Source: an uncultured Acidimicrobiaceae bacterium (GTDB lineage Bacteria > Actinomycetota > Acidimicrobiia > Acidimicrobiales > UBA8190). From it: DNA of 64,000 nucleotides. The notes under the pieces were generated by a model, which worked only from the letters and a program-made list of their open reading frames with translations, made no database searches and was not told the origin of the DNA. The position numbers were made by a program, and so were the translations under genes. The stretch covers positions 176,474-240,473 of the forward strand of contig CAWCZO010000007.1 of NCBI GenBank assembly GCA_963800065.1. Reading direction: 5' to 3'. Shown in pieces: positions 1 to 64,000 of the stretch. The first letter of the stretch is position 1, and each line of letters begins with the position of its first letter.

Positions 1-54
1 CTCGTCGACGCTGGCCACGTCGACGACGAGGGCGCTGTCGCCGAAGGCGCGCAC
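1..54 (-). CDS. 5-oxoprolinase subunit PxpB (KipI-like), N-terminal fragment running off the window
   Basis: Reverse strand from GTG at 54 reads VRAFGDSALVVDVASVDE, which resembles the conserved PxpB N-terminus (R-x-F-GD-x-ALLVE). It lies 14 nt downstream of the pxpA stop. Confidence 0.35.
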   Translation of the reverse strand, partial: MRAFGDSALVVDVASVDE

Positions 55-68
55 CCGACGGGCCGGCG

Positions 69-815
69 TCACGTCACGAAAGGTCGGAGCTCGACGCCGG
101 CGTCGGTCAGGGCGTCGCGGACCCTCTGCGCCAGGGCGGCCGCACCCGGCGTGTCGCCGTGCACGCAGATCGACGAGGCCGCCACCGTGATCCACTGTCC
201 GTCGACGGCGGCCACCCGGTGCTCGACGGCCAGCGTCACGGCGCGCGCCGCCACGTCGTCGGCGTCGGTCACGACAGCGCCCACCTCGGCCCTGGGGGCC
301 AGGCTGCCGTCGGGGAGGTAGGCCCGGTCGGCGAACGCCTCGGTGGCCACCGCCACCCCGAGACGTTCGGCCACGGCGATGGCCACCGATCCGTAGGGGG
401 CGAGCAGGGCCAGGTCCCCGTAGGCGCGCAGGGCGTCGCAGACGGCCCTGGCGCAGGTTTCGTCCTCCCCCATGCGGTGATAGAGCGCACCATGGGGCTT
501 CACGTAGCTGACCTGCGTGGCGTAGGCGCGCGCCAGGCCGTCGAGGGCGCCGATCTGGTAGAGCAGGTCGTCGGTCAGGCGCGTGGGCGAGATCTCCATC
601 TCCCGGCGGCCGAACCCGGGGCGGTCGGGGTAGGAGGGGTGCGCACCCACCACGACGTGGCGTTCCACGGCGTCACCGAGCGTCCGACGCATCACGCTCG
701 GGTCGCCGGCGTGGAAGCCGCAGGCCACGCTGGCACTGGTCACGACATCGAGCAGAGCGCCGTCACCGTCGGGACCGCCCGCTTCTTCGCCCACGTCGGC
801 ATTGAGGTCGATCAC
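69..815 (-). CDS. pxpA: 5-oxoprolinase subunit A (LamB/YcsF family)
   Basis: C-terminal 248 aa of ORF 69..1928. It starts VIDLNADVGE and contains SVACGFHAGDP and VKPHGALY, which are LamB/YcsF hallmarks. GTG start at 815 checked in the sequence. Confidence 0.85.
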   Translation of the reverse strand: MIDLNADVGEEAGGPDGDGALLDVVTSASVACGFHAGDPSVMRRTLGDAVERHVVVGAHPSYPDRPGFGRREMEISPTRLTDDLLYQIGALDGLARAYATQVSYVKPHGALYHRMGEDETCARAVCDALRAYGDLALLAPYGSVAIAVAERLGVAVATEAFADRAYLPDGSLAPRAEVGAVVTDADDVAARAVTLAVEHRVAAVDGQWITVAASSICVHGDTPGAAALAQRVRDALTDAGVELRPFVT

Positions 816-890
816 CGGCACACCACCAGTATCACCGTGACCCGGACGACCGGTGCACGGGACCGGTCCAAGTGCGGAAGGATCTCCCCG

Positions 891-2084
891 ATGAACTGGG
901 TCGACTACCTGCTCCTCGCCCTGGTGGTGGTGTCGGGCATCCGTGGGCTCCGGCTGGGGGCGGTGTCGCAGGTGTTGTCGTTCGGTGGCTTCTGCCTCGG
1001 CCTGTTCCTCGGTGCCCTGGTGGCACCGCCGCTGGTCGGGTCGGTCAAGGGAAGCGGGCGCAGCCTGTTGGCGCTGGCGGTGGTCTTCGGCGCGGCCTTC
1101 GTCGTGGGTGGGGTGGGTCGGATCCTGGGGACCCGTTTCTCCGGAGCCCTCCGGCGCCTGCATCTCGGCGCCGTCGATTCGATCGCCGGGGTGGCCGTGG
1201 CCGTGGTGGCCACGCTGGTGGCCGCCTGGCTGGTGGGTAGCTTCCTGGCCAACAGCCGCTTCACGTCGCTCGACGCCGCCGTCGACCGGTCGCACATCCT
1301 CCACGCCATGGACAGGATCCTCCCCCCGGTGCCGTCGGTCTTCTCCCGGGTCGAATCGTTCCTGGACTCCGCCGGCTTCCCCGTCGTGTTCGCCGGCCTC
1401 CCGCCGGAGGCGGCACCCCCGGTGTCGCTGCCCACCAACCTCGCCGTCCGCGCCGCCGTGGTGAAGGCCGAGCGATCGACGGTGCAGATCGTGGGAGCGG
1501 GCTGCGGGGTCATCCAGGAAGGTTCGGGATTCGTGGTGGCGCCCGGGCTGGTCGTCACCAACGCCCACGTCGTCGCCGGCGTGGGACGTCCGGTGGTCCT
1601 CGACGCCACGGGCCACCACGCCGCCACCGCCGTGCTCTTCGATCCGCGTCTCGACCTCGCCGTCCTGCGGGTCCCGGGGCTGAACGACCCGGCGCTGCCC
1701 GTCGACACGGCCACCGTCGGTCGGGGCACGTCCGGCGTCGTTCTCGGTTACCCCGAGGGTGGACCGTTCGACTACAGACCGGCGGCCGTCGCCGCCTCGT
1801 TCCAGGCCACCGGTCTCGACATCTACGGGAAGGCCCAGACCCTGCGCCAGGTGTACCAGATCGAAGCGGTCGTCCAGCCGGGGAATTCCGGGGGACCGCT
1901 GATCTCGTCGGGGGACGCGTCGCAGCACATCCCCGACGGGTCGGTCATCGGCGTCGTCTTCGCCCGGTCCACCATCAACCCCGACGTTGGATACGCACTG
2001 GCCATGGCGGCGGTGAAGGCCGACGTGAACCGTGTCGGCCCGTCCTCTCCGCCGGTCGGGACGGGGGCCTGCCTCTCCGATTGA
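891..2084 (+). CDS. marP: MarP-like membrane serine protease (CvpA-type TM domain plus trypsin-like domain)
   Basis: Start MNWVDYLLLALVVVSG. About four hydrophobic helices are followed by TNAHVV (His), DLAVLRV (Asp) and GNSGGP (Ser) catalytic motifs. Confidence 0.75.
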   Translation: MNWVDYLLLALVVVSGIRGLRLGAVSQVLSFGGFCLGLFLGALVAPPLVGSVKGSGRSLLALAVVFGAAFVVGGVGRILGTRFSGALRRLHLGAVDSIAGVAVAVVATLVAAWLVGSFLANSRFTSLDAAVDRSHILHAMDRILPPVPSVFSRVESFLDSAGFPVVFAGLPPEAAPPVSLPTNLAVRAAVVKAERSTVQIVGAGCGVIQEGSGFVVAPGLVVTNAHVVAGVGRPVVLDATGHHAATAVLFDPRLDLAVLRVPGLNDPALPVDTATVGRGTSGVVLGYPEGGPFDYRPAAVAASFQATGLDIYGKAQTLRQVYQIEAVVQPGNSGGPLISSGDASQHIPDGSVIGVVFARSTINPDVGYALAMAAVKADVNRVGPSSPPVGTGACLSD

Positions 2085-2151
2085 GCGCCCGGACGACCCG
2101 GTCGGTGTCGTGACGTCCGTCTCCGGTGGGTCCCCGGGTAAGAATGAGGCC

Positions 2152-4077
2152 GTGACACTCCCCCTCGAGGACTACGCGCTCATCGGCGACACCCACACGG
2201 CCGCCATCGTGGGCCGCGACGGCTCGATCGACTGGTTGTGCCTGCCCCGGTTCGATTCCGAGGCGTGTTTCGCCCAGCTCCTGGGCGACGAGAGCCACGG
2301 CTTCTGGCGGATCGCCCCGACCGCCGAACAGGTCGAGACGCGGCGACGGTACCGGAACGACACCCTGGTCCTGGAGACCGACTTCGAGACGTCCGAGGGC
2401 GCCGTCCGCCTCATCGACTGCATGCCCATCCGGGAGGAGCATCCCCAGGTGGTGCGCGTCGTCGAAGGGTTGAGCGGGACGGTCGATGTCCGTATGCAGC
2501 TCTCCATGCGTTTCGGCTACGGCTCGGTCCTGCCCTGGGTGCGCCGGGCGGGCAGCCTGCTCACGGCCATCGCCGGCCCCGACGCCCTCTCGCTGTGGAC
2601 ACCGGTCCACACCCACGGGGAGGACATGACGACGGTGGCGGACTTCACGGTCAAAGAAGATGACCGCGTGCCGTTCGTCTTGACCTGGTATCCCTCGAAC
2701 GAGGAGGTGCCGCGGCCCGTGGACGCCCGCTTCGCCGTCGAGGACACCGAGTTGTGGTGGGAGGACTGGGCCTCGTCGTTCCAATTCGAAGGCCCCTGGC
2801 GCAACGCCGTGATGCGCTCACTGATCACCCTGAAGGCTCTGACCTACCATCCCACGGGGGGAATCGTCGCCGCCCCCACCACCTCTCTTCCCGAGACCCT
2901 GGGAGGGGGGCGGAACTGGGACTACCGGTACTGCTGGCTGCGCGACGCCACCTTGACCCTGGAGTCGCTCATGAAGGCCGGCTACTTCCAGGAAGCGATG
3001 GCCTGGCGCGACTGGCTCCTGCGGGCCGTGGCCGGCGATCCGGCCGACCTGCAGATCATGTACGGGCCGGGCGGTGAGCGGCGTCTCGACGAGTGGGAGG
3101 TCGAGTGGCTACCGGGCTACGAAGCGTCGGCCCCGGTCCGGATCGGGAATGCGGCGGCCGGGCAGTTCCAGCTCGACGTCTACGGCGAGGTGATGTCGGC
3201 GCTCTACGTGGCCAGCCACGTCGGGGGCACCCTGAGCGAGACGGCCTGGGACCTCCAACGCGTCCTGATGGGTTTCGTGAAGACCATGTGGGCGCAACCC
3301 GATGACGGGATCTGGGAGGTCCGTGGGCCGCGTCGGCACTTCACCCACTCCAAGGTCATGGCCTGGGTGGCCGTCGACCGGGCCATCAAGATGGTCGACG
3401 AATGCGGCGAGAGCGGGCCCGTCGACGAGTGGCGCGAGCTGCGTGACACGATCCACGAGCAGGTCTGCGCCCAGGGATTCAACACCGAGGTCGGCGCCTT
3501 CACCCAGTACTACGGATCCGACGCCCTCGACGCCAGTCTCCTCATGATCCCCCTGGTCGGATTCCTCCCCGCCACCGACGACCGCGTCCGCTCCACCGTG
3601 GAGGCCATCGAGCGCGACCTGACCGAGGGGGGTTTCGTCCTGCGCTACCGGGCCACCGACGCCCATGCCGTCGACGGTCTCCAGGGTCACGAGGGGGCCT
3701 TCCTGGCCTGCTCCTTCTGGCTGGTCGACTGCCTCTACCTGATGGGCCGCCACGACGACGCCGTGGCCCTCTTCGAGCGCCTGGTGGGCCTGTCCAACGA
3801 TGTCGGGCTCCTGGCCGAGGAGTACGACGCCGTGGCCAAGCGCCAGGTGGGGAACTTTCCCCAGGCCTTCTCGCACGTGTCGCTGGTGAACTCGGCATAC
3901 AACATGAGCGGGCACCCCGAGGGCGACGCCAGAAAGACGGCGCCGGTCCTGCCGCGGCTGGCCGAGACGCATTTCCGGCAGTGGCGTCGCGGGCGGATCG
4001 AGAGCCGGAGTTCGGGACAGCAGGGTCGCGGGAGACCGAAGAGCGAAGACACCGCGGTGACGAGGAGGCCGAGATGA
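2152..4077 (+). CDS. Glycoside hydrolase family 15 (glucoamylase/trehalase-like)
   Basis: LEDYALIGDTHTAAIVGRDGSIDWLCLPRFDS, WDYRYCWLRDA and FPQAFSHVSLVNSA are typical GH15. GTG at 2152 is in frame. Its stop overlaps the next start (ATGA). Confidence 0.85.
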   Translation: MTLPLEDYALIGDTHTAAIVGRDGSIDWLCLPRFDSEACFAQLLGDESHGFWRIAPTAEQVETRRRYRNDTLVLETDFETSEGAVRLIDCMPIREEHPQVVRVVEGLSGTVDVRMQLSMRFGYGSVLPWVRRAGSLLTAIAGPDALSLWTPVHTHGEDMTTVADFTVKEDDRVPFVLTWYPSNEEVPRPVDARFAVEDTELWWEDWASSFQFEGPWRNAVMRSLITLKALTYHPTGGIVAAPTTSLPETLGGGRNWDYRYCWLRDATLTLESLMKAGYFQEAMAWRDWLLRAVAGDPADLQIMYGPGGERRLDEWEVEWLPGYEASAPVRIGNAAAGQFQLDVYGEVMSALYVASHVGGTLSETAWDLQRVLMGFVKTMWAQPDDGIWEVRGPRRHFTHSKVMAWVAVDRAIKMVDECGESGPVDEWRELRDTIHEQVCAQGFNTEVGAFTQYYGSDALDASLLMIPLVGFLPATDDRVRSTVEAIERDLTEGGFVLRYRATDAHAVDGLQGHEGAFLACSFWLVDCLYLMGRHDDAVALFERLVGLSNDVGLLAEEYDAVAKRQVGNFPQAFSHVSLVNSAYNMSGHPEGDARKTAPVLPRLAETHFRQWRRGRIESRSSGQQGRGRPKSEDTAVTRRPR

Positions 4078-5120
4078 AAGCGCTGACGGTGAAACCGATG
4101 ACGGCCGGGTCGGCCCGGTTGGACGACGTCGACGAGCCACCCCTCACCGACGGTCCCGTCCTGGTGCAGACCCTGGCCGTCGGGGTGTGCGGGACGGACA
4201 TGGAGATCACCTCGGGCGCCTACGGGTGGGCACCCCCGGGGCGCGACCGCCTGATACTGGGCCACGAATCCCTGGGCCGGGTCCTGGAGGCCCCGGCCGG
4301 CGCCGCCGTGACCACCGGCGACCTGGTGGTGGGGATCGTCCGCCGACCGGACCCGGTGCCGTGCGCCAATTGCGCCGTCGGCGAGTGGGACTTCTGCCAC
4401 AACGGTCAGTACACCGAACGGGGGATAAAGCAGCGGGACGGCTACTGCTCGGAGCGGTACCGGATCGAGCCCGACTTCGTGGTCAAGCTCGACCCCGCCC
4501 TCGGTCGATGCGGCGTCCTGCTGGAGCCCACCAGCGTGGTGGCCAAGGCGTGGGAGCAGGTGGACCGGATCGGGGGCCGGGCCCACTGGGCACCGACGAG
4601 GGCGGTGATCACGGGGGCCGGACCCATCGGCCTCCTCGCCGCGCTGATCGCCGTCCAGCGCGGGATGGAGGTTCATGTTCTCGACCAGGTGACGAGCGGC
4701 CTCAAACCCGACCTCGTCGCCGCCCTGGGGGCCACGTACCACACGGGGACGATCGAGGACGCGGTGGCCCAGCCCGACGTGGTGATCGAGTGCACGGGCG
4801 TCAGCGCGCTGGTGTTCGACGCCATGGAGCACATGGGTCCGAACGGAGTGGTGTGTCTCACCGGCGTGTCGTCCAGTGGACGCAGCCTGGCTGTCGACGC
4901 CGGGCTTCTCAACCGGTCGCTGGTGCTGGCCAACCAGTCGATCGTCGGATCGGTGAACGCCAACCGACGCCACTACGAGGCGGCCGCCGCCGCGCTGGCC
5001 AAGGCCGACCACGCCTGGCTGGAGCGCGTGGTGAGCCGGACGGTGCCCCTCGAGAATTTCTCCCAGGCCCTGGACCGGCAGCCCGACGACGTCAAGGTGG
5101 TCATCGAGATCAATCAGTGA
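4074..5120 (+). CDS. Zn-dependent glucose 1-dehydrogenase (archaeal-type MDR)
   Basis: MKALTV..GVCGTDMEI..GHESLG..RRPDPVPCANCAVGEWDFC..ERGI..GY and a GAGPIG Rossmann motif, matching the pattern of Sulfolobus/Haloferax-type GlcDH. Confidence 0.75.
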   Translation: MKALTVKPMTAGSARLDDVDEPPLTDGPVLVQTLAVGVCGTDMEITSGAYGWAPPGRDRLILGHESLGRVLEAPAGAAVTTGDLVVGIVRRPDPVPCANCAVGEWDFCHNGQYTERGIKQRDGYCSERYRIEPDFVVKLDPALGRCGVLLEPTSVVAKAWEQVDRIGGRAHWAPTRAVITGAGPIGLLAALIAVQRGMEVHVLDQVTSGLKPDLVAALGATYHTGTIEDAVAQPDVVIECTGVSALVFDAMEHMGPNGVVCLTGVSSSGRSLAVDAGLLNRSLVLANQSIVGSVNANRRHYEAAAAALAKADHAWLERVVSRTVPLENFSQALDRQPDDVKVVIEINQ

Positions 5121-6055
5121 CCACCGAGATCGCACCCGGGGTCATCGAGATCGACACCCTTCTGGGGGGCTGGGAACGGGTGACGGCCGGCTACCTCCTG
5201 ACGGGGCCGACGCCGGTGCTGGTGGAGACCGGGAGTCAGAGCTCCGTGCCCGCCCTCCTCGAGGCCCTCGACTCCCTCGGCCTCGGGGGCGCCGATCTGG
5301 CCGGGGTGGCCGTCACCCACATCCATCTCGACCACGCCGGCGGCGTGGGTGACGTGGCCCGGGCGTTCCCGTCGGCCACCGTCTACGTCCACGGGAAGGG
5401 GGCCCGACACCTGATCGACCCCACCCGGCTGGTCGATTCGGCCGCCCGCGTCTACGGGGATCTGCTCGACTCGTTGTACGGGCGCCTCGACCCCACCCCG
5501 GCGGAGCGGATCCACGTTCTCGAGGACGGAGAGGAGATACGGATCGGGCCCGACCGCGTCCTGGTCACGGTGGACTCACCCGGCCACGCCAAGCATCACC
5601 TGGCCCTGCACGACTCGGACAGCGGGATCCTGTTCGCCGGGGACGCGGTCGGCGTGAGGCTCCCGGACGCCGGCGTGCTGCGCCCCTCGACGCCGCCACC
5701 CGACTTCGACCTCGACCAGGCCCTCAATTCGCTCCGTCGCTTCGCCGGCCGCCGCCCGTCCGGCCTGGCCCTGGCCCACTACGGCCTGGTCCCCGATCCC
5801 TCCTCTCTCCTGGACGAGGCCCAGGAGACGCTGCGGCGCTGGGCGGAGGTGGCCGAGGGGGCCTGGCGTCAGGGTGCCGACATCGCCGCCGCCCTGGACG
5901 AGGCCTTCGCCGCCGACATGGGCGACGTCGATCCGGCCCAGCGCCGGAAGCTCGAGACGTTGAACGGCGTCCATTCGAACGCCGCCGGGTTCCGTCGGTG
6001 GCTCGAGACGCGTGACGGCGGCCGGGGGGAATCGGAGGGTCCGGGCCTGGCATGA
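5117..6055 (+). CDS. MBL-fold metallo-hydrolase
   Basis: THIHLDHAGG metal motif and a later SPGHAKHH. GTG at 5117 overlaps the preceding stop (GTGA). Confidence 0.75.
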   Translation: MTTEIAPGVIEIDTLLGGWERVTAGYLLTGPTPVLVETGSQSSVPALLEALDSLGLGGADLAGVAVTHIHLDHAGGVGDVARAFPSATVYVHGKGARHLIDPTRLVDSAARVYGDLLDSLYGRLDPTPAERIHVLEDGEEIRIGPDRVLVTVDSPGHAKHHLALHDSDSGILFAGDAVGVRLPDAGVLRPSTPPPDFDLDQALNSLRRFAGRRPSGLALAHYGLVPDPSSLLDEAQETLRRWAEVAEGAWRQGADIAAALDEAFAADMGDVDPAQRRKLETLNGVHSNAAGFRRWLETRDGGRGESEGPGLA

Positions 6056-6128
6056 TGGCCCCGCCACAAGAAGATGAAGGCGCAGCCGCGGTGTCCGGCA
6101 CCGGGAGCGCCAGAGCGGGGAGTCGATC

Positions 6129-7478
6129 ATGCAGGTCACCATCATCGGCGGCGGGAGCTACCAGTGGTCGCCCAAGCTGATCACCGACCTGCTGGCGGTG
6201 GGTCCCCTGGCCGACATGCATCTGGTCCTCGAGGACATCGACCCCGTTCCGCTGGAGAAGATGGAGGTCTTCGCCCGCAAGGCCAACGAGACGATGGGTA
6301 CCAAGATGACGGTGTCGACGACCACCGATCAACGGCGGGCCGTCGACGGCGCCGACTTCGTGATCGTGACCATCTCGACGGGGGGCTTCGACTCGATGGC
6401 CCTGGACATCGACATCCCGGCCCGGTACGGGATCCGTCAGTCGGTGGGCGACAGCGTCGGACCGGGGGGGATCAGCCGCTCCCTGCGAAACATCCCCATC
6501 CTGGTGAGCATCGGGCGCGACATGGAGCAGGGCTGCCCCGACGCCTGGTTGCTGAACATCACCAACCCGATGACGTGCCTCACCCGGTCGGTCTGCCGGG
6601 AGACGTCGATCAAGACGGTCGGTCTGTGCCACGAGGTGGGGAACTTCGCCATGGACGTGGCCATCGCCTTCGGGAAGCCCCACACCGCCATCCGCCCCAC
6701 CGTCGTGGGGGTCAACCATTTCCCCGTCATCACCGCCCTCGACGTCGACGGGGCCGACGGCTTCGTGATGCTCAGGGAGCTGGTGGACGAGCTCGGCGGA
6801 CTCGGGGCCCTGCGGCCGGGGCCGGACCGCGTCGTGGCCGAACCCTTCACCAAGGCCGACTTCGCCCAACGGCACGCACTGAAGCTGACCCTTCTCGACC
6901 GCTACGGCGCGCTGGTGGGGGCCGGTGACCGCCACGTGGCGGAATTCATCCCGTCGGCGCTGACCGAGGAGTCCGACTGGGGGGCCACCTGGGGCATCGA
7001 GCTCACGCCCATGGCCCGGCGCCAGGAGAGCCAGGACGAGTACATCGCCGAGGTCGACGCCGTCCTGGCCGGGACGGTCGAGGTCCCCACGTGGGACTCG
7101 GGTGAGATCGTGGCCCCGGTCATCGATTCGCTGCTCACCGGGACGCACCGGGAGCTCCCGGTCAACCTGCCCAACGCCGGCCAGTGCCCCGACCTGCCGG
7201 CCGACTCCGTCGTCGAGGCCATGTGCGTGGTGGACGGCGACGGGATGCGCGGGCGCGACGCCCCCCACGCGCCACCGGCCATCACCGAGTGGGTGCGGCG
7301 ACAGGTGGCCGTCCAGGAGCTGACCGTCGAGGCGGCCGTGACGGGGGACCGGAAGGTGGCCCTGCAGGCCTTCGCCCTCGATCCTCTGGCCGGTCGCGGT
7401 GACCTGCGGGTGACCGAGGCGATGGCCGAGGAGCTGTTGGCGGCCACCGCCCGGTGGCTGCCCCAGTTCGCGTCATGA
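6129..7478 (+). CDS. Glycoside hydrolase family 4 (NAD/Mn-dependent glycosidase)
   Basis: MQVTIIGGGSYQW N-terminal Rossmann motif, NITNPM and GLCHEV motifs typical of GH4. Confidence 0.85.
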   Translation: MQVTIIGGGSYQWSPKLITDLLAVGPLADMHLVLEDIDPVPLEKMEVFARKANETMGTKMTVSTTTDQRRAVDGADFVIVTISTGGFDSMALDIDIPARYGIRQSVGDSVGPGGISRSLRNIPILVSIGRDMEQGCPDAWLLNITNPMTCLTRSVCRETSIKTVGLCHEVGNFAMDVAIAFGKPHTAIRPTVVGVNHFPVITALDVDGADGFVMLRELVDELGGLGALRPGPDRVVAEPFTKADFAQRHALKLTLLDRYGALVGAGDRHVAEFIPSALTEESDWGATWGIELTPMARRQESQDEYIAEVDAVLAGTVEVPTWDSGEIVAPVIDSLLTGTHRELPVNLPNAGQCPDLPADSVVEAMCVVDGDGMRGRDAPHAPPAITEWVRRQVAVQELTVEAAVTGDRKVALQAFALDPLAGRGDLRVTEAMAEELLAATARWLPQFAS

Positions 7479-7491
7479 GCCGGGTGGCGTC

Positions 7492-8379
7492 ATGAAGATC
7501 GGGTTCGTCGGGTTGGGCGCCATGGGGCTGCCGATGACGCGCAACCTCCTGGCCGCTGGCCACCAGGTGACGGTGGCGTCGCGCAGCCGCCCGCCCGTCG
7601 ATGCCGCCGTCGCCCTGGGCGCCACCGATGCCGGCACCGTCGCCGACGTGGCCGCCACCAGCGAGGTCGTCATCCTCTGTGTCCCCAATTCCCCCGACGT
7701 GGTCGAGGTGGTGGACGCCATGGGGCCGGCGCTCGGTCGGGGGACGATCGTCATCGACTGCTCGACCATCGATCCCGATGTCGAGCGGGCCCAGCACGAG
7801 AAGGTGAGTTCCGCCGGAGCGCGCTATCTCGACGGCCCCTTGTCGGGCGGGACGGTGGGAGCCGAGAAGGGGACACTCACCGTGATGGTGGGCGGTGACG
7901 CCGCCACCCTCGACGAGGCCCGCCCCGCCCTCGACCCGGTGGCCGGACTGGTCGTCCATGTCGGCGGGCCGGGGATGGGTCAGGTCGTGAAACTCTGCAA
8001 CAACCTGATCTACGCCGCCCAGATGGTGGCCACCGCCGAGGCCACCGCCCTGGCGCTGCGTTCCGGGGTCGAGATGGCCAAGCTCCTCGAGGTCCTCCTC
8101 CACTCCACGGGGGACTGCACGGCGGTGCGGACCCGCCTGCCGGTGGACGGCGTGATAGCCGACAGCCCGGCCTCCAACGGATGGAAGCCGGGTTTCATGA
8201 CGGACCTGATGGCCAAGGACCTCGATCTGGCCCTGGCCTACGGGGCCCGGGCGGGGGTCCCGCTGACCACCACGGCCACCTCCCGCCAGGTCCTCACGGC
8301 GGCGTCGACGGCCGGCTACGGGCGCCAGGACTTCTCGGCCTTGGCCAAGGTCGTCCTGCGCGCCGCCGGCGTGGAGTGA
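7492..8379 (+). CDS. NAD(P)-dependent beta-hydroxyacid dehydrogenase (3-hydroxyisobutyrate dehydrogenase family)
   Basis: MKIGFVGLGAMGLPM, DGPLSGG and GQVVKLCNN motifs. Confidence 0.85.
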   Translation: MKIGFVGLGAMGLPMTRNLLAAGHQVTVASRSRPPVDAAVALGATDAGTVADVAATSEVVILCVPNSPDVVEVVDAMGPALGRGTIVIDCSTIDPDVERAQHEKVSSAGARYLDGPLSGGTVGAEKGTLTVMVGGDAATLDEARPALDPVAGLVVHVGGPGMGQVVKLCNNLIYAAQMVATAEATALALRSGVEMAKLLEVLLHSTGDCTAVRTRLPVDGVIADSPASNGWKPGFMTDLMAKDLDLALAYGARAGVPLTTTATSRQVLTAASTAGYGRQDFSALAKVVLRAAGVE

Positions 8380-9149
8380 CGGACCCGCCCCCGGGGGCGC
8401 TGGTGACGCCGGCGCTCATCCTGGCCGCCGATCACCGTCCCCGCGGGGTCGTCACCATCGAGGGGTACGCGCCCTACCTGGCCGCGCTCACCGCCGCCCT
8501 CCCCGCCTGCGACGGCATCCTGGCCAGTCGTCAACCTCTGGCCGACCTCCGGGCGTCGGGCGCCGTGGGGTCACGCCACCGCACCTACCTCTCGATCAAC
8601 CGGACCGGTCTGGCGGGATCGGCCTTCGAGCTCGACGACCGCCTGGTGACGAGCGTCGACCGGGCCGCCGCCGACGGGTGGACGGGGGTCAAGCACATGA
8701 CGCGGATCGATCTGGCCGACCCCCTGACGGCACCGGCCCTGGAGCTGCTCGGGCGAGTCATCGACGAGGCCCGGACCGCCGGCGTCGAGGCCCTGATCGA
8801 ATCCCTGTCATGGCGCGACGGCAGGATGGCGCGCGACACCGATGCCGTCGTCCTGGCCGCCGTCATCGCCCACGACCTCGGCGCCCCGCTGCTCAAGGTG
8901 CCGGTGCCCGACGTGGCCCCCGGCCGGGACAGGGTGGCGGCGGTGGCCCGGGTGGTGGGGAGCGTGGGTGTCCCCGTCCTCTTCCTGGGTGGTCCCCGGG
9001 GCGACGCCGGTCGCCAGGCCGTCCTCGACGAGGTGCGTGACGCCATGGCCGGGGGGGCGGCGGGGATGGCCGTGGGCCGCGTCGTCTTCGAGGACCCCGA
9101 GCCCGAGAAGATGGCCCGTCTGGTGGCCGACGCGGTGCACGGCGGTTGA
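8376..9149 (+). CDS. Class I aldolase-like TIM-barrel protein (DeoC/LacD-like, Cgl0159-like)
   Basis: Second part of ORF 8181..9149 from in-frame GTG 8376 (VTDPPP..). LLKVPVP with the putative Schiff-base Lys, and GMAVGR near the C-terminus. The start overlaps the previous stop. Family assignment is from memory only. Confidence 0.5.
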   Translation: MTDPPPGALVTPALILAADHRPRGVVTIEGYAPYLAALTAALPACDGILASRQPLADLRASGAVGSRHRTYLSINRTGLAGSAFELDDRLVTSVDRAAADGWTGVKHMTRIDLADPLTAPALELLGRVIDEARTAGVEALIESLSWRDGRMARDTDAVVLAAVIAHDLGAPLLKVPVPDVAPGRDRVAAVARVVGSVGVPVLFLGGPRGDAGRQAVLDEVRDAMAGGAAGMAVGRVVFEDPEPEKMARLVADAVHGG

Positions 9150-10606
9150 TCCTCACCCTCGACCTCGGGACATCCACCACCAAGGCCGTCGTCTGGGACG
9201 GCGACGGACGGCGCGCCGTGGGCCGGGCCGCGGTGGCGACGTCGTTCCCGGCCGGAGACCGGGCCGAGCAGGACCCCGCCGACTGGTGGGACGCGGCGAT
9301 CGAGGCCTGTGCCGGTGCCCGCGCCGAGTCGCCGGAGTCCTTCGGCGCCGTCGAGGCGGTGGGCTTCTCGGCGGCGCGCCAGACCGTGGTGCCCGTCACC
9401 GCCGCCGGCCGGCCCCTCGGACCGGCCCTCGTGTGGTCCGATCGCCGCGCTGCGGCGGAGGCGGCGGCGATGGCGGAGCGGCTCGGTGGCGTCGACGCCG
9501 TCCGCACCCGGACGGGCGCCGTTCTGGACGGGGCGGCGGTGGCGGCCAAGGTGGCGTGGCTGGCCGCCCACGAACCCGACCGGTGGTCGGCCGCGCGGTG
9601 GTTGCTCACGCCGCGCGACCTCGTCGTCTGGCTGATGACGGGGGAGGTGGTGACCGACCCCACCATGATCTCGGCCGCCGGGCTCCAGGACGCCGACGGG
9701 GAGCCGGTGACCGATCTGGTGGCCGTCGCCGGTGACCGGCTCCCCACGGTGATCCCTCCCGACGCCGTGGCCGGGTTGCTGGCCCCGGGCCCGGCCGCCG
9801 AGCTCGGCCTCACCGAGGGGATCCCGGTGGTGGTGGGGGCCGGCGACCGGGCCTGCGAGGTCCTGGGGACCGCCGCCTCGACAGATCGACCGATGGTCTC
9901 GTGGGGTACGACGGCCAACGTCTCGGTCCCTGTCGGGGCCTTCCCCGTCCCGGTCCCCCCCGGTCTGGTCGTCACCCGGGCGGCGTCGGGGGACTGGCTC
10001 CTCGAAGGCGGACTCTCGGCGGCCGGATCCTTTCTCACCTGGTTGTCCACGCTCACCGGATTGGACGCCGCCACCCTGATGAGCCGGGCGGCGGCCTCCC
10101 CCGCCGGGGCCCACGGTGTCGTCGCCCTGCCCTGGTTCGGTGGCGCCCGGGCCCCGTGGTGGCGCGACCGGGCCCGGGGCGGCTTCCTCGGATTGAGCTT
10201 CGACCACGACGCCGGCGACCTGGCCCGCGCCGTCGTCGAATCGGTGGCCGCCGAGGTCCGGCGATGCCTCCGGGCCGCCGGCGGGGCGCCGGCCCGGGGC
10301 CTGGCCCTCACCGGCGCCGATCCGTCCACGGCGCCGTGGGCCGAGGTCCTCACCGCCGTCACCGGGCTCCCCGGCGTCCGGCGCCGTTCGGGCCTGGCGG
10401 CCTCGGCCGGGGCCGCCCTGCTGGTGGCGCGGGCCATCGGGGCGGACTACGACCTCGAACGGATCGACCCCGTGGTGGAGACGGTCGTCCCCGACGATGG
10501 GGCCGTGGCCCGGTACCACCAGCTGGGGGAACGGGCCGACGCCGTGGCCGGCGCCGTGGTGGCCCTCGACACGGGGGAACCAGGGTCACCGGGGGTGCGG
10601 CGGTGA
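9146..10606 (+). CDS. FGGY-family carbohydrate kinase
   Basis: ILTLDLGTSTTKAVVWD N-terminal ATPase motif, VVVGAGDRAC and GGGARAPWW-like C-terminal motif. TTG start overlaps the previous stop. Confidence 0.85.
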   Translation: MILTLDLGTSTTKAVVWDGDGRRAVGRAAVATSFPAGDRAEQDPADWWDAAIEACAGARAESPESFGAVEAVGFSAARQTVVPVTAAGRPLGPALVWSDRRAAAEAAAMAERLGGVDAVRTRTGAVLDGAAVAAKVAWLAAHEPDRWSAARWLLTPRDLVVWLMTGEVVTDPTMISAAGLQDADGEPVTDLVAVAGDRLPTVIPPDAVAGLLAPGPAAELGLTEGIPVVVGAGDRACEVLGTAASTDRPMVSWGTTANVSVPVGAFPVPVPPGLVVTRAASGDWLLEGGLSAAGSFLTWLSTLTGLDAATLMSRAAASPAGAHGVVALPWFGGARAPWWRDRARGGFLGLSFDHDAGDLARAVVESVAAEVRRCLRAAGGAPARGLALTGADPSTAPWAEVLTAVTGLPGVRRRSGLAASAGAALLVARAIGADYDLERIDPVVETVVPDDGAVARYHQLGERADAVAGAVVALDTGEPGSPGVRR

Positions 10607-11859
10607 AGGAGGTCCGCCTGGCCTACGGGCGCGTCGGTCTGGGCGTGTGGGTGCCCGACGCCGCCACCGTGATCACCCCGACCGACCTTCCCGGTCTGGC
10701 CGACGAGACGGGGGCCGTCCTCGACGCGCTGCGGTCGCCGTCGTCGGGGCCTCCCCTGGCCGACCTGGTGGGCCGGCACGACCGGGTGGCCGTCGTCTTC
10801 CCCGACCTGACACGGCCGATGCCGAACCGGACGGTGCTGCCGCCGCTGTTGGCCGAGCTCGAGCGGTCGGGGGCCGGACCGGACCGGGTGGAGCTGCTGT
10901 GCGCCACCGGAACCCACCGCCAGGCCACCGCCGGGGAGATGGCCGAGCTCGTCGGCGACGAGATCGTGGCCCGCTACGCCGTCCACGACCACCGGGCCGA
11001 CGACGGCGCCCACGTCGAGGTGGGCGTGGTGGACGGCGCTCCCGTTCTCATCGATCCCCGCTACGTCGACGCCGACGTCCGGATCCTGACGGGCTTCGTC
11101 GAGCCGCATTTCTTCGCCGGCTTCAGCGGCGGGCCCAAGGGGATGTGCCCGGGCCTGGCCGCCACCGAGACGATCCTCGAGGCCCACAGCCCGGGACGGA
11201 TCGCCCACGAGCGCGCCACGTGGCTGGTCACCGACGGGAATCCCGTCCACGACTTCGTCCGGGCCGCCGCCGCCCTGGCGCCGCCCACCCTGTCGGTCGA
11301 CGTGGCCATCAACAACCGTCGTCAGCTCACCGCCGTCTTCGCCGGGCCGCTCCCCGACGGGCACCGCGCCGCCTGCGACTTCGTGGAGGCGACGGCGGTG
11401 AGCGGCGTCGACGGGCGCTTCGACGTCGTCCTGACCACCAACGCCGGCTACCCGCTCGACCGGAACCTCTATCAGGCGGTGAAGGGGATGGCGGCGGCGG
11501 AACGGGTGGTGACCGACGGCGGGACCATCGTGGTGGCCGCCGCCTGTGCCGACGGTGTGCCGGCCGGAGGCTCCTTCGCCCGGCTCCTGGCCGCCGCACC
11601 CGATGGCACCGCCCTGGCCGGTTCCGACGTCCCGTCCGAGCCCGACCGCTGGCAGGTCCAGGTGCTCGGACGCGTGCTGCGCCGCGCCGCCGTCTGGTTG
11701 CACAGCGACGGCCTGACCGACGACGAGGTCCGCGGGGCGCACCTGTCTCCGGTCGGCGATGTCTCCGATGCCGTGGCCCTGGCCGTCGACCGGGCCGGCC
11801 CGGGAGCACGCGTCTGCGTCCTTCCGCAGGGTCCCCTCACCGTCGCCACCGCCCGCTGA
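10603..11859 (+). CDS. LarA-family nickel-pincer-dependent 2-hydroxyacid racemase/epimerase homolog
   Basis: From GTG 10603 (VKEVRLAYG). CATGTHR (catalytic His) and GFVEPHFFAGFSGGPKGMCPG (NPN-tethering Lys) are conserved as I recall them from LarA. GTGA overlap with the kinase gene. Confidence 0.8.
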   Translation: MKEVRLAYGRVGLGVWVPDAATVITPTDLPGLADETGAVLDALRSPSSGPPLADLVGRHDRVAVVFPDLTRPMPNRTVLPPLLAELERSGAGPDRVELLCATGTHRQATAGEMAELVGDEIVARYAVHDHRADDGAHVEVGVVDGAPVLIDPRYVDADVRILTGFVEPHFFAGFSGGPKGMCPGLAATETILEAHSPGRIAHERATWLVTDGNPVHDFVRAAAALAPPTLSVDVAINNRRQLTAVFAGPLPDGHRAACDFVEATAVSGVDGRFDVVLTTNAGYPLDRNLYQAVKGMAAAERVVTDGGTIVVAAACADGVPAGGSFARLLAAAPDGTALAGSDVPSEPDRWQVQVLGRVLRRAAVWLHSDGLTDDEVRGAHLSPVGDVSDAVALAVDRAGPGARVCVLPQGPLTVATAR

Positions 11860-11911
11860 GCGACGCCCGTCGCCTATCCCTGACAACTACGTCAGGGATA
11901 GAGTGCCGACG

Positions 11912-14104
11912 ATGTCCGAGGGGGTGCTGTTCGAGTTCACCGTTCCCGACGAGCTCCTCCGGGAGGCCGTCACCCGTCTTCCCGAGGCGGAAGCCGAGGC
12001 CGCCATCGGCGTCATCCCCGGCACCGGCGAAGGCAAGCCGCCGCCCCTCATCGGAATCCTGCGCCAGAGCGGGTTCGCCCCGCTGGTGCTTCTCACGGTG
12101 GCCGCCATCGTCCCGAGCACCTTCGGGGCCGGGATCAACCTGATCGGGAACAACCTCGAGCACTCCTTCCACCTGAGTGACGCCGGGCTCGGGGCCGTGG
12201 CCTTCGTGGCCTCGGTGTCGCAGTTCCTGTGGGCGGTGCCGCTGGCGCTGTGGGCCGACCGGGGGTCGCGGAAGGTGGTGGCGGCCGTGGCCCTGCTGAT
12301 CTTCTGCGTGTTCGGGACCCTGATGGGCCTCTCCCCCAACATCTGGTGGTTCGTCTTCCTCTACCTGCTGGCCTCGTTGGGCGTGAGCGTCAACCAGACC
12401 GTGCACAACTCGTTCCTGGCCGACGCCTACCCCACCGAGGGTCGCAGCCGGGTGTTCAGCTGGCACTATCTGGCCGACCCGATCGCCCAGACGGTGGGCA
12501 TCTTGATCTTCGGGTCCATCGTCACCTACACGCACGACTGGCGCTGGGGCCTGGTGGTGGCCGGGGCCGGTGTCCCCATCGCCCTGGCCCTCTTCAGCCT
12601 GCACGAGCCGGACAAGGGGGCCAACGAGTCGAGTCACATCCTGAAGGCGTCGGGCATGGACACTCACGCCCAGCAGCAGAGCGCCCCCCGCGTCCTGCTG
12701 GGATCGGCCGTGACGCGGCTGCTGCGGATCCGCTCGCTCTACTACCAGCTCGTGGCCGTGGCCGTCCTCGGCTTCGTGGGGATCAGCTCGGCGCTGTTCG
12801 GCAACCTCTACTTCGTGCGCGTGTGGCACCAGAGCACGGCGCATCGCAGCGTCATCAACTCCATCATCGGGCTGGCCGCCTTCCTGGGGCTGCCGGTGGC
12901 CTACACGGTGGGCGACCGGCTCTTCCGCCGCGCCCCCCAGGCCCCGCTGCTCCTGGCCGGCGTCTGCATCGCCGTCTACGGGTCGCTGTACAGCGTGTCT
13001 CTCTACATGCCCAACCTGTGGATGGTGGTGGTCCTGCAGTTCCTGGCCAACGCGGCGGTGGCGCCCATCGCCATATCCATCTTCCAGACACTGGCGGCCA
13101 CCGCCCCCGCCGAGATGCGGTCCATCTGCTTCGCCATGTTCGGCGTCTACTCGGCCATCCTGGGGGGATTCGCCGGCGGGATCATCCTCGGGGCGGTGAG
13201 TGACTCCACCAACGTCACCACCGCCCTCACCTTCATCGGCCCCGTCTGTCTGGTGGGGGGATTCCTTCTCGCCGTCGGGTCCCGTTACGTGCGGCGGGAC
13301 ATCACCATGGTCATCGAAGACGTCCTCGAGCGTTACGCCGAAGGCAAGAGACGGCAATCCGGTGGCGCCATCCCCGCCCTCCAGATCCACAACCTCGACT
13401 TTTTCTACGGGACCCAGCAGGTCCTCTTCGACATCAACCTCGAGGTGGCCGAGGGCGAGATCGTGGCCTTGTTGGGGACCAACGGCGCCGGGAAGAGCAC
13501 GCTGCTGCGGGCTGTCTCGGGCCTCGACCACCCCCACCGGGGGGTCATCCGCATCAAGGGTGCCAACTGCACGTACCTCGAGCCCGAACAGATCATCGAC
13601 CAGGGTGTGGCCCTCCTCGTGGGGGGGAAGATGACCTTTCCGGGACTGACAGTGCGGGAGAACCTGCGCGTCGGTGAGTATTCGTTCCGCCGTGAGGGTC
13701 CCCGGGTGCGCGCCGCCATCGAGGAGGCCATCGGGGTGTTCCCCGAGCTCGAGGCCCGCCTCGACCAGCCGGCAGGAACCCTGTCGGGGGGCGAGCAGCA
13801 GATGCTGGCCCTGGCCCGGGTCATGATGACCACGCCCCGGCTGCTGATGATCGACGAGCTGGCCCTGGGGCTGGCCCCCATCACCGTCGAGCGCCTCATG
13901 GCCATCGTCCGGCGGGTCAACGCCGACGGGGCCACCGTCATCCTGGTGGAACAGAGCGTCAACCGGGCCATGAGCCTGGCCCAGCACGCCTTCTTCATCG
14001 AACGGGGAGAGGTCCGATTCGACGGTCCGACCGCTGAGCTCATGGAGCGCGACGACCTCCTGCGGCCGGTCTTCCTGACGGGTGCCGCGACGGGCTCGGA
14101 CTGA
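11912..14104 (+). CDS. Fusion protein: MFS-type membrane domain plus LivF-type ABC ATPase
   Basis: The N-terminal ~480 aa are hydrophobic with MFS motif A (LWADRGSRK). The C-terminal ~240 aa have Walker A GTNGAGKST, signature LSGGEQQ and Walker B LLMIDE. Confidence 0.8.
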   Translation: MSEGVLFEFTVPDELLREAVTRLPEAEAEAAIGVIPGTGEGKPPPLIGILRQSGFAPLVLLTVAAIVPSTFGAGINLIGNNLEHSFHLSDAGLGAVAFVASVSQFLWAVPLALWADRGSRKVVAAVALLIFCVFGTLMGLSPNIWWFVFLYLLASLGVSVNQTVHNSFLADAYPTEGRSRVFSWHYLADPIAQTVGILIFGSIVTYTHDWRWGLVVAGAGVPIALALFSLHEPDKGANESSHILKASGMDTHAQQQSAPRVLLGSAVTRLLRIRSLYYQLVAVAVLGFVGISSALFGNLYFVRVWHQSTAHRSVINSIIGLAAFLGLPVAYTVGDRLFRRAPQAPLLLAGVCIAVYGSLYSVSLYMPNLWMVVVLQFLANAAVAPIAISIFQTLAATAPAEMRSICFAMFGVYSAILGGFAGGIILGAVSDSTNVTTALTFIGPVCLVGGFLLAVGSRYVRRDITMVIEDVLERYAEGKRRQSGGAIPALQIHNLDFFYGTQQVLFDINLEVAEGEIVALLGTNGAGKSTLLRAVSGLDHPHRGVIRIKGANCTYLEPEQIIDQGVALLVGGKMTFPGLTVRENLRVGEYSFRREGPRVRAAIEEAIGVFPELEARLDQPAGTLSGGEQQMLALARVMMTTPRLLMIDELALGLAPITVERLMAIVRRVNADGATVILVEQSVNRAMSLAQHAFFIERGEVRFDGPTAELMERDDLLRPVFLTGAATGSD

Positions 14105-14110
14105 GCCGGC

Positions 14111-16171
14111 GTGTCGCTCCCCCCGTCCGTCATCCTCGAGGGGGCCATCCTCGGCCTCGACTACGGGCTCCTGGCGGTGGGCCTGGTCCTGATCTACCGG
14201 ACCAGTCGGGTGGTGAATTTCGCCCAGGGCCAGCTCGGTGTGGTGGCCGCCGTCTTCCTGGTCAAGCTCTTCTACGACTTCGGCTTCAACTACTGGCTGG
14301 CGCTCGTCATCTCCGTGTCCCTGGCCGCCGCCGTCGGCGCCTTGTCGGAGCTCATCCTCCGCCGTCTGTTCAACCGGCCCCGGGTCCTCGTCATGGTGGC
14401 CACCATCGGACTGTCGCAGGTGCTGTACCTGTTCACCTTGTTCCCCTTCATCCGGCCCAAGAAGCTGTACCTGCCGTTTCCCGTGCCCATCGACTGGACC
14501 TTCCACATCGGGACCTTCCTCTTCTCCCCGGGCGAGGTCCTCACCCTGATCGTGGCGCCCATCGTGGTGATCGCCCTGGCCGCCTTCATCCGGCTCTCCT
14601 CGTGGGGTCTGGCCATGCGGGCCACGGCCGAGAACGCCGAGTCGGCCCGGCTGTCGGGCGTGTGGGTGCGGCGGACCTCGACGGTGGCTTGGACCTTGGC
14701 CGGCGCCCTGTCGGCCGTCACGGCGGTGCTCGCCTCCCCCGGCCAGACGAGCGCGCTGACCGACGTCCTCAGCCCCGACCTGCTCCTCCTGGCCCTCCTG
14801 GCCGCCCTGATCGGGGGGATGGTGAGTCTCCCCGTGGCCTTCATCGCCGGGATCGGTGTCGGCGTGGTGGACGACCTTCTCCAGTGGAACATCACCAATC
14901 CGTCGACGGGATCGGCCACCGTCGAGCTCATCCTCTTCCTCCTGCTCCTGGGGGCGCTGCTCCTGCGGGCCGCCTCCCTGCAGAAGGGGACCAGGGTGGG
15001 GGAACGATCCTCGTGGGCCATGGGGACGTCCTTCTTCCGCACCACGGGCGACGCCCTGCGCAAGAGAGTGGGATGGACCGGTGTGGGTGTCAGCCTGGTG
15101 GTGGCCATCCTCCTGCCCTTCGTCATCGGTGTGGGCCACTCCTTCCTCATGTCCCAGATCTGCCTCTACGGGGTCATCGCCCTGTCGTTGACCGTGCTCA
15201 CGGGGTGGTCGGGACAGGTGTCGCTGGGCCAGTTCGGCTTCGTCGCCGTGGGGGCCGACATCGCCACCCACATCGGTGCCAGCCTCCCTCTGGTGCTGCT
15301 GCTCCCCGTGGCCGGGGCCGCCACGGCGCTGGTATCGATCCTGGTGGGGCTCACGGCCCTGCGCATCCGCGGCCTCTACCTGGCCGTGAGCACCCTGGGA
15401 TTCGCCCTGTTCATGCAGACATCGGTGTTGGCCACCTCCTGCTTCACGCTGCCCCTGATCCACCGGACCATCTGCTCCGGACTTCCCGATCCCGAGTCGA
15501 CCCTGCTCTCCCGGCCGTCGCTGTTCGGGCTCAACCTGTCGTCGGAACAGTCCTTCGCCTGGTTCTCGCTGGGCGTTCTCGTCCTCTCGGTGCTCATGGT
15601 GCGGGTCTGGCGCGACCGGGGGGTGGCCCGCCGCCTCATCGCCGTGCGCGACAACGAGATGGCCGCCGGCTCGGCCGGCATCCCCGTCGTGCGGACCAAG
15701 CTGTTGGCCTTCGCCCTGTCGGGCTTCATGGCCGGCTACGCCGGGGTGTGCCTGGCCTTCGCCACCGAGCGGATCAGCACCGACACCTTCGACCCCACCT
15801 TCTCGATCCTGGTCGTCTCCATGGTGGTGATCGGCGGGCTCGACTCGATCCCCGGGGCCCTGCTCGGTGCTCTCTACCTCGAGGGCCTTCCGGCCTTCTT
15901 CGGTTCCACCCCCACCGTCGAGTTCCTCACCAGCGGCGCCGGGCTCCTCGTCTTCATCCTCTATCTCCCCGGCGGGATGGCCCAGGTCCTCCACCGGTTC
16001 GGTGACCTGGTCACCGCCGGGGTGGAGAACCTGCGGACCCGGTGGGGCGGCGCCCCGCCCGGCGATCCGGCCGACGCGCCGTCGCAGAACCCCGCCGTCC
16101 GTCCCCTCGGCCCCGATCCGCGGCCCCGCGACCCCACCGGGGCCGGCGCTCTCACCATGGCCGATCCGTGA
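14111..16171 (+). CDS. Fused LivH-LivM branched-chain-type ABC permease
   Basis: 686-aa polytopic protein. First half has LIYRTSRVVNFAQGQ (LivH-like). Second half has LTGWSGQVSLGQFGF (LivM-like). Confidence 0.85.
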   Translation: MSLPPSVILEGAILGLDYGLLAVGLVLIYRTSRVVNFAQGQLGVVAAVFLVKLFYDFGFNYWLALVISVSLAAAVGALSELILRRLFNRPRVLVMVATIGLSQVLYLFTLFPFIRPKKLYLPFPVPIDWTFHIGTFLFSPGEVLTLIVAPIVVIALAAFIRLSSWGLAMRATAENAESARLSGVWVRRTSTVAWTLAGALSAVTAVLASPGQTSALTDVLSPDLLLLALLAALIGGMVSLPVAFIAGIGVGVVDDLLQWNITNPSTGSATVELILFLLLLGALLLRAASLQKGTRVGERSSWAMGTSFFRTTGDALRKRVGWTGVGVSLVVAILLPFVIGVGHSFLMSQICLYGVIALSLTVLTGWSGQVSLGQFGFVAVGADIATHIGASLPLVLLLPVAGAATALVSILVGLTALRIRGLYLAVSTLGFALFMQTSVLATSCFTLPLIHRTICSGLPDPESTLLSRPSLFGLNLSSEQSFAWFSLGVLVLSVLMVRVWRDRGVARRLIAVRDNEMAAGSAGIPVVRTKLLAFALSGFMAGYAGVCLAFATERISTDTFDPTFSILVVSMVVIGGLDSIPGALLGALYLEGLPAFFGSTPTVEFLTSGAGLLVFILYLPGGMAQVLHRFGDLVTAGVENLRTRWGGAPPGDPADAPSQNPAVRPLGPDPRPRDPTGAGALTMADP

Positions 16172-17082
16172 CCGACGACGACGCAACCAAGACGGGCCCG
16201 GCCCGCCTCGACATCGAGGACCTGGTGGTCGCCTACGGGGGACTGCGGGCCGTGAACGGCGCCAGCCTGGCCGTCGGAGCGGGGGCGATCGTCGGCCTCA
16301 TCGGGGCCAACGGATCGGGGAAGACGACGTTGCTCGACGCCGTGTCGGGCCTCGTGGCCCCCTCGGAGGGACGGCTGCTGCTCGACCAGGTGGACATGGT
16401 CGACTACCGACCCGAGGAGCGCGCCCGGCTGGGGATGGTCCGTTCGTTCCAGGACTGCCGCCTCTATCCGGAGTTGACGGTGGAGGACACGCTCATGTTG
16501 TGCGAGGACGCGCGTCGTCGGGTCAGCGTGCTGTCGACCACCCTGCAGTTGCCGTGGGCGCGTCGTGCCGAACGGGAGAAGCGCCAGGCGATCGAAGGCG
16601 TGATCGCCTCGTTCGGGCTCGAGAGGTTCCGGCTCCACCAGACCGCCCATCTGTCGACGGGCACGCGCCGGGTGGTGGACCTGGCGTCCATCGTCCTGGC
16701 CAATCCCCGTCTGCTGCTGCTCGACGAACCCACCGCCGGGATCGCCCAGCGCGAGGCCGAGGCCTTCATCCCCCTGTTGCGACGGCTGCACGAGGTGACC
16801 GACTCCACCATCCTCCTCGTGGAGCACGACGTGCCGCTCGTCTTCGAGCTGTGTTCGACGGTGGTCGTCATGCAGACGGGGGAGGTCGTGTCAGTCGGCA
16901 CGCCCGACGAGGTCAAGCGCGACCCCAAGGCTCTGGCCGCCTATCTGGGAGCGAGCGAGGAGGCGTTGAACGTATCGGGCCCGTTGGCCGCCTCGTCGGC
17001 CCGACCCCCGGAACGGGGATCGGGCCAGCCGGGGGCCGACCCCGGCCCGCCGGGTCCGGCACCGTCGGGGGAGGACGGGTGA
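16168..17082 (+). CDS. LivG-type ABC ATPase
   Basis: From GTG 16168 (GTGA overlap). Walker A GANGSGKTT, LSTGTRR signature and LLLLDEP Walker B. Confidence 0.85.
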   Translation: MTDDDATKTGPARLDIEDLVVAYGGLRAVNGASLAVGAGAIVGLIGANGSGKTTLLDAVSGLVAPSEGRLLLDQVDMVDYRPEERARLGMVRSFQDCRLYPELTVEDTLMLCEDARRRVSVLSTTLQLPWARRAEREKRQAIEGVIASFGLERFRLHQTAHLSTGTRRVVDLASIVLANPRLLLLDEPTAGIAQREAEAFIPLLRRLHEVTDSTILLVEHDVPLVFELCSTVVVMQTGEVVSVGTPDEVKRDPKALAAYLGASEEALNVSGPLAASSARPPERGSGQPGADPGPPGPAPSGEDG

Positions 17083-19463
17083 CGGCCGGGGCTCTCGACG
17101 GGATCCGCATCCTCGACCTGTCCCAGGGGATCGCTGGGCCGCTCGGCGTGCTCTTCCTGGCCGAGCACGGCGCCGACGTGATCAAGGTGGAACCGCCGGG
17201 GGGTGATCCGTTCCGGTCGTACGAGGGCTACCGGGTGTGGAACCGCAGCCGGCGCTCCGTGGTGGTCGACCTCCGGCGCGACGAGGGGAGGGCGCAGTTC
17301 GGCGGCCTGGTGGCCAGTGCCGACGTGGTCGTCGAGAGCTTCCGTCCCGGGGTGAGCGGCCGACTCGGTCTCGGCTACGAGGCGCTGCGCGGCGACAACG
17401 ACAGGATCATCCTGGTGTCGTGCCCCGCCTACCCGCCCGGGCATCCTCTGGCCGACGAGCCCGCCTACGACGCCCTCGTCCAGGCCTCGAGCGGCCAGAT
17501 GTGGGCCCAGCCCGGTTGGCGCCCGGGCCCCGTCTTCCTGCACATGCCCGTGCCCTCCATGGGGGCGGTCTTCCTGGTCGCCGCCGGGGCGTTGGCGGCG
17601 CTGTCGGCGCGCCAACGGACCGGGCTCGGTCAGCACGTGGAGACGTCGTTGCTGGCCGGGGCGCTGCTCTTCACGACGCAGCTCTACCAGGACGTCGAGA
17701 ACCCCGGTCCCGGGTATCACGAGCTGATGGCCAAGACGTATCCGCCCGGGATCCACCAGACCATGCTTTTCGAATGTGCCGCCGGAGCCTGGATCCACAT
17801 CTCGGTGATGTCGGGGCTGCCGCCGCTCAAGACCCTCGACGAGGTCATCGGCCTCGAGGACGCCCCCGACGTCCTCACCCTGATGGGCCTGTCGCCGGCC
17901 GAGCGCGCCGAACTCGACGTCCGGCGCCGGCGACGGATGCGGGCGTGGGACGCCGAGGATCTGGTGGAGGAGCTGCGCCGCCACAACCACGCGGCGGAGG
18001 CGGTGGTGCCGGCCCACGACGTGCTCCGTCATGTCCAGACGGTGGCCAACGACACGGTGGTCACGGTGGACGATCCCGACCGGGGCCCGACACGGCAGAT
18101 GGGCGTCCCCATCCACCTGCTCGGCACCCCCGGTGCCGTGAAGGGACCGCAGCCAAGCGTGGGCCAGCACACCGACGAGGTGCTCGGTTCGCTCCCGGCA
18201 CCGGCCCCCACCCCGGCCCCGGCTCCGGTCGCCCCGTCGACGCCGGGCGTGGCCCTGGGTGACGTTCGCGTGATCGACCTCGGCCAGTACCTGGCCGGTC
18301 CCTTCGGGCCCATGATCCTGGCCGACCTGGGTGCTGACGTGGTGAAGATCGAGCCCGTCACCGGAGACTCGATGCGGTTCTCGGCCAAGCCCTTCATCGG
18401 CTGTCAACGCGGGAAGCGCTCGTTGGCCCTCGATCTCAAGCACCCGTCGGGGTTGGAAGCGGCCCGACGGCTGATAGCGGGGGCCGATGTCGTCCACCAC
18501 AACATGACGCGGGGCGTCGCCTCGCGGCTGGGCATCGACTATGCCGCCTGCCGGGAACTGCGGCCCGACATCATCTACTGCAACACCTACGCCTACGGGC
18601 TGGCCGACCCGTTGGGCCGGTTCGGCGGGCTGGACCCCCTCTACCAGGCGTCGTCCGGTCTCGAGTACGAGGCCGGAGCCGTGCGTCACGGGAACGATCC
18701 CCTGTACCTGCGCTTCGGGATGTGCGACACGGCCAACGCCATGCTGTCGGTCGTGGGCGTCCTGCTGGCCCTCGTCCACCGGGCCCGGACAGGCGTTGGT
18801 CAGGAGCTGTGGACGTCGCTGCACGACGGCGGGATGGTCTTCACGTCCGATGCGTGGACCGGTCCCGACGGCGCCGTGTGGGACCGTCCCCAGATGGACC
18901 GGGGCCTGCACGGCATCGACGCGCTGTACCGGCTCTACCCCACGGCCGACGACGGGTGGATCTGCCTGGCGGCGGTGACCGAGGACCAGTGGGACCGACT
19001 GTGCGCGTCGCTCGGTCCCGAGGACCTCGCCGGCGACCCCCGCTTCGCCACGGCCTCGGCCCGGCGGGAGAACCGTCAGGAGCTCGAGGACCGGTTGCAG
19101 GCCGTGTTCGCCGGCGCCACCGCCACCCATTGGGCCGGCGTCCTCGAGACCGGCGGCGTCCCTCATCAGGTGCCGGTGGACACCGATGACGGGCGTCAGA
19201 TCCTGCATGACGCCGACAACATCTCGCTGGGGCTGGTGGCCGACTACGAGCACGGGGTGCTCGGGCGGTTGCGCCAGTTCGGGCAGCTGATCCAGATGGC
19301 ACCGACACCGGGGCGGATCGCCGGGCCCCCTCCCCTGGTGGGGGAGCACACACGCCAGCTGTTGCGCGAGGCGGGCTACCGGGACGCCGACATCGACACC
19401 CTCATCGCCCAAGGCGTGGCCTACGAACCGGACGACGCCTACCGGGAGCGCTTCGTCACCTGA
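17079..19463 (+). CDS. Tandem (duplicated) family III CoA-transferase (CaiB/BaiF x2)
   Basis: From GTG 17079 (GTGA overlap with livG-like). Two complete modules, each starting G(I/V)R(I/V)(L/I)DL..AGP and each keeping the catalytic-Asp motif (AYDALVQASSG and GLDPLYQASSG). They are joined by a PAPAPTPAPAPVAP linker. Confidence 0.85.
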   Translation: MTAGALDGIRILDLSQGIAGPLGVLFLAEHGADVIKVEPPGGDPFRSYEGYRVWNRSRRSVVVDLRRDEGRAQFGGLVASADVVVESFRPGVSGRLGLGYEALRGDNDRIILVSCPAYPPGHPLADEPAYDALVQASSGQMWAQPGWRPGPVFLHMPVPSMGAVFLVAAGALAALSARQRTGLGQHVETSLLAGALLFTTQLYQDVENPGPGYHELMAKTYPPGIHQTMLFECAAGAWIHISVMSGLPPLKTLDEVIGLEDAPDVLTLMGLSPAERAELDVRRRRRMRAWDAEDLVEELRRHNHAAEAVVPAHDVLRHVQTVANDTVVTVDDPDRGPTRQMGVPIHLLGTPGAVKGPQPSVGQHTDEVLGSLPAPAPTPAPAPVAPSTPGVALGDVRVIDLGQYLAGPFGPMILADLGADVVKIEPVTGDSMRFSAKPFIGCQRGKRSLALDLKHPSGLEAARRLIAGADVVHHNMTRGVASRLGIDYAACRELRPDIIYCNTYAYGLADPLGRFGGLDPLYQASSGLEYEAGAVRHGNDPLYLRFGMCDTANAMLSVVGVLLALVHRARTGVGQELWTSLHDGGMVFTSDAWTGPDGAVWDRPQMDRGLHGIDALYRLYPTADDGWICLAAVTEDQWDRLCASLGPEDLAGDPRFATASARRENRQELEDRLQAVFAGATATHWAGVLETGGVPHQVPVDTDDGRQILHDADNISLGLVADYEHGVLGRLRQFGQLIQMAPTPGRIAGPPPLVGEHTRQLLREAGYRDADIDTLIAQGVAYEPDDAYRERFVT

Positions 19464-19506
19464 GACCGGCCTTTCGCCGCGGACGGGCCCTGGTGACCGG
19501 GAACCG

Positions 19507-20376
19507 TCAGCCCTCGGGGTCGCGGGGCCGGGCCGGGCCGTAGGGGCGGGGGCCGCGCAAGGTGACCCGGTGGGCTACGCGGAGGGCGTCGCCGTAGTCG
19601 TCGAGGGCGTAGTGCAGGGTGGCCCGGTTGTCCCAGAAGGCGACGGCACCGACCTTCCAACGGAAGCGGCAGCTGAATTCGGGGCGCTGGCAGTGGCGGT
19701 AGAGCAGATCGAGGAAGGCGGTGCTCTCGAGAGGAGAGAAGCCTTCGATGAAGCGGGTGAATTGCGAGTTGACGAAGAGGCCGTTGCGGCCCGTCTCGGG
19801 GTGGGTGCGGACCACGGGATGTGAGGTCGGCAGCAGCTTGTCGTGTCGCTTGCCGTCCCACTCGTAGCCGCCGCTGGCCTCGACGTCGGCGGCGAACCAC
19901 GGGTCGTGGTGCCAGGCGATGAGGCCGTCGCAGAGCCTGCGGATGGGCTCCGAGAGTGCGTCGTAGGCGGCCTGCAGGCTCACCCACATCGTGTCCCCGC
20001 CCACGGCCGGGGCTTCGCGCATGTGGAGGATCGAGCCGAGCGGCGGTGTGGCCAGGAAGGTGATGTCGGTGTGCCACCACGAGGCGCGGTCCTCCCGTCC
20101 GTCGATGGGGAGCACTTCGGGATGGCCGGCGAGAGAATCGATGACCGGATGGGCCGGGGTGACCTCGCCGAATTGGCGGGCGAAGGCCGTCTGCACCTCG
20201 GGACTCAGGTCCTGATCGAGGAAGAACAGGACGAGGTGACGGGCCAGGGCCGCCCTCAGCTGGGCCACCACGGGGTCCCCGAGCGGGCGCGATAGATCGA
20301 GGCCGTGGACCTCTGCCCCGATGACGGGGGAGATGGGCCGGATGTCCAATTCGGTCGCGACTACCACCTCGACCAT
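19507..20376 (-). CDS. TauD/TfdA-family Fe(II)/2-oxoglutarate dioxygenase
   Basis: 289 aa from ATG 20376. WHTDITF (HxD iron motif), DTMWVS and a C-terminal AHRVTL region typical of taurine/alkylsulfonate dioxygenases. Confidence 0.85.
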   Translation of the reverse strand: MVEVVVATELDIRPISPVIGAEVHGLDLSRPLGDPVVAQLRAALARHLVLFFLDQDLSPEVQTAFARQFGEVTPAHPVIDSLAGHPEVLPIDGREDRASWWHTDITFLATPPLGSILHMREAPAVGGDTMWVSLQAAYDALSEPIRRLCDGLIAWHHDPWFAADVEASGGYEWDGKRHDKLLPTSHPVVRTHPETGRNGLFVNSQFTRFIEGFSPLESTAFLDLLYRHCQRPEFSCRFRWKVGAVAFWDNRATLHYALDDYGDALRVAHRVTLRGPRPYGPARPRDPEG

Positions 20377-20502
20377 GGTGCCCCACCGGACCGTCGGCCA
20401 CAACCCGCCCGGTGTCCTGCCTGAGAGGCGCCTATCGTGTGCGACCGGCGGTGCACCGGTGGCGTCCTGACGCTTCGGACGCTCGACGAGGAGGTAGGCG
20501 CG

Positions 20503-22023
20503 ATGAGGAGGTCCGACCCCGGAGGGTGGGCAAGGTCCCGGCGACGTCCGGGGAGCCGCGTCGGGGGCGGTCGCCGGGGCGGCGTGCTCATGGCGGTCGT
20601 CATCGTGGCGGCGGTGGTCGTGGCGGTCACGTCGGGGGCATCGTCGAGCTCGGCCTCGACGTCGTCGGCCAAGGCGGCCGGCATCGCCGCTCTGAACAAG
20701 GCCAGCACGAGCAGTCGGGGTGTCACGAAGACCACCATCAACGTCGTCTTCCCCATCTCCAACCTGACCAGCCTGGCGTCCAACTTTGGTTTCGCCGGGG
20801 ACGTCGAGTTCGGGGAGCAGAAGAAGGCCATCAACCTGTTCGTGAAGGCAGCCAACGCCAATGGCGGCATCAACGGCCGCAAGATCAAGGCCATCATCGT
20901 CACTTTCGATCCCACCAACGAGGCCGAGATGCGGGCGGACTGCCTGCAGTGGACGGAAGGGAACCCGCCCGTCTTCGCCGTGGTGGACGGGTTGGGATCG
21001 TGGACGGGGGACAACGAGCTGTGCATCACCCAGGAGCACCACACGCCATTCATCGGGCAGTGGACGACGACCACCAACTGGACGAAGGAAGGCGCCCCCT
21101 ACCTGTGGTGGACGGGTCCCGATCAGGCATCGATCCTGAGCACGCTGGTGTCGTGGGCCAAAGGGGCGAAATTGCTGGGAGGGGACCGGAAGGTGGCCAT
21201 CGTGGCCGGGGACCGGGCCAGCGACCAATTGGCGTTGAAGGACTATCTCCTCCCCGACCTCAAACGCGACGGGATCCCCAGGCCGATGATCGAGACCATC
21301 CCGGCCGGCGCCTCGGACACGGCGGCCACCGGGGCGGCGGCGCCGCTGATCGTGCAGCGCCTGCAGGCGGCCGGCATCGATTCGGTCATCCCCCTGATGC
21401 CGTTCAACGCCATGTTCCCGTACCTGCAGGCCGAGTCCCAGGAGCACTACTACCCGAGGCTCCTGCTGTCGGACTACGAGGGCTCCATCGAGTCGTCGTT
21501 GGGGCTGATCCCGCAACCGTACGAAAAGGAGCTCAACGGCCAGGAGGGCGTGACGGTCGAGACCCTGGGCGGCACCGACGCGCCCATCTCCGAGAGCCTG
21601 GGCGGCTACGACCCCGGCGTGGAGAAGTGCTACAAGGTCTGGCACGCCGCCTACCCCAAGCCCCCCCCGGGTGAGACCCTCATCCACGGCGAGAAGGCGA
21701 CGCCCTACATCGAGGAGCAGGGACCGGTTGCCGGGTGGTGCCAAGGCGTCGAACTGTTCGCCCTGGCGGCCAAGAAGGCCGGGCGCGACCTGACACGCCG
21801 CAGCTTCGTGAAGGCGATGGCCAGCATCACGTCCTACCAGGGCACGTACTCACCGGACATGAGCTACGGGCCGGGGAAGTACGCCGGACCCAACGAGTAC
21901 CAGGTGGTCGAGATCCACAACAACGTGCCGGCGTCCAAGTTGTGCGTCCTCACGTCCCAGAAGATCACCCAGGGAACGTGTTGGCACGTCATCCAGAGTT
22001 GGAGGCCGCTTGTCACGGGTTGA
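20503..22023 (+). CDS. Secreted ABC substrate-binding protein (Leu/Ile/Val-binding-protein-type fold)
   Basis: ATG 20503 preceded by GAGGAGG. Arg-rich N-terminus, TM/signal segment VIVAAVVVAV, and Ser-rich linker. GINGRKIK and VDGLGSW resemble type I periplasmic binding proteins. Confidence 0.7.
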   Translation: MRRSDPGGWARSRRRPGSRVGGGRRGGVLMAVVIVAAVVVAVTSGASSSSASTSSAKAAGIAALNKASTSSRGVTKTTINVVFPISNLTSLASNFGFAGDVEFGEQKKAINLFVKAANANGGINGRKIKAIIVTFDPTNEAEMRADCLQWTEGNPPVFAVVDGLGSWTGDNELCITQEHHTPFIGQWTTTTNWTKEGAPYLWWTGPDQASILSTLVSWAKGAKLLGGDRKVAIVAGDRASDQLALKDYLLPDLKRDGIPRPMIETIPAGASDTAATGAAAPLIVQRLQAAGIDSVIPLMPFNAMFPYLQAESQEHYYPRLLLSDYEGSIESSLGLIPQPYEKELNGQEGVTVETLGGTDAPISESLGGYDPGVEKCYKVWHAAYPKPPPGETLIHGEKATPYIEEQGPVAGWCQGVELFALAAKKAGRDLTRRSFVKAMASITSYQGTYSPDMSYGPGKYAGPNEYQVVEIHNNVPASKLCVLTSQKITQGTCWHVIQSWRPLVTG

Positions 22024-23074
22024 GGAGGCAGCGCCGGCGGACACACACGTCAGGCCCCGTAATTTCTCGCCTTGGTTCTCTTGGATGGTCCGCCTCTCGG
22101 AGCAGGCGCTCGTCGACCCGTTACCCGGCGAGGGCGGTGGCGACCTCGAGGAATGGCGGGTCCGGTGCCGGACCCGTCTGGGGGAGTTGTTGGGTCCGTC
22201 GCCCCGTGGCGTGCCCCTGGCCCTCGAGACGCTCGAGAGCGTGGCGTGCGACGGGTACCGGCGCGACAAGGTCGTCTTCGACACCGAGGAGACCATGTCG
22301 GTTCCGGCCTACCTCCTCGTCCCCGACGGCCGAGTGGCGCCGGGGCCCGCCGTCCTGGCCGCCCACGGCCACGGTCCCGGGAAGGACCTCGTGTGCGGAC
22401 TGGCCGAGACACCGGCGCCCAACGGCGACTACGCCGTCCAACTGGTCCGCCGCGGCTACGTGGTCCTCGCTCCCGACATGCGGTGCTTTGGCGAGCGCCA
22501 GGACTGGAACCCCGAGGACCACTACGCCTGTGACACCAATCTCGTCCATGCCGTGATGGCCGGGGAGAGTCCCCTGGCGCAGAACCTGTGGGACCTGGCC
22601 CGGTGCCTCGACGTCCTCGAGGACCATCCGCTCGTCGATCGCCGACGGATCGGCATGGTCGGCCTCTCCTACGGCGGCACCGTGACCCTGTTCCTGGCCG
22701 CCTGGGACGAGCGGGTGGCCGCCTGTGTGGTCAGCGGGTACTTCTCGTCGTGGGCCGAGTCCCACAAGATGCCGTGGAACATGTGTGGATCGCAGGTCCT
22801 GCCGGGGATGCTCGGCCAGCTCGAGCACGTGGACCTCGGGGCCCTGGTGGCACCGCGGCCCATGTTCGTCGAGAGCGGTATCCACGACGACCTGTTCCCG
22901 GCGACGGTGGCCGCCGTCGGGTGCGAGAGGCTCCGCACCGTCTACGAGTCCCTGGGCGCCGAGGGGGACCGGATCGTCCACGAGGTGTCCGACGGCGGAC
23001 ACCAGTGGTACGGGGTGGGCGCCTACCCGTTCCTGGCCCGCTGGTTGGGCGGGGCCGCCGAACCCGGCTCGTAG
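22010..23074 (+). CDS. Alpha/beta hydrolase (dienelactone hydrolase / esterase-like)
   Basis: GLSYGG nucleophile elbow, later D and H (DGGHQW). Start is uncertain: TTG 22010 or ATG 22085. Confidence 0.6.
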   Translation: MSRVEEAAPADTHVRPRNFSPWFSWMVRLSEQALVDPLPGEGGGDLEEWRVRCRTRLGELLGPSPRGVPLALETLESVACDGYRRDKVVFDTEETMSVPAYLLVPDGRVAPGPAVLAAHGHGPGKDLVCGLAETPAPNGDYAVQLVRRGYVVLAPDMRCFGERQDWNPEDHYACDTNLVHAVMAGESPLAQNLWDLARCLDVLEDHPLVDRRRIGMVGLSYGGTVTLFLAAWDERVAACVVSGYFSSWAESHKMPWNMCGSQVLPGMLGQLEHVDLGALVAPRPMFVESGIHDDLFPATVAAVGCERLRTVYESLGAEGDRIVHEVSDGGHQWYGVGAYPFLARWLGGAAEPGS

Positions 23075-23104
23075 CGGGGGTCGACCGTCCCCGCCCGGTC
23101 GCCT

Positions 23105-24208
23105 CTATCCCGGGACCTGCCAATGGACGAGGTCGGTGCTCCGGGCGATTCCGATCCGGGCGTGGCCCCAGCCGTCGAAGGCGCTGAGCTCGGTGCTCCC
23201 GGCGTAGGTGGCGTAGTAGTAGCCGTCGGCGGCGTGGGCGTCACAGAGGAACACCGAGTTGGCGTGCTCGTAGTTCACGCTGGACAGGCCGGGCCCCGAG
23301 TTCCACGCCTGGGCCGGGATCTGGAGCTCCGTCCCGGCCGTCCAGTGCAGCCATGACGCCGGGACCTCGGGGTTCCCGACCAGGGAGAACAGCCAGGGCT
23401 GGTCGAAGGTGTTGGACGTGGCCACCAGGTGCCACCGGCCGTCGAGGGTCAGGAACTCGAGGTTCTCCACCGTGTCCCCGTAGAGGGAGATGCCGGGCCG
23501 GCCCACCGAGACCCACGGGCCGGCCAGGGAGCCGCTGCGCGACCAGGCGATCTCGAAATGCTGGGTGCCCGCCGTGGTCGGTGGTCCCTCCTTGTAGCCC
23601 AGGATGAGGCCGTGACCCGTCCAGGCCAGGGCCGGGTCGATCATCCGGTCCGCCGGGGCCGGGTGGAGGCTCCGCGCCAGTCGGTGGGGAACCGACCACG
23701 TCTCGAGGTTGGCCGACGTCCGGTAGTAGAGCTTGGCCTGCCCTCCGCCCACCTCGCCCGGGCCCGAGTCGTAGGTGACGACGAAGGTCCCCGTCGGGCT
23801 GCGGACGATGTCGGGTGACACCACCCCGATCACCCCGCGTTGCGCCGGCCACGGCGCGGGGGACGACCAGTGGACGAGGTCGGTGCTGGTGGCGGTGGCG
23901 ATGTCCCAGCGCACACCACCCGGGAGTCGGGGGTCGTCGGTCACGTCGCTGAAGAGCATGTGCCAGCGGCCGCCCGCCCAGATCAGGGCCTGGTCCTTCA
24001 CCCCCGCGTCCGGTTCGCTCAGGATGGGGTCGGTGAGCCGGGACCACGCCACGGCCGGGGTGGCCGATCCGGGGACGACGCAGGCGTGGTCGGCGCCGAC
24101 GGGGACGACGACCGGCGCCGCGCCGGGGGTGGCCGGTTTCGTCGCGCATCCGGCCGTGCCCAGGACGAGCGCTCCGGCGACGAGCGCACCCCGGGCGGTC
24201 AGTCCCAC
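23105..24208 (-). CDS. Lipoprotein, five-bladed beta-propeller glycosidase-like (GH43/GH32 clan-like)
   Basis: From GTG 24208. Lipobox LVLGTAGC. Repeated ..DLVHWS.., ..ETWSVP.. and GRWHMLFS blade-like motifs. Overlaps the nagB stop by 10 nt. Confidence 0.55.
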   Translation of the reverse strand: MGLTARGALVAGALVLGTAGCATKPATPGAAPVVVPVGADHACVVPGSATPAVAWSRLTDPILSEPDAGVKDQALIWAGGRWHMLFSDVTDDPRLPGGVRWDIATATSTDLVHWSSPAPWPAQRGVIGVVSPDIVRSPTGTFVVTYDSGPGEVGGGQAKLYYRTSANLETWSVPHRLARSLHPAPADRMIDPALAWTGHGLILGYKEGPPTTAGTQHFEIAWSRSGSLAGPWVSVGRPGISLYGDTVENLEFLTLDGRWHLVATSNTFDQPWLFSLVGNPEVPASWLHWTAGTELQIPAQAWNSGPGLSSVNYEHANSVFLCDAHAADGYYYATYAGSTELSAFDGWGHARIGIARSTDLVHWQVPG

Positions 24209-24942
24209 CCCAGACCGGCGGCCGATCCGGCGTCGAGGTGGAGGGCGACGTGGGACTTCGTGCGCAGCACCGAGGCGGGACACGCCGTGGTCACGGGGCC
24301 GGTGAGCGCCCGCCGGACCGGTTCCGCCTTCCGCCCCTCGGGGACGACGGCCAGCACGGTGGCGGCGTCGAGCAGGGCCGGGATGGTGACCGTGACCGCC
24401 TCGGTGGGGACGTCGGCCAGCGTAACGAAGTGGCCCTCGTTGACCTGCTGCCGGCGGCACGCCCCGTCGAGCTCGACCACCTTGACCAGGAGGGGATCGT
24501 CGAAGTCGGCGACGGGGGGATCGTTGAAGGCCAGATGCCCGTTCTCCCCGATGCCCAGACAGCAGAGATCCAGGGGATGGCGCCGGAGCAGCTCGGCGTA
24601 GCGTTCGCACTCGGCCCGGGGATCGGCCAGTCCGTCGAGATAGTGGGCGGCGCGGGGCCGGACGTTATCGACGATGCGTTCCCGGATCCAGTGCTGGAAC
24701 CCGGCCGGATGGTCGGGACCGGCACCCACGTACTCGTCCATGTGGAAGACGATGACGTCGGACCACGGAACGTCCTCGGTGCCTTGGACCAGAGCGGCGA
24801 CGAACGCCAGCTGCGAGTTGCCGGTGGCGAACATGGCATGAGCCGTCCCCCGGTCGGCCACGGCGTCACGCAGGGCGGCGGCGGCGTCGTCGGCGGCGGC
24901 CCGACCGAGGGCGCCTTCGTCCCGGTGGACGTACACCTTCAT
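24199..24942 (-). CDS. nagB: Glucosamine-6-phosphate deaminase
   Basis: MKVYVH..ATGNSQ..FHMDEY..LGIGENGHLAFNDP are canonical NagB motifs. Confidence 0.85.
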   Translation of the reverse strand: MKVYVHRDEGALGRAAADDAAAALRDAVADRGTAHAMFATGNSQLAFVAALVQGTEDVPWSDVIVFHMDEYVGAGPDHPAGFQHWIRERIVDNVRPRAAHYLDGLADPRAECERYAELLRRHPLDLCCLGIGENGHLAFNDPPVADFDDPLLVKVVELDGACRRQQVNEGHFVTLADVPTEAVTVTIPALLDAATVLAVVPEGRKAEPVRRALTGPVTTACPASVLRTKSHVALHLDAGSAAGLGWD

Positions 24943-25157
24943 CCGGTCGACGGTCCGCACCTGTTCCCGGTCCCCCATGGGCCGCACTGTAGGCCGGACG
25001 TCCCCGTGGCCCCGTCGGTACCGGGGACGGGTCTGGCCCCGGCGGTCGTGAAACCGGTTCTCCGGGGGTTGACAGAGCCCCGACCACGATCCCCAACTAG
25101 GGTGTCGTCGTCTCGCCGGCGGGACCGGCAACCAGGGGAACAGGGGAGGGAACCGTC

Positions 25158-26342
25158 ATGATCCACAAGGGCGCGTTGATCCGCATCGGAGCGGTCCTGA
25201 TGCTGTCGGGGCTACTCCTGGCGGCGTGCAGCTCGAGCCCCAGCCCGAGTTCGACTTCGAGCAGCACCACGGCGACGTCGGGCAGCGCCGCCTTGGCGCT
25301 CCAGGCCGCCATCGCCGCCACCAACGCCGGCTACAAGGGTACGAGCACCAACGTCAATCCGACGCCCCGGCCGGCGGCCAAGAACAAGACCATCGTGATC
25401 ATCTCCGCCGGTCAGGGTGCCGACAGCAACTCGGTGCCGGTGGCGGGCGCCCTCCAGGCGGCCCAGGCCATCGGCTGGCACGCGTCCATCTATGACGCCA
25501 TGCTGAACCCGTCCAACTACGCCGGCCTCGTCCGCCAGGCGATCGCCGCCCACGTGAACGGGATCATTCTCGACGCCATCGACTGCTCGACGGTGAAGGG
25601 CCCGCTCGAGCAGGCCAAGGCGGCGGGCATCGCCGTGACGGCCATGTACGCCTTCGACTGCAACGACCCCCACTCCGGGGGCGGTACGACGAAGCTGTTC
25701 GGCGGGGTCACCAACTACGGGGCCAAGAACGCCAACCTGGACAAGTTCACCGAGTCCTACGGCTCTGACCAGGCCAACTACATCATCGCCAAGTCGGACA
25801 ACAAGGCCAAGATCATCGTGGTCCAGGACCCCGAGTTCACCGTTCTCTATTACACGGCGCTGGGCTTCGACAACACCATCGCCGCCTCGCACGGCTCCAA
25901 GGTCATCGCCACCCTGGACATCACGCAGGAGGACCTCGTCGACGGGCAGGTGGTGCCGATCATCCAGGCCGAACTGGCCCGGTATCCCCAGGCCACCTGG
26001 ATCAAGAGTCCCTTCACCTACGCCACCACCCTGGGCATCGTCCCCGCCCTCGGGACCAACCCCAACCACATCAGCGTCATGGGTGGAGAGGGCTTCCATG
26101 ACGAGCTCGACGACATCAGATCGGGGAAGATCGTCGCCACCAACGCCATCTCGTCCAACTGGACCGGGTGGGCGGCGGTGGACACTCTGAACAGCATCTT
26201 CAATCACACGGCGCCGGTGGACAGCGGCATCGGCTGGACGCTCGTCGACGCCACCCACAACCTCCCCTCGAACCCGGCGGCCGACTACGAGCCCCCCATC
26301 AACTACCAGGCCGAGTACAAGAAGGCGTGGGGAGTGGGCTGA
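25158..26342 (+). CDS. Sugar ABC transporter substrate-binding lipoprotein (RbsB-like)
   Basis: GGGGAGGG SD 7 nt upstream. Lipobox LLLAACSS. Periplasmic-binding-protein type I pattern. Confidence 0.85.
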   Translation: MIHKGALIRIGAVLMLSGLLLAACSSSPSPSSTSSSTTATSGSAALALQAAIAATNAGYKGTSTNVNPTPRPAAKNKTIVIISAGQGADSNSVPVAGALQAAQAIGWHASIYDAMLNPSNYAGLVRQAIAAHVNGIILDAIDCSTVKGPLEQAKAAGIAVTAMYAFDCNDPHSGGGTTKLFGGVTNYGAKNANLDKFTESYGSDQANYIIAKSDNKAKIIVVQDPEFTVLYYTALGFDNTIAASHGSKVIATLDITQEDLVDGQVVPIIQAELARYPQATWIKSPFTYATTLGIVPALGTNPNHISVMGGEGFHDELDDIRSGKIVATNAISSNWTGWAAVDTLNSIFNHTAPVDSGIGWTLVDATHNLPSNPAADYEPPINYQAEYKKAWGVG

Positions 26343-27952
26343 TGCCCGACCCCGGCCAGCCGGGTGATCCGCAGCACCCCCCACCGACCGCACCGGCTCA
26401 CGACGAGTCACCGACCCCAGGGTCGCCCCCCGGGGTGGCCCTGCGGGTCGAGCACCTGTCCAAGACGTTCCCCGGGACACGGGCACTCATCGACGTGTCC
26501 TTCGCCGTGCGGGCCGGCGAGATCCACGCCCTCGTAGGGGGAAACGGGTCCGGCAAGTCGACCCTCATCAAGATCCTGGCCGGCGTCTACCACGGCGACC
26601 CCGGGGGGACGATCACCGTGGGAGACACCACACTGTCCGCCGACCACACCACCCCGGCCAAGGCCAAGGCGCTCGGCCTCCACTTCGTGCACCAGAACCC
26701 GGCGGTGTTCCCCGCCCTGTCGGTGTCCGAGAACATGGTCATCGGCCACGGTTTCACCACCAACGGGGTGGGGTCGATCAAGTGGCGGGCGCTGCGCCGG
26801 CAGACGCAGGCCCTGCTCGACCGCTTCGAGATCAACGTGCGCCCCGAAGCCCTGGTGAGCTCTCTGCGGCCGGCCGAGCGCGCCATGGTGGCCATCGCCC
26901 GGGCCCTGCAGGACCAGGAGGGACAGCACACCGGGGTGCTGGTCCTCGACGAGCCGACGGCCTCCCTGCCGCGTGCCGAGGTGGTACGCCTGATGGGAGC
27001 GTTGAACCGGTTCGCGGCGGCCGGACAGACCATCCTGTTCGTGAGCCACCGGCTCGACGAGGTGATCGACACCGCCGCCGAGGCCACCGTGCTTCGTGAC
27101 GGACGCCTGGCCGGCACCCTGGTCGGTGCCGAGATCACCGAGGAGCGGCTGATCGAGCTCATCGCCGGCCGGACCCTCGACCGGATGTACCCGGTCATGC
27201 CCCCGGTCGAGAGTGACGCGGTGGCCCTCGAAGCCAGAGGCCTGACGGGAGGACCACTGCGGGGAGTCGATTTCCAGCTACGGCGGGGCGAGGTCCTGGG
27301 GGTCGCCGGCCTGCTCGGTTCGGGTCGGTCCGAGTTGCTGAAGATGATCTTCGGCGCCTACCCGATCAAGTCGGGAACGCTGCTCGTCGACGGGAAGCCC
27401 GTGCGGTTCCGCGACATCGGCGACGCCATGGCGGCGGGGATCGCCTACGTTCCCGAGGACCGCGGTGGGGAAGCCGCCTTTCTCAATCAGAGCCTGGCCG
27501 ACAATGTCGTGGCCTCGTCCATCGGTCGGTACTGGCGCGCCCTGCGGTTGCGGAACCGGGCCATCGACCACGATGCCCGGGACATCATCACCCGCTACTT
27601 CATCCGGGCGTCCTCGGAGAAGCAGGTGATGGGCACCTTGTCGGGTGGGAACCAACAGAAGGTGGTGCTGGCCCGCTGGCTCAGCCGAGGCCCCCACATC
27701 CTCCTGCTCGACGAGCCCACCCAAGGTGTCGACGTGAACGCCCGGGCCGAGATCTATGCCCTGATCAGTAAGGCTGTCGGCGACGGCTGTTCCGTGCTCC
27801 TGGTCACGAGCGACTTCGAGGAGCTGTCGAGGGTGGCGGACCGCGCCGTCGTGCTGAGCGGCGGGAGGGTCACGGCCGAGCTGAGGGGGGCCGAGATCGA
27901 GCCCGTCCGCCTGACCGAACTGGCCTTCAGCACCCAGGAGGTGGCCTCATGA
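26342..27952 (+). CDS. Sugar ABC transporter ATPase (two ABC domains, RbsA/MglA-like)
   Basis: ATG 26342 overlaps the previous stop. Walker A GGNGSGKST. Second domain has LSGGNQQKV. Confidence 0.9.
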   Translation: MPDPGQPGDPQHPPPTAPAHDESPTPGSPPGVALRVEHLSKTFPGTRALIDVSFAVRAGEIHALVGGNGSGKSTLIKILAGVYHGDPGGTITVGDTTLSADHTTPAKAKALGLHFVHQNPAVFPALSVSENMVIGHGFTTNGVGSIKWRALRRQTQALLDRFEINVRPEALVSSLRPAERAMVAIARALQDQEGQHTGVLVLDEPTASLPRAEVVRLMGALNRFAAAGQTILFVSHRLDEVIDTAAEATVLRDGRLAGTLVGAEITEERLIELIAGRTLDRMYPVMPPVESDAVALEARGLTGGPLRGVDFQLRRGEVLGVAGLLGSGRSELLKMIFGAYPIKSGTLLVDGKPVRFRDIGDAMAAGIAYVPEDRGGEAAFLNQSLADNVVASSIGRYWRALRLRNRAIDHDARDIITRYFIRASSEKQVMGTLSGGNQQKVVLARWLSRGPHILLLDEPTQGVDVNARAEIYALISKAVGDGCSVLLVTSDFEELSRVADRAVVLSGGRVTAELRGAEIEPVRLTELAFSTQEVAS

Positions 27953-29013
27953 CCGTCGTCTCGGACGCCGCTGCGGAAAAGGGTGGAGCGGCCACCGGCC
28001 ACCCCGCCGTTCCCGACACCTCGGGCCCCATGGGCCGGAGCCGGGGTCGTGAGCTGCTGCTCGAGTTCACCGAACGCTATGCGCTGGTGGTGCTCTTCAT
28101 CGCCACCCTGGTCTTCTTCAGTGTGTGGTCGAAGACCTCGAGTATTTTCTTCACCTCCAGCAACTTCAAGAACGTCCTCGGAGGCGAGGCCTATTCGGGG
28201 ATCCTGGCCCTGGCCATCATGATCCCACTCGTCTGTGGCGAGTTCGACTTCTCGGTGGGCAACAGCGCCGGACTCACCCAGGTCCTCTGTGCCGGGTTCA
28301 TGGCGCGCCTCGGTATGCCTATTCCCCTGGCCATCATCCTCCCCATCGGCGTCGGTGCCTTCATCGGCCTGAACAACGGCAACACCGTGGCCCGGATCGG
28401 GGTGAACTCCCTCATCGTCACCCTGGGGATCTCGTCGGTTCTCCTGGGTATCGTCCAGTGGTACACGAACGGCCAGTCCATCAGTAACAACATCTCACCC
28501 TGGTTGACCAACATCGCCACCGACCAGTGGTTCGGGCTGCCCGTGACCGTCTACCTCCTGGCCTTCGCCGCCCTCGTCGTGTACTACATGCTCGAGCACA
28601 CCCCCTACGGCCGCTACCTCTACAGCATCGGCTCCAACCGCGACGCGGCCCGCCTGGTCGGACTGCGGGTGGAACGGTACGTGCTCACCGCCTTCGTCCT
28701 CTCCGGGACGCTGGCCGGCGTCGCCGGGATCCTGTTGGTGGCGCGCAGCGGCGGTGGGAACCCACAAGCGGGACAGATCATCGACACCCTCCAGGCCCTG
28801 GCTGCCGCCTACCTGGGGGCCACGGCCATCAAGCCGGGGCGCTTCAACGTGTTGGGGACGATGATCGCCATCTACTTCCTGGCCTTCACCGTCACCGGCC
28901 TCTCGCTCGCCGGCGTGGCCGACTGGATCAACAGCGTCTTCGACGGCGCCGCCCTCTTCGTGGCCGTCCTGGTCTCGACCATCATCGGCCGCCGCCGGGC
29001 GGGGACCAGCTGA
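27949..29013 (+). CDS. Sugar ABC transporter permease (RbsC-like)
   Basis: ATGA overlap with the previous gene. Polytopic, with the TLGISSVLLG and ARSGGGNPQAG patterns typical of AraH/RbsC permeases. Confidence 0.9.
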   Translation: MTVVSDAAAEKGGAATGHPAVPDTSGPMGRSRGRELLLEFTERYALVVLFIATLVFFSVWSKTSSIFFTSSNFKNVLGGEAYSGILALAIMIPLVCGEFDFSVGNSAGLTQVLCAGFMARLGMPIPLAIILPIGVGAFIGLNNGNTVARIGVNSLIVTLGISSVLLGIVQWYTNGQSISNNISPWLTNIATDQWFGLPVTVYLLAFAALVVYYMLEHTPYGRYLYSIGSNRDAARLVGLRVERYVLTAFVLSGTLAGVAGILLVARSGGGNPQAGQIIDTLQALAAAYLGATAIKPGRFNVLGTMIAIYFLAFTVTGLSLAGVADWINSVFDGAALFVAVLVSTIIGRRRAGTS

Positions 29014-29055
29014 CCGACGGCGGGAGCAGAATCCCTTCACCGACAAGGACCCACC

Positions 29056-29481
29056 ATGGCTCGAAAGACCAAGACCGATCAGCTACAGGGTGTCCAGATG
29101 TTCTCCGCCTGCACGGACAAGGAGCTGGCGCAGATCGCCCGCGCCTGCGACGAGATGGCGGTCGAGGCCGGCTCCGACGTGGTGGAGGAGGGGACCGCCG
29201 GTGAGGGCTTCTACCTGATCGTGACCGGCGAGGCGGAGGTCACCCGCGGGGGCCACCCGGTGGCCACCGTGGGCCCGGGCCAGTACTTCGGCGAGCTCTC
29301 CTTGCTCGACGAGGCCCCCCGCAACGCCACCGTCACCGCCCGGACCCCGATGACGCTCCTCAGACTGAGACGGCGCGAGTTCGCCGCCGTCCTCGACTCC
29401 TGGCCCGGAGTGGCCCACAAGCTCCTTCAGCAGATGGCGCGGCGACTGCGTGAGGCGGACGAGCAGGCCGTCTCCAACTAG
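29056..29481 (+). CDS. Stand-alone cyclic-nucleotide-binding domain protein
   Basis: GEGFYLIVTGEA..YFGELSLLD..PRNATVTA is a canonical cNMP-binding (Crp-like) cassette with no DNA-binding domain. Confidence 0.8.
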   Translation: MARKTKTDQLQGVQMFSACTDKELAQIARACDEMAVEAGSDVVEEGTAGEGFYLIVTGEAEVTRGGHPVATVGPGQYFGELSLLDEAPRNATVTARTPMTLLRLRRREFAAVLDSWPGVAHKLLQQMARRLREADEQAVSN

Positions 29482-29825
29482 GAGGTCGTCGGCCGCGGTG
29501 GCGCCCCGCCGTCGGTGGGCGAGGTGACGGTGAGCCAGCTCGTCCCCGGAAGCGTCTCGACGAGGCGGTGCCAGGTACCGGCCCGGAGCATGACCCAGTC
29601 CCCGGGTCCGAGGTGCAGTCGCTCGTCGTCGACGTCCAGCGTGGCCCGCCCGTGGATGACGACGACCCACTCGTCGGCGTCCTGCCGGTACTCGACGGGC
29701 CCGTCGAGCCGTCCACTCAGGATCTGGTCGACCACGGTGTGACCGAGCTCGGCCAGCCGGACGACGCGTTCGCCGCTGGCGGGTGCGCCGTCGGGTTGAA
29801 CGAGGCGGCCGCGGGCGAAGGACAC
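29478..29825 (-). CDS. Cupin domain protein
   Basis: 115 aa with DEWVVVIHGRATL..GDWVMLRAGTWHR, a cupin two-motif pattern. Its stop shares CTAG with the convergent gene. Confidence 0.7.
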   Translation of the reverse strand: MSFARGRLVQPDGAPASGERVVRLAELGHTVVDQILSGRLDGPVEYRQDADEWVVVIHGRATLDVDDERLHLGPGDWVMLRAGTWHRLVETLPGTSWLTVTSPTDGGAPPRPTTS

Positions 29826-29874
29826 GGGGCGACGCTAGCGCCGGGGGCGCCGTACCTCCGGTACCGTTTTCGCC

Positions 29875-31155
29875 ATGGTCGACCAAATGACCGTGGTCCG
29901 GACCCGGCGGTTACGGGCGGGGGTCTCGGTGGCGCTGGCGACCGTGATCCTGTCGCTGCCGGCTGACAACGCGTCATCGGCACCCGTGGCGTCGGCCGGA
30001 GCTGTCCGTGTTCCTCACGGTGCCGTGCCGACGGACGCCACGAGCGTCGGCTCGGCGTACGAGTTCCTCGATCTCATGATGGACCGGTATGCCACCGGGT
30101 CGACGCCGCGGCTCGTCCAGAGCTTCACGGGAGGTCTTCTCGGACTGGAGAAGTTCACCGACTCCGAGACCTACGACGACGCCCTCATCATCGACGCCTT
30201 CCTGGCCGAGGGGACCCCGGACGGGCTGGCGCGGGCGGAGGCCGTGGGCGACGCCCTGCTCGAGGTGCAGGCCGATGATCCCGACCATGACGGCCGGATC
30301 CGCGAAGCCTACGCACCGACATCGCTGCTGGCCCCCCACGGGGTGGGGATCACGGACCGGACGAGCGACGTGGGCAACATGGCCTGGGTCGGTCAGTCCC
30401 TGGTCGAGCTCTACGCCGTCACCGGGACCCCGTCGTATCTGGCCGGCGCGGTGGCGATCGGGAAGTGGGTCCAATCACACGCCGCCGACACCCGGGGAGC
30501 CGGAGGCTACACGGGCGGGTACACGGCGCGGGGCGAGCGGATCAGGTGGAAGTCGACGGAACACAATATCGATCTCTACGTCCTGTTCACGAGCCTGGCC
30601 ACCGAGACGGGCAACGCCGCCTGGTCGGTGCGGGCGGCCCGGGCCCGGTACTTCGTCGAGTCGATGTGGGACCCGTCGGCGGGGACGTTCTATGTCGGGA
30701 CGACCGACAATGGTGTGACGCCGAACGACACCGAGCATCCCGAGGACGTCGACAGCTGGTCGTACCTGGCCCTCGGAGACCCGGCCTACTCGTCGTCGAT
30801 CGACTGGGACGTGACGAATCTGGCCGTCACGGCCGGAGGGTTCAGCGGGGTCAGCTTCTGTAGCGGCGACCGCAGCGGCGTGTGGTTCGAGGGGACCTCG
30901 CACCTGGCGGACGCCCTCGAGATGCGTGACGGCCCCGGCGACGCCGCTCGAGCCGATCAGTACCTGTCCGATGTCGCCGAGGCCCAGGCCGACGGTCCGG
31001 ACAGCGACGGCCTGGGCATCATGGCCGCGTCGAAGAACCGGCTGAGCGATTGTGACGGCGACTACTACTACGCATCCCTGCACACCGGTGCCACCGCCTG
31101 GTACATCCTGGCGGCGCAGCGCGTGAATCCCCTGTCGCTGTTCGCGTCGGCTTGA
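29875..31155 (+). CDS. Secreted protein, possibly (alpha/alpha)6-barrel glycosidase-like
   Basis: Signal-like N-terminus RRLRAGVSVALATVILSLPA, with helical-repeat-like composition (YDDALIIDAFL, NMAWVGQSLVELY, ATAWYILA). Function not recognised. Confidence 0.45.
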   Translation: MVDQMTVVRTRRLRAGVSVALATVILSLPADNASSAPVASAGAVRVPHGAVPTDATSVGSAYEFLDLMMDRYATGSTPRLVQSFTGGLLGLEKFTDSETYDDALIIDAFLAEGTPDGLARAEAVGDALLEVQADDPDHDGRIREAYAPTSLLAPHGVGITDRTSDVGNMAWVGQSLVELYAVTGTPSYLAGAVAIGKWVQSHAADTRGAGGYTGGYTARGERIRWKSTEHNIDLYVLFTSLATETGNAAWSVRAARARYFVESMWDPSAGTFYVGTTDNGVTPNDTEHPEDVDSWSYLALGDPAYSSSIDWDVTNLAVTAGGFSGVSFCSGDRSGVWFEGTSHLADALEMRDGPGDAARADQYLSDVAEAQADGPDSDGLGIMAASKNRLSDCDGDYYYASLHTGATAWYILAAQRVNPLSLFASA

Positions 31156-31207
31156 CCCGGGCGGGCGCCACCGCTGGGGACTTCAGCAGCCCGTCGACCG
31201 GGAGGCG

Positions 31208-31393
31208 GTGCACCGGCCTATCGTTAGTGCCATGGGGTGCCTCGTCGCCGTCTTTCTGTTGCTGGCCCTGATCTTCGTGGGGTTCGGATTCGCCGTCCAC
31301 CTTCTGTGGATCATCGCCGCCGTCTTCTTCGTTTTCTGGCTGGCCGGCTTCGCCTTCGGCCGGGGCCACCGCTGGGGTAGCGGGCGGCGCTAG
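31208..31393 (+). CDS. Small two-TM membrane protein
   Basis: 61 aa with two hydrophobic helices and a basic tail GRGHRWGSGRR. GGAGG lies just upstream of GTG 31208 but the spacing is short. The start could instead be ATG 31232. Confidence 0.4.
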   Translation: MHRPIVSAMGCLVAVFLLLALIFVGFGFAVHLLWIIAAVFFVFWLAGFAFGRGHRWGSGRR

Positions 31394-31436
31394 CGGCGAC
31401 GCCCCCGACAGGGGCCACCAAGGACCGCCTGCCGGG

Positions 31437-34400
31437 TCAGGCCTGGTCGAGCTGGTCCCGCAGAGCGGCCCACTGACGCCCGAGGGCCGGCAGGGCGAGT
31501 GCGCCGGCGGTGGCGTCGGCCTCGTCGGTGAGCTGAGCGGCCCGGGTCGTCTCGCCGCGCTCCAGCCACGTCTGGGCCCAGTCGAGTTGGCAACGCGCCA
31601 TCCAGACCGGGCTCATCAGCCCACGGCTGAAGGCGATCGCCTCGTCGAAATGCCGATCGGCGTCCGTCGGTCGGCCGAGCAGTACCTCCAGGTTGGCCAG
31701 CAACCGCGACGCCGGTCCGCAGCCGACACTGCCCGAGGTCATCTGTATGCCGTCATGGGGCCGGAGGATCTCGCACAGGTCGGAGGCGGCACGGCGATCA
31801 CCGATATAGGCGGCGACCTCGGACCACAGGGCCACCGCCAGGGGCCATTCGATGTCGTCGGGGATGTCACCGAAGCCGGCGTGACTCGCCCTGTGAAGCA
31901 GGATGGCGGCATCGTCGCGGTGATCGCTCTCGACCAGCGCGAAGGCCACGGCCGCCGCCGCCGCTGCTGAGGGTGGTCGGGATGCGGCATCGACCGTCAG
32001 GGCCGGGATGAGCTCCGGAAGCCGCTCCTGTTCGCGGCGAAGAGCGAGTTGAGAGATGGCTCCGACCTTGTCGGTCTGGATCGTTCCGGTCATTCGCCGC
32101 ACGTCGCACGCCTCGGCGGACAGGGTCTCGGCGTCGGCCAGCCGGCCGTCGATGACGGCGAGGGCGTGGCCGAGCACGAGGTGGGAACGCAGCGCAATCT
32201 GGTTCTGACCGCCGGCCGACGTCTCCGACAGGGTCATCACCTGGGACCGGAGCATTTCGCCGTCCCCCGCCGTGAACGTGCAGAAGGCGGCGTTGGTCTG
32301 CGTGGTGGCCACCCAAAGGGGGTCACCCAGTGTGAGAGCGGCGTCGAGCGCCCGGCCGAAGAGCGGACGGTCGAGCCTGAACTGTCGCGCCGACCAGATC
32401 GATCGCGGGCGGGCCACGAACTCGGCGGCCGACACCTCGATGAGGGCCTGTTGGTCACCCGACAGTCGGGCCTGTTCCCGGGCGTCGTCGAGGATCGGGC
32501 CGCGGCGCGTCGAGGCACCGAGGAAGATCGATTCGACGGCCAGGGCGCCGAGCAGACGCGCCCGACGGGCAGGGGACCCGGGCAACCCCAACGAATACTC
32601 CAGGAGCTCGATCTTCTCGGGATCGCTCTGTTGCTCCTGGTCGAACGACGTCCGCACGTTGACGAGGAGCGCCTCGATCATGGCGTCGTCGAGCTCTGCC
32701 TTCCGGGCCAGAACGACGGCCTCGCGCAGATGGGCCCCGGCGTCTCCCACCCCGGAGACCAATTCCGCCTTGGCCAGGAGGGTGAGGAGGTCGACGTCGT
32801 CCCTGGTGGTCTCCGTCTCCTTGTCGGAGGGGTTCGACCGGAGTCGACGACGGGCGCCCCGGATGAGAGTGCCGTCCGAAACGGCGGCCACGACGTCGGC
32901 CTGCCCCGGCTGAGCCGAGACGGTGGCGACGTGCCCGGGGGAGTCGACGGACACGAGGACCCCTTCGGCGAACTCGACCCCGCACCGGTAGACGGTGGCC
33001 CCGGATTCGACGTAGTAGGCGTGGCCGGCGTCGTGGGAGTGTTCGAGGATCATGCAGTCGTAGCGCCGGGCCAGCCGGGCCAGCTCGTCGAACGTCTCCA
33101 CATCGACCACCAGTGGGGCCTTGACCGCCGGACTGGCCGTCACGGCCACCAGGTCGGGACGGAAGGCGGCATGGATGCGACCGGTCTCGTCCATGCGCCG
33201 ACGGCGCATCCACCAGATGCCGGCGCCGAAGGCGGCGAGGAGCGAGAGGATCAGGCCGACGAGGGCCAGCCGCCTGGCCCCGGTCACGGCGACGGCGCGC
33301 CCGAGGATCGTCATCTTCGCCGGCACCCGCGTCGGGCGTTCGACCGACCCGGGGCTGTCCGGGGTGAGGGCCTTGTCAGCGGCGACGCTGCCGCCCTGCA
33401 CCACGTCGATCTCCTGTTCGTTCACCGGGAAGGTGAGAGAAGGAGCGAACATGTCGGCGACGGGGGCGCCGTCGAGCGTCCCACGGATGTGCACGGTCGG
33501 TGTCACCACGATGTTCGGGTCCCCGAGAGGCATCCCCGTCTCGGTGTCGAAGGCCTTTTCCACCACGGCGATCTGTGTCAGGTCGAGGGGGACGTCGACG
33601 GTGGCGGTCGGGCCGGAGAAGGCGACGGGAGCCACGGTGCCCAGCGGAGCGCTCCATCCGTCGGGACCCTCGACTACGGCCGTGGCCCCTATGGTGCCCG
33701 ACACAGACACCGGGGCCTCCGATGCACGGCGCGTGGTGAGGTCCAACGAATAGCGTGCCGTCACCTCGAGGGAGTGGACGAGGTGCAGGAACACAGGGTC
33801 GCCCGTCGTCACCAATCCCGTCGGGTAGGTAATGCCGGCGGGGGCGAGGGCGGCGTAGGAGAAGCTGACGTGCTGGTCGAAGGCCACGGAACTCTGGCTC
33901 CCCCGGGTGATGGGCCGCGTCCACGTCACCGCTGTCAGAGCACCGAACACAACCACCAGGGCCAAGCCCACGGCGATGGGCCACCATCCCACCCGGACGG
34001 TCTCGCGCCCCACCCGATCGGAGTCCGTCCCCGCCCGCACGGTTTCCGGGGTGGCCTGCCGGGGACCCGGATCGACGGCGCCGGGGAGGACGGCTCGGCC
34101 CGGGCGCCGGCGCCGGCGCGCCGTCTGGCCGATGCCCAGGGCGACGAGGAAGAAAGCGAGAAGGCCGAGGACGATGGGAGATCGCACCCAGCCGAGGACG
34201 GTGCCGCCGTCGGGGATGTGGAGCCACAGGCGTCCCCTGATAGCCGAGGCGGGCAGCGCCTGGGGATCCTTGAACGAGTTGTTGTCCCCTTTGAAGGTGA
34301 ACAAACCGTTGTGTTCGGCCACGATCCGGTGGAGCACGGTGATGTGCAGCAACGGGCTGTGGTACCCGACGATCTCGCCGACGTGGTAGCTGCCACTGGG

Positions 34401-34559
34401 TACGATGACGGCGAGGTCGCCGGAGTGGAACCTCGGCTCCATGCTCACCCCGTGCGTGGTGACCAACGCCACCTCGCCGGTGGCCATCGCCACGATGGCG
34501 GCGAGGCCGATCACGACGACGAGGGCGGCGCAGATGCTTCGCAGCCGTCGCCCCCTCAT
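31437..34559 (-). CDS. SipW-type (S26, ER/archaeal-type) signal peptidase I fused to a DUF5305-like ectodomain and a ~570-aa cytoplasmic helical-repeat (TPR-like) domain
   Basis: N-terminus has a TM, then GVSMEPRFHSGDLAVI (Ser box), VLHRIV (His box) and FKGDNN (GDN box). Further TM segments lie near aa 128-146, 193-214 and 441-461. The C-terminal tail resembles the C-terminal repeats of large LAL/SARP regulators. Confidence 0.8.
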   Translation of the reverse strand: MRGRRLRSICAALVVVIGLAAIVAMATGEVALVTTHGVSMEPRFHSGDLAVIVPSGSYHVGEIVGYHSPLLHITVLHRIVAEHNGLFTFKGDNNSFKDPQALPASAIRGRLWLHIPDGGTVLGWVRSPIVLGLLAFFLVALGIGQTARRRRRPGRAVLPGAVDPGPRQATPETVRAGTDSDRVGRETVRVGWWPIAVGLALVVVFGALTAVTWTRPITRGSQSSVAFDQHVSFSYAALAPAGITYPTGLVTTGDPVFLHLVHSLEVTARYSLDLTTRRASEAPVSVSGTIGATAVVEGPDGWSAPLGTVAPVAFSGPTATVDVPLDLTQIAVVEKAFDTETGMPLGDPNIVVTPTVHIRGTLDGAPVADMFAPSLTFPVNEQEIDVVQGGSVAADKALTPDSPGSVERPTRVPAKMTILGRAVAVTGARRLALVGLILSLLAAFGAGIWWMRRRRMDETGRIHAAFRPDLVAVTASPAVKAPLVVDVETFDELARLARRYDCMILEHSHDAGHAYYVESGATVYRCGVEFAEGVLVSVDSPGHVATVSAQPGQADVVAAVSDGTLIRGARRRLRSNPSDKETETTRDDVDLLTLLAKAELVSGVGDAGAHLREAVVLARKAELDDAMIEALLVNVRTSFDQEQQSDPEKIELLEYSLGLPGSPARRARLLGALAVESIFLGASTRRGPILDDAREQARLSGDQQALIEVSAAEFVARPRSIWSARQFRLDRPLFGRALDAALTLGDPLWVATTQTNAAFCTFTAGDGEMLRSQVMTLSETSAGGQNQIALRSHLVLGHALAVIDGRLADAETLSAEACDVRRMTGTIQTDKVGAISQLALRREQERLPELIPALTVDAASRPPSAAAAAAVAFALVESDHRDDAAILLHRASHAGFGDIPDDIEWPLAVALWSEVAAYIGDRRAASDLCEILRPHDGIQMTSGSVGCGPASRLLANLEVLLGRPTDADRHFDEAIAFSRGLMSPVWMARCQLDWAQTWLERGETTRAAQLTDEADATAGALALPALGRQWAALRDQLDQA

Positions 34560-34632
34560 CGTCCCACCTCCCGAGGTGGGGTGGTGCGGGCCGTCACTGC
34601 CCGCACCACCCCGGTTCGGATACTTCGCCTAG

Positions 34633-35118
34633 TTAACTTGTCTGGGCTACCACGATGTCGGTGGCCGAGATGCCGTAGACCTCGGAACCACCCACGGGGG
34701 TGTAGTCCGCGATCTGCTGACCGATGCCGCCAGTGGCACCGGCGTTGTTGCAGGTCCACGTGGTTGCTCCGCCGTCAGCCGGGCTGCTGGTGTCGGCGAC
34801 CGCGGTGCAGTAGGTGGTGGGCGTGAGGTCCGCATCCGTATCGTCGAGTGTGAATCCGACGGAAGCGTCGTATCCCGTGGTCGTGTTCTGCACCGTCGTG
34901 AACGTGACCGTGTCGATCTGGGACCCGGTGGCACTGTCCTCGTACGTGTAGTAGATGTTGTCCACGGTGGCGCCGGTGGTGTTCACGGTCCCGTAGCCGA
35001 TCCGGTTCACGGCAGCCTGGGAGCTGAACAGCAGGCTCTGGGTGAATGCCGCCGAGCCAGCGAGCACAAGTGCCCCGACTCCGATAGCGGCGATAAGCGT
35101 CCTCTTGTTGCGTCGCAC
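34633..35118 (-). CDS. Small secreted protein with SipW-dependent-type signal peptide (TasA/camelysin-like candidate)
   Basis: GTG 35118 with GAGGAG 6 nt upstream. N-terminus RRNKRTLIAAIGVGALVLAGSAAFTQS resembles the SipW-cognate signal pattern. The mature part is Thr/Gly-rich. Sits 73 nt upstream of the sipW-fusion gene. Confidence 0.65.
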   Translation of the reverse strand: MRRNKRTLIAAIGVGALVLAGSAAFTQSLLFSSQAAVNRIGYGTVNTTGATVDNIYYTYEDSATGSQIDTVTFTTVQNTTTGYDASVGFTLDDTDADLTPTTYCTAVADTSSPADGGATTWTCNNAGATGGIGQQIADYTPVGGSEVYGISATDIVVAQTS

Positions 35119-35196
35119 GACTACTCCTCTCGTCCGTGAGATGGCCCGGTGGGCCTGGTGCGGCGGAACCCCCCCACACCCTCCTTGTGCGCACTT

Positions 35197-35210
35197 CCTT
35201 GCGCGCAAGG
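35197..35210. promoter_or_regulatory. Perfect 14-bp palindrome CCTTGCGCGCAAGG, candidate operator
   Basis: Seen directly. Preceded by the half-site-like CCTTGTGCGCA. Lies 79-92 nt upstream of the tasA-like start in the 414-bp divergent intergenic region. Confidence 0.3.
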
Positions 35211-35532
35211 TCTCCAATCGGCAGGTGGGGCAAAAAGCTGAAGTGCCTGATCGACATCCCGACCGGCGGCCGCCCGCACGCCTGAAGGGGGGCAAGCGGC
35301 GGGAGGGCGGTGCTCAGGCGATCGGATGGCCGGACAACCTCCGCCCAACGATCGGTTGTCCTCTACACCTATTGGCGACGGTCACGATCAGTGGCGGGGA
35401 ACGGCGGTGCCCGGTGCCCGGCGCTCACCCCGGATCGGGGCCGGCGGCCGGCATGAGCGGCGAGGGTGACGGCGCCCTGGCTAGCATTCCTGCTGGGAGG
35501 CGGCTGGGGGGCCGCTCAGAGGGGCGGTCCCG

Positions 35533-38328
35533 ATGCTCAGGCGGCTTCGACGGTTCCAGTTGATGGCGGGCGCCCTGATCGCGCTGACGGGGTCGGTGTT
35601 GCTTGTCACGGTGCCCTCCGCCACCGTCGCCTCGGCCGGGACCGGGTGGTCGGGGCCCACGACCGTGGACGACTCTTCGCCCGTGGTCGTCGACGCCGTC
35701 TCCTGCCCCACCACCACTTTCTGCGCCGGGGTCAACAGCGCCCAGGACGAGGCGACCGTCTACAACGGATCGGACTGGTCGGCCCAGACGACCTACGAAG
35801 GGACGGGACCCTCCACCAGCGCTGTCTCGTGCGTCTCTTCGACCTTCTGCGTGGCCACCGACAGCAGCGGCAACGCCATCTTCTACAACGGACACTCCTG
35901 GTCGGTCGTGGCCGCCGGTTTCGACATGTCGTCGATCTCCTGCGTGTCGTCGTCGTTCTGCATGGGAGTCACCGAGGGGGCGAGCGCCGGCGACGCCGTT
36001 CTGTACAACGGGGCGACGTGGACACCGGCTGTGATCGATTCCGGTGTCGACCTCTGGTCGGTGTCGTGCCCCACAACCTCGTTCTGTGAGGCCTTCGACA
36101 ACAACGGAAATGCCTTCGCCTTCAACGGCGCCTCGTGGACCTCGCAGGGCAACGTCGACTCCAACCCCGCGGTAGGGATACCCTGGATCGAGGTGTCGTG
36201 CACCGTCACCGGGGGGACCCTCTGTGCCATGGTGGATGGGTGGGGCTCCGGCTTCCACTACAACGGCGTGACATGGACCGCCGACGGCGACCTGAACGCC
36301 TCCCATTACTTCACCTCGGTGTCGTGTGCCAGTGCCTCCTTCTGTGCCGCAGTGGACAGCGGCGGCGGGACGTGGATCTACACCGGAACGGGCTGGACGG
36401 GCTTCCCTCCCGAAGGGGGCCATCCGTATTTCAACTCGGTGTCGTGCCCCCAGGGCAGTTCCTTCTGCGTGGCCGTCGACAACGAGGGCACGTACTTCGT
36501 GACGACAAACGCCGAGACGTCCTGGTCTGGGGAGGGGTTGACCAGTGACAGCGCCCCCACCGGGATCCTGACCGTGTCGTGCGCCACGTCGGCCTTCTGT
36601 GTCACCGGCGACCCATTGGGCAACACCGCCACCTACAGCGGTGACAAATGGGGTTCTGCCGAGAGCATCGACGACAACGCCCTCAACTCCGTGTCGTGTC
36701 CGACGGCGACGTTCTGCGCGGCGGTCGATGATGCCGGTCAGGTCGTCACCTTTGACGGTTCGAGCTGGTCCGCGCCCGACAATATCGTCGGTACCAACAT
36801 GTTGTCGGTGTCCTGCGCCAGCGCCGATTCGTGCGTGGCCATCGACAATGCCGGAGACGCCCTGCTGTACAACGGATCGACGTGGACCGACAACTCCGAG
36901 GTCGATGGGAGTCAGCTGGTGGGTGTGTCGTGTGCACCGGGCACCGCCTTCTGTGCCGCCATCGACAACGTCGGGAATATCATCACCACCACCGACGGGG
37001 GAACGGGCAGCTGGGCGAGCTATTCGACCGGCGCCGGATCGCTGGCCTCGGTATCGTGTTCCACCGCCAGCTTCTGCGTGGTGGTGAGCGGTGAAGGCGA
37101 CGCGTTGACCACCGACAACGGTGGCAGCACGTGGTCGAGCCCCGACGACATCGACCCTGGTCAAGCGTTGAATTCGGTGTCGTGCGCCACGCAGAACTTC
37201 TGCACGGCCGTGGACGACGCCGGCAACGCCCTGCTCACCGACAACGGCGCCGGCTCCTGGTCCAGCGCCGACATCGACGGCGGCCAGCCCCTCGCCTCGG
37301 TGTCGTGCACCTCGCCCACCTTCTGCGTGGCCGTGGACAGCGACGGCAACGCCCTGCTCTACACCCCACCTTCCCCGCCGGGGCTGTACGTGAGCGTGGT
37401 GGCGCCCTACACCGGTCTCACGACCGGGAACACGGTCGTCACCATCACGGGGTCGGGCTTCACCACCCACGACGTGACGAACGTGTTCTTCGGCACCGGG
37501 ACCGCCAGCGACGTCGATGTGCTGGACAACACCACCATCACCGCCGACTCCCCTCCCGGGTCGGCCGGCACCGTGGACGTGACGGTGGCCACCACGACGG
37601 GCACCTCGGCGGTGAACTCGGCCGATCAGTTCACCTACACGGTGGCAACGGGCCAGACCCCGCAATCGTGCACCCCGAACTGCTCCCTGGCCCTCTCCAC
37701 CCCCCTGGCCGCCACCACCGTGCTGGCCTCGGGCACCTCGAGCGAGGAGGGGGCAGCCCTCTACCTGTCGGTGAACGCCGGGACCCTGCCGTGCGCCGGG
37801 GCCCACGACTACACGGCGGCGGTGTCGGACCTGTCCACCAACGCCTTCGCCCCCGATGCCACCGTCACCGTGACCGAGACGATCGGGGACATACCGAGCA
37901 CGAAGGGGGTGAAGGTGTGTTACGCGCCGCTAAGCGCATCGACCGGTACCTTCCTGTCCAAGTGTCACACCCACGTGGTCGCTCCCTGCCGCAAGTCCCT
38001 GAAGGAGCTCTACGGCCACGCCGGCGCGGTGGCCACCTTCGTGGTGAACGCCAACGATCCGCGCTTCTGGACGGGGATCAGCTCGCTCAAGGTGACCGGG
38101 TTCACCCCCACCCACGGCGCACCCGGCTCCATGGTGACCATTAAGGGGACCAACCTGGCCGGGGCCGTGGGCGTGAGCATCGGAGGGGCGTCGGCCCACA
38201 TCGCCAAGGCCACGACCAAGGAGCTCAAGGTGACCGTGCCCTCTTCGGCGCAAACCGGCGTCTTCACGGTCACGGCCGCATCCGGATCGGTGACCTCACC
38301 CACCGCCTTCACCGTCACCGGAGGGTGA
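35533..38328 (+). CDS. Secreted 14-repeat (Cys-pair, Asp-box-like) beta-propeller-type protein with two IPT/TIG domains
   Basis: Signal peptide MLRRLRRFQLMAGALIALTG..ASA. 14 repeats of 37-45 aa of the form SVSC-x4-6-FC-x-AVD-x2-GNA-x2-YNG-x2-W(S/T); the later ones are TDNGGSTWSS-like (Asp-box). IPT-like segments near aa 617-700 and 850-930. Confidence 0.8.
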   Translation: MLRRLRRFQLMAGALIALTGSVLLVTVPSATVASAGTGWSGPTTVDDSSPVVVDAVSCPTTTFCAGVNSAQDEATVYNGSDWSAQTTYEGTGPSTSAVSCVSSTFCVATDSSGNAIFYNGHSWSVVAAGFDMSSISCVSSSFCMGVTEGASAGDAVLYNGATWTPAVIDSGVDLWSVSCPTTSFCEAFDNNGNAFAFNGASWTSQGNVDSNPAVGIPWIEVSCTVTGGTLCAMVDGWGSGFHYNGVTWTADGDLNASHYFTSVSCASASFCAAVDSGGGTWIYTGTGWTGFPPEGGHPYFNSVSCPQGSSFCVAVDNEGTYFVTTNAETSWSGEGLTSDSAPTGILTVSCATSAFCVTGDPLGNTATYSGDKWGSAESIDDNALNSVSCPTATFCAAVDDAGQVVTFDGSSWSAPDNIVGTNMLSVSCASADSCVAIDNAGDALLYNGSTWTDNSEVDGSQLVGVSCAPGTAFCAAIDNVGNIITTTDGGTGSWASYSTGAGSLASVSCSTASFCVVVSGEGDALTTDNGGSTWSSPDDIDPGQALNSVSCATQNFCTAVDDAGNALLTDNGAGSWSSADIDGGQPLASVSCTSPTFCVAVDSDGNALLYTPPSPPGLYVSVVAPYTGLTTGNTVVTITGSGFTTHDVTNVFFGTGTASDVDVLDNTTITADSPPGSAGTVDVTVATTTGTSAVNSADQFTYTVATGQTPQSCTPNCSLALSTPLAATTVLASGTSSEEGAALYLSVNAGTLPCAGAHDYTAAVSDLSTNAFAPDATVTVTETIGDIPSTKGVKVCYAPLSASTGTFLSKCHTHVVAPCRKSLKELYGHAGAVATFVVNANDPRFWTGISSLKVTGFTPTHGAPGSMVTIKGTNLAGAVGVSIGGASAHIAKATTKELKVTVPSSAQTGVFTVTAASGSVTSPTAFTVTGG

Positions 38329-38397
38329 GCCGCACCTCCAACGTCGCGCGAAAATTGCCCCATGACCAGGGACAATGCTCTGTGTATGACTTCGAGT

Positions 38398-38430
38398 GGA
38401 GAGCCTGAGACTGTATTCAAACCCTCCAAA
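38398..38430. repeat. 33-nt intergenic repeat, copy A (GGAGAGCCTGAGACTGTATTCAAACCCTCCAAA)
   Basis: 30/33 identical to copy B at 40236..40268 in the same orientation. Flanks diverge immediately. Confidence 0.75.
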
Positions 38431-38590
38431 ATCGCTCCCGGAGGGCCGCGAACTCGCCCGTTCCTGACATTCTCCAGGTCATCGGCCTTCAGCGATCGCT
38501 TCCGACCGGGCTCAGGGCCAGGTTGCCGGATTCCTCTTCAAACATTCAGAGGTCGGCAATTCGAACGCCGATTGACGTGTGGCGGGTTGG

Positions 38591-39814
38591 TCAGAGGGAG
38601 TCGTGGGCGTTGGGAATCGAGGTCGTGGTCCAGGCCCCTCCAAGGCACATCTCGTCTGATGACCCGTCACCCCAGGTCACGAAGTGGGGAGGGACCTTGC
38701 GCAAAATTGGCAACTTTTGAGCAAGGGTCGGATCATAGGTGCAGGTGATTTGGAGCTTGTCCCCTGTATGCACGGGGATGGGAGTCTTCAAGTTGTAGGC
38801 CTTTTGGTAATCGAAGTTGTAGTCGGGGACACTGAGAACCGTCCGGGCTTGCGGTGTCCCTGGGTTGAGGACCATCGAGAAGCTGCGGCCGAGCAGGTGC
38901 ATGTGGGCTTGCGCGCGAACGATGTAACCGCTTCTGCGGATAGGCCAGATACACGACGTCGTGTCACCCTCCGGCGGGTTCGAAGGATTGCGCCCGCAGA
39001 ACTGCTCGAGGAGGTTCACCGTCTCGACCGCGCTCGCACCGAAGCGCTGTCCCAGGTTGGCGAGCGATGCTGCCCGGTTGCAAAGCGGTCCGTTCACCCC
39101 GGTTGGACAAGGGATGTCCGGGGGAGCGAGCGCTATGAGGCCTCCAAGCGGCAAGAGTGGTGTCGAGGTCGGCACGGTGTCGAGGGTGAGCGAGTTCTGA
39201 ACCGGCTTGTCACCTACGAGCAGGTTGTAGTGGACCTGCATGATCACAAGACTCCCGGCAGGAAGCTCGATCCCCGTCCCCTTCGGCAGGTCGTCGGCGC
39301 CGTGACCCGGGGCCCACACGCTCAGCCAGTGAAGACCCAAGAAGTCAGCGAGCGACGCCCCGGGCAGCCCCGGTGCCCCGAAGCACGTCCAACCCCTGTT
39401 CCCGGTGTTGGCGTTGTCTTTGAGAGCAGTCGGCGCGAGGGATGGCGGGACCAAGGCCAGGATGGCGTGGTGGTCTTCGCGACTGCCGGGAATGAACTGG
39501 CTGGTGATGATGTAGGAGTCCCGGGTGACGTGAGGGTTGAGCAAGGTGCAGTGGTAGTCGTCGGTGCTTCCCACGTCCGCTTTGGGCGTGTAGGACGGAG
39601 ACACCAGCGTGACCGTGCTCACCTGCCGGGACGCGCGCGGAGGAGATGCTGAGGAGGCGGCCACGGCGGCAGTGAGCACCGCCGCCATGAGGACCAGAGC
39701 GAAGACCCCGGCCGTGACACCTCGCCGAGAAAGCCGCCGCCGAAATCGGGTCCTAGTGGTAGTCGAACCCTGGTCGGGTGGCTCGCGTTCGGACCGTTCG
39801 TCCAGATCCGTCAT
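38591..39814 (-). CDS. Copper type II ascorbate-dependent monooxygenase-like protein (PHM/DBH family), membrane-anchored or Tat-exported
   Basis: ATG 39814. N-terminus RFRRRLSRRGV plus a hydrophobic helix. CuH-like DDYHC..EDHHAIL..MQVHY. CuM-like AHMHLLGRSF..GDKLQITCTYD..SSDEMC. Confidence 0.8.
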   Translation of the reverse strand: MTDLDERSEREPPDQGSTTTRTRFRRRLSRRGVTAGVFALVLMAAVLTAAVAASSASPPRASRQVSTVTLVSPSYTPKADVGSTDDYHCTLLNPHVTRDSYIITSQFIPGSREDHHAILALVPPSLAPTALKDNANTGNRGWTCFGAPGLPGASLADFLGLHWLSVWAPGHGADDLPKGTGIELPAGSLVIMQVHYNLLVGDKPVQNSLTLDTVPTSTPLLPLGGLIALAPPDIPCPTGVNGPLCNRAASLANLGQRFGASAVETVNLLEQFCGRNPSNPPEGDTTSCIWPIRRSGYIVRAQAHMHLLGRSFSMVLNPGTPQARTVLSVPDYNFDYQKAYNLKTPIPVHTGDKLQITCTYDPTLAQKLPILRKVPPHFVTWGDGSSDEMCLGGAWTTTSIPNAHDSL

Positions 39815-40133
39815 TGTTCCCCCGTCCCTGTGCTTGGTCGTTGTCGGGGCTAGAACGCCGCAAATCGTCCCGGGACCTCTCGTTGTGCCCCAACAGGCTA
39901 ACCCGGCGAAGCTCGAACCGTTCGCTGGTCCCCGCAGAAACAGAACGGGCCCACGACAGCCAACGAAGCCGCTGGCTGATCCCCCAGGCGACAGCCACGT
40001 CGACATGGAGGCTGGACTCGGCGCGTGTGTCCATGTGGCCGCGGGACCGAGAGCTTGCTCCGGGCTCTACCGCGGGCACACCAGGCGCGACTGAGGGTCG
40101 GCTCCGCATTCGCCATCAGGCCTGCTGCAACTA

Positions 40134-40152
40134 CTTCGGGGGGGTTTGAAAC
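40134..40152 (+). repeat. Short repeat copy C (CTTCGGGGGGGTTTGAAAC)
   Basis: Shares CTTCGGGGG(GG)TTTGAA with copy D at 46595..46610. It is the inverted partner of the 3' part of copy B (13-bp complementarity with one G-T). Confidence 0.6.
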
Positions 40153-40235
40153 AGGCACATCCTCGAGTCGAGCGATCCGACATGCAATGGGGCGGTTTGC
40201 CTCGGGTCTCCGATGTCTCGCGACATCACAAGGGC

Positions 40236-40268
40236 GGAGAGCCTAAGACAGTTTTCAAACCCTCCAAA
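40236..40268. repeat. 33-nt intergenic repeat, copy B (GGAGAGCCTAAGACAGTTTTCAAACCCTCCAAA)
   Basis: 30/33 identity to copy A. Lies in the 830-bp non-coding gap upstream of the monooxygenase gene. Confidence 0.75.
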
Positions 40269-40575
40269 GAGGATAAAAGACCTGCTCAGCCACTATGCAA
40301 GCGCTCCAGTATGAGCTGGAACCTGTTGCATTTGACCATCCAGGACCCGTCGATCCGAGCGATTCTCACTCCGACGGAATGCAGTGGTCGTCGCCAAACC
40401 TTTGTGCTCGGGTCTGAAGGCCTCAAGGAGCCGGCGAGCGCGCAATCCTTGGCAACGATCTGTCTGAGGGCGTGAGCCTCGTCTACGACCTGCGTCGAGA
40501 CCCGTGAACAGAGGTCTCCATGACCACGGCATAGACCCTGGTCGAACTGGCGGTGAGGTCCAGCGGGTTGGAATT

Positions 40576-40618
40576 GCCAGAAGGCCCGGTCCCGTGTCGA
40601 CGGACCGGGCCTTCTGGC
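40576..40618 (-). terminator. Strong hairpin downstream of the 40646..42181 gene (candidate intrinsic terminator)
   Basis: Perfect 17-bp inverted repeat GCCAGAAGGCCCGGTCC / GGACCGGGCCTTCTGGC with a 9-nt loop, 28 nt past the stop codon. No clear U-tract. Confidence 0.6.
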
Positions 40619-40645
40619 TACGTGGTGAACTTGATGCGATTCTTC

Positions 40646-42181
40646 CTAACAGCCCGTAGCCGACGACACGAACGTAAGTGTCACGTTTGTGCTGTTGTAA
40701 GTCACGTCGTAGCCTGAATGTGTTGCCCCGGGCGTAGGCAGACAGTTTCCAATAACAGGCCCAAAACTCCCGCTCACGCCGCCGGTCGCGTTGAGAATGT
40801 CGAACGTCTCGTTGAGCGTCGGCGTGAAGCCTGCCTGAGTGGTGATGTCCAGGTCACTGCCGTTCAGAGTCGCCGTGCTCGATCCCTGCAGGTTTCCGAA
40901 CGTGGATGAACCGATGGTTGTGGCGAACTGCGTTGATCCGGCCGCGCTCCCGAATGCGACGTAGGGACTGCTGAATGTGTCAGTACCCGTCGACGGGTCC
41001 AACTCGCCTCCAGTGCAACTGGGGACGACATTCAGCGTCGAGGCCGTCCACGGCCCAACGATGGTGCCGGCAACGGACAAAGAGCTGAATGTTTGCCCAT
41101 TGGTATAGAGAGGACCTCGGCCACTGCCGCAATCGACGTAATAGGTTCCGGCGCCGGACGTCGTGACTGTCGAGGCCAAGGTTCGGCTCCCCTGGAATTC
41201 GATGGTGGCGCCGGTGCCGACCGAATAATTGCCCGATTGGCTTGGTGGGCTGGTTGGGCACCCCGAGGCGCTGCACGGCACGTAGAAGCAGCCGTTGGTC
41301 CCCGGGAAGCAACCACTATTCGCCGTTGCGCCAGTCACAGACACCGACCCCTCGTTATCGAAAACGTATCCGGTCTGCCCGAAACCAGCGGAGTGCGACA
41401 GAGACGTGATCGTTCCGTTGGGTTCGTTCACCACCGACGTCGTTGTCCCGTCATAGCCCGCACAAGGTCCCCAAGCCGTCGATCCTGCTACGAATTCCAG
41501 CAATCCCTCGTTTTCAAGGGTTTCGTTAGCCGACGGACCATAAGAAGGGTAGGGGACATAGCCAATACATCCGCCACCGGTCTCCAGGGTGCCCTTGTTC
41601 ACAATGGTGACACCCGCAGTGAGTCCGTACGGTCCATTGTATGACCAGCCTGGCGAAATATTGGCTGTTTGGTGGGCCGGAATCGTGAGAGTTCCAGGGC
41701 CACCGATTCCACCCGCTATTGCGGTCGTCTTCCCTAGGAGCTCGAGTGATCCCGCCGCGTTATGGATCGATAGGGCCTCGTTCCCCTGTTGGTAATTGGT
41801 GATCTCCGATGAAACGGCGCCGACGAGCTCGAGGACACCGGCGGTGCCCGTCTTGTTCTGGAGCCCCGCTTTGTTGGTGAAGTCGAGCCCCAGGATCGTG
41901 CCGCTCGCATCCGTCACGGTGGGAAAGTTCTTGACCTTGAGACAGGCGTAGTCCGTCGGCCCAGGTGCATAACCTTCGGACCAATTGGTCGAAGTAGCCC
42001 AGTCGGTCCCAGTGCCGGTAGGGCCGCCTGTGAAGTTGTCGGTGCACCTGTGCTTCTTGGCGAGTGGCGAGGCCGCATTCTGATGTGTCGCTGCGCTAGC
42101 CCAGGTTGGAATGGCGAGGACGCCGCTAGCGACGATCGCCACGGTCGAAAGCGTTGCAACAAGACGTCTCGAGTTCTTCAT
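40646..42181 (-). CDS. Secreted Gly/Thr/Ser-rich beta-helix-like protein of unknown function
   Basis: ATG 42181 with AAGGAGGAGG upstream. Signal peptide MKNSRRLVATLSTVAIVASGVLAIPTWASA. The N-terminal W..STNWS.GY.P.P.D.A motif is typical of beta-helical passenger-like proteins. Low GC. Confidence 0.65.
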   Translation of the reverse strand: MKNSRRLVATLSTVAIVASGVLAIPTWASAATHQNAASPLAKKHRCTDNFTGGPTGTGTDWATSTNWSEGYAPGPTDYACLKVKNFPTVTDASGTILGLDFTNKAGLQNKTGTAGVLELVGAVSSEITNYQQGNEALSIHNAAGSLELLGKTTAIAGGIGGPGTLTIPAHQTANISPGWSYNGPYGLTAGVTIVNKGTLETGGGCIGYVPYPSYGPSANETLENEGLLEFVAGSTAWGPCAGYDGTTTSVVNEPNGTITSLSHSAGFGQTGYVFDNEGSVSVTGATANSGCFPGTNGCFYVPCSASGCPTSPPSQSGNYSVGTGATIEFQGSRTLASTVTTSGAGTYYVDCGSGRGPLYTNGQTFSSLSVAGTIVGPWTASTLNVVPSCTGGELDPSTGTDTFSSPYVAFGSAAGSTQFATTIGSSTFGNLQGSSTATLNGSDLDITTQAGFTPTLNETFDILNATGGVSGSFGPVIGNCLPTPGATHSGYDVTYNSTNVTLTFVSSATGC

Positions 42182-42193
42182 TGTCGTCCTCCT

Positions 42194-42285
42194 CCTTGAA
42201 GGTGGATCACGGTTGGGATCCTCTCGGAGTGTGTCGGGCATCCCCTGAAGGGCCCTTGAAAGGACCTTGAAGCTGCCTCCAAGCT
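42194..42285. promoter_or_regulatory. Array of CCTTGAAG-like direct repeats in the divergent promoter region
   Basis: CCTTGAAGG at 42194, CCTGAAGG at 42244, CCTTGAAAGG at 42254, CCTTGAAG at 42265 and CCTCCAAG at 42277. The last four are spaced 10-12 nt apart, about one helical turn. Confidence 0.3.
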
Positions 42286-42374
42286 GGGAATGGGACCGGA
42301 TGGGCGCCTTGCCGGGTCGGGGCCGGGCCGAGGGTTGTCAGGGCCTCAGCATTCGAGATTGGGCAGCTCAGGGG

Positions 42375-42380
42375 TATAAT
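42375..42380 (+). promoter_or_regulatory. Perfect TATAAT -10 hexamer upstream of the SARP-family regulator gene
   Basis: GGGGTATAATCTGG ends 14 nt before ATG 42395. This implies a very short leader. The -35 is weak (TTCGAG at 17-nt spacing). Confidence 0.4.
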
Positions 42381-42394
42381 CTGGGCCCTCTCGT

Positions 42395-45300
42395 ATGATG
42401 GGGGGAGCGGTGGAGTTCAAGATCCTCGGGCCGCTCGTCGTCCGCAGCGAAGCGGGCGAGGTGAAGGTGGCAGGCTTCCGGCGCCGAGCCCTTCTGGTGC
42501 GTCTGTTGACCGTCCCCAACCAGCTGGTCGCCGCCCCACGCCTGGCCGAGGACCTGTGGGAGGGCGAGCCGCCCACCAGCTGGGTGTCGACCCTTCAGAG
42601 CCACGTGTCGCTTCTGCGTCGGGTGCTTGGCCCGGGCCGGATCGAAGGCCGGGACGGTGGTTACTTGATCAACGCTGCAGATGACGAAATCGACAGCCGT
42701 CTGTTCGAGATCGAGAGCGGCCAGGGTCGCCATGCCCTCGAGGGGGGCGATCCCCGGAAAGCAGCCGGCCTCCTGCGTCAGGCACTGGATCGCTTCAACG
42801 GCCCAGCCCTGGTGGATGTGTCCGAAGCAGCCTGGGCCCTCTCCGAGGCATCCCGGCTTGAAGAGCTCCGCCTGAACACCCTCGAGCTGTGGCTCGACGC
42901 CCGTTTGGCCCTGGGCGAACACAACGAAGTGGTGGCCGCCGCCCAGGCAGCGGTGGCCGAGCATCAGCTCCGCGAGCGGTTGTGGGGTCAGCTGATCCTG
43001 GCCTTGTATCGCTCAGGCCGTCAGGCCGACGCTCTGCGCGCCTACCAGCGGCTCCGGACCACTTTGGGCGACGAACTCGGTATCGAGCCATCGGCTGAAT
43101 TGGTCGCTCTCGAACAGGCCGTGATCCTGCAACGGCCCGAAATGGACTGGAGAGAACGCACCGGTTCGTCTCCTCGCTCGCCATTCGCTGCGCAGACACC
43201 GAGTACGTTCGGCGAGGGCCCGGTGGTGCCGATGCCGGCACGGCTCTTGACGGGTCCGGAATACGGATTCGTCGGGCGAGCCGTCGGGGTGGTCGGCAGA
43301 GAGACCGAGCTTACCGAGATGACTGAGGCGACGAAACGCGTCTCAGGAGGTGGGGGACGGGAGATCCTGCTCATCTCGGGCGAGGCCGGTCTGGGTAAGA
43401 CCACCCTCCTGGCCGAGGCGGCACGAGCGGCGTTCGACAATGGAGTCTGTGTCTTGTTCGGACACTGCGAGGAGGACCTTGCCACTCCCTACCAACTCTT
43501 CGCCGAGGCCCTCGGACACTTCGTCACACATGCCACGGATGAACAATTGTCTGCCCACATAGCGGCTCACGGGTCGGAGCTGTCCCGGCTCGTTCCAGGA
43601 CTCGCCAACCGGATCCGGGACCTTCCGCCATCCAAGGCCACCGACGCCGACACCGAGCGCTACCTCCTTTTCGAGGCGATCGTCGGACTCTTCTCCATGC
43701 TCTCGGCCCAGCTGCCAGTCGTTCTCGTACTCGACGATCTGCAGTGGGCGGACAAGGGAAGCCTCCACCTTCTACGCCATCTGGTCGCGGCAGAGCAACA
43801 AACGCGAGTGCTCGTTCTCGGGGCTTACCGCGACACCGAACTATCTCGGACTCATCCCCTCCTCGAGACCCTCGGGGCGCTACGCCGACAACAAGGCGTC
43901 AGCCGGATCGAGCTGACAGGGCTGGATGACACCGGGGTGATTTCATTTATGGAGGCCGCCGCTGGTCAGACGCTTGACGCCGATGGCGTCGATCTCGCCC
44001 ATGCCGTTCACCGTGAAACCGACGGGAACCCGTTCTTCCTCAGTGAGGTGCTCCGCCATCTTGTCGAGACAGGGGCAATCTATCGGGACACAGCCGGACA
44101 GTGGGTAAGGGACGACAGCCTCGAATCACTGGGCCTACCTGCCGGCGTACGCGAAGTAATCGGTGCCAGGGTCGGGCGGCTCGGGGCGAGTTCCGAGCGG
44201 GTCTTGTCGTTTGCGGCGGTCATAGGCCGGGACTTCGACTTCGAAGTACTGGCCGAGGCCACCGAGACTCGGGAGGACGAGCTTCTCGAGGTGCTCGACG
44301 CTGCTCGATCGGCGGCCCTAGTGCGCGAAATGCGGGATGCTCCGGGGCATTACAGCTTCGCCCACGCACTGATTCAACACACGCTGTATGAGGACCTCGG
44401 TCCCACTCGCCAGGCAAGGGTGCATCGGAGGGTTGCCGAAGCGTTGGAGGATCTCAGTCAGGGACGACCTGGGCGGCGAGTCGGTGAGCTAGCGCGCCAT
44501 TGGTTCAAAGCAACTCAACCCAAGGATTTGGCCAAGGCCATCGAATATTCTCGGCAGGCGGCCGACGCCGCTCTCGCCGCGCTTGCCCCGGGCGAAGCCC
44601 TTCGCTATTACTCTCAGGCCCTCGACCTCTTCGCTGAGGCCGATGACTCCGAGCCTCTCCTGGACATCGACCTCCGCATCGGTCTCGGAACCGCCCAACG
44701 TCAGTCGGGAGACCCGGCTTACCGCGAGACCCTGCTCGAAGCGGCCGGGCGCGCCGCCCGTCTCGACGACACAGAACGGCTGATTGCCTCGGTTCTGGCC
44801 AATGACCGGGGATTCTTCAGCGCTCTCGGAGCCATCGACAGTGAAAAAGTCGCGATCTTGGAGACGACGCTCGATCGCCTCTCCGCTAGCCACCCGGCCC
44901 GGGCCCTTGTACTCGCCAACCTGAGCAAGGAGCTTGCTGTCGGGACCGCACTCGAACGTCGCCGTACTCTGGCTGAAGAGGCGGTCGCCCTCGCAGAGAT
45001 GTCGGGGAACGACGCCACGATCGTGCGGGTTCTGAACCATGTGGCCGTTCCACTCCTCGTGCCCCCTATGCTTGAGCAATCGCTGACCAGGTCGACCGAG
45101 GCCCTGGCGCGAGCAGAACGCCTGGGCGACCCAGCCCTCATGTTCTGGGCGGCAACCGTGCGTCGCATTGTTGCTGCTTGTGACCAAGACGTCGACGAAT
45201 TGGATCGATGTTTTGAGATCGCCGGGTCCCAGGCCGAACAACTGAACCAGCCGACGCTGAACTGGGTGCAAACCTTCGGGCGAGCCTCACGAGCCCTCGT

Positions 45301-46018
45301 GGCCGGGGACCCCGACGGAGCCGAACAGCTTGCAACTGAGGCCCTCCAGATCGGAACGAATGGCGGCGAGCCCGACGTCGCTACCGTATTCGGACCTCAG
45401 CTCATTGGTGTGCACTTTGAACGCGGGACCTTGGGAGACTTCATTGCCATCATCGAGCAGAACGTTGCGGAGTTCCCCGGGGTTCCCGCCTTCGTAGCAG
45501 CGCTGGCACTCGCTCACGTCGAAGCTGATGACCCCGATGCCGCTCGTCCGCTGTTGGAAGAGTTCGAATGCAAGGGATTCGAAATTCCGATTGACATCGT
45601 CTGGCTCACTGCGATGGCTCTCTATGCGGAAGCCGCCATCGAGTGCGGCGATCCGGCATTCGCTCGGCCGATGCTCGAACGCCTTGCTCCTTGGGAGGAC
45701 CGGTTGATATATGACGCCGGAACTTCCGCTGGTCCCGTGAGTCATTACCTCGGGGGCCTGGCCGCGGTCCTCGGCAGGAGCGACGAAGCAGAGAGGTTCT
45801 TCGAGCAGTCCTCCAACTTCTCCGAGAGGGTTGGCGCCAAGTGGTTCGCCGCCCGGACCGAACTCTCGTGGGGGAGGATGCTCGCCGAGCGCCGGGGTCC
45901 CGGCGACGCCGAGAATGCTCGGAACCTTCTCAACAAGGCGCACAGCGCCGCAGCCACTCACGGGTACCGCACCGTTGAGCGCCGCGCTTTGTCGACTCTT
46001 CGATCGCTGGACGCTTAA
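42395..46018 (+). CDS. AfsR/SARP-family regulator (OmpR-type wHTH, BTAD, P-loop NTPase and TPR-like repeats)
   Basis: VEFKILGPLVV..RRRALLVRLL (wHTH), BTAD segment ..LRAYQRLRTTLGDELGIEPSAEL.., Walker A GEAGLGKTT, Walker B VLVLDDLQWAD, and a long helical C-terminus. Alternative start GTG 42410. Confidence 0.85.
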   Translation: MMGGAVEFKILGPLVVRSEAGEVKVAGFRRRALLVRLLTVPNQLVAAPRLAEDLWEGEPPTSWVSTLQSHVSLLRRVLGPGRIEGRDGGYLINAADDEIDSRLFEIESGQGRHALEGGDPRKAAGLLRQALDRFNGPALVDVSEAAWALSEASRLEELRLNTLELWLDARLALGEHNEVVAAAQAAVAEHQLRERLWGQLILALYRSGRQADALRAYQRLRTTLGDELGIEPSAELVALEQAVILQRPEMDWRERTGSSPRSPFAAQTPSTFGEGPVVPMPARLLTGPEYGFVGRAVGVVGRETELTEMTEATKRVSGGGGREILLISGEAGLGKTTLLAEAARAAFDNGVCVLFGHCEEDLATPYQLFAEALGHFVTHATDEQLSAHIAAHGSELSRLVPGLANRIRDLPPSKATDADTERYLLFEAIVGLFSMLSAQLPVVLVLDDLQWADKGSLHLLRHLVAAEQQTRVLVLGAYRDTELSRTHPLLETLGALRRQQGVSRIELTGLDDTGVISFMEAAAGQTLDADGVDLAHAVHRETDGNPFFLSEVLRHLVETGAIYRDTAGQWVRDDSLESLGLPAGVREVIGARVGRLGASSERVLSFAAVIGRDFDFEVLAEATETREDELLEVLDAARSAALVREMRDAPGHYSFAHALIQHTLYEDLGPTRQARVHRRVAEALEDLSQGRPGRRVGELARHWFKATQPKDLAKAIEYSRQAADAALAALAPGEALRYYSQALDLFAEADDSEPLLDIDLRIGLGTAQRQSGDPAYRETLLEAAGRAARLDDTERLIASVLANDRGFFSALGAIDSEKVAILETTLDRLSASHPARALVLANLSKELAVGTALERRRTLAEEAVALAEMSGNDATIVRVLNHVAVPLLVPPMLEQSLTRSTEALARAERLGDPALMFWAATVRRIVAACDQDVDELDRCFEIAGSQAEQLNQPTLNWVQTFGRASRALVAGDPDGAEQLATEALQIGTNGGEPDVATVFGPQLIGVHFERGTLGDFIAIIEQNVAEFPGVPAFVAALALAHVEADDPDAARPLLEEFECKGFEIPIDIVWLTAMALYAEAAIECGDPAFARPMLERLAPWEDRLIYDAGTSAGPVSHYLGGLAAVLGRSDEAERFFEQSSNFSERVGAKWFAARTELSWGRMLAERRGPGDAENARNLLNKAHSAAATHGYRTVERRALSTLRSLDA

Positions 46019-46594
46019 CGAGCGACCCAGGTTCGCTAACCAACGATCGGAAAGCCGCACCTTCAGCGCATCACTATTCATTGGAGGCCGAAAGCGGGAT
46101 CCGGGACTCGCTCGACGTCCTTCAAGAAAACGCATAGTCAAGCGCATGAAGGCATTTGAATATGGGTCACGCTTGCCGCCGCTGCGGCGCCCATCTCAGG
46201 GCGGACCATTAGTCAGCTGGGGATCCCATCCTGGCCTGGATGTGGTCCTCCTTCTCAGGCCTACTCGATGGCACGATTCCCGCTTAGGCGCGCAGCGGGA
46301 ACGCCCCAGAAGGCGTCGACGGAAGCATTGGAGAGTGGAATGAATAGACCCGAGCACGGGGTTCGTCGCCTACGTGACGGTCAGCCAATCTCGTCGCTTC
46401 GCTTCGGTCACGCCTTCGCTTCGCAGCCAGGCTCGGTTTGGACCAAACCGGGACCCGACGTGCGGGACCCAAACCCCAGGACCTCAGATGAATGACCTGG
46501 TCGCAGACAAGAGCGTCTCGCCCTTCGCTCAAACCGGCCAACTGAAGGCGATGCGCCAGTCGGCGCACCAGAAGCTGTATCTGGCGGTACAAAC

Positions 46595-46610
46595 CTTCGG
46601 GGGTTTGAAT
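46595..46610 (+). repeat. Short repeat copy D (CTTCGGGGGTTTGAAT)
   Basis: Matches copy C and the reverse complement of the 3' part of copies A and B (GGAGGGTTTGAA). Lies 80 nt from tRNA-Ser(CGA). Confidence 0.55.
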
Positions 46611-46689
46611 AAGCATCATCCGATGGTCGACCGATCCCACACCCACATAACCCGTTGATCAGGGGTGACGACCGCTGTTTAAGCATAAG

Positions 46690-46776
46690 CGGAGGAGGTG
46701 GGATTCGAACCCACGGTGGCCTTGCGACCACAACGGTTTTCGAGACCGTCCGATTCGTCCGCTCTCGCACTCCTCC
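46690..46776 (-). tRNA. tRNA-Ser (anticodon CGA)
   Basis: Reverse complement reads GGAGGAG..ACGGT-CTCGAAA-ACCGT..long variable arm..GTGGGTTCGAATCCCAC-CTCCTCC-G. Acceptor, anticodon and T arms all pair. No encoded CCA. Confidence 0.9.
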
Positions 46777-46822
46777 AAGTGCCCGACGAGGCTAGCCTGT
46801 CCCTTCGGTGGGCCGGTCCTGC

Positions 46823-47269
46823 TCAGCGTCTGGCGGCGAAGAAGCGGGCCAGGAGGAGGCCGGTCTCGTCGGCCAGGATCCCGCCCGTCACCGGGAGCTC
46901 GTGGTTGAGCCGCGGGTCGTGACAGAGCTGGTAGAGCGATCCACAGGCGCCCGCCTTCGGATCGGAGGCCCCGAACACGAGCCGCCCGGTCCGGGCGGCG
47001 ACGAGGGCTCCGGCGCACATCGGGCACGGCTCGAGCGTCACCACCAGCGTCACGGCGGGGAGGCGCCACGTGGCGAGGGCCGCGGCCGCGTCGCGCAGGG
47101 CCAGGAGCTCGGCGTGGGCGGTCGGGTCCTGGCGCAGCTCCCGTTCGTTGTGGCGGGAGGCGATCACCCGGCCGTCGACGAGGGCCACCGCTCCCACGGG
47201 CACGTCGCCGTGGAAGAGCGCCGCCTCCGCTTCGACCAGGGCCAGTCGCATGGCGTGGGCGTCGTCCAC
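46823..47269 (-). CDS. tadA: tRNA-specific adenosine deaminase
   Basis: AHAELLAL (HAE) and TLEPCPMCAGAL (PCxxC) zinc motifs. GTG 47269 or ATG 47251 as start. Confidence 0.85.
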   Translation of the reverse strand: MDDAHAMRLALVEAEAALFHGDVPVGAVALVDGRVIASRHNERELRQDPTAHAELLALRDAAAALATWRLPAVTLVVTLEPCPMCAGALVAARTGRLVFGASDPKAGACGSLYQLCHDPRLNHELPVTGGILADETGLLLARFFAARR

Positions 47270-47332
47270 CTCGCCACGGTAGGGCAGACGGAGGGCAGGT
47301 GCGGTCCCTGACCCTCCGCCGGCCCTCGTCAG

Positions 47333-47417
47333 CGGAGGAGGTGGGATTTGAACCCACGGTGAGTTTCCCCACACACGATTTCCAATCGTGCCGATTCGGC
47401 CGCTCTCGCACTCCTCC
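47333..47417 (-). tRNA. tRNA-Ser (anticodon GGA)
   Basis: Reverse complement reads GGAGGAG..CACGA-TTGGAAA-TCGTG..variable arm..GTGGGTTCAAATCCCAC-CTCCTCC-G. Confidence 0.9.
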
Positions 47418-47470
47418 GGAGGCTGCCCGCTCGCAGCAGCAGGGAGGCTATCGTCTCGGCCGGACCGCTC

Positions 47471-47596
47471 GGTGCTCCGTGCGGCGGCCGGGTCCTGCGC
47501 AACGGGCACCCGTGAACCGAGTCAGGGCCGGAAGGCAGCAGCTCTCAGCGGCGCCGTCCGTGTGCCGTAGCAAACCTGGCCGTCGCACCGAACACC
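47471..47596 (+). ncRNA. ffs: Signal recognition particle RNA (small bacterial SRP / 4.5S-type)
   Basis: GUCAGGGCCGGAAGGCAGCAGC matches the domain IV consensus (E. coli GUCAGGUCCGGAAGGAAGCAGC) with a compensatory change. 5' GUGCGGCGGCCGGGU pairs with 3' ACCUGGCCGUCGCAC. Sits in the classic position upstream of dnaX. Ends are +/-10 nt. Confidence 0.75.
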
Positions 47597-47641
47597 GATC
47601 GGGCCCGCCTTCGGTCGATCCCCCGCCGGTAGGCTGCGGCG

Positions 47642-49618
47642 GTGGCCCCCGAAGGCGACCCTGCATCGACTCCGTACCAGTCGCTCTACCGGCGGTTCCG
47701 CCCGCAGCGGTTCGCGGAGGTGCTCGGTCAGGAACACATCAGTCTGGCCCTGCGCAACGCCGTGCGCGACGACCGGGTGGGCCACGCCTACCTCTTCAGC
47801 GGACCCCGGGGTACGGGCAAGACGTCGACGGCACGCATTCTGGCCAAGGCCCTCAACTGCGCGGCGCCCGACGGGGGTGAACCCTGTGGGATCTGCGATT
47901 CCTGCGTCGAGATCGCCCGGGGGACGTCTCTCGACGTCCACGAGTTGGACGCCGCGTCGAACAACGGCGTCGACGCCATGCGCGAACTGGTCTCCCACGC
48001 CGCTCTCGGGACGCCGGGCCGGTGGAAGGTCTACATCGTCGACGAGGTCCACATGCTCTCGACGGCCGCCTCCAACGCCCTGCTCAAGACCCTGGAGGAG
48101 CCTCCCGGTCATGTCGTCTTCGTGCTGGCGACGACCGAGGCCCAGAAGGTCCTGCCCACCATCCGCAGCCGGACACAGCACTTCGAGTTCAGGCTTCTCG
48201 GGCCCGACATCCTGGTCGATCTCCTCCGGAAGGTCCGCGACGACGCCGGGCTCGATCTGGGCGACGAATCGATCGACGCCGCCGTGCGACGGGGCCGGGG
48301 GTCGGCACGCGACGCCCTGTCCGCTCTGGATCAGGTGGCGGCCGGCGGCACCGTCGACGACGAACTGGTCATGCTGGCCGGCTCTGGCCGACGCCCTGGC
48401 CGAGCGCGACCCGGGCCGGGCCCTCGTCTGCGTGGCCCAGGCGTCCGAGGCCGGCCACGACATGGCCCAACTGGCCGGCGCCCTGGCCGACCATCTCCGC
48501 CAGGCCTTCCTGGCCTCGGTGGCCCCCGATCTGGTGGCTGTGCCGGCCACCGAGCGCCCCCAGGTGGAGGAACTGGCCCGGAAGATGGGCCTGGCCGCCG
48601 TGGTCCGGCACATGGAGGTCCTGGGCAAGGCCCAGGTCGACATGCGCGAAGCGCCCGATCCCCGCGTCCACCTCGAGGTCGTCCTGATCCGGCTCACCCA
48701 TCCCGAAGCCGACGACTCGCCCGCCGCCCTGCTCGAGCGGATCGAGACGACTCGAACGGGCCCAAGGCGACGCCGTCCCGGCGGGCCACGGCGGCGCCGC
48801 TACCGTCGACGACGCCGGCCCGGGGCGTCACGCCGACACCGGCCGGCGCCACCCGAGCAGAACCGGCGCCGAGCGGCGGCCGGCAGAGCCGGCGCCGGCC
48901 GAACCGGCCGCGGCGGACCGACCCACCGTCGCCGGCACCGACCCCACGCCGCCCGGCGACGGCGAGGTCAGCGGGCCGGAGATGGCCCGCCGGAGCCTGG
49001 GGGCGGTCAGCCGGAAGTCGCCGGACCGAAGGCCGGCCGGGCGGGCGGAGGCGTCCCCGTCCGGCTCCGCCGCCGCCGCCGCCGCACCGGCGGCGGCGCC
49101 GGCGGCCCCGACCCGACCCCGGCGCCGGCGTCGGCGAACGGTGGATCCGGCGGCGCCCACGGTCAGGTCTCGAGGGACGAGCTGGTCCAGCTGTGGGGTG
49201 ACGGACTGCTGGCGTCGCTGCCCGGCCGGGCCCGGGCCCGATTCCGCGTCGGCCGCTTCGTGGCCGTGGAGGAGCGGCACCGCCGTCTTCGCCCTCCCCA
49301 ACGAGACGCACCGGTCCTACTGCGAGGACGTCCGCGTCGACGTCGAGACGGCTCTCGGCGAAGCATTTCGGCTTTCCCGTCCCCCTGCGGTTGGTGGTCG
49401 ACGAGGAGTCCGACGGCGACGCCGACGCGCCCGGCCGGCCCGGGTCGGGCCGTCCGGCGCCGCGTCCCGGCGGCCGAGGTGGGCATCGAACGACGATGCC
49501 GAGCAACCCGACCTGCTCGACCCCGCCGTCCTGGCGGCGGAGACGGAGCTGGCCGGCGCCGGCACTGTCACCCGAGGAACGGTTGAAGCAGGCCTTCCCC
49601 GGCGCCGAGGAGGTCTGA
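47642..49618 (+). pseudogene. dnaX: DNA polymerase III subunit gamma/tau, reading frame broken many times in this sequence
   Basis: The N-terminal 245 aa are intact (GPRGTGKTS, VYIVDEVHMLS, SRTQHF). The protein then continues in shifting frames: ..LADALAERDPGRALV.. (frame of 47877), ..RLERAQGD.., ..[16 protein letters not shown].., ..[19 protein letters not shown].., ..[12 protein letters not shown].., ..[15 protein letters not shown]. Junctions lie near 48383, 48747, 49275, 49362 and 49570, with more in the Pro/Ala-rich linker. Confidence 0.85.
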
Positions 49619-49623
49619 GCGCC

Positions 49624-50225
49624 GTGTACACCGCCTCGTTGCAGTCCCTCGTCGACGAGCTCGGTCGCCTTCCCGGCATCGGGCCCAAGTCGGCCCAGCG
49701 CCTGGCCTTCCACATCCTGAAGATCGCCCCCGAGGACGCCGCCCGGTCTGGCCGAGGCCATCGTGGCCGTCAAGGAGAACACCACCTTGTGCCCGCGTTG
49801 CTTCAACGTCGCCGAGGGCGATCTCTGCACGATCTGCAACGACCCCCGTCGCGACGGCGCCGTCCTCTGCGTCGTCGAGGATCCCCGCGACATCGTGGCC
49901 GTCGAGAAGACCCAGGAGTTCCGCGGCCGCTATCACGTCCTGCACGGATCGCTCAATCCCATCGAGGGCGTCGGGCCCGACCAGCTCCGCGTCCGTGAGC
50001 TCCTGGCCCGGCTCGAACCGCGAGGGGGTGACCGAGATCATCCTCTGCACCAACCCCAATCTCGAGGGCGAGGCCACCGCCATGTACCTGGCCCGGCTCT
50101 TGAAGCCCCTGGACATGTCGGTGACCCGTATCGCCAGCGGGCTGCCCGTCGGCGGTGATCTCGAGTACGCCGACGAGCTGACCCTCGGTCGTGCCCTCGA
50201 GGGTCGCCGCCAGGTGGACGCCTGA
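49624..50225 (+). pseudogene. recR: Recombination protein RecR, two frame breaks in this sequence
   Basis: GTG 49624 after [28 protein letters not shown] (HhH), [16 protein letters not shown] (zinc finger), Toprim segment [12 protein letters not shown], and C-terminus [18 protein letters not shown]. The three frames join near 49747 (extra T) and 50024-50028 (G5 run). Confidence 0.85.
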
Positions 50226-50239
50226 CCGACCGTACCCGG

Positions 50240-51285
50240 TCAGTCCCACAGCCGAGGTTGGTCCGGCTCGGCGTCAGAGGCGAAGTATCCGGGAATCTCG
50301 TCGGTCGGGGTGTCGAGATAGATCTTCGCCTCCGGGGGCTGGGCGAAGCGGCCGTGACTCCACCGCACCTCGACGTGACCCTCCACCGTCCGTCGCCGGC
50401 CCGTGGCCCGCTCGCGGTAGAGACACCGACCAGTCCACCTGGGGCTGGCCGGCGCTGGCCGGGCCGGATGTCGAGACCGAGGAACTCGAAGGCCTGGCGC
50501 CAGTCCCAGGGGCTGGCGACCCGCAGCCGCAACGACCGCTTGGCGTCGGCGCCCAGCAGGAAGTAGGTGGCGTTGCCGATGCGCAGGAGCCTCCACGCCT
50601 GACGCTCCGGCGGCGCGTTGACGGGCCACGTTCTCCCGCCACCGCTCGGCCGAGTCACACGCTGACCCGGCGGCACAGAGGGCGCTGTACTGGCGTTGCG
50701 CCTCGACCGGATACGACCGTCCGGGCAGGGCCCGACGCAGCCGACGTCGGTCGGCCGGTCGTCAGCGCCGCGGGATCGTCGGGAAGATCGTCGAGACCGG
50801 TGGCCTCCCGGCACGCCGCGTACAGCGCCCGGTACTCGTCGGGCGCCGTCCGCAGGTACCAGTCGCGTCTGTTCCCAGTCGCCCGCCGTGGCCAGCAGGC
50901 CGTCGAAGAGCCGCGCCGGTGACGGGTTGGCGATGTTGCGGGACAGGTACTTGCAGCTGACCAGGTAGACGTGGTCGATCCGCAGGTCGACGGGGGCGAC
51001 CTCGTCACCCGGCGGACGCCGTCCTCCCGTCCACTCGACCAGCCGGGGGCGCCGTCCCCGCAGCGCGTCGGGTGCCTCCAGGAAGGCCCGACCGTTGGCG
51101 AAGGCGGTGGCGAATTCGTCGGCGCAAGGCGCCCGGCGCCGTGGAGCTCGGCGAGCCGGGACCACGTGGCGTCGGAGATGGCGAGCTCCACCGGGCGCGC
51201 CGCCAGAGCGGCGCCCGACGTCGGGGTAGGGGAACATGCCCAGGGCGGTGGCCAGTTCGGTGACCGTCGTCCGGTCATCGGGCAC
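50240..51285 (-). pseudogene. Putative type II restriction endonuclease (PD-(D/E)XK-like), multiply frame-broken
   Basis: Fragments on three reverse frames stitch to one protein: VPDDRTTVTELATALGMFPYPDV.., ..VDLRIDHVYLVSCKYL.. (D..SCK nuclease-like motif), ..WRLLRIGNATYFLLGADAKRSL.., ..VEVRWSHGRFAQPPEAKIYLD... Its GTG start abuts the end of the upstream methylase gene. Confidence 0.5.
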
Positions 51286-52773
51286 GGTGCCTCATCGTCC
51301 GCGGCGTCGGGGCCCTTCGCCGCGTATGTCCGCAGGCGGGCCCGATCCGTCGCCGACTCCATCTCGATGACGTCGAAGACGACGCCGAAGCCGTCGGACC
51401 GATCCGGCCGCCGTGAGGGTCTTCAGGGCCTGGTCGCCGGCACTGCCCGGCACCGGGGCGTCGGTGGTGACGAGGACGAAGGGAATCGTCGGGATGCGAC
51501 GCGTGGAGCACGGCCGCCTTGCCCAGTGCCTTCCACAGCGTGTCGGCCCGTCGCAGGCCCGCCCGCGTGCGTCGTGAACGCCCCCGAGACGTCGAAGTAC
51601 CACGTCTGGCCGGTGTCGTCGACCCCCGAGAAGCTGACCTCGATGCCGTTGCCGGCCCGGACGTCGGCGGTCAGGTCGGCAGAATCCGCAGTGGTCGAGG
51701 AGGTCCCGGGCCAGCTCCCGTGCCTTGTGCCCGTCCCGCTGCGCCCGGGCCAGCGAGGTCGGTGGCATCGCTCCGGCTCGTCCGCCGGGAGGACGCCGAC
51801 CGCCGCGCGGCGCCGGCGGTGACGCGGCTCTCGGCCGACCGCCGCGTGCATGCGTCTGATCCTGTTCGGCCCGGATCCGCTGCTCGGCGATCTCGACGTA
51901 CGACGTCTCGGTGTCGTAGCCCACGAACCGCCGTCCGGTCCGGACGGCCGCCACCCCCGTCGTCCCCGATCCCATGAACGGGTCGAGCACGAGATCGTCG
52001 CCGGTAGGTGTAGAGCTCGATGAGGCGCTGGGGGAGCTCGACGGGGAAGGGCGCCGGGTGACCCGACCCGGGTGGCCCTCTCGGCGCCGATCTCCCAGAC
52101 GTCGGTGGTGGCCTCGATGAACTCGTCCTTGGACACCGAGATCTCGGCCGGGAGCCCGAGCGACGCCCGCTCTGGCGGGAGAGGGCCCGGTCGAAGCGGC
52201 CCTTGCTGGCGATGATCACCCGTTCGGTGACGTCGCGCAGGACCGGGTTGGCCGGGCTCTGGAACGAGCCCCAGGCGCACGACCCGCTGGCACCACGCGC
52301 CTTCAGCCAGATGACCTCGCCCCGCAGCAGCAGCCCGAGCTCGTCCTGGAGGATCCCGATGACGTCGGCCGACAGCGACCGGTACGGCTTGCGCCCCAGA
52401 TTGGCGACGTTGACGGCGATCCGCCCCCCGGGCTCGAGCGTCCGGACCGACTCGGCGAAGACGGCGGTGAGCATCTCGAGGTACTCGAAGTAGCTGGCCG
52501 GGACGTGCCCTTCGCCCAGAGCCTCCTCGTACTCCTTGCCGGCGAAGTACGGCGGGGACGTCACGACGAGGGCGACCGAGCGCGTCCTCGACCTCGTCCA
52601 TGTGCCGGGCGTCGCCCAGGATGGGCTTCTCCGCCGATGGGCGAGCGGACGACGGTGTCGTCACCACTGAGGACGGGGGCGGTGAACCGGTCGTAGAAGC
52701 CGCTGGCGTCGTGGCTCTCGCGCCGGCCGACACCGAAGGCGGAGGTGGAGGTGGGCTTACGGCGGCCGGTCAT
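51275..52773 (-). pseudogene. Beta-class N4/N6 DNA methyltransferase (SPPY motif, likely m4C) with an extra C-terminal module or ORF, multiply frame-broken
   Basis: Fragments: MTGRRKPTSTSAFGVGRRESHDASGFYDRF.., ..VVTSPPYFAGKEYE.. (motif IV), ..[19 protein letters not shown].., ..[25 protein letters not shown].. (motif I), then ..[30 protein letters not shown].. and ..[21 protein letters not shown]... The 3' boundary is uncertain. Confidence 0.6.
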
Positions 52774-52890
52774 CGTTCGATCATGTGGTCGATTGATAGT
52801 ACCGGGGTGTAACGATTCGGCGCCGGGATCGACCGGGCGATGCCAGTGCCGGGGGTGCGAGCCGCCGGGACGCCCGTCAGGGGAGGCCCG

Positions 52891-54078
52891 TCAGGGAAGG
52901 GTGCGGACGAGGAGGGCGTCGCCCTGGCCGCCGCCGCCGCACAGGCTGGCCACCGCCGTGCCGCCGCCGCGCCGCTTGAGCTCGTGGAGGACGGTCAGGG
53001 CCAGGCGGGTCCCCGACATGCCGATGGGGTGGCCGAGGGCGATGGCACCACCGTTCACGTTGGTGACCTCGTCGGTGATGCCCAGGTCGGCCATCGAGGC
53101 CAGGCCCACCACGGCGAAGGCCTCGTTGATCTCGAACAGGTCGACGTCGCCGATGCGTCTTCCCCGCCTTCTCGAGGGCCTGCCGGATGGCGTTGGCCGG
53201 CTGGACGAGGAGCGAGGCGTCGGGACCGGCCACCTGGCCGTAGCCGAGGACCTCCCCGAGCGGCGCCACGCCGAGAGCGTCGGCCTTGGCACGGGAGGTG
53301 ACGATCACGGCGGCGCCGCCGTCGGAGATCTGGCTGGCGTTCCCGGCCGTGACGGTGCCCTCCTTGTCGAAGGCGGGCTTGAGCGCGCCGAGCGACTCGG
53401 CCGTCGTGCCCGGGACGGACGCCCTCGTCGGTGTCGACCAGCGATCGGGTCGCCCTTGCGCTGGGCCACGGACACGGGGACGATCTCGTCGGCGAAGCGG
53501 CCGTCCTTGATGGCGGCGGCGGCCCGCTCGTGCGAGAGGGCGGCGAAGCCGTCCTGGGCCTGGCGCGAGATCCCGGCGGCGTCGTTGTAGCGCTCGGTGC
53601 CCAGCCCCATGGCGCAGTGGTCGAACTGGCAGTAGAGGCCGTCGTACATCATCGAGTCCACCAGCTCGCCGTCGCCCAGCCGGTAGCCGGCCCGGGCCCC
53701 GGGCAGGAGGTACGGCGCCTTGGTCATCGACTCCATCCCCCCGGCCACCACCACCTCGGCGGCGCCGGCAGAGATGAGGAGGTCGGCCAGGAAGATGCTG
53801 TTCAGGCCGGAGAGGCACACCTTGTTGACGGTGGTGGCCGGGACGGACATCGAGATGCCGCCCTTCACGGCGGCCTGGCGGGCCGTGATCTGCCCCTGAC
53901 CGGCCTGCAGGACCTGGCCCATGAAGACGTAGTCGACCTGGTCGGCGGCCACGCCGGAACGCTCGAGGGCGGCGGCGATGGCGAATCCCCCGAGGTCCAT
54001 GGCGCTGAACCCGGCCAGGGCGCCGGACAGCTTGCCGATGGGGGTGCGGGCTCCCCCGAGGATGACGGAACCGGGCAT
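52891..54078 (-). pseudogene. Acetyl-CoA acetyltransferase (thiolase II), frame-broken at least twice
   Basis: ATG 54078 after GGAGG. N-terminus MPGSVILGGARTPIGK..VNKVCLSGL (Cys nucleophile). The middle (..TAGNASQISDGGAAV..) and the C-terminus (..NVNGGAIALGHPIGMSG..CGGGGQG) are in other frames, for example with a junction near 53157. Confidence 0.8.
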
Positions 54079-54223
54079 GAGGACCTCCGAAAGGTCGACG
54101 GCGGCCGTGTCCGGACCGCCTGGTGGCGCCCATCGTAGGGGCGTTCCCCCGAGCCTATCCAGTCGAGCCCCGGCTCGGTGACCCACGGGTAACCAGCCGG
54201 CGCCGGGGGTATCGTGCTCACCC

Positions 54224-55566
54224 ATGCAAGCAATCCGTGACGCCATCCTGGCCGGGGCCGGCGGGGACGAGCTGTCGGCCCTCCCCCTCCCCGAGACGTA
54301 CCGGGCGGCGTACGTCCAACGTGACGAGGTCGAGATGTTCGCCGGGGTCGACTCGGACGACAAGGACCCCCGCAAGTCGCTGCACGTCGTCGGAGGTGGC
54401 CGTCCCCGAGCTGGCCCCCGACGAGGCCTACATCGCCGTCATGGCCTCGTCGATCAACTTCAACACCGTCTGGACCTCGATCTTCGAGCCCCTGCCCACC
54501 TTCGGCTTCCTCGACCGGCTGGGCCGGGAGAGCGTCTGGGGGGCCCGCCACGCCCTGCCGTACCACGTGGTCGGCTCCGACGCCTCCGGGGTGGTGCTCC
54601 GGGTGGGCTCCCTGGTCCGCAACTTCGCCCCCGGCGACAGGGTCGTCGTCCACTGCAACTACGTCGACGACCAGGACCCCTCGGCCCACGACGACTCGAT
54701 GCTGGCGGCCAACGAGCGCATCTGGGGCTTCGAGACGAACTTCGGCGGCCTGGCCGACCTGGCGGTGGTGAAGGCCAACCAGCTCATGCCCAAGGCGACC
54801 CACCTGAGCTGGGAGGAGGCGGCCATCAACGCCCTGTGCAACTCGACCGCCTACCGGATGCTCGTCTCGCGCAACGGCGCCGAGATGAAGCAGGGCGACA
54901 TGGTGCTCGTCTGGGGGGCCAGCGGGGGCCTCGGCAGCTACGCCGTCCAGCACGTGCTGAACGGCGGGGCCACCCCGGTCGGCGTGGTCTCGTCCCCGGA
55001 GAAGGTGGCCCTGCTCCACGACCTGGGCGTGGAGGCCGTGATCGACCGCAAGGCGGCCGGCTACCGGTTCTGGAAGGACGAGCACACCCAGGACGAGTCC
55101 GAGTGGCGCCGGTTCGGCAAGGACATCCGGTCCCTGGTGGGCGACGACCCCGACGTCGTCTTCGAGCACCCCGGGCGCCAGACGATGGGGGCGTCGGTCT
55201 TCGCCTGCAAGAGGGCCGGCACCATCGTCACGTGCGCGGCGACATCGGGCTACATGATCGAGTACGACAACCGCCACCTCTGGATGAAGCTGAAGACGAT
55301 CAAGGGCTCGCACTTCGCCAACTACCGCGAGGCGTGGGACGCCAACCAGCTGATCTGCCAGGGAAAGGTCGTCCCGCCCCTGTCGGCCGTCTACCCCCTC
55401 GAGAACGTGGGCGAGGCCGCCTTCCAGGTCCATCGCAATCTGCACGAGGGCAAGATCGGCGTCCTCTGCCTGGCGCCCTGCGGAAGGCCTCGGGATCGAC
55501 GACCCCGACCTGCGGGCCAAGGTGGGCGAGGACCGGATCACGCTCTTCCGGAGACACGGGGCATGA
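54224..55566 (+). pseudogene. ccr: Crotonyl-CoA carboxylase/reductase, two frame breaks
   Basis: MQAIRDAILAG..YRAAYV..KSLHVV | EVAVPELAPDEAYIAVMASSINFNTVW..FETNFGGLA..GASGGLGSYA..HEGKIGVLCLAP | AEGLGIDDPDLRAKVGEDRITLFRRHGA*. Junctions near 54392 and 55479. Confidence 0.85.
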
Positions 55567-56007
55567 CCGGGGCACCAGGCGCCGACGACGACGACGTCCG
55601 GGGCGACTGCTGACCGAGATCGACCACGTGGCCATCGCCGTCCGCGACCTCGACGCCGCCGTCGCCCACTACCGGACCTGGTTCGGCGCCGCCGTGACCC
55701 ACCGGGAGGTGGTCGAGTCCGACGGCGTCGAGGAGGCGCTTCTGCCGGTGGGCGACCTCCTACGTCCAGCTGGTCTGCCCCACCCGCCCCGACTCGCCGG
55801 TGGCCAAGTTCCTCGAGAAGCAAGGGCGAGGGCCTCCACCACGTGGGCTACCGGGTGACCGACTGCGCGGCGGCGCTGCAGCGGGTCAAGGACAGCGGCG
55901 GGAGGGTCATCGACGAGGCCCCGCGGCCCGGCTCGCGGGGGACGACGGTGGCGTTCGTCCATCCCAAGGGCGACCTCGGCACCCTCATCGAGCTCGTCCA
56001 GGAGTAG
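55563..56007 (+). pseudogene. Methylmalonyl/ethylmalonyl-CoA epimerase (VOC family), frame-broken
   Basis: ..[30 protein letters not shown] | [23 protein letters not shown] | [31 protein letters not shown]. Junctions near 55757 and 55825. The N-terminal join is unresolved. Confidence 0.7.
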
Positions 56008-56081
56008 CGGGGACGCGGCGTCGCCCGAGCGGACGCGGCGTCGTCCGGGGGCTCCGGAGCGCTCCGGTAGCCTCACGGTCC

Positions 56082-57639
56082 ATGGAACATCCCATGTCGC
56101 AACGCCTGGCCGACCTGAAGGCCCGCAAGGAGGAGGCCCTGCACGCCGGAACGCCGCGCGCCGTCGAGCGCCAGCACTCCAAGGGCAAGATGACGGCCCG
56201 GGAACGGATCGAGTACCTGCTCGACGAGGGGTCATTCCAGGAGCTCGACATGCTGGCCCGCCACCGGGCCCACGGCATGGGCCTCGAGGAGAACCGCCCC
56301 TACACCGACGGTGTCATCACCGGCTTCGGCGCCATCGACGGGCGGCGGGTCTGCGTCTTCAGCCAGGACTTCACCGTCTACGGCGGCGCACTGGGCGAGG
56401 TCTTCGCCGAGAAGATCCACAAGATCATGGACCTGGCCGAGTCGATCGGCGTCCCCATGATCGGCCTGAACGACGGCGCCGGGGCCCGGATCCAGGAGGG
56501 TGTGGTCTCCCTGCACTCCTACGGCCAGATCTTCCACCGCAACGTCCGGCGCCTCGGGCGTGATCCCCCAGGTCAGCGTGATCATGGGACCGTGCGCCGG
56601 CGGAGCCGTCTACTCGCCGGCCATGACCGACTTCATCTTCATGGTCAACGGGACCAGCCACATGTTCATCACCGGCCCCGACGTGGTGAAGACGGTGACC
56701 GGCGAGGACGTGACCCTGGAAGAGCTCGGCGGGGCCATGAGCCACGCCACCAAGTCGGGCGTGGCCACCTTCGTGGCCCCCGACGAGCGGACCTGTCTCG
56801 ACGAGGTCCGGTACCTCCTGTCGTTCCTCCCGTCGAACAACCTGGAGGAGACGCCGATCGTCGACACCGGCGACGATCCCGACCGCGGAACCCCCGAGCT
56901 CGTCGACCTGATGCCGGCCTCGGCGACCCAGCCCTACGACATGAAGAAGGTCATCGCCGCCGTGGTCGACGCCGAGGACTACTTCGAGGTCCATCCGCAC
57001 TGGGCCATGTCGATCACCTGTGGCTTCGCCCGCATCGACGGTCGCGCCGTCGGGATCGTCGGCAACCAGCCCGCCGTCCTGGCCGGAGTCCTCGACATCG
57101 ACTCGTCGGAGAAGGCGGCCCGTTTCGTCCGGACCTGCGACGCCTTCAACATCCCCCTCGTCACCTTCGTCGACGTCCCCGGATTCATGCCGGGGACCGA
57201 TCAGGAGTACGGCGGCATCATCCGGCACGGGGCCAAGCTCCTGTACGCCTACTGCGAGTCGACGGTCCCCCGGATCCAGATCATCACCCGCAAGGCCTAC
57301 GGCGGTGCCTACGTCGTCATGAATTCGAAGTCGATCGGTGCCGACCTGGCCTTCGCCTGGCCATCGGCCGAGCTGGCCGTCATGGGCCCCCAGGGAGCCG
57401 TCGAGATCGTCTACCGCCGTGAGCTGGCCGAGGCGGCCGATCCGGTGGCCCGCCGGGCCGAGCTGGTGGAGGAGTACACCGAGCGCTACGCCAACCCCTA
57501 CATCGCCGCCGAACGGGGCTACGTCGACGACGTCATCGATCCGAGCGAGACGCGACGGGTCCTCGTCCGCAGCCTCCGCCTGCTGGCGTCCAAGCGCGAG
57601 GAATTGCCGCGGCGCAAGCACGGCAACGTCCCGCTGTGA
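56082..57639 (+). pseudogene. pccB: Propionyl-CoA carboxylase beta chain / acyl-CoA carboxyltransferase, one frame break
   Basis: [45 protein letters not shown] | [36 protein letters not shown].. to the stop at 57639. Junction near 56550. Confidence 0.85.
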
Positions 57640-57848
57640 GCACCCCCGGGGGGCCCGAGGTGGTGTCCGTCCATCCCGCCCCCGACGCAGCCGTCCTCAC
57701 CGCCATCGTCGCCGCCGTCGAGGAGGCCTGGCCCCGTCCCCGTCCGGCCGGCGACTCTGCCGGGCGGCGGACCTCGGCCTGGCGGTTCAGCGGGCGCTGG
57801 TGGTCCAAGCCCACGGCGCTGCGACGCGACCGGCCCTGGGCCGGCTGA
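57636..57848 (+). CDS. Acyl-CoA carboxylase epsilon-subunit-like small protein
   Basis: 70 aa. GTGA overlap with pccB. Ala/Pro-rich with WRFSGRWW near the C-terminus, as I recall for AccE-type peptides. Confidence 0.5.
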
Positions 57849-57893
57849 AGACGGCGCCGTCGGGGCCGGACGTCAGGGCGGCCGGGAGAGTCG

Positions 57894-59894
57894 TCAGCGG
57901 GAGGCTGTCGCCCGGTGCTCCTCGGCCAGGGTGACGAGCTCGGTCATGATGCGGCCGAAGTCGAAGTCCTTCGGGGTGAAGACCGCCGCCACCCCCTTGT
58001 CGCGCAACAGCTTGGCGTCATCGGGGGGGATGATCCCTCCCACCACCACCGGCACGTCGAGGCCGGCGGCCCGCAGACGGTCGAGGATGTCGGGGACGAG
58101 ATCCAGATGGCTGCCCGACAGGATGGAGATGCCGACCAGGTCGACGTCCTCGTCGACGGCGGCGGCCACGATCTGCTCGGGCGACAGGCGGATGCCCTGG
58201 TAGATGACTTCGAACCCGGCGTCGCGGGCGGCGACGGCGATCTGCTCGGCCCCGTTGGAATGCCCGTCGAGGCCCGGCTTGGCCACCAGGAGCCGTGGTG
58301 GGCCACCGGTCCGTTCCGCCAGGGCCTGCGTCCGGGTCCGGACCCGGGCGACGGCCCCGCCGCGGTGCCCGGTCCGTCCGGTGACGCCGGTGGGGGCGCG
58401 GTACTCGCCGAAGATGTCGCGCAGGGCCTGCGCCCATTGGCCGGTAGTGCCACCGGCATGAGCGAGGGCGATGGTGGCCGGCATGACGTTGTCGTCGCCG
58501 TCCTCGGCGGCCCGGCGCAGCGCGTCGACGGCCCGACGCACCGACGCCTGGTCCCGGGACGACCGCCAGGCGACGACGTCGGCGCGCAGCTCGGCCTCGA
58601 CCGAGGGATCGACCTTGAGGATGGTGGCGGCACCGTCCAGGCTGTTGACGAGGGGCGACGTCTCGGTCTCGGTGAAGCAGTTGACCCCGACGACGGGGAG
58701 CTCTCCCGTCTCGATCCGGCGGACCCGGTCGGCCTGGCTGTCGACCAGACGGCGCTTCAATTCGTCGACCGCCTCGAAGGCCCCCCCGAGACCGAGGACG
58801 TCCGACAGCTCGGTCCAGGCGGCCTCGGCCATCTCGGCCGTCTTGGCCTCGATCACCGTCGATCCCGCGAAGATGTCGTCGTACTCGAGGAGGTCGGTCT
58901 CGAGGGCCAGGATCTGTTGGATCCGCAGCGACCACTGCTGGTCCCACGGACGGGGGAGGCCGAGCGCCTCGTTCCAGGCGGGCAGCTGCAGGGCGCGGGC
59001 GCGCGCCTCGCGTGACAGGGTCACACCCAGAGCCTCGAGGACGATGCGCGGGACGTTGTTCTCGGGTTGGGCCTCGGTCAGTCCGAGGGAGTTCACCTGG
59101 ACCCCGTAGCGGAACCGCCGCAGCTTGGGGTCCTCGACCCCGTAGCGCTCGGAGCAGATGCGGTCCCACAAGCGGGTGAAGGCCCGTACCTTGCAGGTCT
59201 CCTCCACGAAACGGATCCCGGCGTTGACGAAGAACGAGATCCGGCCCACCACGGCGGGGAGTTCTGAGACGTCGATCTTGCCCGAGTCGCGCACAGCGTC
59301 GAGAACGCCGATGGCGGTGGCCAACGCGTAGGCCAGCTCCTGCGTCGGCGTGGCTCCCGCCTCCTGGAGGTGATAGCTGCAGACGTTGATGGGATTCCAC
59401 CTGGGGACGTGGCGGATGGTGTAGGCGATCATGTCGACGATGAGCCGCCGGCTGGGGGCGGGCGGGAAGATGTAGGTCCCGCGCGACAGGTACTCCTTCA
59501 CGATGTCGTTCTGGGTCGTCCCCTGGAGTCGGTGGGGGTCGACACCGGTGTCCTCGGCGTGGGCGATGTACAGGCCGAGCAACCATGCCGCCGTGGCGTT
59601 GATGGTCATCGACGTGTTCATCGTCTCGACCGGGATCCCGTCCATGAGCTGGTGCATGTGCCCGAGGTGGGCGACAGGGACGCCGACCTTTCCCACCTCG
59701 CCGGCGGCCTCGGGGGCGTCGGGGTCGTAGCCGGTCTGTGTGGGAAGGTCGAAGGCGACAGACAGGCCCGTCTGGCCCTTGGCCAGATTGGTGCGGTAGA
59801 GGGTGTTGGACGCCCGGGCCGAGGAGTGTCCCGAGTACGTGCGCATCACCCAGGGCGTGTCACGCCGATGGTCGGGTCGCACCACCTGGCTCAC
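57894..59894 (-). CDS. meaA: Fused B12-dependent acyl-CoA mutase (MeaA / ethylmalonyl-CoA mutase type)
   Basis: 666 aa, intact. PWVMRTYSG, FDLPTQTGYD, QNDIVKEY, and a C-terminal B12-binding domain with GLDGHSNG and VDLVGISILSG. Confidence 0.9.
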   Translation of the reverse strand: MSQVVRPDHRRDTPWVMRTYSGHSSARASNTLYRTNLAKGQTGLSVAFDLPTQTGYDPDAPEAAGEVGKVGVPVAHLGHMHQLMDGIPVETMNTSMTINATAAWLLGLYIAHAEDTGVDPHRLQGTTQNDIVKEYLSRGTYIFPPAPSRRLIVDMIAYTIRHVPRWNPINVCSYHLQEAGATPTQELAYALATAIGVLDAVRDSGKIDVSELPAVVGRISFFVNAGIRFVEETCKVRAFTRLWDRICSERYGVEDPKLRRFRYGVQVNSLGLTEAQPENNVPRIVLEALGVTLSREARARALQLPAWNEALGLPRPWDQQWSLRIQQILALETDLLEYDDIFAGSTVIEAKTAEMAEAAWTELSDVLGLGGAFEAVDELKRRLVDSQADRVRRIETGELPVVGVNCFTETETSPLVNSLDGAATILKVDPSVEAELRADVVAWRSSRDQASVRRAVDALRRAAEDGDDNVMPATIALAHAGGTTGQWAQALRDIFGEYRAPTGVTGRTGHRGGAVARVRTRTQALAERTGGPPRLLVAKPGLDGHSNGAEQIAVAARDAGFEVIYQGIRLSPEQIVAAAVDEDVDLVGISILSGSHLDLVPDILDRLRAAGLDVPVVVGGIIPPDDAKLLRDKGVAAVFTPKDFDFGRIMTELVTLAEEHRATASR

Positions 59895-59939
59895 CTCTCT
59901 CCTCTGCTCCCGCCGACGTCCTTCGGACGCCGTCGAAGT

Positions 59940-60794
59940 CTACGAGCGGTAGTCGTAGAAGCCCCGACCGGACTTCCGCCCGAAGAGCTCGGCGGAGACC
60001 ATGCGGCGCAACAGGGGGACCGCCGCGTAGTTGGGGTCGCGATACTCGTCGTAGAGGGCGTCCAGGATGGCCAGACTGGTGTCCAGACCGACCAGGTCGA
60101 GAAGGGCGAAGGGGCCCATGGGGAACCCGCACCCGCCCTTCATGGCGGTGTCGATGTCGTCGCGGGTGGCCACCTTCTGCTCGAGGAGGCGGACGGCGTT
60201 GTTGAGGTAGGGGAAGAGCAGGGCGTTGACGATGAAGCCGGCCTGGTCCTTCACCTCGACCGGTGACTTCCCGCACGTCTCGGCGAACGTCCGGGCCGAG
60301 GCGATGGTTTCGTCCGAGGCGGTGATGGGCCGGACGATCTCGACCAGCGACATCACCGGTGCCGGGTTGAAGAAGTGGATGCCGCAGACCTTGTCGGGCC
60401 GGCCCGTCTCCATGGCCATGTCCACCACGGCGAGGGTGGAGGTGTTCGTGGCCAGGATGGTGTGCTCGCCGCAGACGCGGTCGAGCTCGGAGAAGAGGTG
60501 CTTCTTTACGGCCAGGTCCTCGACCACCGACTCGATCACCAGATCGCAGCCCGCCAACTCGGACAGATCGGTCACCGGCGTGACCCGGGCCAAGGCCGCG
60601 TCCCGCTCCTCGGCGGCCAGCTTGCCCTTGTCGACCTGCTTCCCCAGGGACTTCGCCATGCCGGCGACCATCCCGTCGGCCGTGCCCTGGGCACGCGAAC
60701 GGAGGACCACGTCGAAGCCGTGCACGGCGGCGGTCTCGGCGATGCCGGAACCCATGATGCCGGAACCGACGATTCCTATTCGCTTGAAGGACAT
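59940..60794 (-). CDS. hbd: 3-hydroxybutyryl-CoA dehydrogenase
   Basis: IGIVGSGIMGSGIA Rossmann motif, NTSTL, FFNPAPVM and GFIVNALL motifs. Confidence 0.9.
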   Translation of the reverse strand: MSFKRIGIVGSGIMGSGIAETAAVHGFDVVLRSRAQGTADGMVAGMAKSLGKQVDKGKLAAEERDAALARVTPVTDLSELAGCDLVIESVVEDLAVKKHLFSELDRVCGEHTILATNTSTLAVVDMAMETGRPDKVCGIHFFNPAPVMSLVEIVRPITASDETIASARTFAETCGKSPVEVKDQAGFIVNALLFPYLNNAVRLLEQKVATRDDIDTAMKGGCGFPMGPFALLDLVGLDTSLAILDALYDEYRDPNYAAVPLLRRMVSAELFGRKSGRGFYDYRS

Positions 60795-60847
60795 GGACGT
60801 ATGTTACCAAGCAGTACGAAGAGGGCTCCCCTGACCGGTCGCCGGGA

Positions 60848-61714
60848 TCAGCGCCGGGCGCCGCGCAGGGCCCGGCGGAGCAGGGCCGGTCCGATGCGGA
60901 CGAAGAGCTCGGGGGCCGCCCGGTAGGCGGCCCAGGCCGTGCGGGCATGGCGCGGAGTGACGATGAAGGCCCGGTTCCGGGCCACGCCGACGAGGACGTC
61001 GTCGGCGAGCGACGCCGCCGGATAGGGCTGTCCGATGGACCGGGTGAGCATCCGCCGCCCCTCGGGGAGGCTGGCCACGGCCGGCAGGTCGGCCGGGTTC
61101 CCCTTGTCGAGGAGCGGGGTATCGATGACGCCGGGGCAGACGACGCTGACGCGTACCCCGTGCGCGGCGGCCTCCATCCTCAGGCTGGTGCTCAGGCCGA
61201 CGACGCCGTGCTTGGTCATGGCGTAGGGGGAGAGCAGGGGAGCGGGGAGGAGGCCGGCCAGCGAAGCGGTGTTGACGATGTGCCCCCGGCCCTGCCTGAT
61301 CATGACCGGGTAGGCGGCCGCCACGCCGTGGACCACCCCCCGCAGGTTGACGTCGATGACACGGTCCCAGTGGACCAGTGACAGATCACCGACATCGCCT
61401 CCCATGCCGACGCCGGCATTGTTGAAGAGGAGATCGATCCGTCCGTGATCGGTGACGGCGCGGCCGACGAGCTCGGAGAATGCGGCGGCATCGGTCACGT
61501 CGAGGGCCACGCCCGACGCTCCCGCCCCCGTGGCGGCGGCCAGTTCGTCGTCGGCCAGCTGGTCGGCGGCCGCCTTGGCGCCGGCTTCGTCGATGTCGGC
61601 CAGGACGACGGTCGCCCCCCGTCGGGCCAGGGCCGTCGACAGCGCCCGTCCGATGCCCGAGGCGGCTCCGGTGACCACCGCCACCTGTCCCGGGAAGAGC
61701 GTCGCCGTGGTCAC
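60848..61714 (-). CDS. Short-chain dehydrogenase/reductase (SDR)
   Basis: VTGAASGIG, NNAG and YAMTKHG (YxxxK) motifs. Confidence 0.85.
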   Translation of the reverse strand: MTTATLFPGQVAVVTGAASGIGRALSTALARRGATVVLADIDEAGAKAAADQLADDELAAATGAGASGVALDVTDAAAFSELVGRAVTDHGRIDLLFNNAGVGMGGDVGDLSLVHWDRVIDVNLRGVVHGVAAAYPVMIRQGRGHIVNTASLAGLLPAPLLSPYAMTKHGVVGLSTSLRMEAAAHGVRVSVVCPGVIDTPLLDKGNPADLPAVASLPEGRRMLTRSIGQPYPAASLADDVLVGVARNRAFIVTPRHARTAWAAYRAAPELFVRIGPALLRRALRGARR

Positions 61715-61753
61715 CGCCCGAGCCTACGACCGCGAGGACGGCGAGGTTCTAGG

Positions 61754-62437
61754 GTGACGACCGTGAGTACGGAATGTGGACCTCTGGCGCTGGTGGGTGG
61801 CGGCGAATGGCAGCCGGGGTGTGATTTCGACGCCGACCTGCTGGCGGCGTCGGGGGGGACGGAGGTCCTCGTCCTGCCCACGGCGGCCGCCTATGAGCAT
61901 CCCGAGAAGACGGTGGAGAGTGCCCGGACCTGGTTCAAGGGGATCGGCGGGGTGGTGCGGGGCCTGATGGTCCTCGGTCGGCGCGATGCCGAGGACGAGG
62001 CCAACGCCTCCGCCGTGCGGGCCAGCCGGTTCACGTACCTGGGGGGCGGCTCCTCGATGCACCTGCGCTCGGTGCTGAAGGGGTCCCGGCTCTGGGACGC
62101 CCTCCTGGCGTCGTGGCGCGACGGCGCCGTGGTGGCCGGCTCGTCGGCGGGGGCGATGGTTCTCACCGACCCCATGGTGGATTCGCGCGGGGGTGCGCTG
62201 ACCGTCGGCCTCGGCCTGGTCGAGCAGATCGCCGTGATCCCCCATTTCGGTCACGAGAACGCCGAGAAGGTGCACCGGTCGATCGCCCTGGCGGCGCCGG
62301 GCCTGCCCGTGGTGGGGATCCCCGAACGGACCGCCCTCATCCGTGACCCGTCCGGCGCCTGGCGCCAGGCCGGCCAGGGCGATGTGCAGGTCTTCGTGAG
62401 CGGCCGGGCGGCCGGGTTCGACGCCCTGCCCCACTGA
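61754..62437 (+). CDS. Peptidase S51 / cyanophycinase-like class I glutamine-amidotransferase-fold protein
   Basis: From in-frame GTG 61754. LALVGGGE.., ..YLGGGSS.. and ..VAGSSAGAMV.. (nucleophile Ser) pattern. Confidence 0.55.
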   Translation: MTTVSTECGPLALVGGGEWQPGCDFDADLLAASGGTEVLVLPTAAAYEHPEKTVESARTWFKGIGGVVRGLMVLGRRDAEDEANASAVRASRFTYLGGGSSMHLRSVLKGSRLWDALLASWRDGAVVAGSSAGAMVLTDPMVDSRGGALTVGLGLVEQIAVIPHFGHENAEKVHRSIALAAPGLPVVGIPERTALIRDPSGAWRQAGQGDVQVFVSGRAAGFDALPH

Positions 62438-62500
62438 AACACCGGCGGCGAGGGGATGCCCCCGCCCGCCCCCCGGCGCTCCGCCGGTCGGGACCGGCCG

Positions 62501-63055
62501 TCAGTCGGACTCGCTGATGGTGACCTTCTCGATGGTGACGCGCTCGGTCGGCTTGCCCTGCGGGGTGCCCACGGCGTCGATGGCCGTCACCGTCTCGAGC
62601 CCGGAGACGACCTTGCCGAACAGCGAGTACTTGGGCGGTAGGGCCATGCCGTCGGGGCCGGAGATGACGAAGAACTGGCTCCCGTTGGTGTCGGGTCCGG
62701 CGTTGGCCATGGCCAGCGATCCCAGCTCGTAGCGGCCGGGCTTGGGCAGCTCGTCGGCGAATTGGTAACCGGGACCGCCCGTCCCCTTCCCGGTGGGGTC
62801 ACCGCCCTGGAGGACGAAGCCGGGAATGACCCGGTGGAAGACGATGCCGTCGAAGTAGTGGAAGAGGGCGAGGACGACGAAGCTGTTCACCGTGCGCGGC
62901 GCCGAGAGGGGGTCCAAGGCGATGGTCATCGTTCCCTTCGACGTCTCCATGGTGGCCGTGTAGCGCTTGTCGGTGTCGATGCACATGGGCGGCTCGGCGT
63001 CGAACTTCCGGCGCGGGGCGCTCGAGCCGTCGGCGGCGGGACATTCGAAGGTCAT
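62501..63055 (-). CDS. Cyclophilin-type peptidyl-prolyl cis-trans isomerase
   Basis: FHRVIPGFVLQGGDPTG.GTGGPGY.F.DE and MANAGPDTNGSQFFI motifs. Confidence 0.9.
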   Translation of the reverse strand: MTFECPAADGSSAPRRKFDAEPPMCIDTDKRYTATMETSKGTMTIALDPLSAPRTVNSFVVLALFHYFDGIVFHRVIPGFVLQGGDPTGKGTGGPGYQFADELPKPGRYELGSLAMANAGPDTNGSQFFVISGPDGMALPPKYSLFGKVVSGLETVTAIDAVGTPQGKPTERVTIEKVTISESD

Positions 63056-63081
63056 GACGATGCCTCTTCCGGTGGGGGTGG

Positions 63082-63927
63082 TCAGGACTCGGCGATGGTG
63101 ACGGACAACATCCGGTGGGTCACCAGTGGTGTCCCGCTCGATGTCCCGTCGGCGTTGATCTTCTGCACGACCGCCTGGCCCGACGTGACGTGGCCGAACA
63201 GTGAGTAGCCGGGGTTGTTGTACGGACCCACGAGGATGAAGAACTGGCTGCCGTTGGTGTTGGCGCCCGAATTGGCCATGGCCACCTCGCCCGCCGTGTA
63301 GCCGCCCCGGGGCGAGTCGTTCTCGTTGGCGAACTCGTAGCCGGGGCCCGAGTCGGTCCCCCCGTTGCTCTGGTTCGGGCTGCCGGTCTGGTCCATGAAG
63401 GTGGGGATCACCCGCATGAAGGCCTCGCAGTCGAAGAAATGGTGATCGGCCAGGAACACGAAGCTGTTGACGGTCTTCGGTGCGTCCTTGGCGTCGAGGG
63501 CGATGGTGAAGCTACCGACGTCGGTCGTCACCGCGGCCGTGTACGTCTTCGACGTGTCGATCGTCATGGCCGGGGCGCTCTTGTAGGTGGGCTTGCTCAA
63601 CGGGGTCTGAGGGTTCGAGGGGCACCCGGCCGCCACCGCCGCCTGGTCGGCGGCGGTCTGGGCGGCGGACGGGGCCGTCGTGGTGGTGGCGGGCGTCGAC
63701 GTGGTGGGGGCGGTGCTGCTGGTGGTGCTGGTGGCCCCGGACTTCTTGCCGGCGGTGTTCTTGGTGCTGTTGCCGGAGACCAGGACGTAGATCCCGGCGG
63801 CGACGGCCACCAGGACCACGACCGTGATCGTCCGCCTCACCGTCGAGCGGCGCCTCTGCGCCCGCTGGAGGGCGGCCAGCTTGGCCTCTCTGGCGGCGCG
63901 TTTGCGCGCCCGCTTATCGCTCGGCAT
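63082..63927 (-). CDS. Membrane-anchored cyclophilin-type PPIase with a Thr/Ala-rich linker
   Basis: ATG 63927. Basic N-terminus, TM ITVVVLVAVAAGIYVLV, linker TSTTSSTAPTTSTPATTTTAP, then FMRVIPTFMDQTG and MANSGANTNGSQFFI. Confidence 0.85.
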   Translation of the reverse strand: MPSDKRARKRAAREAKLAALQRAQRRRSTVRRTITVVVLVAVAAGIYVLVSGNSTKNTAGKKSGATSTTSSTAPTTSTPATTTTAPSAAQTAADQAAVAAGCPSNPQTPLSKPTYKSAPAMTIDTSKTYTAAVTTDVGSFTIALDAKDAPKTVNSFVFLADHHFFDCEAFMRVIPTFMDQTGSPNQSNGGTDSGPGYEFANENDSPRGGYTAGEVAMANSGANTNGSQFFILVGPYNNPGYSLFGHVTSGQAVVQKINADGTSSGTPLVTHRMLSVTIAES

Positions 63928-64000
63928 GGCCCGACACCCTACCCGGCCGACCGGGACCGGGGCGGTCGGCGGCCCGGCGGCCTGGGCCCGGGTCACCCCT

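Follow-up and report, generated by a model that had tools for sequence, protein, structure and literature searches.

Introduction

ABC and MFS proteins make up the two largest classes of transporters, and textbooks treat them as separate machines, the one driven by ATP and the other by ion gradients. The described systems closest to the locus analyzed here are LivJ/LivK-LivHMGF of Escherichia coli, the HAAT family (TC 3.A.1.4) and UrtABCDE, in which two BPD_transp_2 domains and a Peripla_BP_6 binding protein are found together with a LivG-type ATPase that ends in a BCA_ABC_TP_C tail. An operon in a 64,000-nucleotide stretch of DNA from an uncultured Acidimicrobiaceae bacterium (the whole stretch is called the window below) shares all of these features, and in its second ATPase the switch His is replaced by Gln (VEQ), as in LivF and UrtE. 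The operon departs from the E. coli Liv/HAAT system, however, in that LivH and LivM form one chain and LivF bears an N-terminal, 12-helix MFS domain; in addition, all NCBIfam scores of the window proteins fall far under the cutoffs of the Liv/HAAT equivalogs, and the neighboring genes are unlike those expected of a branched-chain amino acid system.

Extra domains on core ABC subunits have precedents in the C-terminal domains of MetN, ModC and MalK, which are small and soluble, and in TMD0 of ABCC proteins, which is a 5-helix bundle. By analogy, the added domain in the window could tune the ATPase or organize the complex, but it differs from these examples in being a full transporter fold with gating motifs of its own, placed at the N-terminus of the ATPase. 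TRAP and TTT systems likewise encode a periplasmic binding protein along with a secondary-transporter fold; they are not homologous to the window operon, however, which also specifies a full ABC importer and in which a link between the MFS domain and the binding protein is putative.

Results

An importer operon of the Liv/HAAT kind

The product of the operon (Table 1) is a Liv/HAAT ABC importer that depends on a binding protein, with two permease domains in a fused LivH-LivM chain, two different ATPases (LivG and LivF) and an anchored Peripla_BP_6 binding protein. Domain scans of the products returned BPD_transp_2 and ABC_tran, as a preliminary description of the locus had predicted, and the LivH-LivM fusion of 686 residues proposed there is borne out by two BPD_transp_2 stretches (189 bits) and by NCBIfam models of each half, LivH/UrtB-like at residues 8-279 and LivM/UrtC-like at residues 317-629. 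The preliminary description had labeled the system a type I importer, which would imply a permease fold like that of MalFG, ModB or MetI; this class is putative here, since searches with phmmer and with a 16-sequence profile retrieved no PDB chain matching the permease. In Pfam, BPD_transp_2 is grouped with FecCD, a type II family. LivG scored 186.9 bits against PRK11300, which is under the equivalog cutoff, and has the BCA_ABC_TP_C tail.

Reading of the gene junctions confirmed the two overlaps described earlier. The GTG start of livG (16168) lies inside a GTGA that overlaps the permease stop, and the GTG start of the CoA-transferase gene (17079) lies inside a further GTGA, by which this gene is translationally coupled to livG. 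The CoA-transferase gene is present in loci L027 and L026 and absent from L021 and L022, and is an operon passenger found only among the nearest relatives. The TauD gene, by comparison, is at the same position in L021, L022 and L027.

The binding protein begins with a membrane anchor and a Ser/Ala-rich tether. As the preliminary description had stated, its gene lies beyond the convergent TauD gene, and no second Liv-type binding protein is encoded in the neighborhood; a Peripla_BP_4 protein at 25158-26342 belongs to a separate, sugar-type system. An orthologue of the binding protein is found in the same place in L021 and L027, and none is adjacent in L022.

Table 1. Positions of the operon genes and of features within the MFS-LivF protein, counted from the first nucleotide of the window.
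Feature	Position	Strand	Basis
MFS::LivF fusion gene, 730 aa	11912..14104	+	single open frame; Pfam MFS_1 and ABC_tran
MFS domain, 12 helices, residues 56-463, Spinster-like fold	12077..13300	+	AlphaFold2 model, Foldseek
TM1 stretch IVPSTFGAG replacing family VDExDR	12107..12133	+	alignment of 62 family MFS domains
MFS motif A, N-terminal half, LWADRGSRK, residues 113-121	12248..12274	+	motif read in translation
Motif A counterpart, C-terminal half, VGDRLFRRAP	12908..12937	+	alignment, motif read
TM12 and stalk/linker as one long charged helix, residues 442-482	13235..13357	+	AlphaFold2 models
LivF-type nucleotide-binding domain, residues 490-730	13379..14101	+	NCBIfam, Foldseek, motifs
Fused LivH-LivM permease, 686 aa	14111..16171	+	two BPD_transp_2 stretches; LivH/UrtB and LivM/UrtC models
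LivG-type ATPase, 304 aa	16168..17082	+	ABC_tran and BCA_ABC_TP_C; LivG model best
Two-domain family III CoA-transferase	17079..19463	+	CoA_transf_3 twice (Pfam)
Convergent TauD-family dioxygenase gene	19507..20376	-	Pfam TauD, E=9e-63
Liv-type (Peripla_BP_6) binding protein	20503..22023	+	Pfam, E=1e-18

A genuine in-frame fusion of MFS and LivF

The MFS and LivF parts are encoded by an uninterrupted frame of 730 codons, the start of which agrees with homologues of 730-737 residues that align from residue 1. The Pfam model MFS_1 matched residues 78-421 with 97.7 bits (cutoff 33.4; E=8e-28) over profile positions 18-345 of 347, and ABC_tran matched residues 506-649 (98.6 bits). The Walker A (GTNGAGKST, residues 522-530), signature (LSGGEQQ, 624-630) and Walker B (LLMIDE, 644-649) motifs that had been listed for the ATPase are all present in the translation. 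Open frame, domain matches and motif positions together uphold the initial reading of the product as an MFS-like domain with motif A followed in frame by a LivF-type ATPase, and the gene is a genuine in-frame fusion inside a Liv/HAAT-type importer. The best full-length NCBIfam matches of the ATPase, at residues 490-712, are UrtE (185.5 bits) and LivF (166.1 bits), both under their equivalog cutoffs and so indicative of family-level membership rather than orthology; Foldseek matched the domain to 1ji0 (TM-score 0.80, 39% identity).

Both Pfam domains lie in one protein in all 120 of the best database clusters (72-93% identity; drawn from NCBI, JGI, ENA and Logan), and the fusion also occurs in isolates, with named genome records for Ilumatobacter fluminis and for Jiangella species, including Jiangella alba. 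Intact frames throughout these clusters and records rule out a hidden stop or start at the MFS/ABC junction, an error that the preliminary description had considered. That separate MFS and livF genes were joined by a sequencing or assembly error has next to no chance of being correct and, judged from the sequences, is already refuted by conservation: a paralogue on contig C10 of the same assembly is shifted out of frame by one base within a G-run, which shows that the assembly is not error-free, but the frame is uninterrupted in those 120 clusters from independent assemblies and in the named records, the junction is a conserved helix with a dN/dS of 0.13, and no long homopolymer occurs within 13330-13420.

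Distribution and variants of the fusion

Examination of the taxonomic distribution, one of the checks suggested at the outset, found the hybrid in at least two phyla, Actinomycetota and Chloroflexota. MFS and LivF are adjacent in one frame in 13 of 13 long loci from other genomes of the phylum, in two gene orders, and six more MFS-LivF loci come from five Chloroflexota genomes. The genome from which the window derives has the fusion at three of its five LivF loci, whereas its canonical Liv systems have no MFS domain. Across the loci compared, the attachment point is constantly the N-terminus of LivF. On this evidence the fusion is real and old. When loci were searched with the clade alignment, plain LivF genes predominated among the matches listed; of the listed matches, those beginning within the first 120 query residues, and thus including the MFS part, are all from Actinomycetota (8 of 8).

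Word-filtered database matches to the window protein number 5,794. Current database names for such proteins are only ‘MFS transporter’ or ‘ATP-binding protein’. In the full-text literature, the coverage of which leaves out most subscription journals and TCDB, we found no description of an MFS-LivF or MFS-ABC ATPase fusion; the initial judgment that the architecture is not standard stands in that sense, but the architecture is not rare, being that of a large family already annotated automatically.

MFS copies that stand alone were trusted only when checked in their genome context (L015, L016, L115 and L118). Those in L015 and L016 are located after fucosidase genes and cluster with the fused forms with 100% support, and one stand-alone copy, 52% identical to a fused one, has no Liv genes nearby. 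In L115, a Chloroflexota operon, the MFS is a separate gene that is translationally coupled to the binding-protein gene and neighbors a single LivH-LivM-LivF-LivG chain; the binding-protein gene is immediately upstream of the MFS in several loci. Because of these stand-alone relatives, the Liv-free copy and the separate gene in L115, we regard the MFS module as autonomous.

Several other apparent variants were set aside. The ‘stand-alone’ labels of metagenome representatives are unreliable, with many truncated calls and a tree that needs 13 state changes. Two candidate fusions of a binding protein to the MFS (P0388 and P0254) are frame-shifted or chimeric calls, as seen from out-of-frame Arg/Pro-rich stretches and a poly-K tail, and were given no weight in judging whether the MFS and the binding protein act together. 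Frames of 1400-1738 residues that resemble whole-transporter fusions were likewise rejected, with LivH-LivM and MFS-LivF-LivG lying in different frames; long stop-free stretches of this sort arise from high GC content, as illustrated by a 1449-residue antisense ORF in the window itself.

A Spinster-like domain that retains its gating motifs

The MFS part of an AlphaFold2 model of MFS-LivF has 12 TM helices, and its best fold match in Foldseek is SPNS2 (8rl7_A, TM-score 0.80); together with the MFS_1 match, this similarity removes the refuting possibility, raised at the outset, that the N-terminal domain would not fit MFS models. Spinster proteins (TC 2.A.1.49) are also the best PDB sequence matches of the domain (HnSpns, SPNS1 and SPNS2; 6e8j, 9boi and 7yub; E about 1e-7), although at an identity of just 16-17%, and NCBIfam places the domain equally close to the ACS and OPA families, all under cutoff. 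Spinster transporters are marked by the pattern ‘N..D..DR’ in TM1 and ‘R..G.G’ in TM4, and in HnSpns and SPNS2 the equivalent charged residues of TM1 and TM4 are needed for coupled transport. Most members of the present family have a Spinster-like version of both patterns, but the window clade does not. Alignment of 62 family MFS domains revealed that the Spinster TM1 Asp/Arg pair and TM4 Arg/acidic pair are absent from this clade, in which TM4 reads LYLLASLGVSV where most family members have R..G.GK. The family's charged cavity residues (VDExDR of TM1; Arg and Lys of TM4) are gone, and the predicted cavity is uncharged, with many Asn, Gln, His and Thr residues (TM4: VNQTVHNSF). We consequently call the fold Spinster-like and do not file the domain as a member of the Spinster family. 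The periplasmic loops of the domain are short, and thus offer no obvious docking surface for a binding protein.

Motif-A residues serve conformational switching, as in the motif-A charge relay of YajR. Both sites are present in the window protein, one between TM2 and TM3 and the counterpart between TM8 and TM9. Within the clade, D116, R117 and R120 of motif A and G334, D335, F338, R339 and P342 of the counterpart are invariant, and R120, along with D171 at the end of TM4, is invariant in 18 distant family members. A paralogue on contig C9 has lost the motif-A Asp too; majority residue frequencies in its clade are 0.54-0.69 for the MFS versus 0.78-0.82 for the ATPases, indicating that the MFS there is evolving much faster. 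The C9 clade has kept its MFS without the usual transport residues, a pattern that favors a structural or regulatory role.

To gauge selection on the parts of the operon, we used the orthologue in L027 (91% identical) as reference. The dN/dS values are 0.098 for the MFS, 0.093 for the ATPase, 0.21 for LivH-LivM, 0.23 for LivG and 0.275 for the binding protein, such that the MFS has the lowest value among the membrane parts and half that of the permease. Since the MFS is as constrained as the ATPase, it contributes something important. Conservation within the clade is higher in TM2, 7, 8, 10 and 11 (0.84-0.87) than in TM3, 6 and 9 (0.73-0.78). The latter are the lipid-facing helices of the canonical MFS fold, and the pattern therefore resembles that of a working MFS. 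The central cytoplasmic loop is also unusually conserved (0.87).

AlphaFold2 models of the window protein and of a triple fusion both show TM12 as an unbroken helix (residues 442-482 and 410-451, respectively), with a charged stalk of about 20 residues running from TM12 directly to the first LivF strand. Within the clade, this linker is conserved more strongly than any other segment (majority residue frequency 0.91).

Possible roles of the MFS module

The explanation that we favor, tentatively and at somewhat under an even chance, is a Liv/HAAT importer with a tethered, working MFS module that most likely serves as a second, ATP-independent route. Because LivF and the 12-helix MFS are made as one chain, each complex would hold one MFS module, rigidly tethered to the ATPase and probably positioned next to the permease. 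The module would be more than a passive anchor and would work by alternating access, and the route that it most likely adds to the complex could serve the importer's own substrate, a related compound, or a product on its way out. The stalk may couple the ATPase cycle and the MFS state, with each influencing the other. Loss of the charged cavity residues from the window clade counts against reading the module as a working carrier.

That same loss, set beside the retained gating motifs, would suit a membrane-embedded sensor or regulator (a ‘transceptor’) that switches the Liv ATPase through the stalk with no net transport and takes substrate binding or membrane potential as its input, much as the C-terminal regulatory domains of MetN, ModC or MalK act on their transporters. 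We consider such a role doubtful, if still a serious contender. It could account for the stalk and linker being the most conserved segments, for the conservation of the central cytoplasmic loop, and for the persistence of the domain in the C9 clade, where motif A is degenerate, but it fits poorly with the close stand-alone relatives, which sit in catabolic operons as ordinary transporters do, with the separate gene of L115, which leaves no covalent signaling path, and with core helices that are constrained as in a working carrier.

Direct use of the importer's own machinery by the MFS is unlikely, whether as a primary-active or ATP-gated MFS that the ATPase cycle controls by way of the TM12 stalk or as one that the same binding protein also feeds. 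In geometry, the modeled TM12-stalk-ATPase connection matches the link from TM6 to the NBD in ABC exporters; the window clade, moreover, is without proton-coupling residues. The attachment, however, is of a single MFS half to a single ATPase, which leaves the ATPase dimer unable to clamp the two MFS lobes, and L115 encodes its MFS as a chain of its own. As for shared loading, the position of the binding-protein gene ahead of the MFS in several loci and its coupling to the MFS in L115 are set against the short periplasmic loops and the orthologous locus L022, which has no adjacent binding-protein gene.

Quite unlikely, in our estimation, is a purely structural part for the MFS, which would have lost transport and, like TMD0 of ABCC proteins, would anchor LivF and the permease or help them to assemble. 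The preliminary description had raised three roles (transport, sensing and anchoring), of which the last now has little probability: the presence of both motif-A gating networks and the low dN/dS of the MFS (0.098, half that of the true permease) imply that the module is no mere anchor. A scaffold would agree with the cavity charges lost in the window clade, with the degenerate motif A of the C9 clade and with attachment always at the LivF N-terminus, but would have no need of a conserved core and two motif-A networks; furthermore, canonical Liv systems of the same genome do without an MFS, and stand-alone relatives exist.

The fusion joins the ABC and MFS classes in one polypeptide, and selection has preserved this join in at least two phyla and under several gene orders, with a split-operon version as well. 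Were ATP binding and hydrolysis by LivF and LivG to gate or energize the MFS, or the anchored binding protein to load it too, one complex would place primary and secondary pathways under one control, and would be a naturally occurring hybrid of both main classes of transporter, for which we found no described precedent. The module may exemplify a new principle by which an ABC importer is regulated or extended, with dual-affinity uptake, a valve for product, membrane-embedded sensing and an ATP-gated carrier as candidates, and working out its role would allow functional annotation of the protein family. The presence of the fusion in the genome records of Ilumatobacter fluminis and Jiangella alba makes these possibilities testable at the bench.

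Gene neighborhood and probable cargo

The window and the orthologous loci L021, L022 and L027 share a gene order, with identities of 75-91%: GH4, HIBADH-like dehydrogenase, aldolase, FGGY kinase, LarA, the transporter, TauD, the binding protein and a CE15-like hydrolase. From their sequences, these conserved neighbors look related to carbohydrates and not to branched-chain amino acids. The substrates expected of HAAT importers are hydrophobic amino acids, urea and amides. Given the uncharged, Asn/Gln/His/Thr-rich cavity and the carbohydrate and hydroxy-acid enzymes encoded alongside, a neutral sugar-derived compound appears a more likely cargo than a branched-chain amino acid. The PDB matches of the binding protein itself are weak and are to Leu/Ile/Val-binding proteins (E=5e-3).

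An MFS domain and a LivF ATPase are encoded by one gene

Domain scans placed MFS_1 and ABC_tran matches within one open reading frame and recovered LivH-like and LivM-like halves in the gene that follows, as a preliminary description of the window had proposed from its reading of the sequence. The MFS and ATPase motifs quoted there are present where they were reported, the overlaps that open the LivG and CoA-transferase genes can both be read, and the binding-protein gene does lie beyond a convergent TauD gene. Against NCBIfam, the best full-length models for the ATPase of the fusion protein (MFS-LivF) were UrtE and LivF (residues 490-712), each below its own equivalog cutoff. The 794-aa CoA-transferase has two CoA_transf_3 domains and is translationally coupled to livG; the binding protein begins with an Arg-rich segment, followed by a single hydrophobic anchor and a Ser/Ala-rich tether.

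Features of the transporter operon and of related loci
Feature	Locus	Position	Strand	Details
MFS-LivF gene	window	11912-14104	+	730 residues, no internal stop (translation)
MFS_1 (PF07690)	MFS-LivF	residues 78-421		Pfam, E=8e-28, 328/347 profile positions
ABC_tran (PF00005)	MFS-LivF	residues 506-649		Pfam, E=6e-28
Fused permease LivH-LivM	window	14111-16171		LivH/UrtB-like half and LivM/UrtC-like half (Pfam, NCBIfam)
LivG	window	16168-17082		GTG start at 16168 within GTGA
Two-domain family III CoA-transferase	window	17079-19463		GTG start at 17079 within GTGA; GGAGGA ribosome-binding site ahead
TauD	window	19507-20376	-	convergent
Peripla_BP_6 binding protein	window	20503-22023		Pfam
Layout-B ~600-aa protein	L009	4303-6150
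Layout-B ~600-aa protein	L012	3550-5292
Layout-B ~600-aa protein	L013	3782-5602
Layout-B ~600-aa protein	L014	10146-11936
Layout-B ~600-aa protein	L005	11578-13434

When a collection of 5.8 billion proteins was searched, the best 120 clusters matched MFS-LivF at 72-93% identity across 98-100% of its length, and all 120 contained both PF07690 and PF00005. The assemblies behind these clusters come from NCBI, JGI, ENA and Logan, and the only organism names attached to them are Acidimicrobiales; remoter members come from Ilumatobacter fluminis (WP_166657336.1, contig of 4,775,416 bp) and from three Jiangella species. The MFS/LivF junction contains no long homopolymer in the sequence examined, and forms a conserved helix as judged from the predicted model and from conservation among close relatives. 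Two doubts raised at the outset, that a hidden stop or start might divide the frame and that the N-terminal part might fail to resemble MFS proteins, are answered by the co-occurrence of the domains in every one of these clusters and by the MFS_1 and SPNS2 fold matches, respectively. That the fusion is an artefact rather than a true single gene can, for practical purposes, be dismissed.

Reading-frame damage was seen elsewhere in the family. The paralogue on another contig of the same genome (C10) shifts frame where five consecutive G fall within its LSGGQ signature (8615-8635 of locus L004, near C10 position 48,620), the remainder of its LivF reading on in a different frame; this break reflects either a pseudogene or a homopolymer assembly error. 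In a 93% identical relative (L026, ENA contig_63829), the FGGY, LarA, permease and binding-protein genes are all split, and MFS-LivF is intact despite its many broken neighbors.

Conservation argues against a passive anchor

Selection on the operon was estimated by the Nei-Gojobori method against an orthologous locus, L027 (91% identical, same gene order). The MFS domain gave a dN/dS of 0.098 and the ATPase 0.093, with 0.13 for the linker, 0.21 for LivH-LivM, 0.23 for LivG and 0.275 for the binding protein. Among close relatives of the window protein (the window's clade), conservation peaks in the linker, at 0.91, and in the central cytoplasmic loop, at 0.87; TM2, 7, 8, 10 and 11 score 0.84-0.87, and TM3, 6 and 9, which face the lipid in the canonical MFS fold, score 0.73-0.78. 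Motif A is whole in both MFS halves of this clade, and R120 and D171, the latter at the end of TM4, are invariant across 18 members that share only 20-36% identity. Selection, conservation pattern and intact gating motifs together argue strongly against the suggestion that the domain merely anchors the ATPase.

Most family members, fused or free, carry a Spinster-like 'VDExDR' motif in TM1 and 'R..G.GK' in TM4. In the window's clade these sites read 'VPSTFGAG' and 'LYLLASLGVSV', and TM4 bears a polar, uncharged stripe (VNQTVHNSF), making ion coupling of the usual type unlikely there. The clade of the paralogue on a third contig (C9) likewise lacks the charged TM1 and TM4 residues; its losses extend to the motif-A Asp and to the second motif A, and its MFS domains evolve faster than their own ATPases. 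The MFS domain may thus serve different roles in different clades.

Predicted structure and mechanism

An AlphaFold2 model of the window protein (mean pLDDT 75.5, pTM 0.65) contains 12 TM helices and an unbroken helix, residues 442-482, that runs from TM12 into the ATPase; the same TM12-stalk helix appears at residues 410-451 in the model of a 970-aa MFS-LivF-LivG relative (mean pLDDT 81.8). In fused forms this stalk is rich in Glu and Arg. Over its whole chain, the relative best matches the ATP-bound tandem ATPase DppD of M. tuberculosis (8wdb_D; TM-score 0.60 over 554 columns), in keeping with a canonical ATPase dimer. Within the window model, the best match for the ATPase is 1ji0 (39% identity, TM-score 0.80) and that for the MFS domain is SPNS2 (8rl7_A, TM-score 0.80). 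A sequence search of the PDB with the MFS part returned Spinster-type proteins only (E ~1e-7), and against NCBIfam the nearest models to this part were weak matches from the ACS, OPA and AAHS families, none of them close to its cutoff. Sequence and profile searches of the PDB found no solved homologue of the LivH-LivM permease, and the label of type I importer used in the preliminary description is therefore provisional.

The system has the features of HAAT importers, and its N-terminal domain those of the MFS superfamily. The fold resembles that of Spinster proteins, but the coupling residues are absent from the window's clade, and the domain is therefore Spinster-like in fold only. Taken whole, this is a binding-protein-dependent importer of the HAAT type. 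Each complex would contain a single complete MFS module, which is under selection and is joined to LivF in the predicted models through a rigid helix. The MFS module would be conformationally active, and the stalk would provide a path of communication between it and the ATPase. We tentatively rank first a second transport route that is coupled to the importer. The chief alternative, a sensor, is possible and appreciably less probable; an MFS domain that is driven by ATP or fed by the binding protein seems improbable, and a scaffold about equally so.

A full-text literature search found no published study of an MFS-LivF fusion, and such proteins are already labelled automatically in databases, as 'MFS transporter' or 'ATP-binding protein', or with a double COG name.

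The fusion recurs in two phyla

The host genome (4.44 Mb, 11 contigs) holds three MFS-LivF loci, arranged as MFS-LivF / LivH-LivM / LivG in the window, binding protein / MFS-LivF / LivH-LivM-LivG on C10, and LivH-LivM / MFS-LivF-LivG / binding protein on C9; it also holds two canonical LivF loci without an MFS domain. With the window MFS domain as query (E<=1e-20), a phylum survey of 401 evenly sampled genomes gave matches in 29, and 39 of the 48 matches lay within open frames of at least 637 aa. We inspected 15 loci from other genomes, and in all 13 with long frames MFS and LivF were adjacent in the same frame. These fall into two layouts, MFS-LivF followed by the permease (A) and the permease followed by MFS-LivF-LivG (B), one half of the MFS tree being mostly A and the other mostly B. 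Layout-B loci have in common a conserved, membrane-anchored protein of ~600 aa, most copies of which have no Pfam match; given its weak and remote relationship to Peripla_BP_6, this protein is probably a binding protein that has become enlarged and very divergent.

A cross-phylum sample comprised 600 LivF-like stretches among the matches listed, the MFS part being counted as included where a match began at or before query residue 120; all eight such matches among those listed were from Actinomycetota, including Dactylosporangium and Microthrixaceae. A profile of 18 MFS domains (E<=1e-40) was then run against 301 genomes each of Chloroflexota, Bacillota and Pseudomonadota. Family-level MFS proteins, mostly of 420-520 aa, occurred in 63 Chloroflexota genomes, five of which had long frames; all six loci examined encode MFS-LivF(-LivG) fusions inside Liv operons. 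Bacillota gave matches in two genomes, both of stand-alone length, and Pseudomonadota in 33, nearly all of stand-alone length; one long Pseudomonadota frame had no Liv genes, and the fusion was not found in the sampled genomes of either phylum. From these surveys, the subfamily is widespread as an ordinary stand-alone transporter, and at least Actinomycetota and Chloroflexota also have it joined to Liv systems.

One Chloroflexota locus (L115, 5907-12999; genome G515, contig C20) carries a complete ABC transporter as a single chain, LivH-LivM-LivF-LivG sharing an open frame at least 1172 aa long. Next comes a gene for a 564-aa anchored protein that has no Pfam match and is linked by tblastn to the binding proteins of layout B (25% identity, E=3e-22); third, its start overlapping the preceding stop by four bases, is a separate 451-aa MFS of the family, which ends just past the conserved 'V.RD' motif, where fused forms run on into the charged stalk. 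Because the MFS is a separate gene here, the partnership with Liv components does not strictly depend on a covalent link. Stand-alone copies at three further loci (L015, L016 and L118) have no Liv genes nearby, and their contexts vary. In the regions L015 6978-9604 and L016 7278-10012, from two genomes, the copy directly follows an alpha-L-fucosidase gene and clusters with fused forms at 100% support in the MFS tree; in the region L118 6434-9535 (Microthrixaceae) the copy shares 52% identity with a fused MFS and neighbors carotenoid-cleavage oxygenase, amine oxidase, SDR and P450 genes. The module is thus autonomous; on the unrooted tree, its attachment to LivF has changed, by fusion or by splitting, more than once.

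Gene neighborhood and candidate substrates

Orthologous loci with 75-91% identity have a common gene order: GH4, HIBADH-like dehydrogenase, Cgl0159/DeoC aldolase, FGGY kinase, LarA-like racemase, the transporter, convergent TauD, binding protein and Abhydrolase_7/CE15-like hydrolase. The CoA-transferase occurs only in relatives at 91-93% (L027 has it as a single gene, L026 in split form), is absent from orthologous loci at 75-82%, and appears to have been inserted into the operon recently. At 15137-17117 of a 75% identical orthologous locus (L022), no binding-protein gene separates TauD from the hydrolase; the transporter genes there are intact. The binding protein is marginally similar to solved Leu/Ile/Val-binding proteins; with low confidence, we suggest a sugar-derived or hydroxy-acid substrate rather than a branched-chain amino acid.

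A perfect 11-bp inverted repeat, CTATCCCTGAC-N6-GTCAGGGATAG, lies at window positions 11874-11901 and ends 10 bases 5' of the MFS-LivF start, its right arm covering the likely ribosome-binding site. It occurs once in the window (chance expectation, 0 matches), and a related GTCATGGATAGTGTG lies upstream in L022; a role for the repeat as operator or translational hairpin is possible.

Because the G+C content of the window is ~70%, long spurious frames are common in it; a 1449-aa antisense frame (11837-16186, minus strand) was rejected as a gene, its Arg/Gly/Pro-rich translation marking it as a high-G+C by-product. An unrelated second ABC system lies at 25158-27920, led by a Peripla_BP_4 (sugar-type) binding protein; the two LivF-like ATPase matches behind it (27% identity) probably represent a single tandem ATPase from a CUT2-type sugar importer.

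What the first reader, a model, noticed from the sequence alone, without database searches (positions are those of the whole stretch)
31437..35118. SipW-type signal peptidase fused to a DUF5305-like ectodomain and a large cytoplasmic TPR-like module, co-oriented with a TasA-like substrate gene
Seen in sequence:
- One uninterrupted 1040-aa ORF starts with the S26 ER/archaeal-type boxes (SMEP, HRIV, GDNN).
- After a second TM it has an Arg-rich cytoplasmic loop.
- A ~230-aa segment bracketed by two more TM helices follows. As far as I recall, it looks like the DUF5305 proteins that are normally separate genes next to sipW.
- A ~570-aa helical-repeat tail ends like the C-terminus of the SARP regulator at 42395 (compare ..WMARCQLDWAQTWLERGETTRAAQL.. 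with ..WFAARTELSWGRMLAERRGPGDAENARNL..).
- 73 nt upstream on the same strand is a 161-aa gene whose N-terminus (RRNKRTLIAAIGVGALVLAGSAAFTQS) resembles SipW-dependent signal peptides.

Established knowledge: in Bacillus, tapA-sipW-tasA builds matrix fibres, and SipW there is only ~190 aa.

Inference: a dedicated secretion/fibre-assembly module whose peptidase is physically coupled to a cytoplasmic sensor or scaffold domain. I do not know this architecture as a described one.
Basis: partly seen in the sequence, partly recalled or inferred. Interest (0 to 1): 0.75.

Follow-up and report, generated by a model that had tools for sequence, protein, structure and literature searches.

The report
Dedicated signal peptidase with TPR tail
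A soil actinobacterium encodes a small secreted protein next to its own membrane-bound signal peptidase; the peptidase-plus-helper fusion is already described, but here it also carries a large cytoplasmic protein-binding domain borrowed from intracellular sensor proteins, so processing outside the cell may be linked to events inside it.

Summary
Window 31437..34559 (-) is one uninterrupted 1040-aa gene, conserved end to end in about 16 homologues.

It encodes:
- an ER/archaeal-type signal peptidase I that passes the TIGR02228 cutoff, with Ser39/His77/Asp92 invariant;
- a DUF5305 module: an outside beta-sandwich, two TM helices and a small cytoplasmic alpha/beta domain;
- a disordered linker;
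- a 463-aa TPR solenoid. It is homologous (E 5e-29) to the C-terminal sensor region of the window's own SARP-AAA_16 STAND regulator, but has no NTPase.

The 161-aa gene 73 nt upstream belongs to an unannotated family of 421 clusters. A member lies directly upstream of the peptidase gene in 53 related loci across several phyla. A structurally conserved hairpin separates the two genes.

The small protein's N-terminus (…AGSAAFT) is far more conserved than its mature part. No profile or structure search links it to TasA or to SipW-type signal models.

The peptidase-DUF5305 fusion is already described (2025-26 papers on tafi and AbpX). The TPR tail occurs only in a few uncultured Acidimicrobiaceae and is the new element.

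Verdict: a new variant of a known kind, of moderate interest.

The parts
34633..35118 (-). Gene for the 161-aa small secreted protein, the candidate substrate or subunit. It has a GTG start behind a GAGAGGAG Shine-Dalgarno sequence, an all-beta mature domain, two invariant Cys and a conserved C-terminal TDIVVA strand.
   Evidence: Family of 421 clusters at 50% identity. No Pfam or NCBIfam family.
35050..35118 (-). Signal peptide of the small protein (residues 1-23, VRRNKRTLIAAIGVGALVLAGSA). Cleavage is inferred at GSA|AFT. The segment is nearly invariant in close homologues.
   Evidence: Majority-residue conservation is 0.94 for residues 1-26 against 0.67 for the mature part in A3, and 0.58 against 0.40 in A4. 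The cleavage site is an inference from the -3/-1 rule and from TasA (…TWA|AFND, recalled).
34578..34612 (-). Intercistronic GC-rich hairpin: a perfect 14-bp stem, a 7-nt loop and no U-tract. It lies between the small gene and the peptidase gene, just before the GGGAGG Shine-Dalgarno sequence (34567-34572).
   Evidence: A hairpin sits at the same position in almost all of the 28 loci checked. Six of 14 pairs show compensatory changes in 9 loci.
31437..34559 (-). Whole 1040-aa peptidase-DUF5305-TPR gene, stop codon included.
34125..34559 (-). Residues 1-145: TM1, the extracytoplasmic ER/archaeal-type signal peptidase I domain (Ser39, His77, Asp92) and TM2.
   Evidence: TIGR02228 scores 65.3 bits against a cutoff of 51.85. 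Human SEC11A (7P2P) aligns with SMEP, HR and KGDNN in register, E 1.5e-6. The three residues are invariant.
33984..34124 (-). Residues 146-192: Arg-rich, disordered cytoplasmic loop.
   Evidence: Eleven Lys/Arg. pLDDT below 50 for residues 143-187.
32970..33983 (-). Residues 193-530: the DUF5305 module, made of TM3, an outside beta-sandwich (218-424), TM4 (425-454) and a cytoplasmic alpha/beta domain (458-527).
   Evidence: PF17231 matches 310-524 below its cutoff. Of the 64 sequences in A5, 36 match it, best E 1.1e-14. AF2 pLDDT is about 90-97. The layout matches the published description of DUF5305.
32832..32969 (-). Residues 531-576: disordered linker of variable length.
   Evidence: pLDDT below 50 for residues 532-576. 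Large length variation among homologues.
31440..32831 (-). Residues 577-1040: cytoplasmic TPR-type helical solenoid, homologous to the C-terminal sensor region of STAND NTPases (SARP-AAA_16 and cyclase-AAA_16 proteins). It has no NTPase domain.

Best explanation
This is a two-gene secretion and processing cassette.

Proposed steps:
1. The first gene makes a small pre-protein. It is probably exported through Sec; the broader family shows no consistent twin-arginine motif.
2. Its unusually conserved signal peptide is removed, probably at GSA|AFT, by the dedicated ER/archaeal-type Ser-His-Asp signal peptidase encoded just downstream.
3. The peptidase is fused to its own DUF5305 accessory module, the counterpart of TafG in archaeal tafi loci and of the non-catalytic subunits of the eukaryotic signal peptidase complex.
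4. The released ~135-aa all-beta protein, which has two invariant Cys (possibly a disulfide), most likely stays at the cell surface as a matrix or filament subunit. Its freed N-terminal stretch (AFT…) may act as a donor strand, as in the TasA, Taf and Abp systems.
5. A conserved hairpin between the genes probably ends or stabilises most transcripts after the subunit gene, so the cell makes much subunit and little enzyme.
6. In this small Acidimicrobiaceae clade the cytoplasmic end of the peptidase has gained a STAND-type TPR sensor domain on a flexible tether. The most likely role is a docking or regulatory platform. It could tie processing or assembly to a cytoplasmic partner or ligand, or report secretion status back to gene expression.

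What is shown: the gene structure, the domain identities, an intact catalytic triad, the predicted topology, the conserved gene pairing, the conserved hairpin and the tail's homology.

What is inferred: the substrate relationship, the cleavage site, filament formation and any regulatory role of the tail.
For: The fusion is real:
- Sixteen full-length homologues at 50-89% identity are conserved through every module.
- Four GTDB species representatives carry the continuous ORF.

The peptidase:
- TIGR02228 scores above its curated cutoff.
- SEC11A aligns with the catalytic motifs in register.
- Ser39, His77 and Asp92 are invariant.

DUF5305:
- The profile is covered almost end to end.
- Thirty-six relatives match PF17231.
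- The AF2 model shows a beta-sandwich, two TM helices and an alpha/beta domain at high confidence, as published for DUF5305.

Pairing with the small gene:
- A family member lies directly upstream on the same strand in 53 loci, with a median gap of 97 nt.
- These loci come from Acidimicrobiales, Solirubrobacterales, Gaiellales, Chloroflexia, Dehalococcoidia, Saccharibacteria, Terrabacter and a Micrarchaeia MAG.
- The rest of the neighbourhood varies.
- The signal region is much more conserved than the mature part.
- The window holds only one family member.

Precedent:
- TafD, an S26 peptidase, is needed to process TafA. TafG is a DUF5305 protein and is thought to assist it.
- SipW processes TasA and TapA.

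Hairpin: a perfect 14-bp stem, conserved in position, with 6 of 14 pairs showing compensatory changes.

Tail:
- E 5e-29 to the SARP-AAA_16 regulator's C-terminus.
- 43% identity to the C-terminal part of a cyclase-AAA_16 protein.
- A TPR superhelix at pLDDT 94-98.
- Foldseek matches include MalT domain III, TM-score 0.55.
Against: - The small protein matches no TasA, camelysin, DUF1102 or SipW-cognate signal model.
- Its model is only moderately confident (pLDDT 68.6). The best structural match is a generic beta-sandwich, CBM21 at E 0.1.
- These mostly two-gene loci show no tip, anchor or sortase genes, so filament formation rests on analogy alone.
- Cleavage has not been shown. The conserved N-terminus could instead be a permanent membrane anchor.
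- Most relatives, including close ones at about 50% identity, lack the tail and carry disordered tails instead. The tail is therefore dispensable for the core function.
- No conserved partner gene accompanies the tail.
- In one lineage the tail is out of frame.
Confidence: 0.6

Rival explanations
1. The long ORF is an artefact: two or three genes joined by an assembly or frameshift error, or a decaying pseudogene.
For: In two related assemblies (L006, L007/L014) the tail is in a different frame from the 596-aa peptidase-DUF5305 part. In L006 the tail is broken into three frames. The source is a long-read metagenome assembly.
Against: The continuous ORF recurs in about 16 proteins from different samples and sources (JGI, ENA, NCBI, Logan), with many invariant residues in every module. 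It also occurs in four GTDB species representatives. In L006 and L007 the homology runs straight across the frame change at …DDPP|GIRRRL…, next to short runs of C. That points to a single-base indel in a gene that was fused, not to two separate ancestral genes.
Confidence: 0.03
2. The small protein is not cleaved and released. It is a membrane-anchored partner or regulator of the peptidase complex, held by its conserved N-terminal helix, and the enzyme's real substrates are encoded elsewhere.
For: The N-terminal segment is conserved far beyond what an ordinary signal peptide needs. No SipW-type signal profile matches it. AF2 gives no confident structure for residues 1-43.
Against: The segment has the classic layout of a signal peptide: a basic n-region, a hydrophobic core of about 15 residues, then small residues at -3 and -1 (G-S-A). 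The AAF(T/N) motif resembles the TasA cleavage region (recalled). Extreme conservation of a signal peptide is typical of substrates with a dedicated peptidase. In the analogous taf system the neighbouring subunit is the proven substrate. The mature domain has two invariant Cys, which suggests an extracytoplasmic disulfide.
Confidence: 0.15
3. The TPR tail has no regulatory role. It is a neutral or recently acquired appendage that replaced the disordered cytoplasmic tails of its relatives, or a generic oligomerisation scaffold.
For: The tail is confined to a few Acidimicrobiaceae. Relatives carry unrelated low-complexity tails of varying length. One lineage has it frameshifted. No partner gene is conserved alongside it.
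Against: Within the clade the tail is conserved along its whole length down to about 50% identity. That implies purifying selection across species-level divergence.
Confidence: 0.3
4. The enzyme is the cell's general housekeeping signal peptidase, and its position next to the small gene is incidental.
For: The databases name it only 'signal peptidase I'. No bacterial-type LepB gene was looked for outside the window.
Against: The pairing with one small-protein family holds in 53 loci across several phyla while the flanking genes change. Bacterial housekeeping enzymes are normally the Ser-Lys LepB type; TIGR02227 scores only 13.3 bits here. Peptidases of this ER type with a proven substrate, SipW and TafD, are dedicated enzymes.
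Confidence: 0.07

Closest known systems
Archaeal tafi system: TafD (S26 signal peptidase), TafG (DUF5305) and the TafA/TafE pilins (Haloarcula hispanica, Natrinema; PMC11821415, PMC12337348)
   Same: An ER/archaeal-type peptidase is encoded next to small beta-rich secreted subunits, with a DUF5305 protein. TafD is required for processing TafA. The subunits assemble by strand donation.
   Different: Here the peptidase and DUF5305 form one polypeptide. The subunit is probably a Sec rather than a Tat substrate and shows no detectable sequence or fold match to TafA or TafE. The locus has two genes rather than seven. The cytoplasmic TPR domain has no counterpart.
Bacterial signal peptidase I-DUF5305 fusions (e.g. 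Anaerolinea thermophila E8MZY1; Actinoplanes and Tepidiforma proteins), noted in bioRxiv 10.64898/2026.01.04.697558 and PMC11821415
   Same: The same fusion. The published description of DUF5305 gives the same outside beta-sandwich, two TM helices and cytoplasmic alpha/beta domain.
   Different: Those papers mention the fusions only in passing. They describe neither a C-terminal TPR module nor the small-protein family found upstream here.
Bacillus subtilis tapA-sipW-tasA
   Same: A dedicated ER-type signal peptidase is co-transcribed with its substrate. The region around the cleavage site is similar (…GSAAFT here, …TWAAFND in TasA, recalled). SipW has been reported as bifunctional, with a second, regulatory role (Terra et al. 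2012; the title is cited, the details are recalled). That is a precedent for a regulatory C-terminus.
   Different: The SipW equivalog model fails (14.7 against 190 bits). The substrate is not a TasA or Peptidase_M73 homologue. No TapA-like gene is present.
Sensor domains of STAND NTPases: MalT domain III and the TPR domain of AfsR-type large SARPs (PMC10936776)
   Same: The tail is homologous in sequence to the C-terminal region of SARP-AAA_16 and cyclase-AAA_16 proteins. It folds as a TPR superhelix resembling MalT domain III.
   Different: There is no NTPase/NOD and no effector domain, so the STAND switch cannot operate within this protein. The domain is tethered to the membrane behind a peptidase.
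Eukaryotic signal peptidase complex (SEC11A/C with SPCS1-3; PDB 7P2P)
   Same: The catalytic domain aligns with SEC11A and has the same Ser-His-Asp motifs. Accessory parts lie on both sides of the membrane.
   Different: The accessory parts are not shown to be homologous to SPCS1-3. The eukaryotic complex is a general enzyme, not a dedicated one.

Membership tests
ER/archaeal-type signal peptidase I (MEROPS S26B; NCBIfam TIGR02228) | Profile score above the curated cutoff | tested here: met
   65.3 bits against a cutoff of 51.85, residues 9-141.
ER/archaeal-type signal peptidase I (MEROPS S26B; NCBIfam TIGR02228) | Ser-His(-Asp) catalytic residues instead of the bacterial Ser-Lys dyad | tested here: met
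   Ser39 (SMEP), His77 (HRIV) and Asp92 (GDNN) are invariant in 16 homologues and aligned with the same motifs of human SEC11A. The bacterial-type model TIGR02227 scores only 13.3 bits.
ER/archaeal-type signal peptidase I (MEROPS S26B; NCBIfam TIGR02228) | N-terminal membrane anchor with the catalytic domain outside the cytoplasm | tested here: met
   Hydropathy and the positive-inside rule. TM helix 3-26 in the AF2 model. This is a prediction only.
ER/archaeal-type signal peptidase I (MEROPS S26B; NCBIfam TIGR02228) | Cleaves signal peptides | not testable with these tools
   Needs biochemistry or genetics.
Bacillus SipW (NCBIfam equivalog NF046067) | Equivalog profile score above the cutoff | tested here: not met
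   14.7 bits against a cutoff of 190. The protein is of the same class but is not a SipW orthologue.
DUF5305 (Pfam PF17231), putative signal peptidase accessory module | Pfam score above the gathering cutoff | tested here: inconclusive
   This protein scores 20.3 bits against 29, but covers profile positions 11-215 of 217. Of the 64 sequences in A5, 36 match at E<=0.001, best 1.1e-14. Several full-length homologues carry precomputed PF17231 hits.
DUF5305 (Pfam PF17231), putative signal peptidase accessory module | [quoted passage not shown] | tested here: met
   AF2 model: strands 218-424, TM helices 193-214 and 425-454, alpha/beta domain 458-527, pLDDT about 90-97. This matches the description in bioRxiv 10.64898/2026.01.04.697558.
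TasA superfamily subunit (TasA/camelysin, AbpA, AbpX, Taf pilins), for the 161-aa protein | Sequence-profile match to a family member | tested here: not met
   No credible Pfam or NCBIfam family for any of 58 members (only scattered matches, at most 3 members per family, best E about 0.001). No TasA, Abp or Taf chain among the PDB profile hits.
TasA superfamily subunit (TasA/camelysin, AbpA, AbpX, Taf pilins), for the 161-aa protein | Structural match to a solved subunit | tested here: not met
   The best Foldseek hit against the PDB is CBM21 at E 0.1, and no TasA-superfamily entry is among the 50 best matches shown. The model is of moderate quality (pLDDT 68.6), so this is a weak negative.
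TasA superfamily subunit (TasA/camelysin, AbpA, AbpX, Taf pilins), for the 161-aa protein | SipW-cognate or alternate-type signal peptide model (TIGR04088/TIGR04089; accessions recalled) | tested here: not met
   No hit at E<=10 for this protein. Neither model is among the 25 most-matched families listed for the 58 relatives at E<=1. HMMER's filters can drop such short models. By eye the motif …AGSAAFT resembles …TWAAFND of TasA.
TasA superfamily subunit (TasA/camelysin, AbpA, AbpX, Taf pilins), for the 161-aa protein | Encoded next to a dedicated ER-type signal peptidase | tested here: met
   53 loci, same strand, median gap 97 nt.
TasA superfamily subunit (TasA/camelysin, AbpA, AbpX, Taf pilins), for the 161-aa protein | Polymerises by donor-strand complementation | not testable with these tools
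   No multimer prediction was available. It needs AF-multimer/AF3 or cryo-EM.
STAND NTPase (SARP- or cyclase-AAA_16-TPR proteins), for the tail | C-terminal TPR sensor domain | tested here: met
   441 residues aligned at 30% identity, E 5e-29, to the window's SARP-BTAD-AAA_16 protein. 43% identity to P0249, which follows a Guanylate_cyc+AAA_16 ORF. TPR superhelix with a MalT domain III match.
STAND NTPase (SARP- or cyclase-AAA_16-TPR proteins), for the tail | NOD/NTPase domain and an N-terminal effector domain | tested here: not met
   No AAA_16, NB-ARC or similar hit anywhere in the 1040 aa. The protein only carries a STAND-type sensor domain and is not a STAND protein.

The most novel reading that the evidence does not exclude
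The TPR tail turns a dedicated signal peptidase into a two-way signalling device. A STAND-type sensor domain is tethered to the membrane without its NTPase. It would bind a cytoplasmic ligand or a soluble STAND regulator, such as a SARP- or cyclase-AAA_16 paralogue. Subunit processing and assembly outside the cell would then be gated from inside, or secretion load would be reported to transcription or cNMP signalling. In addition, the paired small-protein family would be an unrecognised, widespread surface-filament or matrix system of soil Actinomycetota, Chloroflexota and Saccharibacteria.
Probability: 0.15. Interest if true: 0.75.

Novelty: new variant of a known kind. Interest (0 to 1): 0.45.

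Why it matters
Dedicated ER-type signal peptidases with DUF5305 partners have recently been recognised as the processing enzymes of TasA-, Taf- and Abp-type surface filaments in archaea and Firmicutes. This locus adds three things.

1. **A wider, simpler cassette.** The same logic exists as a minimal two-gene unit, with a previously unannotated subunit family of 421 clusters, across uncultured soil Actinomycetota and other phyla. One cultured species, Terrabacter terrigena, also has it and could serve for experiments.

2. **A cytoplasmic sensor-type domain.** In a few Acidimicrobiaceae the enzyme has captured a domain of the kind that STAND regulators use as a sensor. If that domain is functional, it would be a rare case of an extracytoplasmic processing enzyme wired directly to cytoplasmic signalling. 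It would also extend the old observation that SipW has a second, regulatory role.

3. **A likely expression control.** The conserved intercistronic hairpin suggests how the cell sets the ratio of subunit to enzyme.

Tried and rejected
- **Profile searches on the small protein.** Pfam and NCBIfam found no credible family for it or for 57 relatives, even at permissive E-values.
- **Structure search on the small protein.** Foldseek gave only generic beta-sandwich or Ig-like matches. A PDB profile search gave marginal hits to antibody VH framework 3 (E 7e-4). I treat these as beta-sandwich pattern similarity, because the disulfide topology differs.
- **PDB sequence searches with the tail.** They gave nothing or only weak OGT TPR hits. 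Only the structure search was informative.
- **Promoter and terminator scans of 31000-35700.** Nothing was found. The hairpin lacks a U-tract, so the scan missed it.
- **A 'natural split' of the tail.** The 596-aa and 451-aa ORFs in L006 and L007 looked like one. Homology continues across the frame change, so I rejected it in favour of a single-base frameshift.
- **Origin of the fusion by a local deletion.** I tested whether it arose next to a cyclase-STAND gene, using the nearby cNMP-binding genes. They share only 35% identity and are not evidently orthologous, so I dropped the idea.
- **The window's SARP regulator as a dedicated partner.** It is not linked to the cassette in the other tail-bearing loci examined (L002-L004).
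- **The divergent 931-aa TIG-repeat gene as part of the system.** It is present only in the closest relatives and absent from L003 and L004.
- **Terra et al. 2012.** The paper could not be opened, so details of SipW's second function are recalled, not read.

Full report
**1. The observation**

The window carries an uninterrupted 1040-aa ORF at 31437..34559 on the minus strand. A 161-aa ORF lies at 34633..35118 on the same strand, 73 nt upstream. An independent gene caller made both calls identically on the source contig. That contig is a 1.41-Mb metagenome assembly, ENA ERZ25039540 contig_5406. Related MAGs are named Acidimicrobiaceae or Acidimicrobiales.

Both genes have plausible Shine-Dalgarno sequences: GAGAGGAG before the GTG and GGGAGG before the ATG. 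G+C is uniform at about 0.68-0.70 across the region.

**2. The ORF is a real fused gene**

A database search returned the identical protein and about 15 further full-length homologues of 1025-1114 aa, at 50-89% identity, from several sources. In their alignment every module is conserved, including the last 460 residues. Only two segments vary in length: the loop after TM2 and a linker near residues 530-590.

A scan of GTDB species representatives found the full 1-1040 match in five Acidimicrobiaceae or Acidimicrobiales MAGs. Four of them have a continuous ORF.

In one lineage (L006, L007 = L014) the tail is out of frame with a 596-aa N-terminal part. Homology to the fused genes continues across the frame change (…DDPP | GIRRRLRPS…), next to short runs of C. 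In L006 the tail is broken twice more. I read this as a frameshift, either real or a sequencing error, in an ancestrally fused gene. It is not a natural two-gene form.

**3. The modules**

| Residues | Module | Main evidence |
|---|---|---|
| 1-145 | TM1, signal peptidase domain, TM2 | |
| 146-192 | Arg-rich disordered cytoplasmic loop | |
| 193-530 | DUF5305 module | |
| 531-576 | Disordered linker | |
| 577-1039 | TPR-type helical solenoid | |

(a) *Peptidase.* Residues 9-141 pass the curated cutoff of NCBIfam TIGR02228, the archaeal/ER-type signal peptidase I (65.3 against 51.85 bits). The Bacillus SipW equivalog scores 14.7 against 190 bits, and the bacterial-type model 13.3 bits. Human SEC11A (7P2P) aligns at E 1.5e-6 with SMEP, HR and KGDNN in register. 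Ser39, His77 and Asp92 are invariant. The enzyme therefore belongs to the Ser-His-Asp class and looks catalytically intact.

(b) *Topology.* Hydrophobic segments lie at 9-27, 125-143, 195-213 and 431-449. Lys/Arg residues cluster at the N-terminus, in the 146-192 loop (11 of them) and after TM4. This places the peptidase domain and the 214-430 segment outside, and the loop and everything after residue 450 inside.

(c) *DUF5305.* Pfam DUF5305 matches residues 310-524 over positions 11-215 of 217, but below its cutoff. Thirty-six of the aligned relatives match it, best E 1.1e-14.

(d) *Structure model.* A full-length AlphaFold2 model from a 64-sequence alignment has a mean pLDDT of 85.8. It shows:
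- four TM helices;
- a beta-sandwich at 218-424;
- a small alpha/beta domain at 458-527;
- disordered stretches at 143-187 and 532-576;
- an all-helical solenoid at 577-1039, with pLDDT 94-98.

**4. The tail**

It is in fact a 441-residue alignment at 30% identity, E 5e-29. It joins residues ~588-1020 of the peptidase to residues 757-1186 of that protein. The SARP protein has Trans_reg_C, BTAD and AAA_16 domains, which makes it an AfsR-type STAND regulator.

A search with the tail alone found the same domain in two further settings:
- at the C-terminus of other SARP proteins;
- at 43% identity, in an ORF that directly follows a Guanylate_cyc+AAA_16 ORF.

Foldseek places the model among TPR superhelices: APC5, LGN, OGT, and MalT domain III with a TM-score of 0.55 on the target. 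In AfsR the corresponding region is called a tentative TPR sensor domain. Together with the NOD it inhibits the effector until ATP binds (PMC10936776).

The tail has no NTPase domain. It is therefore a STAND-type sensor domain used outside the STAND context.

It is present only in loci L001-L004, L006/L007, L009-L012 and L014. All other relatives end soon after the DUF5305 alpha/beta domain or carry long Pro/Ala/Glu-rich tails. These include Acidimicrobiales proteins about 50% identical in the shared part.

**5. The upstream gene**

Its close homologues are all unnamed. They share an almost invariant N-terminus, MRRNKRTLIAAIGVGALVLAGSAAFT, while the rest is 40-50% identical. Majority-residue conservation is 0.94 for the N-terminus against 0.67 for the mature part.

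An exhaustive profile search found 421 cluster representatives of 125-170 aa. They share:
- the consensus M-R-x-x-K-R…AAGG(A/S)AFT(A/D/N)S;
- two invariant Cys;
- a C-terminal beta-strand.

No Pfam or NCBIfam model credibly matches any of 58 members. That includes the TasA/camelysin and SipW-cognate signal models.

The AF2 model has a pLDDT of 68.6. It is an eight-stranded beta-sandwich with an unstructured N-terminal ~43 residues. Its best PDB match is CBM21 at E 0.1, and no TasA-superfamily subunit is among the 50 best matches shown. 'TasA-like' is therefore not supported by sequence or fold.

The link to the peptidase is supported. An HMM of the family hits an ORF immediately upstream of the peptidase gene, on the same strand, in 53 related loci with a median gap of 97 nt. 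The loci come from Acidimicrobiales, Solirubrobacterales, Gaiellales, Chloroflexia, Dehalococcoidia, Saccharibacteria, Terrabacter terrigena and a Micrarchaeia MAG. The surrounding genes differ from locus to locus. The window holds only this one family member.

**6. The intercistronic hairpin**

Between the two genes lies a perfect 14-bp GC-rich hairpin at 34578-34612 on the minus strand. It has no U-tract and sits just before the peptidase Shine-Dalgarno sequence.

A strong hairpin occupies the same position in almost all related loci, with different sequences. In nine alignable loci, 6 of 14 pairs show compensatory double changes.

I infer a partial terminator or a 3'-end stabiliser that gives much more subunit than enzyme, as in many pilin operons. 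This is not shown.

**7. Mechanism**

The best-supported reading is a dedicated processing cassette of the TasA/Taf/Abp kind.
- The pre-protein is exported. I infer Sec, because the wider family has no consistent twin-arginine motif.
- The ER-type peptidase removes the conserved signal. I infer cleavage at GSA|AFT, by the -3/-1 rule and by analogy with TasA …TWA|AFND (recalled).
- The DUF5305 module acts as a built-in accessory subunit.
- The released beta-sandwich protein stays at the surface, possibly polymerising through its freed N-terminal strand.

Precedents:
- TafD is required for TafA processing, and TafG (DUF5305) is proposed to assist it (PMC11821415, PMC12337348).
- SipW processes TasA and TapA (PMC4551309).

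The role of the tail is the weakest step. Its conservation within the clade argues for a function. Its absence from close relatives shows it is an add-on. I favour a docking or regulatory role for a cytoplasmic partner or ligand. SipW's reported second, regulatory function is a loose precedent (Terra et al. 2012; details recalled).

**8. Comparison with known systems and novelty**

The peptidase-DUF5305 fusion has already been noted for Actinoplanes, Tepidiforma and Anaerolinea proteins.

My literature searches found no description of three things:
- a TPR or STAND-sensor tail on such an enzyme;
- the small-protein family;
- the conserved hairpin.

The literature library covers only part of what is published.

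I class this as a new variant of a known kind. Interest is moderate, for four reasons:
- the core is an expected system;
- the new domain is confined to a handful of uncultured genomes;
- its function is unknown;
- the widespread unannotated two-gene cassette and the sensor-domain capture are both worth an experiment.

Noticed in passing
window 34578-34612 (- strand); same position in L001-L055: A perfect 14-bp GC-rich hairpin without a U-tract lies between the small gene and the peptidase gene. It is conserved in position and structure but not in sequence across related loci, with 6 of 14 pairs showing compensatory changes.
   Followed up: yes
window 31232-31393 (+): A 53-aa, extremely hydrophobic ORF (probably two TM helices, ending in an Arg-rich tail) converges on the 3' end of the peptidase gene. 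It is 75-85% identical in L002, L006 and L007, more conserved than the peptidase itself. It is absent from the gene calls of L003 and L004.
   Followed up: partly
window 35533-38328 (+): A divergently transcribed 931-aa secreted protein carries about a dozen ~45-aa Cys-containing repeats (SVSC…FC.AVD..G….Y.G..W; orthologues give a faint Tectonin hit) and two IPT/TIG domains. It is present next to the cassette only in the closest relatives.
   Followed up: partly
window 42395-46018 (+): A 1207-aa AfsR-type regulator (Trans_reg_C, BTAD, AAA_16 and a TPR region). Its last ~430 residues are homologous to the peptidase tail. It is not linked to the cassette in the other tail-bearing loci examined (L002-L004).
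   Followed up: partly
L006 9700-11100; L007 6880-7080 (= L014, OY970155.1): In this Acidimicrobiaceae lineage the peptidase gene is frameshifted at the linker, at the sequence gacgacccacccgcg. In L006 it is shifted twice more within the tail. This is either real decay of the tail or homopolymer errors of long-read assembly.
   Followed up: partly
L008 5200-8539: A Guanylate_cyc+AAA_16 ORF of 596 aa is followed 10 nt later by a 512-aa ORF, the closest non-peptidase relative of the tail (43% identity). It is probably one split or frameshifted cyclase-STAND gene and a candidate for the donor lineage of the tail.
   Followed up: partly
window 38591-40006 (-) and L002, L006, L007 neighbours: Proteins with copper type II ascorbate-dependent monooxygenase C-terminal domains (Cu2_monoox_C) recur near the cassette in the closest relatives. 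This domain is unusual in bacteria.
   Followed up: no
small-protein family (alignment A4), profile positions 72-121: A PDB profile search gives marginal hits (E 7e-4 to 0.05) to antibody VH and nanobody framework 3 (…[29 protein letters not shown]). This is probably a shared beta-sandwich strand pattern rather than homology.
   Followed up: no

Follow-up and report, generated by a model that had tools for sequence, protein, structure and literature searches.

How did a low-GC block come to lie against a tRNA gene with no integrase beside it? The question is raised by positions 38329–46689 of a window of 64,000 nucleotides, which is the whole stretch analysed here from contig C7 of an uncultured Acidimicrobiaceae genome (G000). 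The block ends at a tRNA-Ser(CGA) gene, and a first-pass annotation took it for a horizontally acquired island that was either old and decayed or had arrived by another route. The present data support horizontal acquisition of an island next to a tRNA gene: the composition is atypical, the locus is a variable hotspot, and the secreted ORFan and the SARP regulator carried by the block are missing there in the relatives G016 and G013. Both parts of the earlier alternative appear to hold, and the repeats of the block are read as attR-type half-sites of elements that target tRNA-Ser. Probably, elements of a large serine recombinase (LSR) family that is active in the lineage integrated site-specifically at the 3' end of tRNA-Ser(CGA), and the block is their fossil.

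Composition and genes of the block

The GC content of the block is 62.56%, compared with 68.9% genome-wide, 68.7% in the left 10 kb of flank and 72.0% in the right 10 kb. This value falls in the lowest 3.5% of 4358 genome windows of the same size (z = -2.2), and the genome holds about 32 regions of comparably low GC, the block among them. By tetranucleotide L1 distance, the block ranks among the top 2.2% of genome windows, and its tetranucleotide correlation after GC normalisation, 0.74, is in the lowest 0.55%. Computed composition thus bears out the first impression of low GC, which had come from 60-nt hand counts that proved exact (46.7, 55 and 60% within the block; 75, 71.7 and 68.3% beyond it). 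Codon usage agrees with it in part. The GC3 of the monooxygenase, ORFan and SARP regulator genes (0.77, 0.68 and 0.72) is below the 0.87–0.89 of the left-flank genes, but the same values stand at only the 36th, 11th and 19th percentiles of a rough genome-wide ORF set. Therefore, the codon signal is local and not extreme genome-wide.

The block contains the three genes first described, with long non-coding gaps of 262, 831 and 670 bp (Table 1). The C-terminal Cu2_monoox domain of the monooxygenase scores 36.6 bits against a Pfam cut-off of 23, and no PDB sequence match was found for the protein. Five paralogues of this family occur in G000, and 217 relatives occur in Acidimicrobiales MAGs. The regulator matches BTAD (E 1.9e-42) and AAA_16 (E 3.8e-29), with weak matches to Trans_reg_C and TPR. 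SARP-family regulators combine an N-terminal OmpR-type DNA-binding domain with BTAD, large members also have ATPase and TPR parts, and the protein fits this family. The secreted protein had been described as beta-helix-like. This fold was not confirmed, and its AlphaFold model is unreliable (mean pLDDT 34). A word-seeded search of 5.8 billion proteins, in which 8000 candidates were scored, returned only two clusters of homologues. From the homologue lengths and the RBS GGAGGAGGA, the ORFan start is likely at 42181. The CCTTGAA(A/G)G repeats 5' of this gene are a candidate SARP operator, and the regulator probably controls the secreted ORFan.

Table 1. Features of the block and its junctions in window coordinates
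Feature	Position	Strand	Evidence or remark
D5' core (38398–38430) and P arm; putative distal attR-type scar closing the island	38398..38498	-	
PHM/DBH-like copper monooxygenase, 407 aa; unit A cargo	38591..39814	-	Pfam Cu2_monoox_C, E 3.9e-9
D3 repeat at the tRNA-proximal end of unit A, layout as D3'	40139..40182	-	kept in G016
Solo end of IS481-like insertion sequence (TGTGATGTCGCGAGACATCGGAGAC), other-genera variant	40205..40232	-	abuts pseudo-tRNA end
D5 core GGAGGGTTTGAAAACTGTCTTAGGCTCTCCGCC; putative attR-type P half-site closing unit B	40233..40268	-	
Perfect 17-bp hairpin, inverted repeat I7; terminator-like end of ORFan gene	40576..40618	-	
Secreted Gly/Thr/Ser-rich ORFan; unit B cargo	40646..42241	-	signal peptide, without Pfam match
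Phased CCTTGAA(A/G)G direct repeats, divergent promoter region	42244..42285	.	read from sequence
SARP-family STAND regulator, 1207 aa; unit B cargo	42395..46018	+	Pfam BTAD, AAA_16, TPR
Gene-free 670-bp stretch, SARP stop to tRNA 3' end	46019..46688	.	
D3' repeat TGTGGGATCGGTCGAC...TTATTCAAACCCCC with P'-like TTCAAACCC motif about 80 nt from tRNA end	46599..46641	-	
tRNA-Ser(CGA), island anchor, 3' end (46689) towards block	46689..46776	-	ARAGORN, Rfam

Variation of the locus among relatives

The DNA 3' of tRNA-Ser(CGA) is a variable hotspot among relatives. The G016 locus has a TIG protein, a 3.6-kb cargo unlike that of G000 and the monooxygenase (92% by both tblastn and the genome scan). In G013, the monooxygenase (83% by tblastn; 90% for the best segment in the genome scan) is accompanied by other cargo, and the G003 locus is without the TIG protein, the monooxygenase or these cargoes. 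In G016 and G013, the syntenic loci are without the ORFan and SARP pair, and no copy of it is among the matches listed for 40 relatives. The monooxygenase part of the block is common to G016 and G013. The tRNA end and the inner edge of the D5 core exactly bound the segment swapped between G000 and G016, and synteny breaks at 40265. Further left, the region of 31.4–38.3 kb is variable too, yet it has host-like GC and is without att scars.

Vertical inheritance, with low GC arising from weak expression or fast evolution, or a chimera of MAG assembly or binning would agree with cargo GC3 within the broad genome-wide range and with a genome that is a MAG of 90% completeness and 3% contamination. 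However, the join is not chimeric, because single contigs of G016 and G013 carry both flanks together with the monooxygenase in synteny with G000. The absence of the ORFan and SARP pair at this site in both relatives, the lack of any homologue of 46019–46688 in 56 family genomes and the highly atypical tetranucleotide usage also make this explanation highly improbable.

The ORFan and SARP module (window 40572–45988) was found on metagenome contig L014 at 90% nucleotide identity, with the genes again paired. The hairpin at the end of the ORFan gene marks the edge of this shared module. In the CCTTGAA(A/G)G stretch, 41 of the 42 nt are kept in L014, and the adjoining intergenic DNA varies. The L014 flank matches contig C10 of G000, i.e., another locus, and no D5 or D3 motifs occur near the module there. 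Therefore, the cargo can also travel by other means.

Repeats in the gaps and LSR genes at tRNA-Ser

The shared repeat family reported in the gaps is real and local, as GG[AG]GGGTTTGAA occurs five times in 4.4 Mb and four of these are inside the block. The copies at 38398–38430 and 40236–40268 are look-alikes of the tRNA-Ser 3' end with a 5-nt insert, and both of these D5 cores are on the strand of the tRNA, 8.3 and 6.4 kb from it. In an unsupervised MAFFT alignment, tRNA-Ser 3' ends differ in spacing from D5 cores by one gap of 5 nt. This agrees with a published rule by which the zinc-ribbon motif is shifted by 5 bp between the half-sites of attB and attP and is nearer the centre in attB (PMC3783163). 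The earlier statement that the block lacks tRNA-derived repeats needs correction: diverged tRNA-Ser-like 3' ends exist, but they are not copies of the adjacent tRNA. The 24-nt 3' end of that tRNA, with up to 3 mismatches allowed, was found in two tRNA genes and nowhere else, and no tRNA remnant follows the D5' core in the window. The P arm of D5' resembles two parts of tRNA-Ser(GCT), the variable arm and the T arm.

LSRs combine Resolvase, Recombinase and Zn-ribbon domains. In related Acidimicrobiaceae, their genes lie directly against tRNA-Ser(CGA) in G001 and G068, and against tRNA-Ser(TGA) in G060, G011 and G005. The five LSRs that share at least 50% identity with one another all abut tRNA-Ser genes. 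The TTCAAACCC motif occurs about 10 nt past the tRNA end in all five; T[AT]TTCAAACCC is exact in four, and G005 has TGATTCAAACCC. In related MAGs, islands that begin at tRNA-Ser(TGA/CGA) have the 27-nt D5 core at their far end. A 40-kb low-GC island in G060 runs from tRNA-Ser(TGA) and the LSR gene through to a D5 core, a 14-kb island in G058 closes with a D5 core, after which come the final 12 nt of the tRNA, and GC jumps at the D5 core in G005. The predicted attP (D5 core, 8–22 nt and TWTTCAAACCC) was seen intact only on the unrelated metagenome contig L165, where an LSR C-terminus crosses it. Its halves match attR and attL of G011. The D5 cores of the window match the P half of this attP as well as the cores that end the islands of G060 and G058, and the homology of D5' to the P side includes its P arm. 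Out of the 57 family genomes, 18 have the D5 core in one or two copies each, and a reversed control gave 0 matches. The core was not found in IMG/VR viral contigs. It is present in 4 of the 5 genomes with the LSR and 14 of the 52 without it (one-sided Fisher p = 0.03), which is indicative only since the genomes are related.

Searches for a recombinase in the block were negative, as the first-pass annotation had reported for integrase and transposase genes. A six-frame PF00589 search found no tyrosine integrase on contig C7, a Pfam search of six frames of the three gaps gave no match at all, and tblastn with the LSRs of relatives found no LSR remnant in the window. The two stretches proposed for remnants, 46019–46689 and 39815–40645, were among the gaps searched. 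The G000 genome has no close LSR homologue.

An alternative is an island of the classical tyrosine-integrase type at the tRNA 3' end, its integrase decayed past recognition. Such an island would also be tRNA-adjacent and low in GC with tRNA-like repeats, and tyrosine integrases do adjoin tRNA-Ser genes in G001, G003 and contig C3 of G000. However, these are on the 5' side of the tRNA, opposite to the block, and the C3 element has as its boundary an exact copy, 41 nt long, of the tRNA 5' half. The window has no such copy of the adjacent tRNA 3' end and no PF00589 signal, and in relatives the D5 core pairs with LSR genes and with an attP of LSR type. An origin through a tyrosine integrase is thus quite unlikely.

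Proposed origin and comparison with known systems

In the proposed mechanism, the tRNA-Ser(CGA) 3' end would be an attB-type target for the LSR clade found in relatives, in which the LSR gene adjoins the tRNA and its 3' end would read across the attachment site. The attP of the element is about 51 bp (GGGTTTGAAWA, 29 nt, TWTTCAAACCC). Its left half, the D5 core, mimics the T-loop and acceptor end of tRNA-Ser, with the outer motif 5 bp farther from the centre than that of the tRNA. Integration would leave this half behind where the island ends, away from the tRNA. Two D5 cores are in the orientation of the tRNA; therefore, the block is better described as two stacked units of differing age than as one. 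Unit A (38398–40235), with the copper monooxygenase, would be the older one, common to G016 and G013. Unit B (40236–46688), with the SARP regulator and the ORFan, would be newer, nearest the tRNA, lowest in GC and absent at the locus in relatives. We infer that these very units entered via an LSR and in this order, and that the LSR gene and the tRNA-side P' half-site were lost from the window.

Each unit has the same end architecture: both are closed by attR-type sites, and their attL-type sites are atypical. An attR-type P half-site joined to host DNA is present, and the LSR gene and a canonical attL are absent from the window. The tRNA gene is intact and, as first noted, 0.67 kb away. Compared with five real attL sites, the junction on its side is not canonical, with unrelated sequence 10–22 nt from the tRNA end. 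The position of the P'-like motif about 80 nt from that end counts against the reading of the block as an LSR fossil. The inner junction and G016 show this odd layout as well. Other points against that reading are the missing LSR gene, the lack of a tRNA remnant after the D5' core, the L014 module without D5 and D3 motifs, and cargo GC3 that is not extreme genome-wide. D3' is a direct repeat of 40140–40182 with 74% identity, and the strict D3 box has three occurrences in the genome, namely the two block copies and a chance-like match at C9:4398. In addition, a standard LSR is not expected to re-use attL, which weighs against simple LSR stacking of the units. The island is probably immobile and unable to excise, because neither a recombinase remnant nor a canonical attL was found in it.

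These junctions also bear on a different history, in which homologous recombination, deletion or IS activity built the locus, D5 and D3 are relics of former elements, and the cargo arrived independently. The non-canonical attL, the module without D5 and D3 on L014, the variable but scar-free region further left and the IS-end relic at the inner junction are in its favour. Over 25–31 nt, this IS481-like end is 93–100% identical to the ends of insertion sequences found directly against tRNA 3' ends in many relatives, and the IS copies of G000 itself likewise abut tRNA 3' ends. In contrast, the swap between G000 and G016 has exact bounds at the tRNA end and the D5 core, the ends of both units are alike, and the order of age and GC tracks distance from the tRNA, as accretion predicts. 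Such a history is therefore rather doubtful, and integration by LSR elements is preferred.

Serine integrases have been stated as not known to target tRNA genes (PMC4383910). We lean slightly towards a wider hypothesis, that Acidimicrobiales carry an LSR radiation using tRNA 3' ends as attB with one tRNA per clade: tRNA-Ser for the clade of at least 50% identity, and tRNA-Val, tRNA-Ala and tRNA-Arg beside the LSRs of distant clades. The tRNA-Ser attP would be a mimic of the tRNA 3' half with a 5-bp shift that tells attP from attB, the LSR frame would cross attP so that integration swaps the C-terminus, and the block would be a two-unit fossil of such events. For this genome, the preferred reading of the block as an LSR fossil explains the origin of the accessory regulator and secreted-protein pair and of one copper monooxygenase copy, as well as the missing integrase. 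It also provides a sequence rule for island ends in uncultured soil actinobacteria, a 27-nt mimic of the tRNA-Ser end with a 5-nt insert; searches for a tRNA fragment and a tyrosine integrase overlook such islands. If the link between LSR and tRNA is true, a compact recombinase would be available whose natural target, a tRNA 3' end, is conserved and predictable, and this would be of interest to mobile-element mappers and collectors of integrase tools.

Island building by accretion, as in CIMEs and psi-SCC elements, is already known, and the pair of enzyme and target is less familiar. CIMEs and tandem accretion of integrative elements have been described in the ICESt1/ICESt3 model (PMC5704250). 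Like CIMEs, the units here have no recombinases, have att-type bounds, though atypical ones on the attL side, and would have been stacked at one target by successive site-specific integrations, with the newest adjoining the target gene. In contrast, the described cases mostly involve tyrosine integrases, and CIMEs keep attL and attR, whereas an LSR family is implicated here and the tRNA-side site is non-canonical; therefore, cis-mobilisation is doubtful. In staphylococci, SCC and psi-SCC composite islands are formed by the Ccr enzymes, which are large serine recombinases acting at the 3' end of rlmH (orfX). As proposed here, the LSR target is a conserved gene that is entered at its 3' end, tandem arrays are split by repeated att sequences, and some members are recombinase-less. 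The differences are a tRNA target, an actinobacterial host, one LSR instead of a ccrAB pair and an attP with a tRNA 3'-half mimic, all known here from sequence. The tRNA islands of Islander have a tRNA gene at one end and a tRNA-like fragment at the far end (PMC4383910), as in the block, but its far-end fragment is an attP half-site with a 5-nt insert instead of a tRNA copy, and there is no tyrosine integrase. The phage serine integrases LI/A118, Bxb1 and phiC31 enter protein-coding genes or intergenic sites, unlike the system proposed here, and no phage genes were seen in the block. The resemblance to them is in the attP of about 50 bp with inverted outer motifs, in the motif 5 bp nearer the centre in attB (PMC3783163), and in hybrid attL and attR products without long direct repeats.

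Composition and gene content of the block

The source genome (G000) comprises 4.44 Mb in 11 contigs at 68.9% GC, with the window at C7:176474-240473, and its nearest public relatives are long-read soil MAGs labelled as uncultured Acidimicrobiaceae or Acidimicrobiales. On its right, the low-GC block (window positions 38329-46689) is bordered by a conserved core cluster in the order tRNA-Ser(CGA), deaminase-like ORF, tRNA-Ser(GGA), SRP RNA and dnaX. At window 47.5-51 kb, long ORFs overlap in several frames, none dominant by GC3, and long-read indel errors may be their source. The 60-nt GC hand counts of the first-pass annotation were exact on recount, and the low GC it reported extends to the whole block, with 62.6% against 68.7% in the left 10 kb and 72.0% in the right 10 kb (z = -2.2; lowest 3.5% of same-size genome windows). 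The compositional signal is stronger after factoring out GC: GC-normalised tetranucleotide usage correlates with that of the genome at 0.74, in the lowest 0.55% of windows. Codon usage agreed in part. The left-flank genes have a GC3 of 0.87-0.89 and the three block genes 0.77, 0.68 and 0.72; given the broad GC3 spread of the genome, the block values stand only at the 36th, 11th and 19th percentiles genome-wide in a rough ORF set.

Positions of features in the window (contig given where the position is a contig coordinate)
Feature	Position	Strand	Remarks
D5	38398-38430 and 40236-40268		91% identical
Monooxygenase	38591-39814	(-)	Cu2_monoox_C protein (Pfam)
D3	40139-40182 and 46599-46641		74% identical
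Secreted ORFan	40646-42241	(-)	signal peptide; without Pfam family
SARP regulator	42395-46018	(+)	BTAD/AAA_16/TPR (Pfam)
tRNA-Ser(CGA)	46689-46776	(-)	first member of conserved core cluster right of block
SRP RNA	47486-47584		core cluster right of block
IS481-like copies	C2:163.3-164.6 kb, C3:13.8-15.2 kb, C3:362.7-364.1 kb, C7:151.7-153.0 kb (outside window), C8:604.6-605.9 kb

Pfam searches bore out the monooxygenase and the SARP-ATPase-TPR regulator named earlier. The monooxygenase has no match in PDB by sequence; its family has five copies in the source genome and 217 relatives in Acidimicrobiales MAGs, and it is typical of the lineage, not foreign. Homologues of the secreted ORFan, labelled beta-helix-like in the first-pass annotation, form two clusters only in a word-seeded search of 5.8 billion proteins, and its AlphaFold model is too poor (mean pLDDT 34) to bear out that fold. 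The SARP and ORFan genes are divergent, and the ORFan probably starts at 42181, after a GGAGGAGGA ribosome-binding site. Three to four CCTTGAA(A/G)G repeats, spaced by about 11 nt, lie 63-104 nt upstream of this start; 41 of the 42 nt of this stretch are conserved in the metagenome homologue, whereas the neighbouring DNA varies. The repeats fit a candidate SARP operator driving the secreted protein.

The reported absence of an integrase or transposase stands: a tyrosine-integrase model gave no match in six frames of the whole contig C7, and none of the three long gaps shows a recognisable protein remnant, whatever the frame. The gaps also lack Rfam families, two tRNAs and the SRP RNA being the sole Rfam matches. 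Upstream of the monooxygenase, 133 nt (window 39953-40085) are absent from the relative G016, which has 6 nt instead, between stretches that are 81-92% identical in the two genomes. In the second gap, 35 nt (window 40494-40528) recur at four sites in G017 (89% identity) and at one site each in G061 and G021, and are probably a piece of another repeated element.

Repeats in the block and D5 cores as island ends

The shared repeat family described in the gaps resolved into two types, D5 and D3, with a common inverted GG(A/G)GGGTTTGAA core; of its five occurrences in the genome, four lie in the block. The order on the strand of the tRNA is tRNA, D3', SARP/ORFan, D5, D3, monooxygenase, D5'; therefore each cargo set opens with a D3-type and closes with a D5-type sequence. 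A genome-wide repeat or MITE was ruled out, the motifs being confined to the block locus in G000. The fifth GGGGGTTTGAA copy (C3:399217) falls within a tyrosine-integrase element, in sequence that looks coding, and was judged a coincidence. A tRNA or tmRNA pseudogene at the D5 sites was rejected after ARAGORN returned nothing even at lowered thresholds. By eye, the core sites of the inverted pair at 40139-40268 misfit the RYYYAAC/GTTRRRY of an integron attC, and the substitutions in the repeats lack the codon pattern of a small coding gene.

Of the 57 family genomes, 18 carry the 27-nt D5 core, GGGTTTGAAWACWGTCYYAKGCTCTCC, in nearly invariant form and in one or two copies; a reversed control pattern gave no match in the 57, and no D5 core was found in IMG/VR viral contigs. 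Relatives have the core at island ends. In G060, 40 kb separate it from an upstream tRNA-Ser(TGA) on the same strand, and GC falls at the tRNA and recovers past the core. The G058 core is 14 kb downstream of tRNA-Ser(TGA), and the final 12 nt of that tRNA come after it; in G005, the core coincides with a GC step from 55-66% to 70-78%. A 2.6-kb cassette lies between tRNA-Ser(TGA) and a D5 core in G054, and the sequence that follows the tRNA there instead follows a D5 core in G052, an arrangement that is a tandem junction like that at window 40139-40268. Neither the small D5-bounded cassettes (G054, G052, G060) nor the islands (G058, G005) hold an integrase; their cargo includes TetR, MBL-fold, SRPBCC, Shedu and UvrD-like helicase genes. 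The 40-kb island of G060 (C2:280-320 kb; loci L129/L135/L136) carries a Shedu (SduA) gene, and a separate 3.5-kb cassette between two D5 cores of the same genome carries the UvrD-like helicase; with these genes, the island looks like a defence island.

An unsupervised alignment grouped tRNA-Ser 3' ends, GGGTTCGAA-----TCCCAC.TCCTCCGC, with D5 cores, GGGTTTGAATACAGTCCCATGCTCTCCGC, leaving a single 5-nt gap. The bases upstream of the D5' core of the window resemble the variable arm and T arm of tRNA-Ser(GCT). The first-pass annotation had found no tRNA-derived direct repeat. A direct search for the 3' end of the neighbouring tRNA was indeed empty, because the D5 repeats are not copies of that tRNA, but D5 is itself a tRNA-derived repeat.

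Large serine recombinases and the attachment site

In G060, a large serine recombinase (LSR) gene with a Resolvase domain and a 732-aa open frame directly abuts the 3' end of tRNA-Ser(TGA), at the head of the 40-kb island. A 51.5% identical homologue (Resolvase, Recombinase and Zn ribbon) abuts tRNA-Ser(CGA) in G001, a member of the same genus, beside a Replic_Relax gene. All five LSRs of this clade in the family abut tRNA-Ser (TGA in G060, G011 and G005; CGA in G001 and G068), and more distant clades abut tRNA-Val, tRNA-Ala or tRNA-Arg. Serine integrases leave hybrid sites without long direct repeats, which accounts for the missing usual island signature in the block.

All five LSR junctions read tRNA...CTCCGCCA, about 10 nt, then (T/G)(A/T)TTCAAACCCAG, a P' motif (P and P' being the halves of attP) that is an inverted copy of the D5 motif GGGTTTGAA(T/A)A. 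The attP predicted from a D5 core joined to the P' arm is about 51 bp long, GGGTTTGAAAACAGTCTTAGGCTCTCCGCCAGATAGTCCTTATTCAAACCC, with inverted ends of 10-12 bp and a centre in CTCC/GC, which also occurs in the tRNA. Among 241 million metagenome records, this arrangement occurs on one contig (L165), where it reads GGAGGGTTTGAAAACAGTCTTAGGCTCTCCGCCAGATAGTCCTTATTCAAACCCAGG and an LSR C-terminus reads across it; its P side is the D5 core of G011 and its P' side the attL of G011. The 5-nt difference between tRNA end and D5 core matches a structural model of serine integrases, in which the zinc-ribbon-domain motif lies 5 bp nearer the centre in attB than in attP (PMC3783163). The D5 cores are quite likely to be LSR attR-type half-sites.

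The LSR reading frame crosses the attachment site (L165:1648-1989; L136:11740-13935 in G060; L011:8819-10771 in G001). The last LSR residues (..GLGLNKDYLAE..) are encoded by the P' arm, beyond which the frame enters the D5 core in attP and the tRNA antisense in attL, so that integration would alter the LSR C-terminus.

History of the locus and other elements at tRNA genes

In the relative G016, the genes of the left flank are retained along with the TIG repeat protein and the monooxygenase (92% nt), and homology to G000 extends to window position 40265. Beyond this point, G016 has a different 3.6 kb encoding an 868-aa secreted ORFan, after which the tRNA and the right flank are identical. The TIG gene is missing from G013, where the monooxygenase remains (90% nt) and the stretch up to the tRNA holds another monooxygenase paralogue, an Ig/TIG protein and an ECF sigma/anti-sigma pair. 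In G003, a homologue of window ~31.4 kb is directly joined to a non-orthologous sigma/anti-sigma pair and then the tRNA; orthology of the pairs in G013 and G003 was ruled out at 29% identity. These layouts show that the DNA 3' of tRNA-Ser(CGA) is a long-standing hotspot that extends left beyond the block. Closer to the tRNA, genes are common to fewer relatives and have lower GC3.

Alignment with relatives supported the island proposed earlier: the loci of G016 and G013 that are syntenic with the block lack the ORFan+SARP pair. The pair also had no copy among the matches listed in 40 relatives. The ORFan+SARP module (window 40572-45988, bounded by the ORFan terminator hairpin and a point 30 nt short of the SARP stop) matches a 7.3-kb metagenome contig at 90% identity, and the flank of that contig matches contig C10 of G000 at 92%. 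Further large SARP/STAND paralogues lie at C10:5251-8868 and C3:121.7-129.5 kb of G000; paralogue identity is 62% in the BTAD domain and 48% in the ATPase-TPR part, and the C10 copy is about 5 kb from the gene flanking the module in the metagenome relative. The block is very probably horizontally acquired accessory DNA.

The block is probably a two-unit stack at an LSR target, in which unit A (38398-40235) is a monooxygenase cassette and unit B (40236-46688) a younger SARP/ORFan cassette. G000 and G016 differ by a swapped segment whose limits are the tRNA end and the inner edge of the D5 core; the cores of the two genomes differ at five positions, as would be expected if each incoming unit brings its own P half-site. 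A step in G000-G016 identity at the D5' boundary is not clear-cut and carries no weight in this reading. Neither the LSR gene nor the P' half-site is present in the block, so the island is most likely fixed. Several observations do not fit. In both G000 and G016, the distance between a P'-like TTCAAACCC motif and the tRNA or pseudo-tRNA end is about 80 nt, with the motif behind a TGTSGGATCGSTCGAC box, and not 10-22 nt. Entry of a second unit at attL is beyond the standard model; tandem SCC arrays show that it is possible with other LSRs. Unit B cargo also occurs elsewhere without D5/D3 sites. Because of the misplaced motif, the attL entry and the site-free cargo, the reading of the whole block as an LSR fossil is held with moderate confidence.

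tRNA genes are textbook island targets for tyrosine integrases, and SCC/psi-SCC arrays are the serine-recombinase counterpart of stacked recombinase-less units. A limited literature search found no published account of a tRNA-targeting LSR clade. The block resembles these arrays, and also CIMEs and accretion, where recombinase-less units are stacked at one att site (PMC5704250). As a fossil island it is real but of an ordinary kind, and what is moderately unusual is the pairing of enzyme and target behind it.

Other elements also occupy tRNA genes in G000. Five near-identical (97.7-100%) IS481-like insertion sequences of ~1.3 kb, with an HTH + rve transposase carrying one frame change, lie 0-3 nt past tRNA 3' ends, each at another tRNA (Pro, Leu, Ser(TGA), Arg and Val), and the Leu copy has 13 nt of the acceptor end repeated on its far side. 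Relatives hold a variant with the same habit, a solo end of which lies at window 40205-40232. A 13.9-kb element (C3:397265-411300) has a tyrosine integrase (C3:410054-411052) at the 5' side of tRNA-Ser(GCT); an exact 41-nt duplicate of the tRNA 5' half bounds the element, which indicates integration into that half. Tyrosine integrases in G001 and G003 take the same 5'-side position beside tRNA-Ser(CGA).
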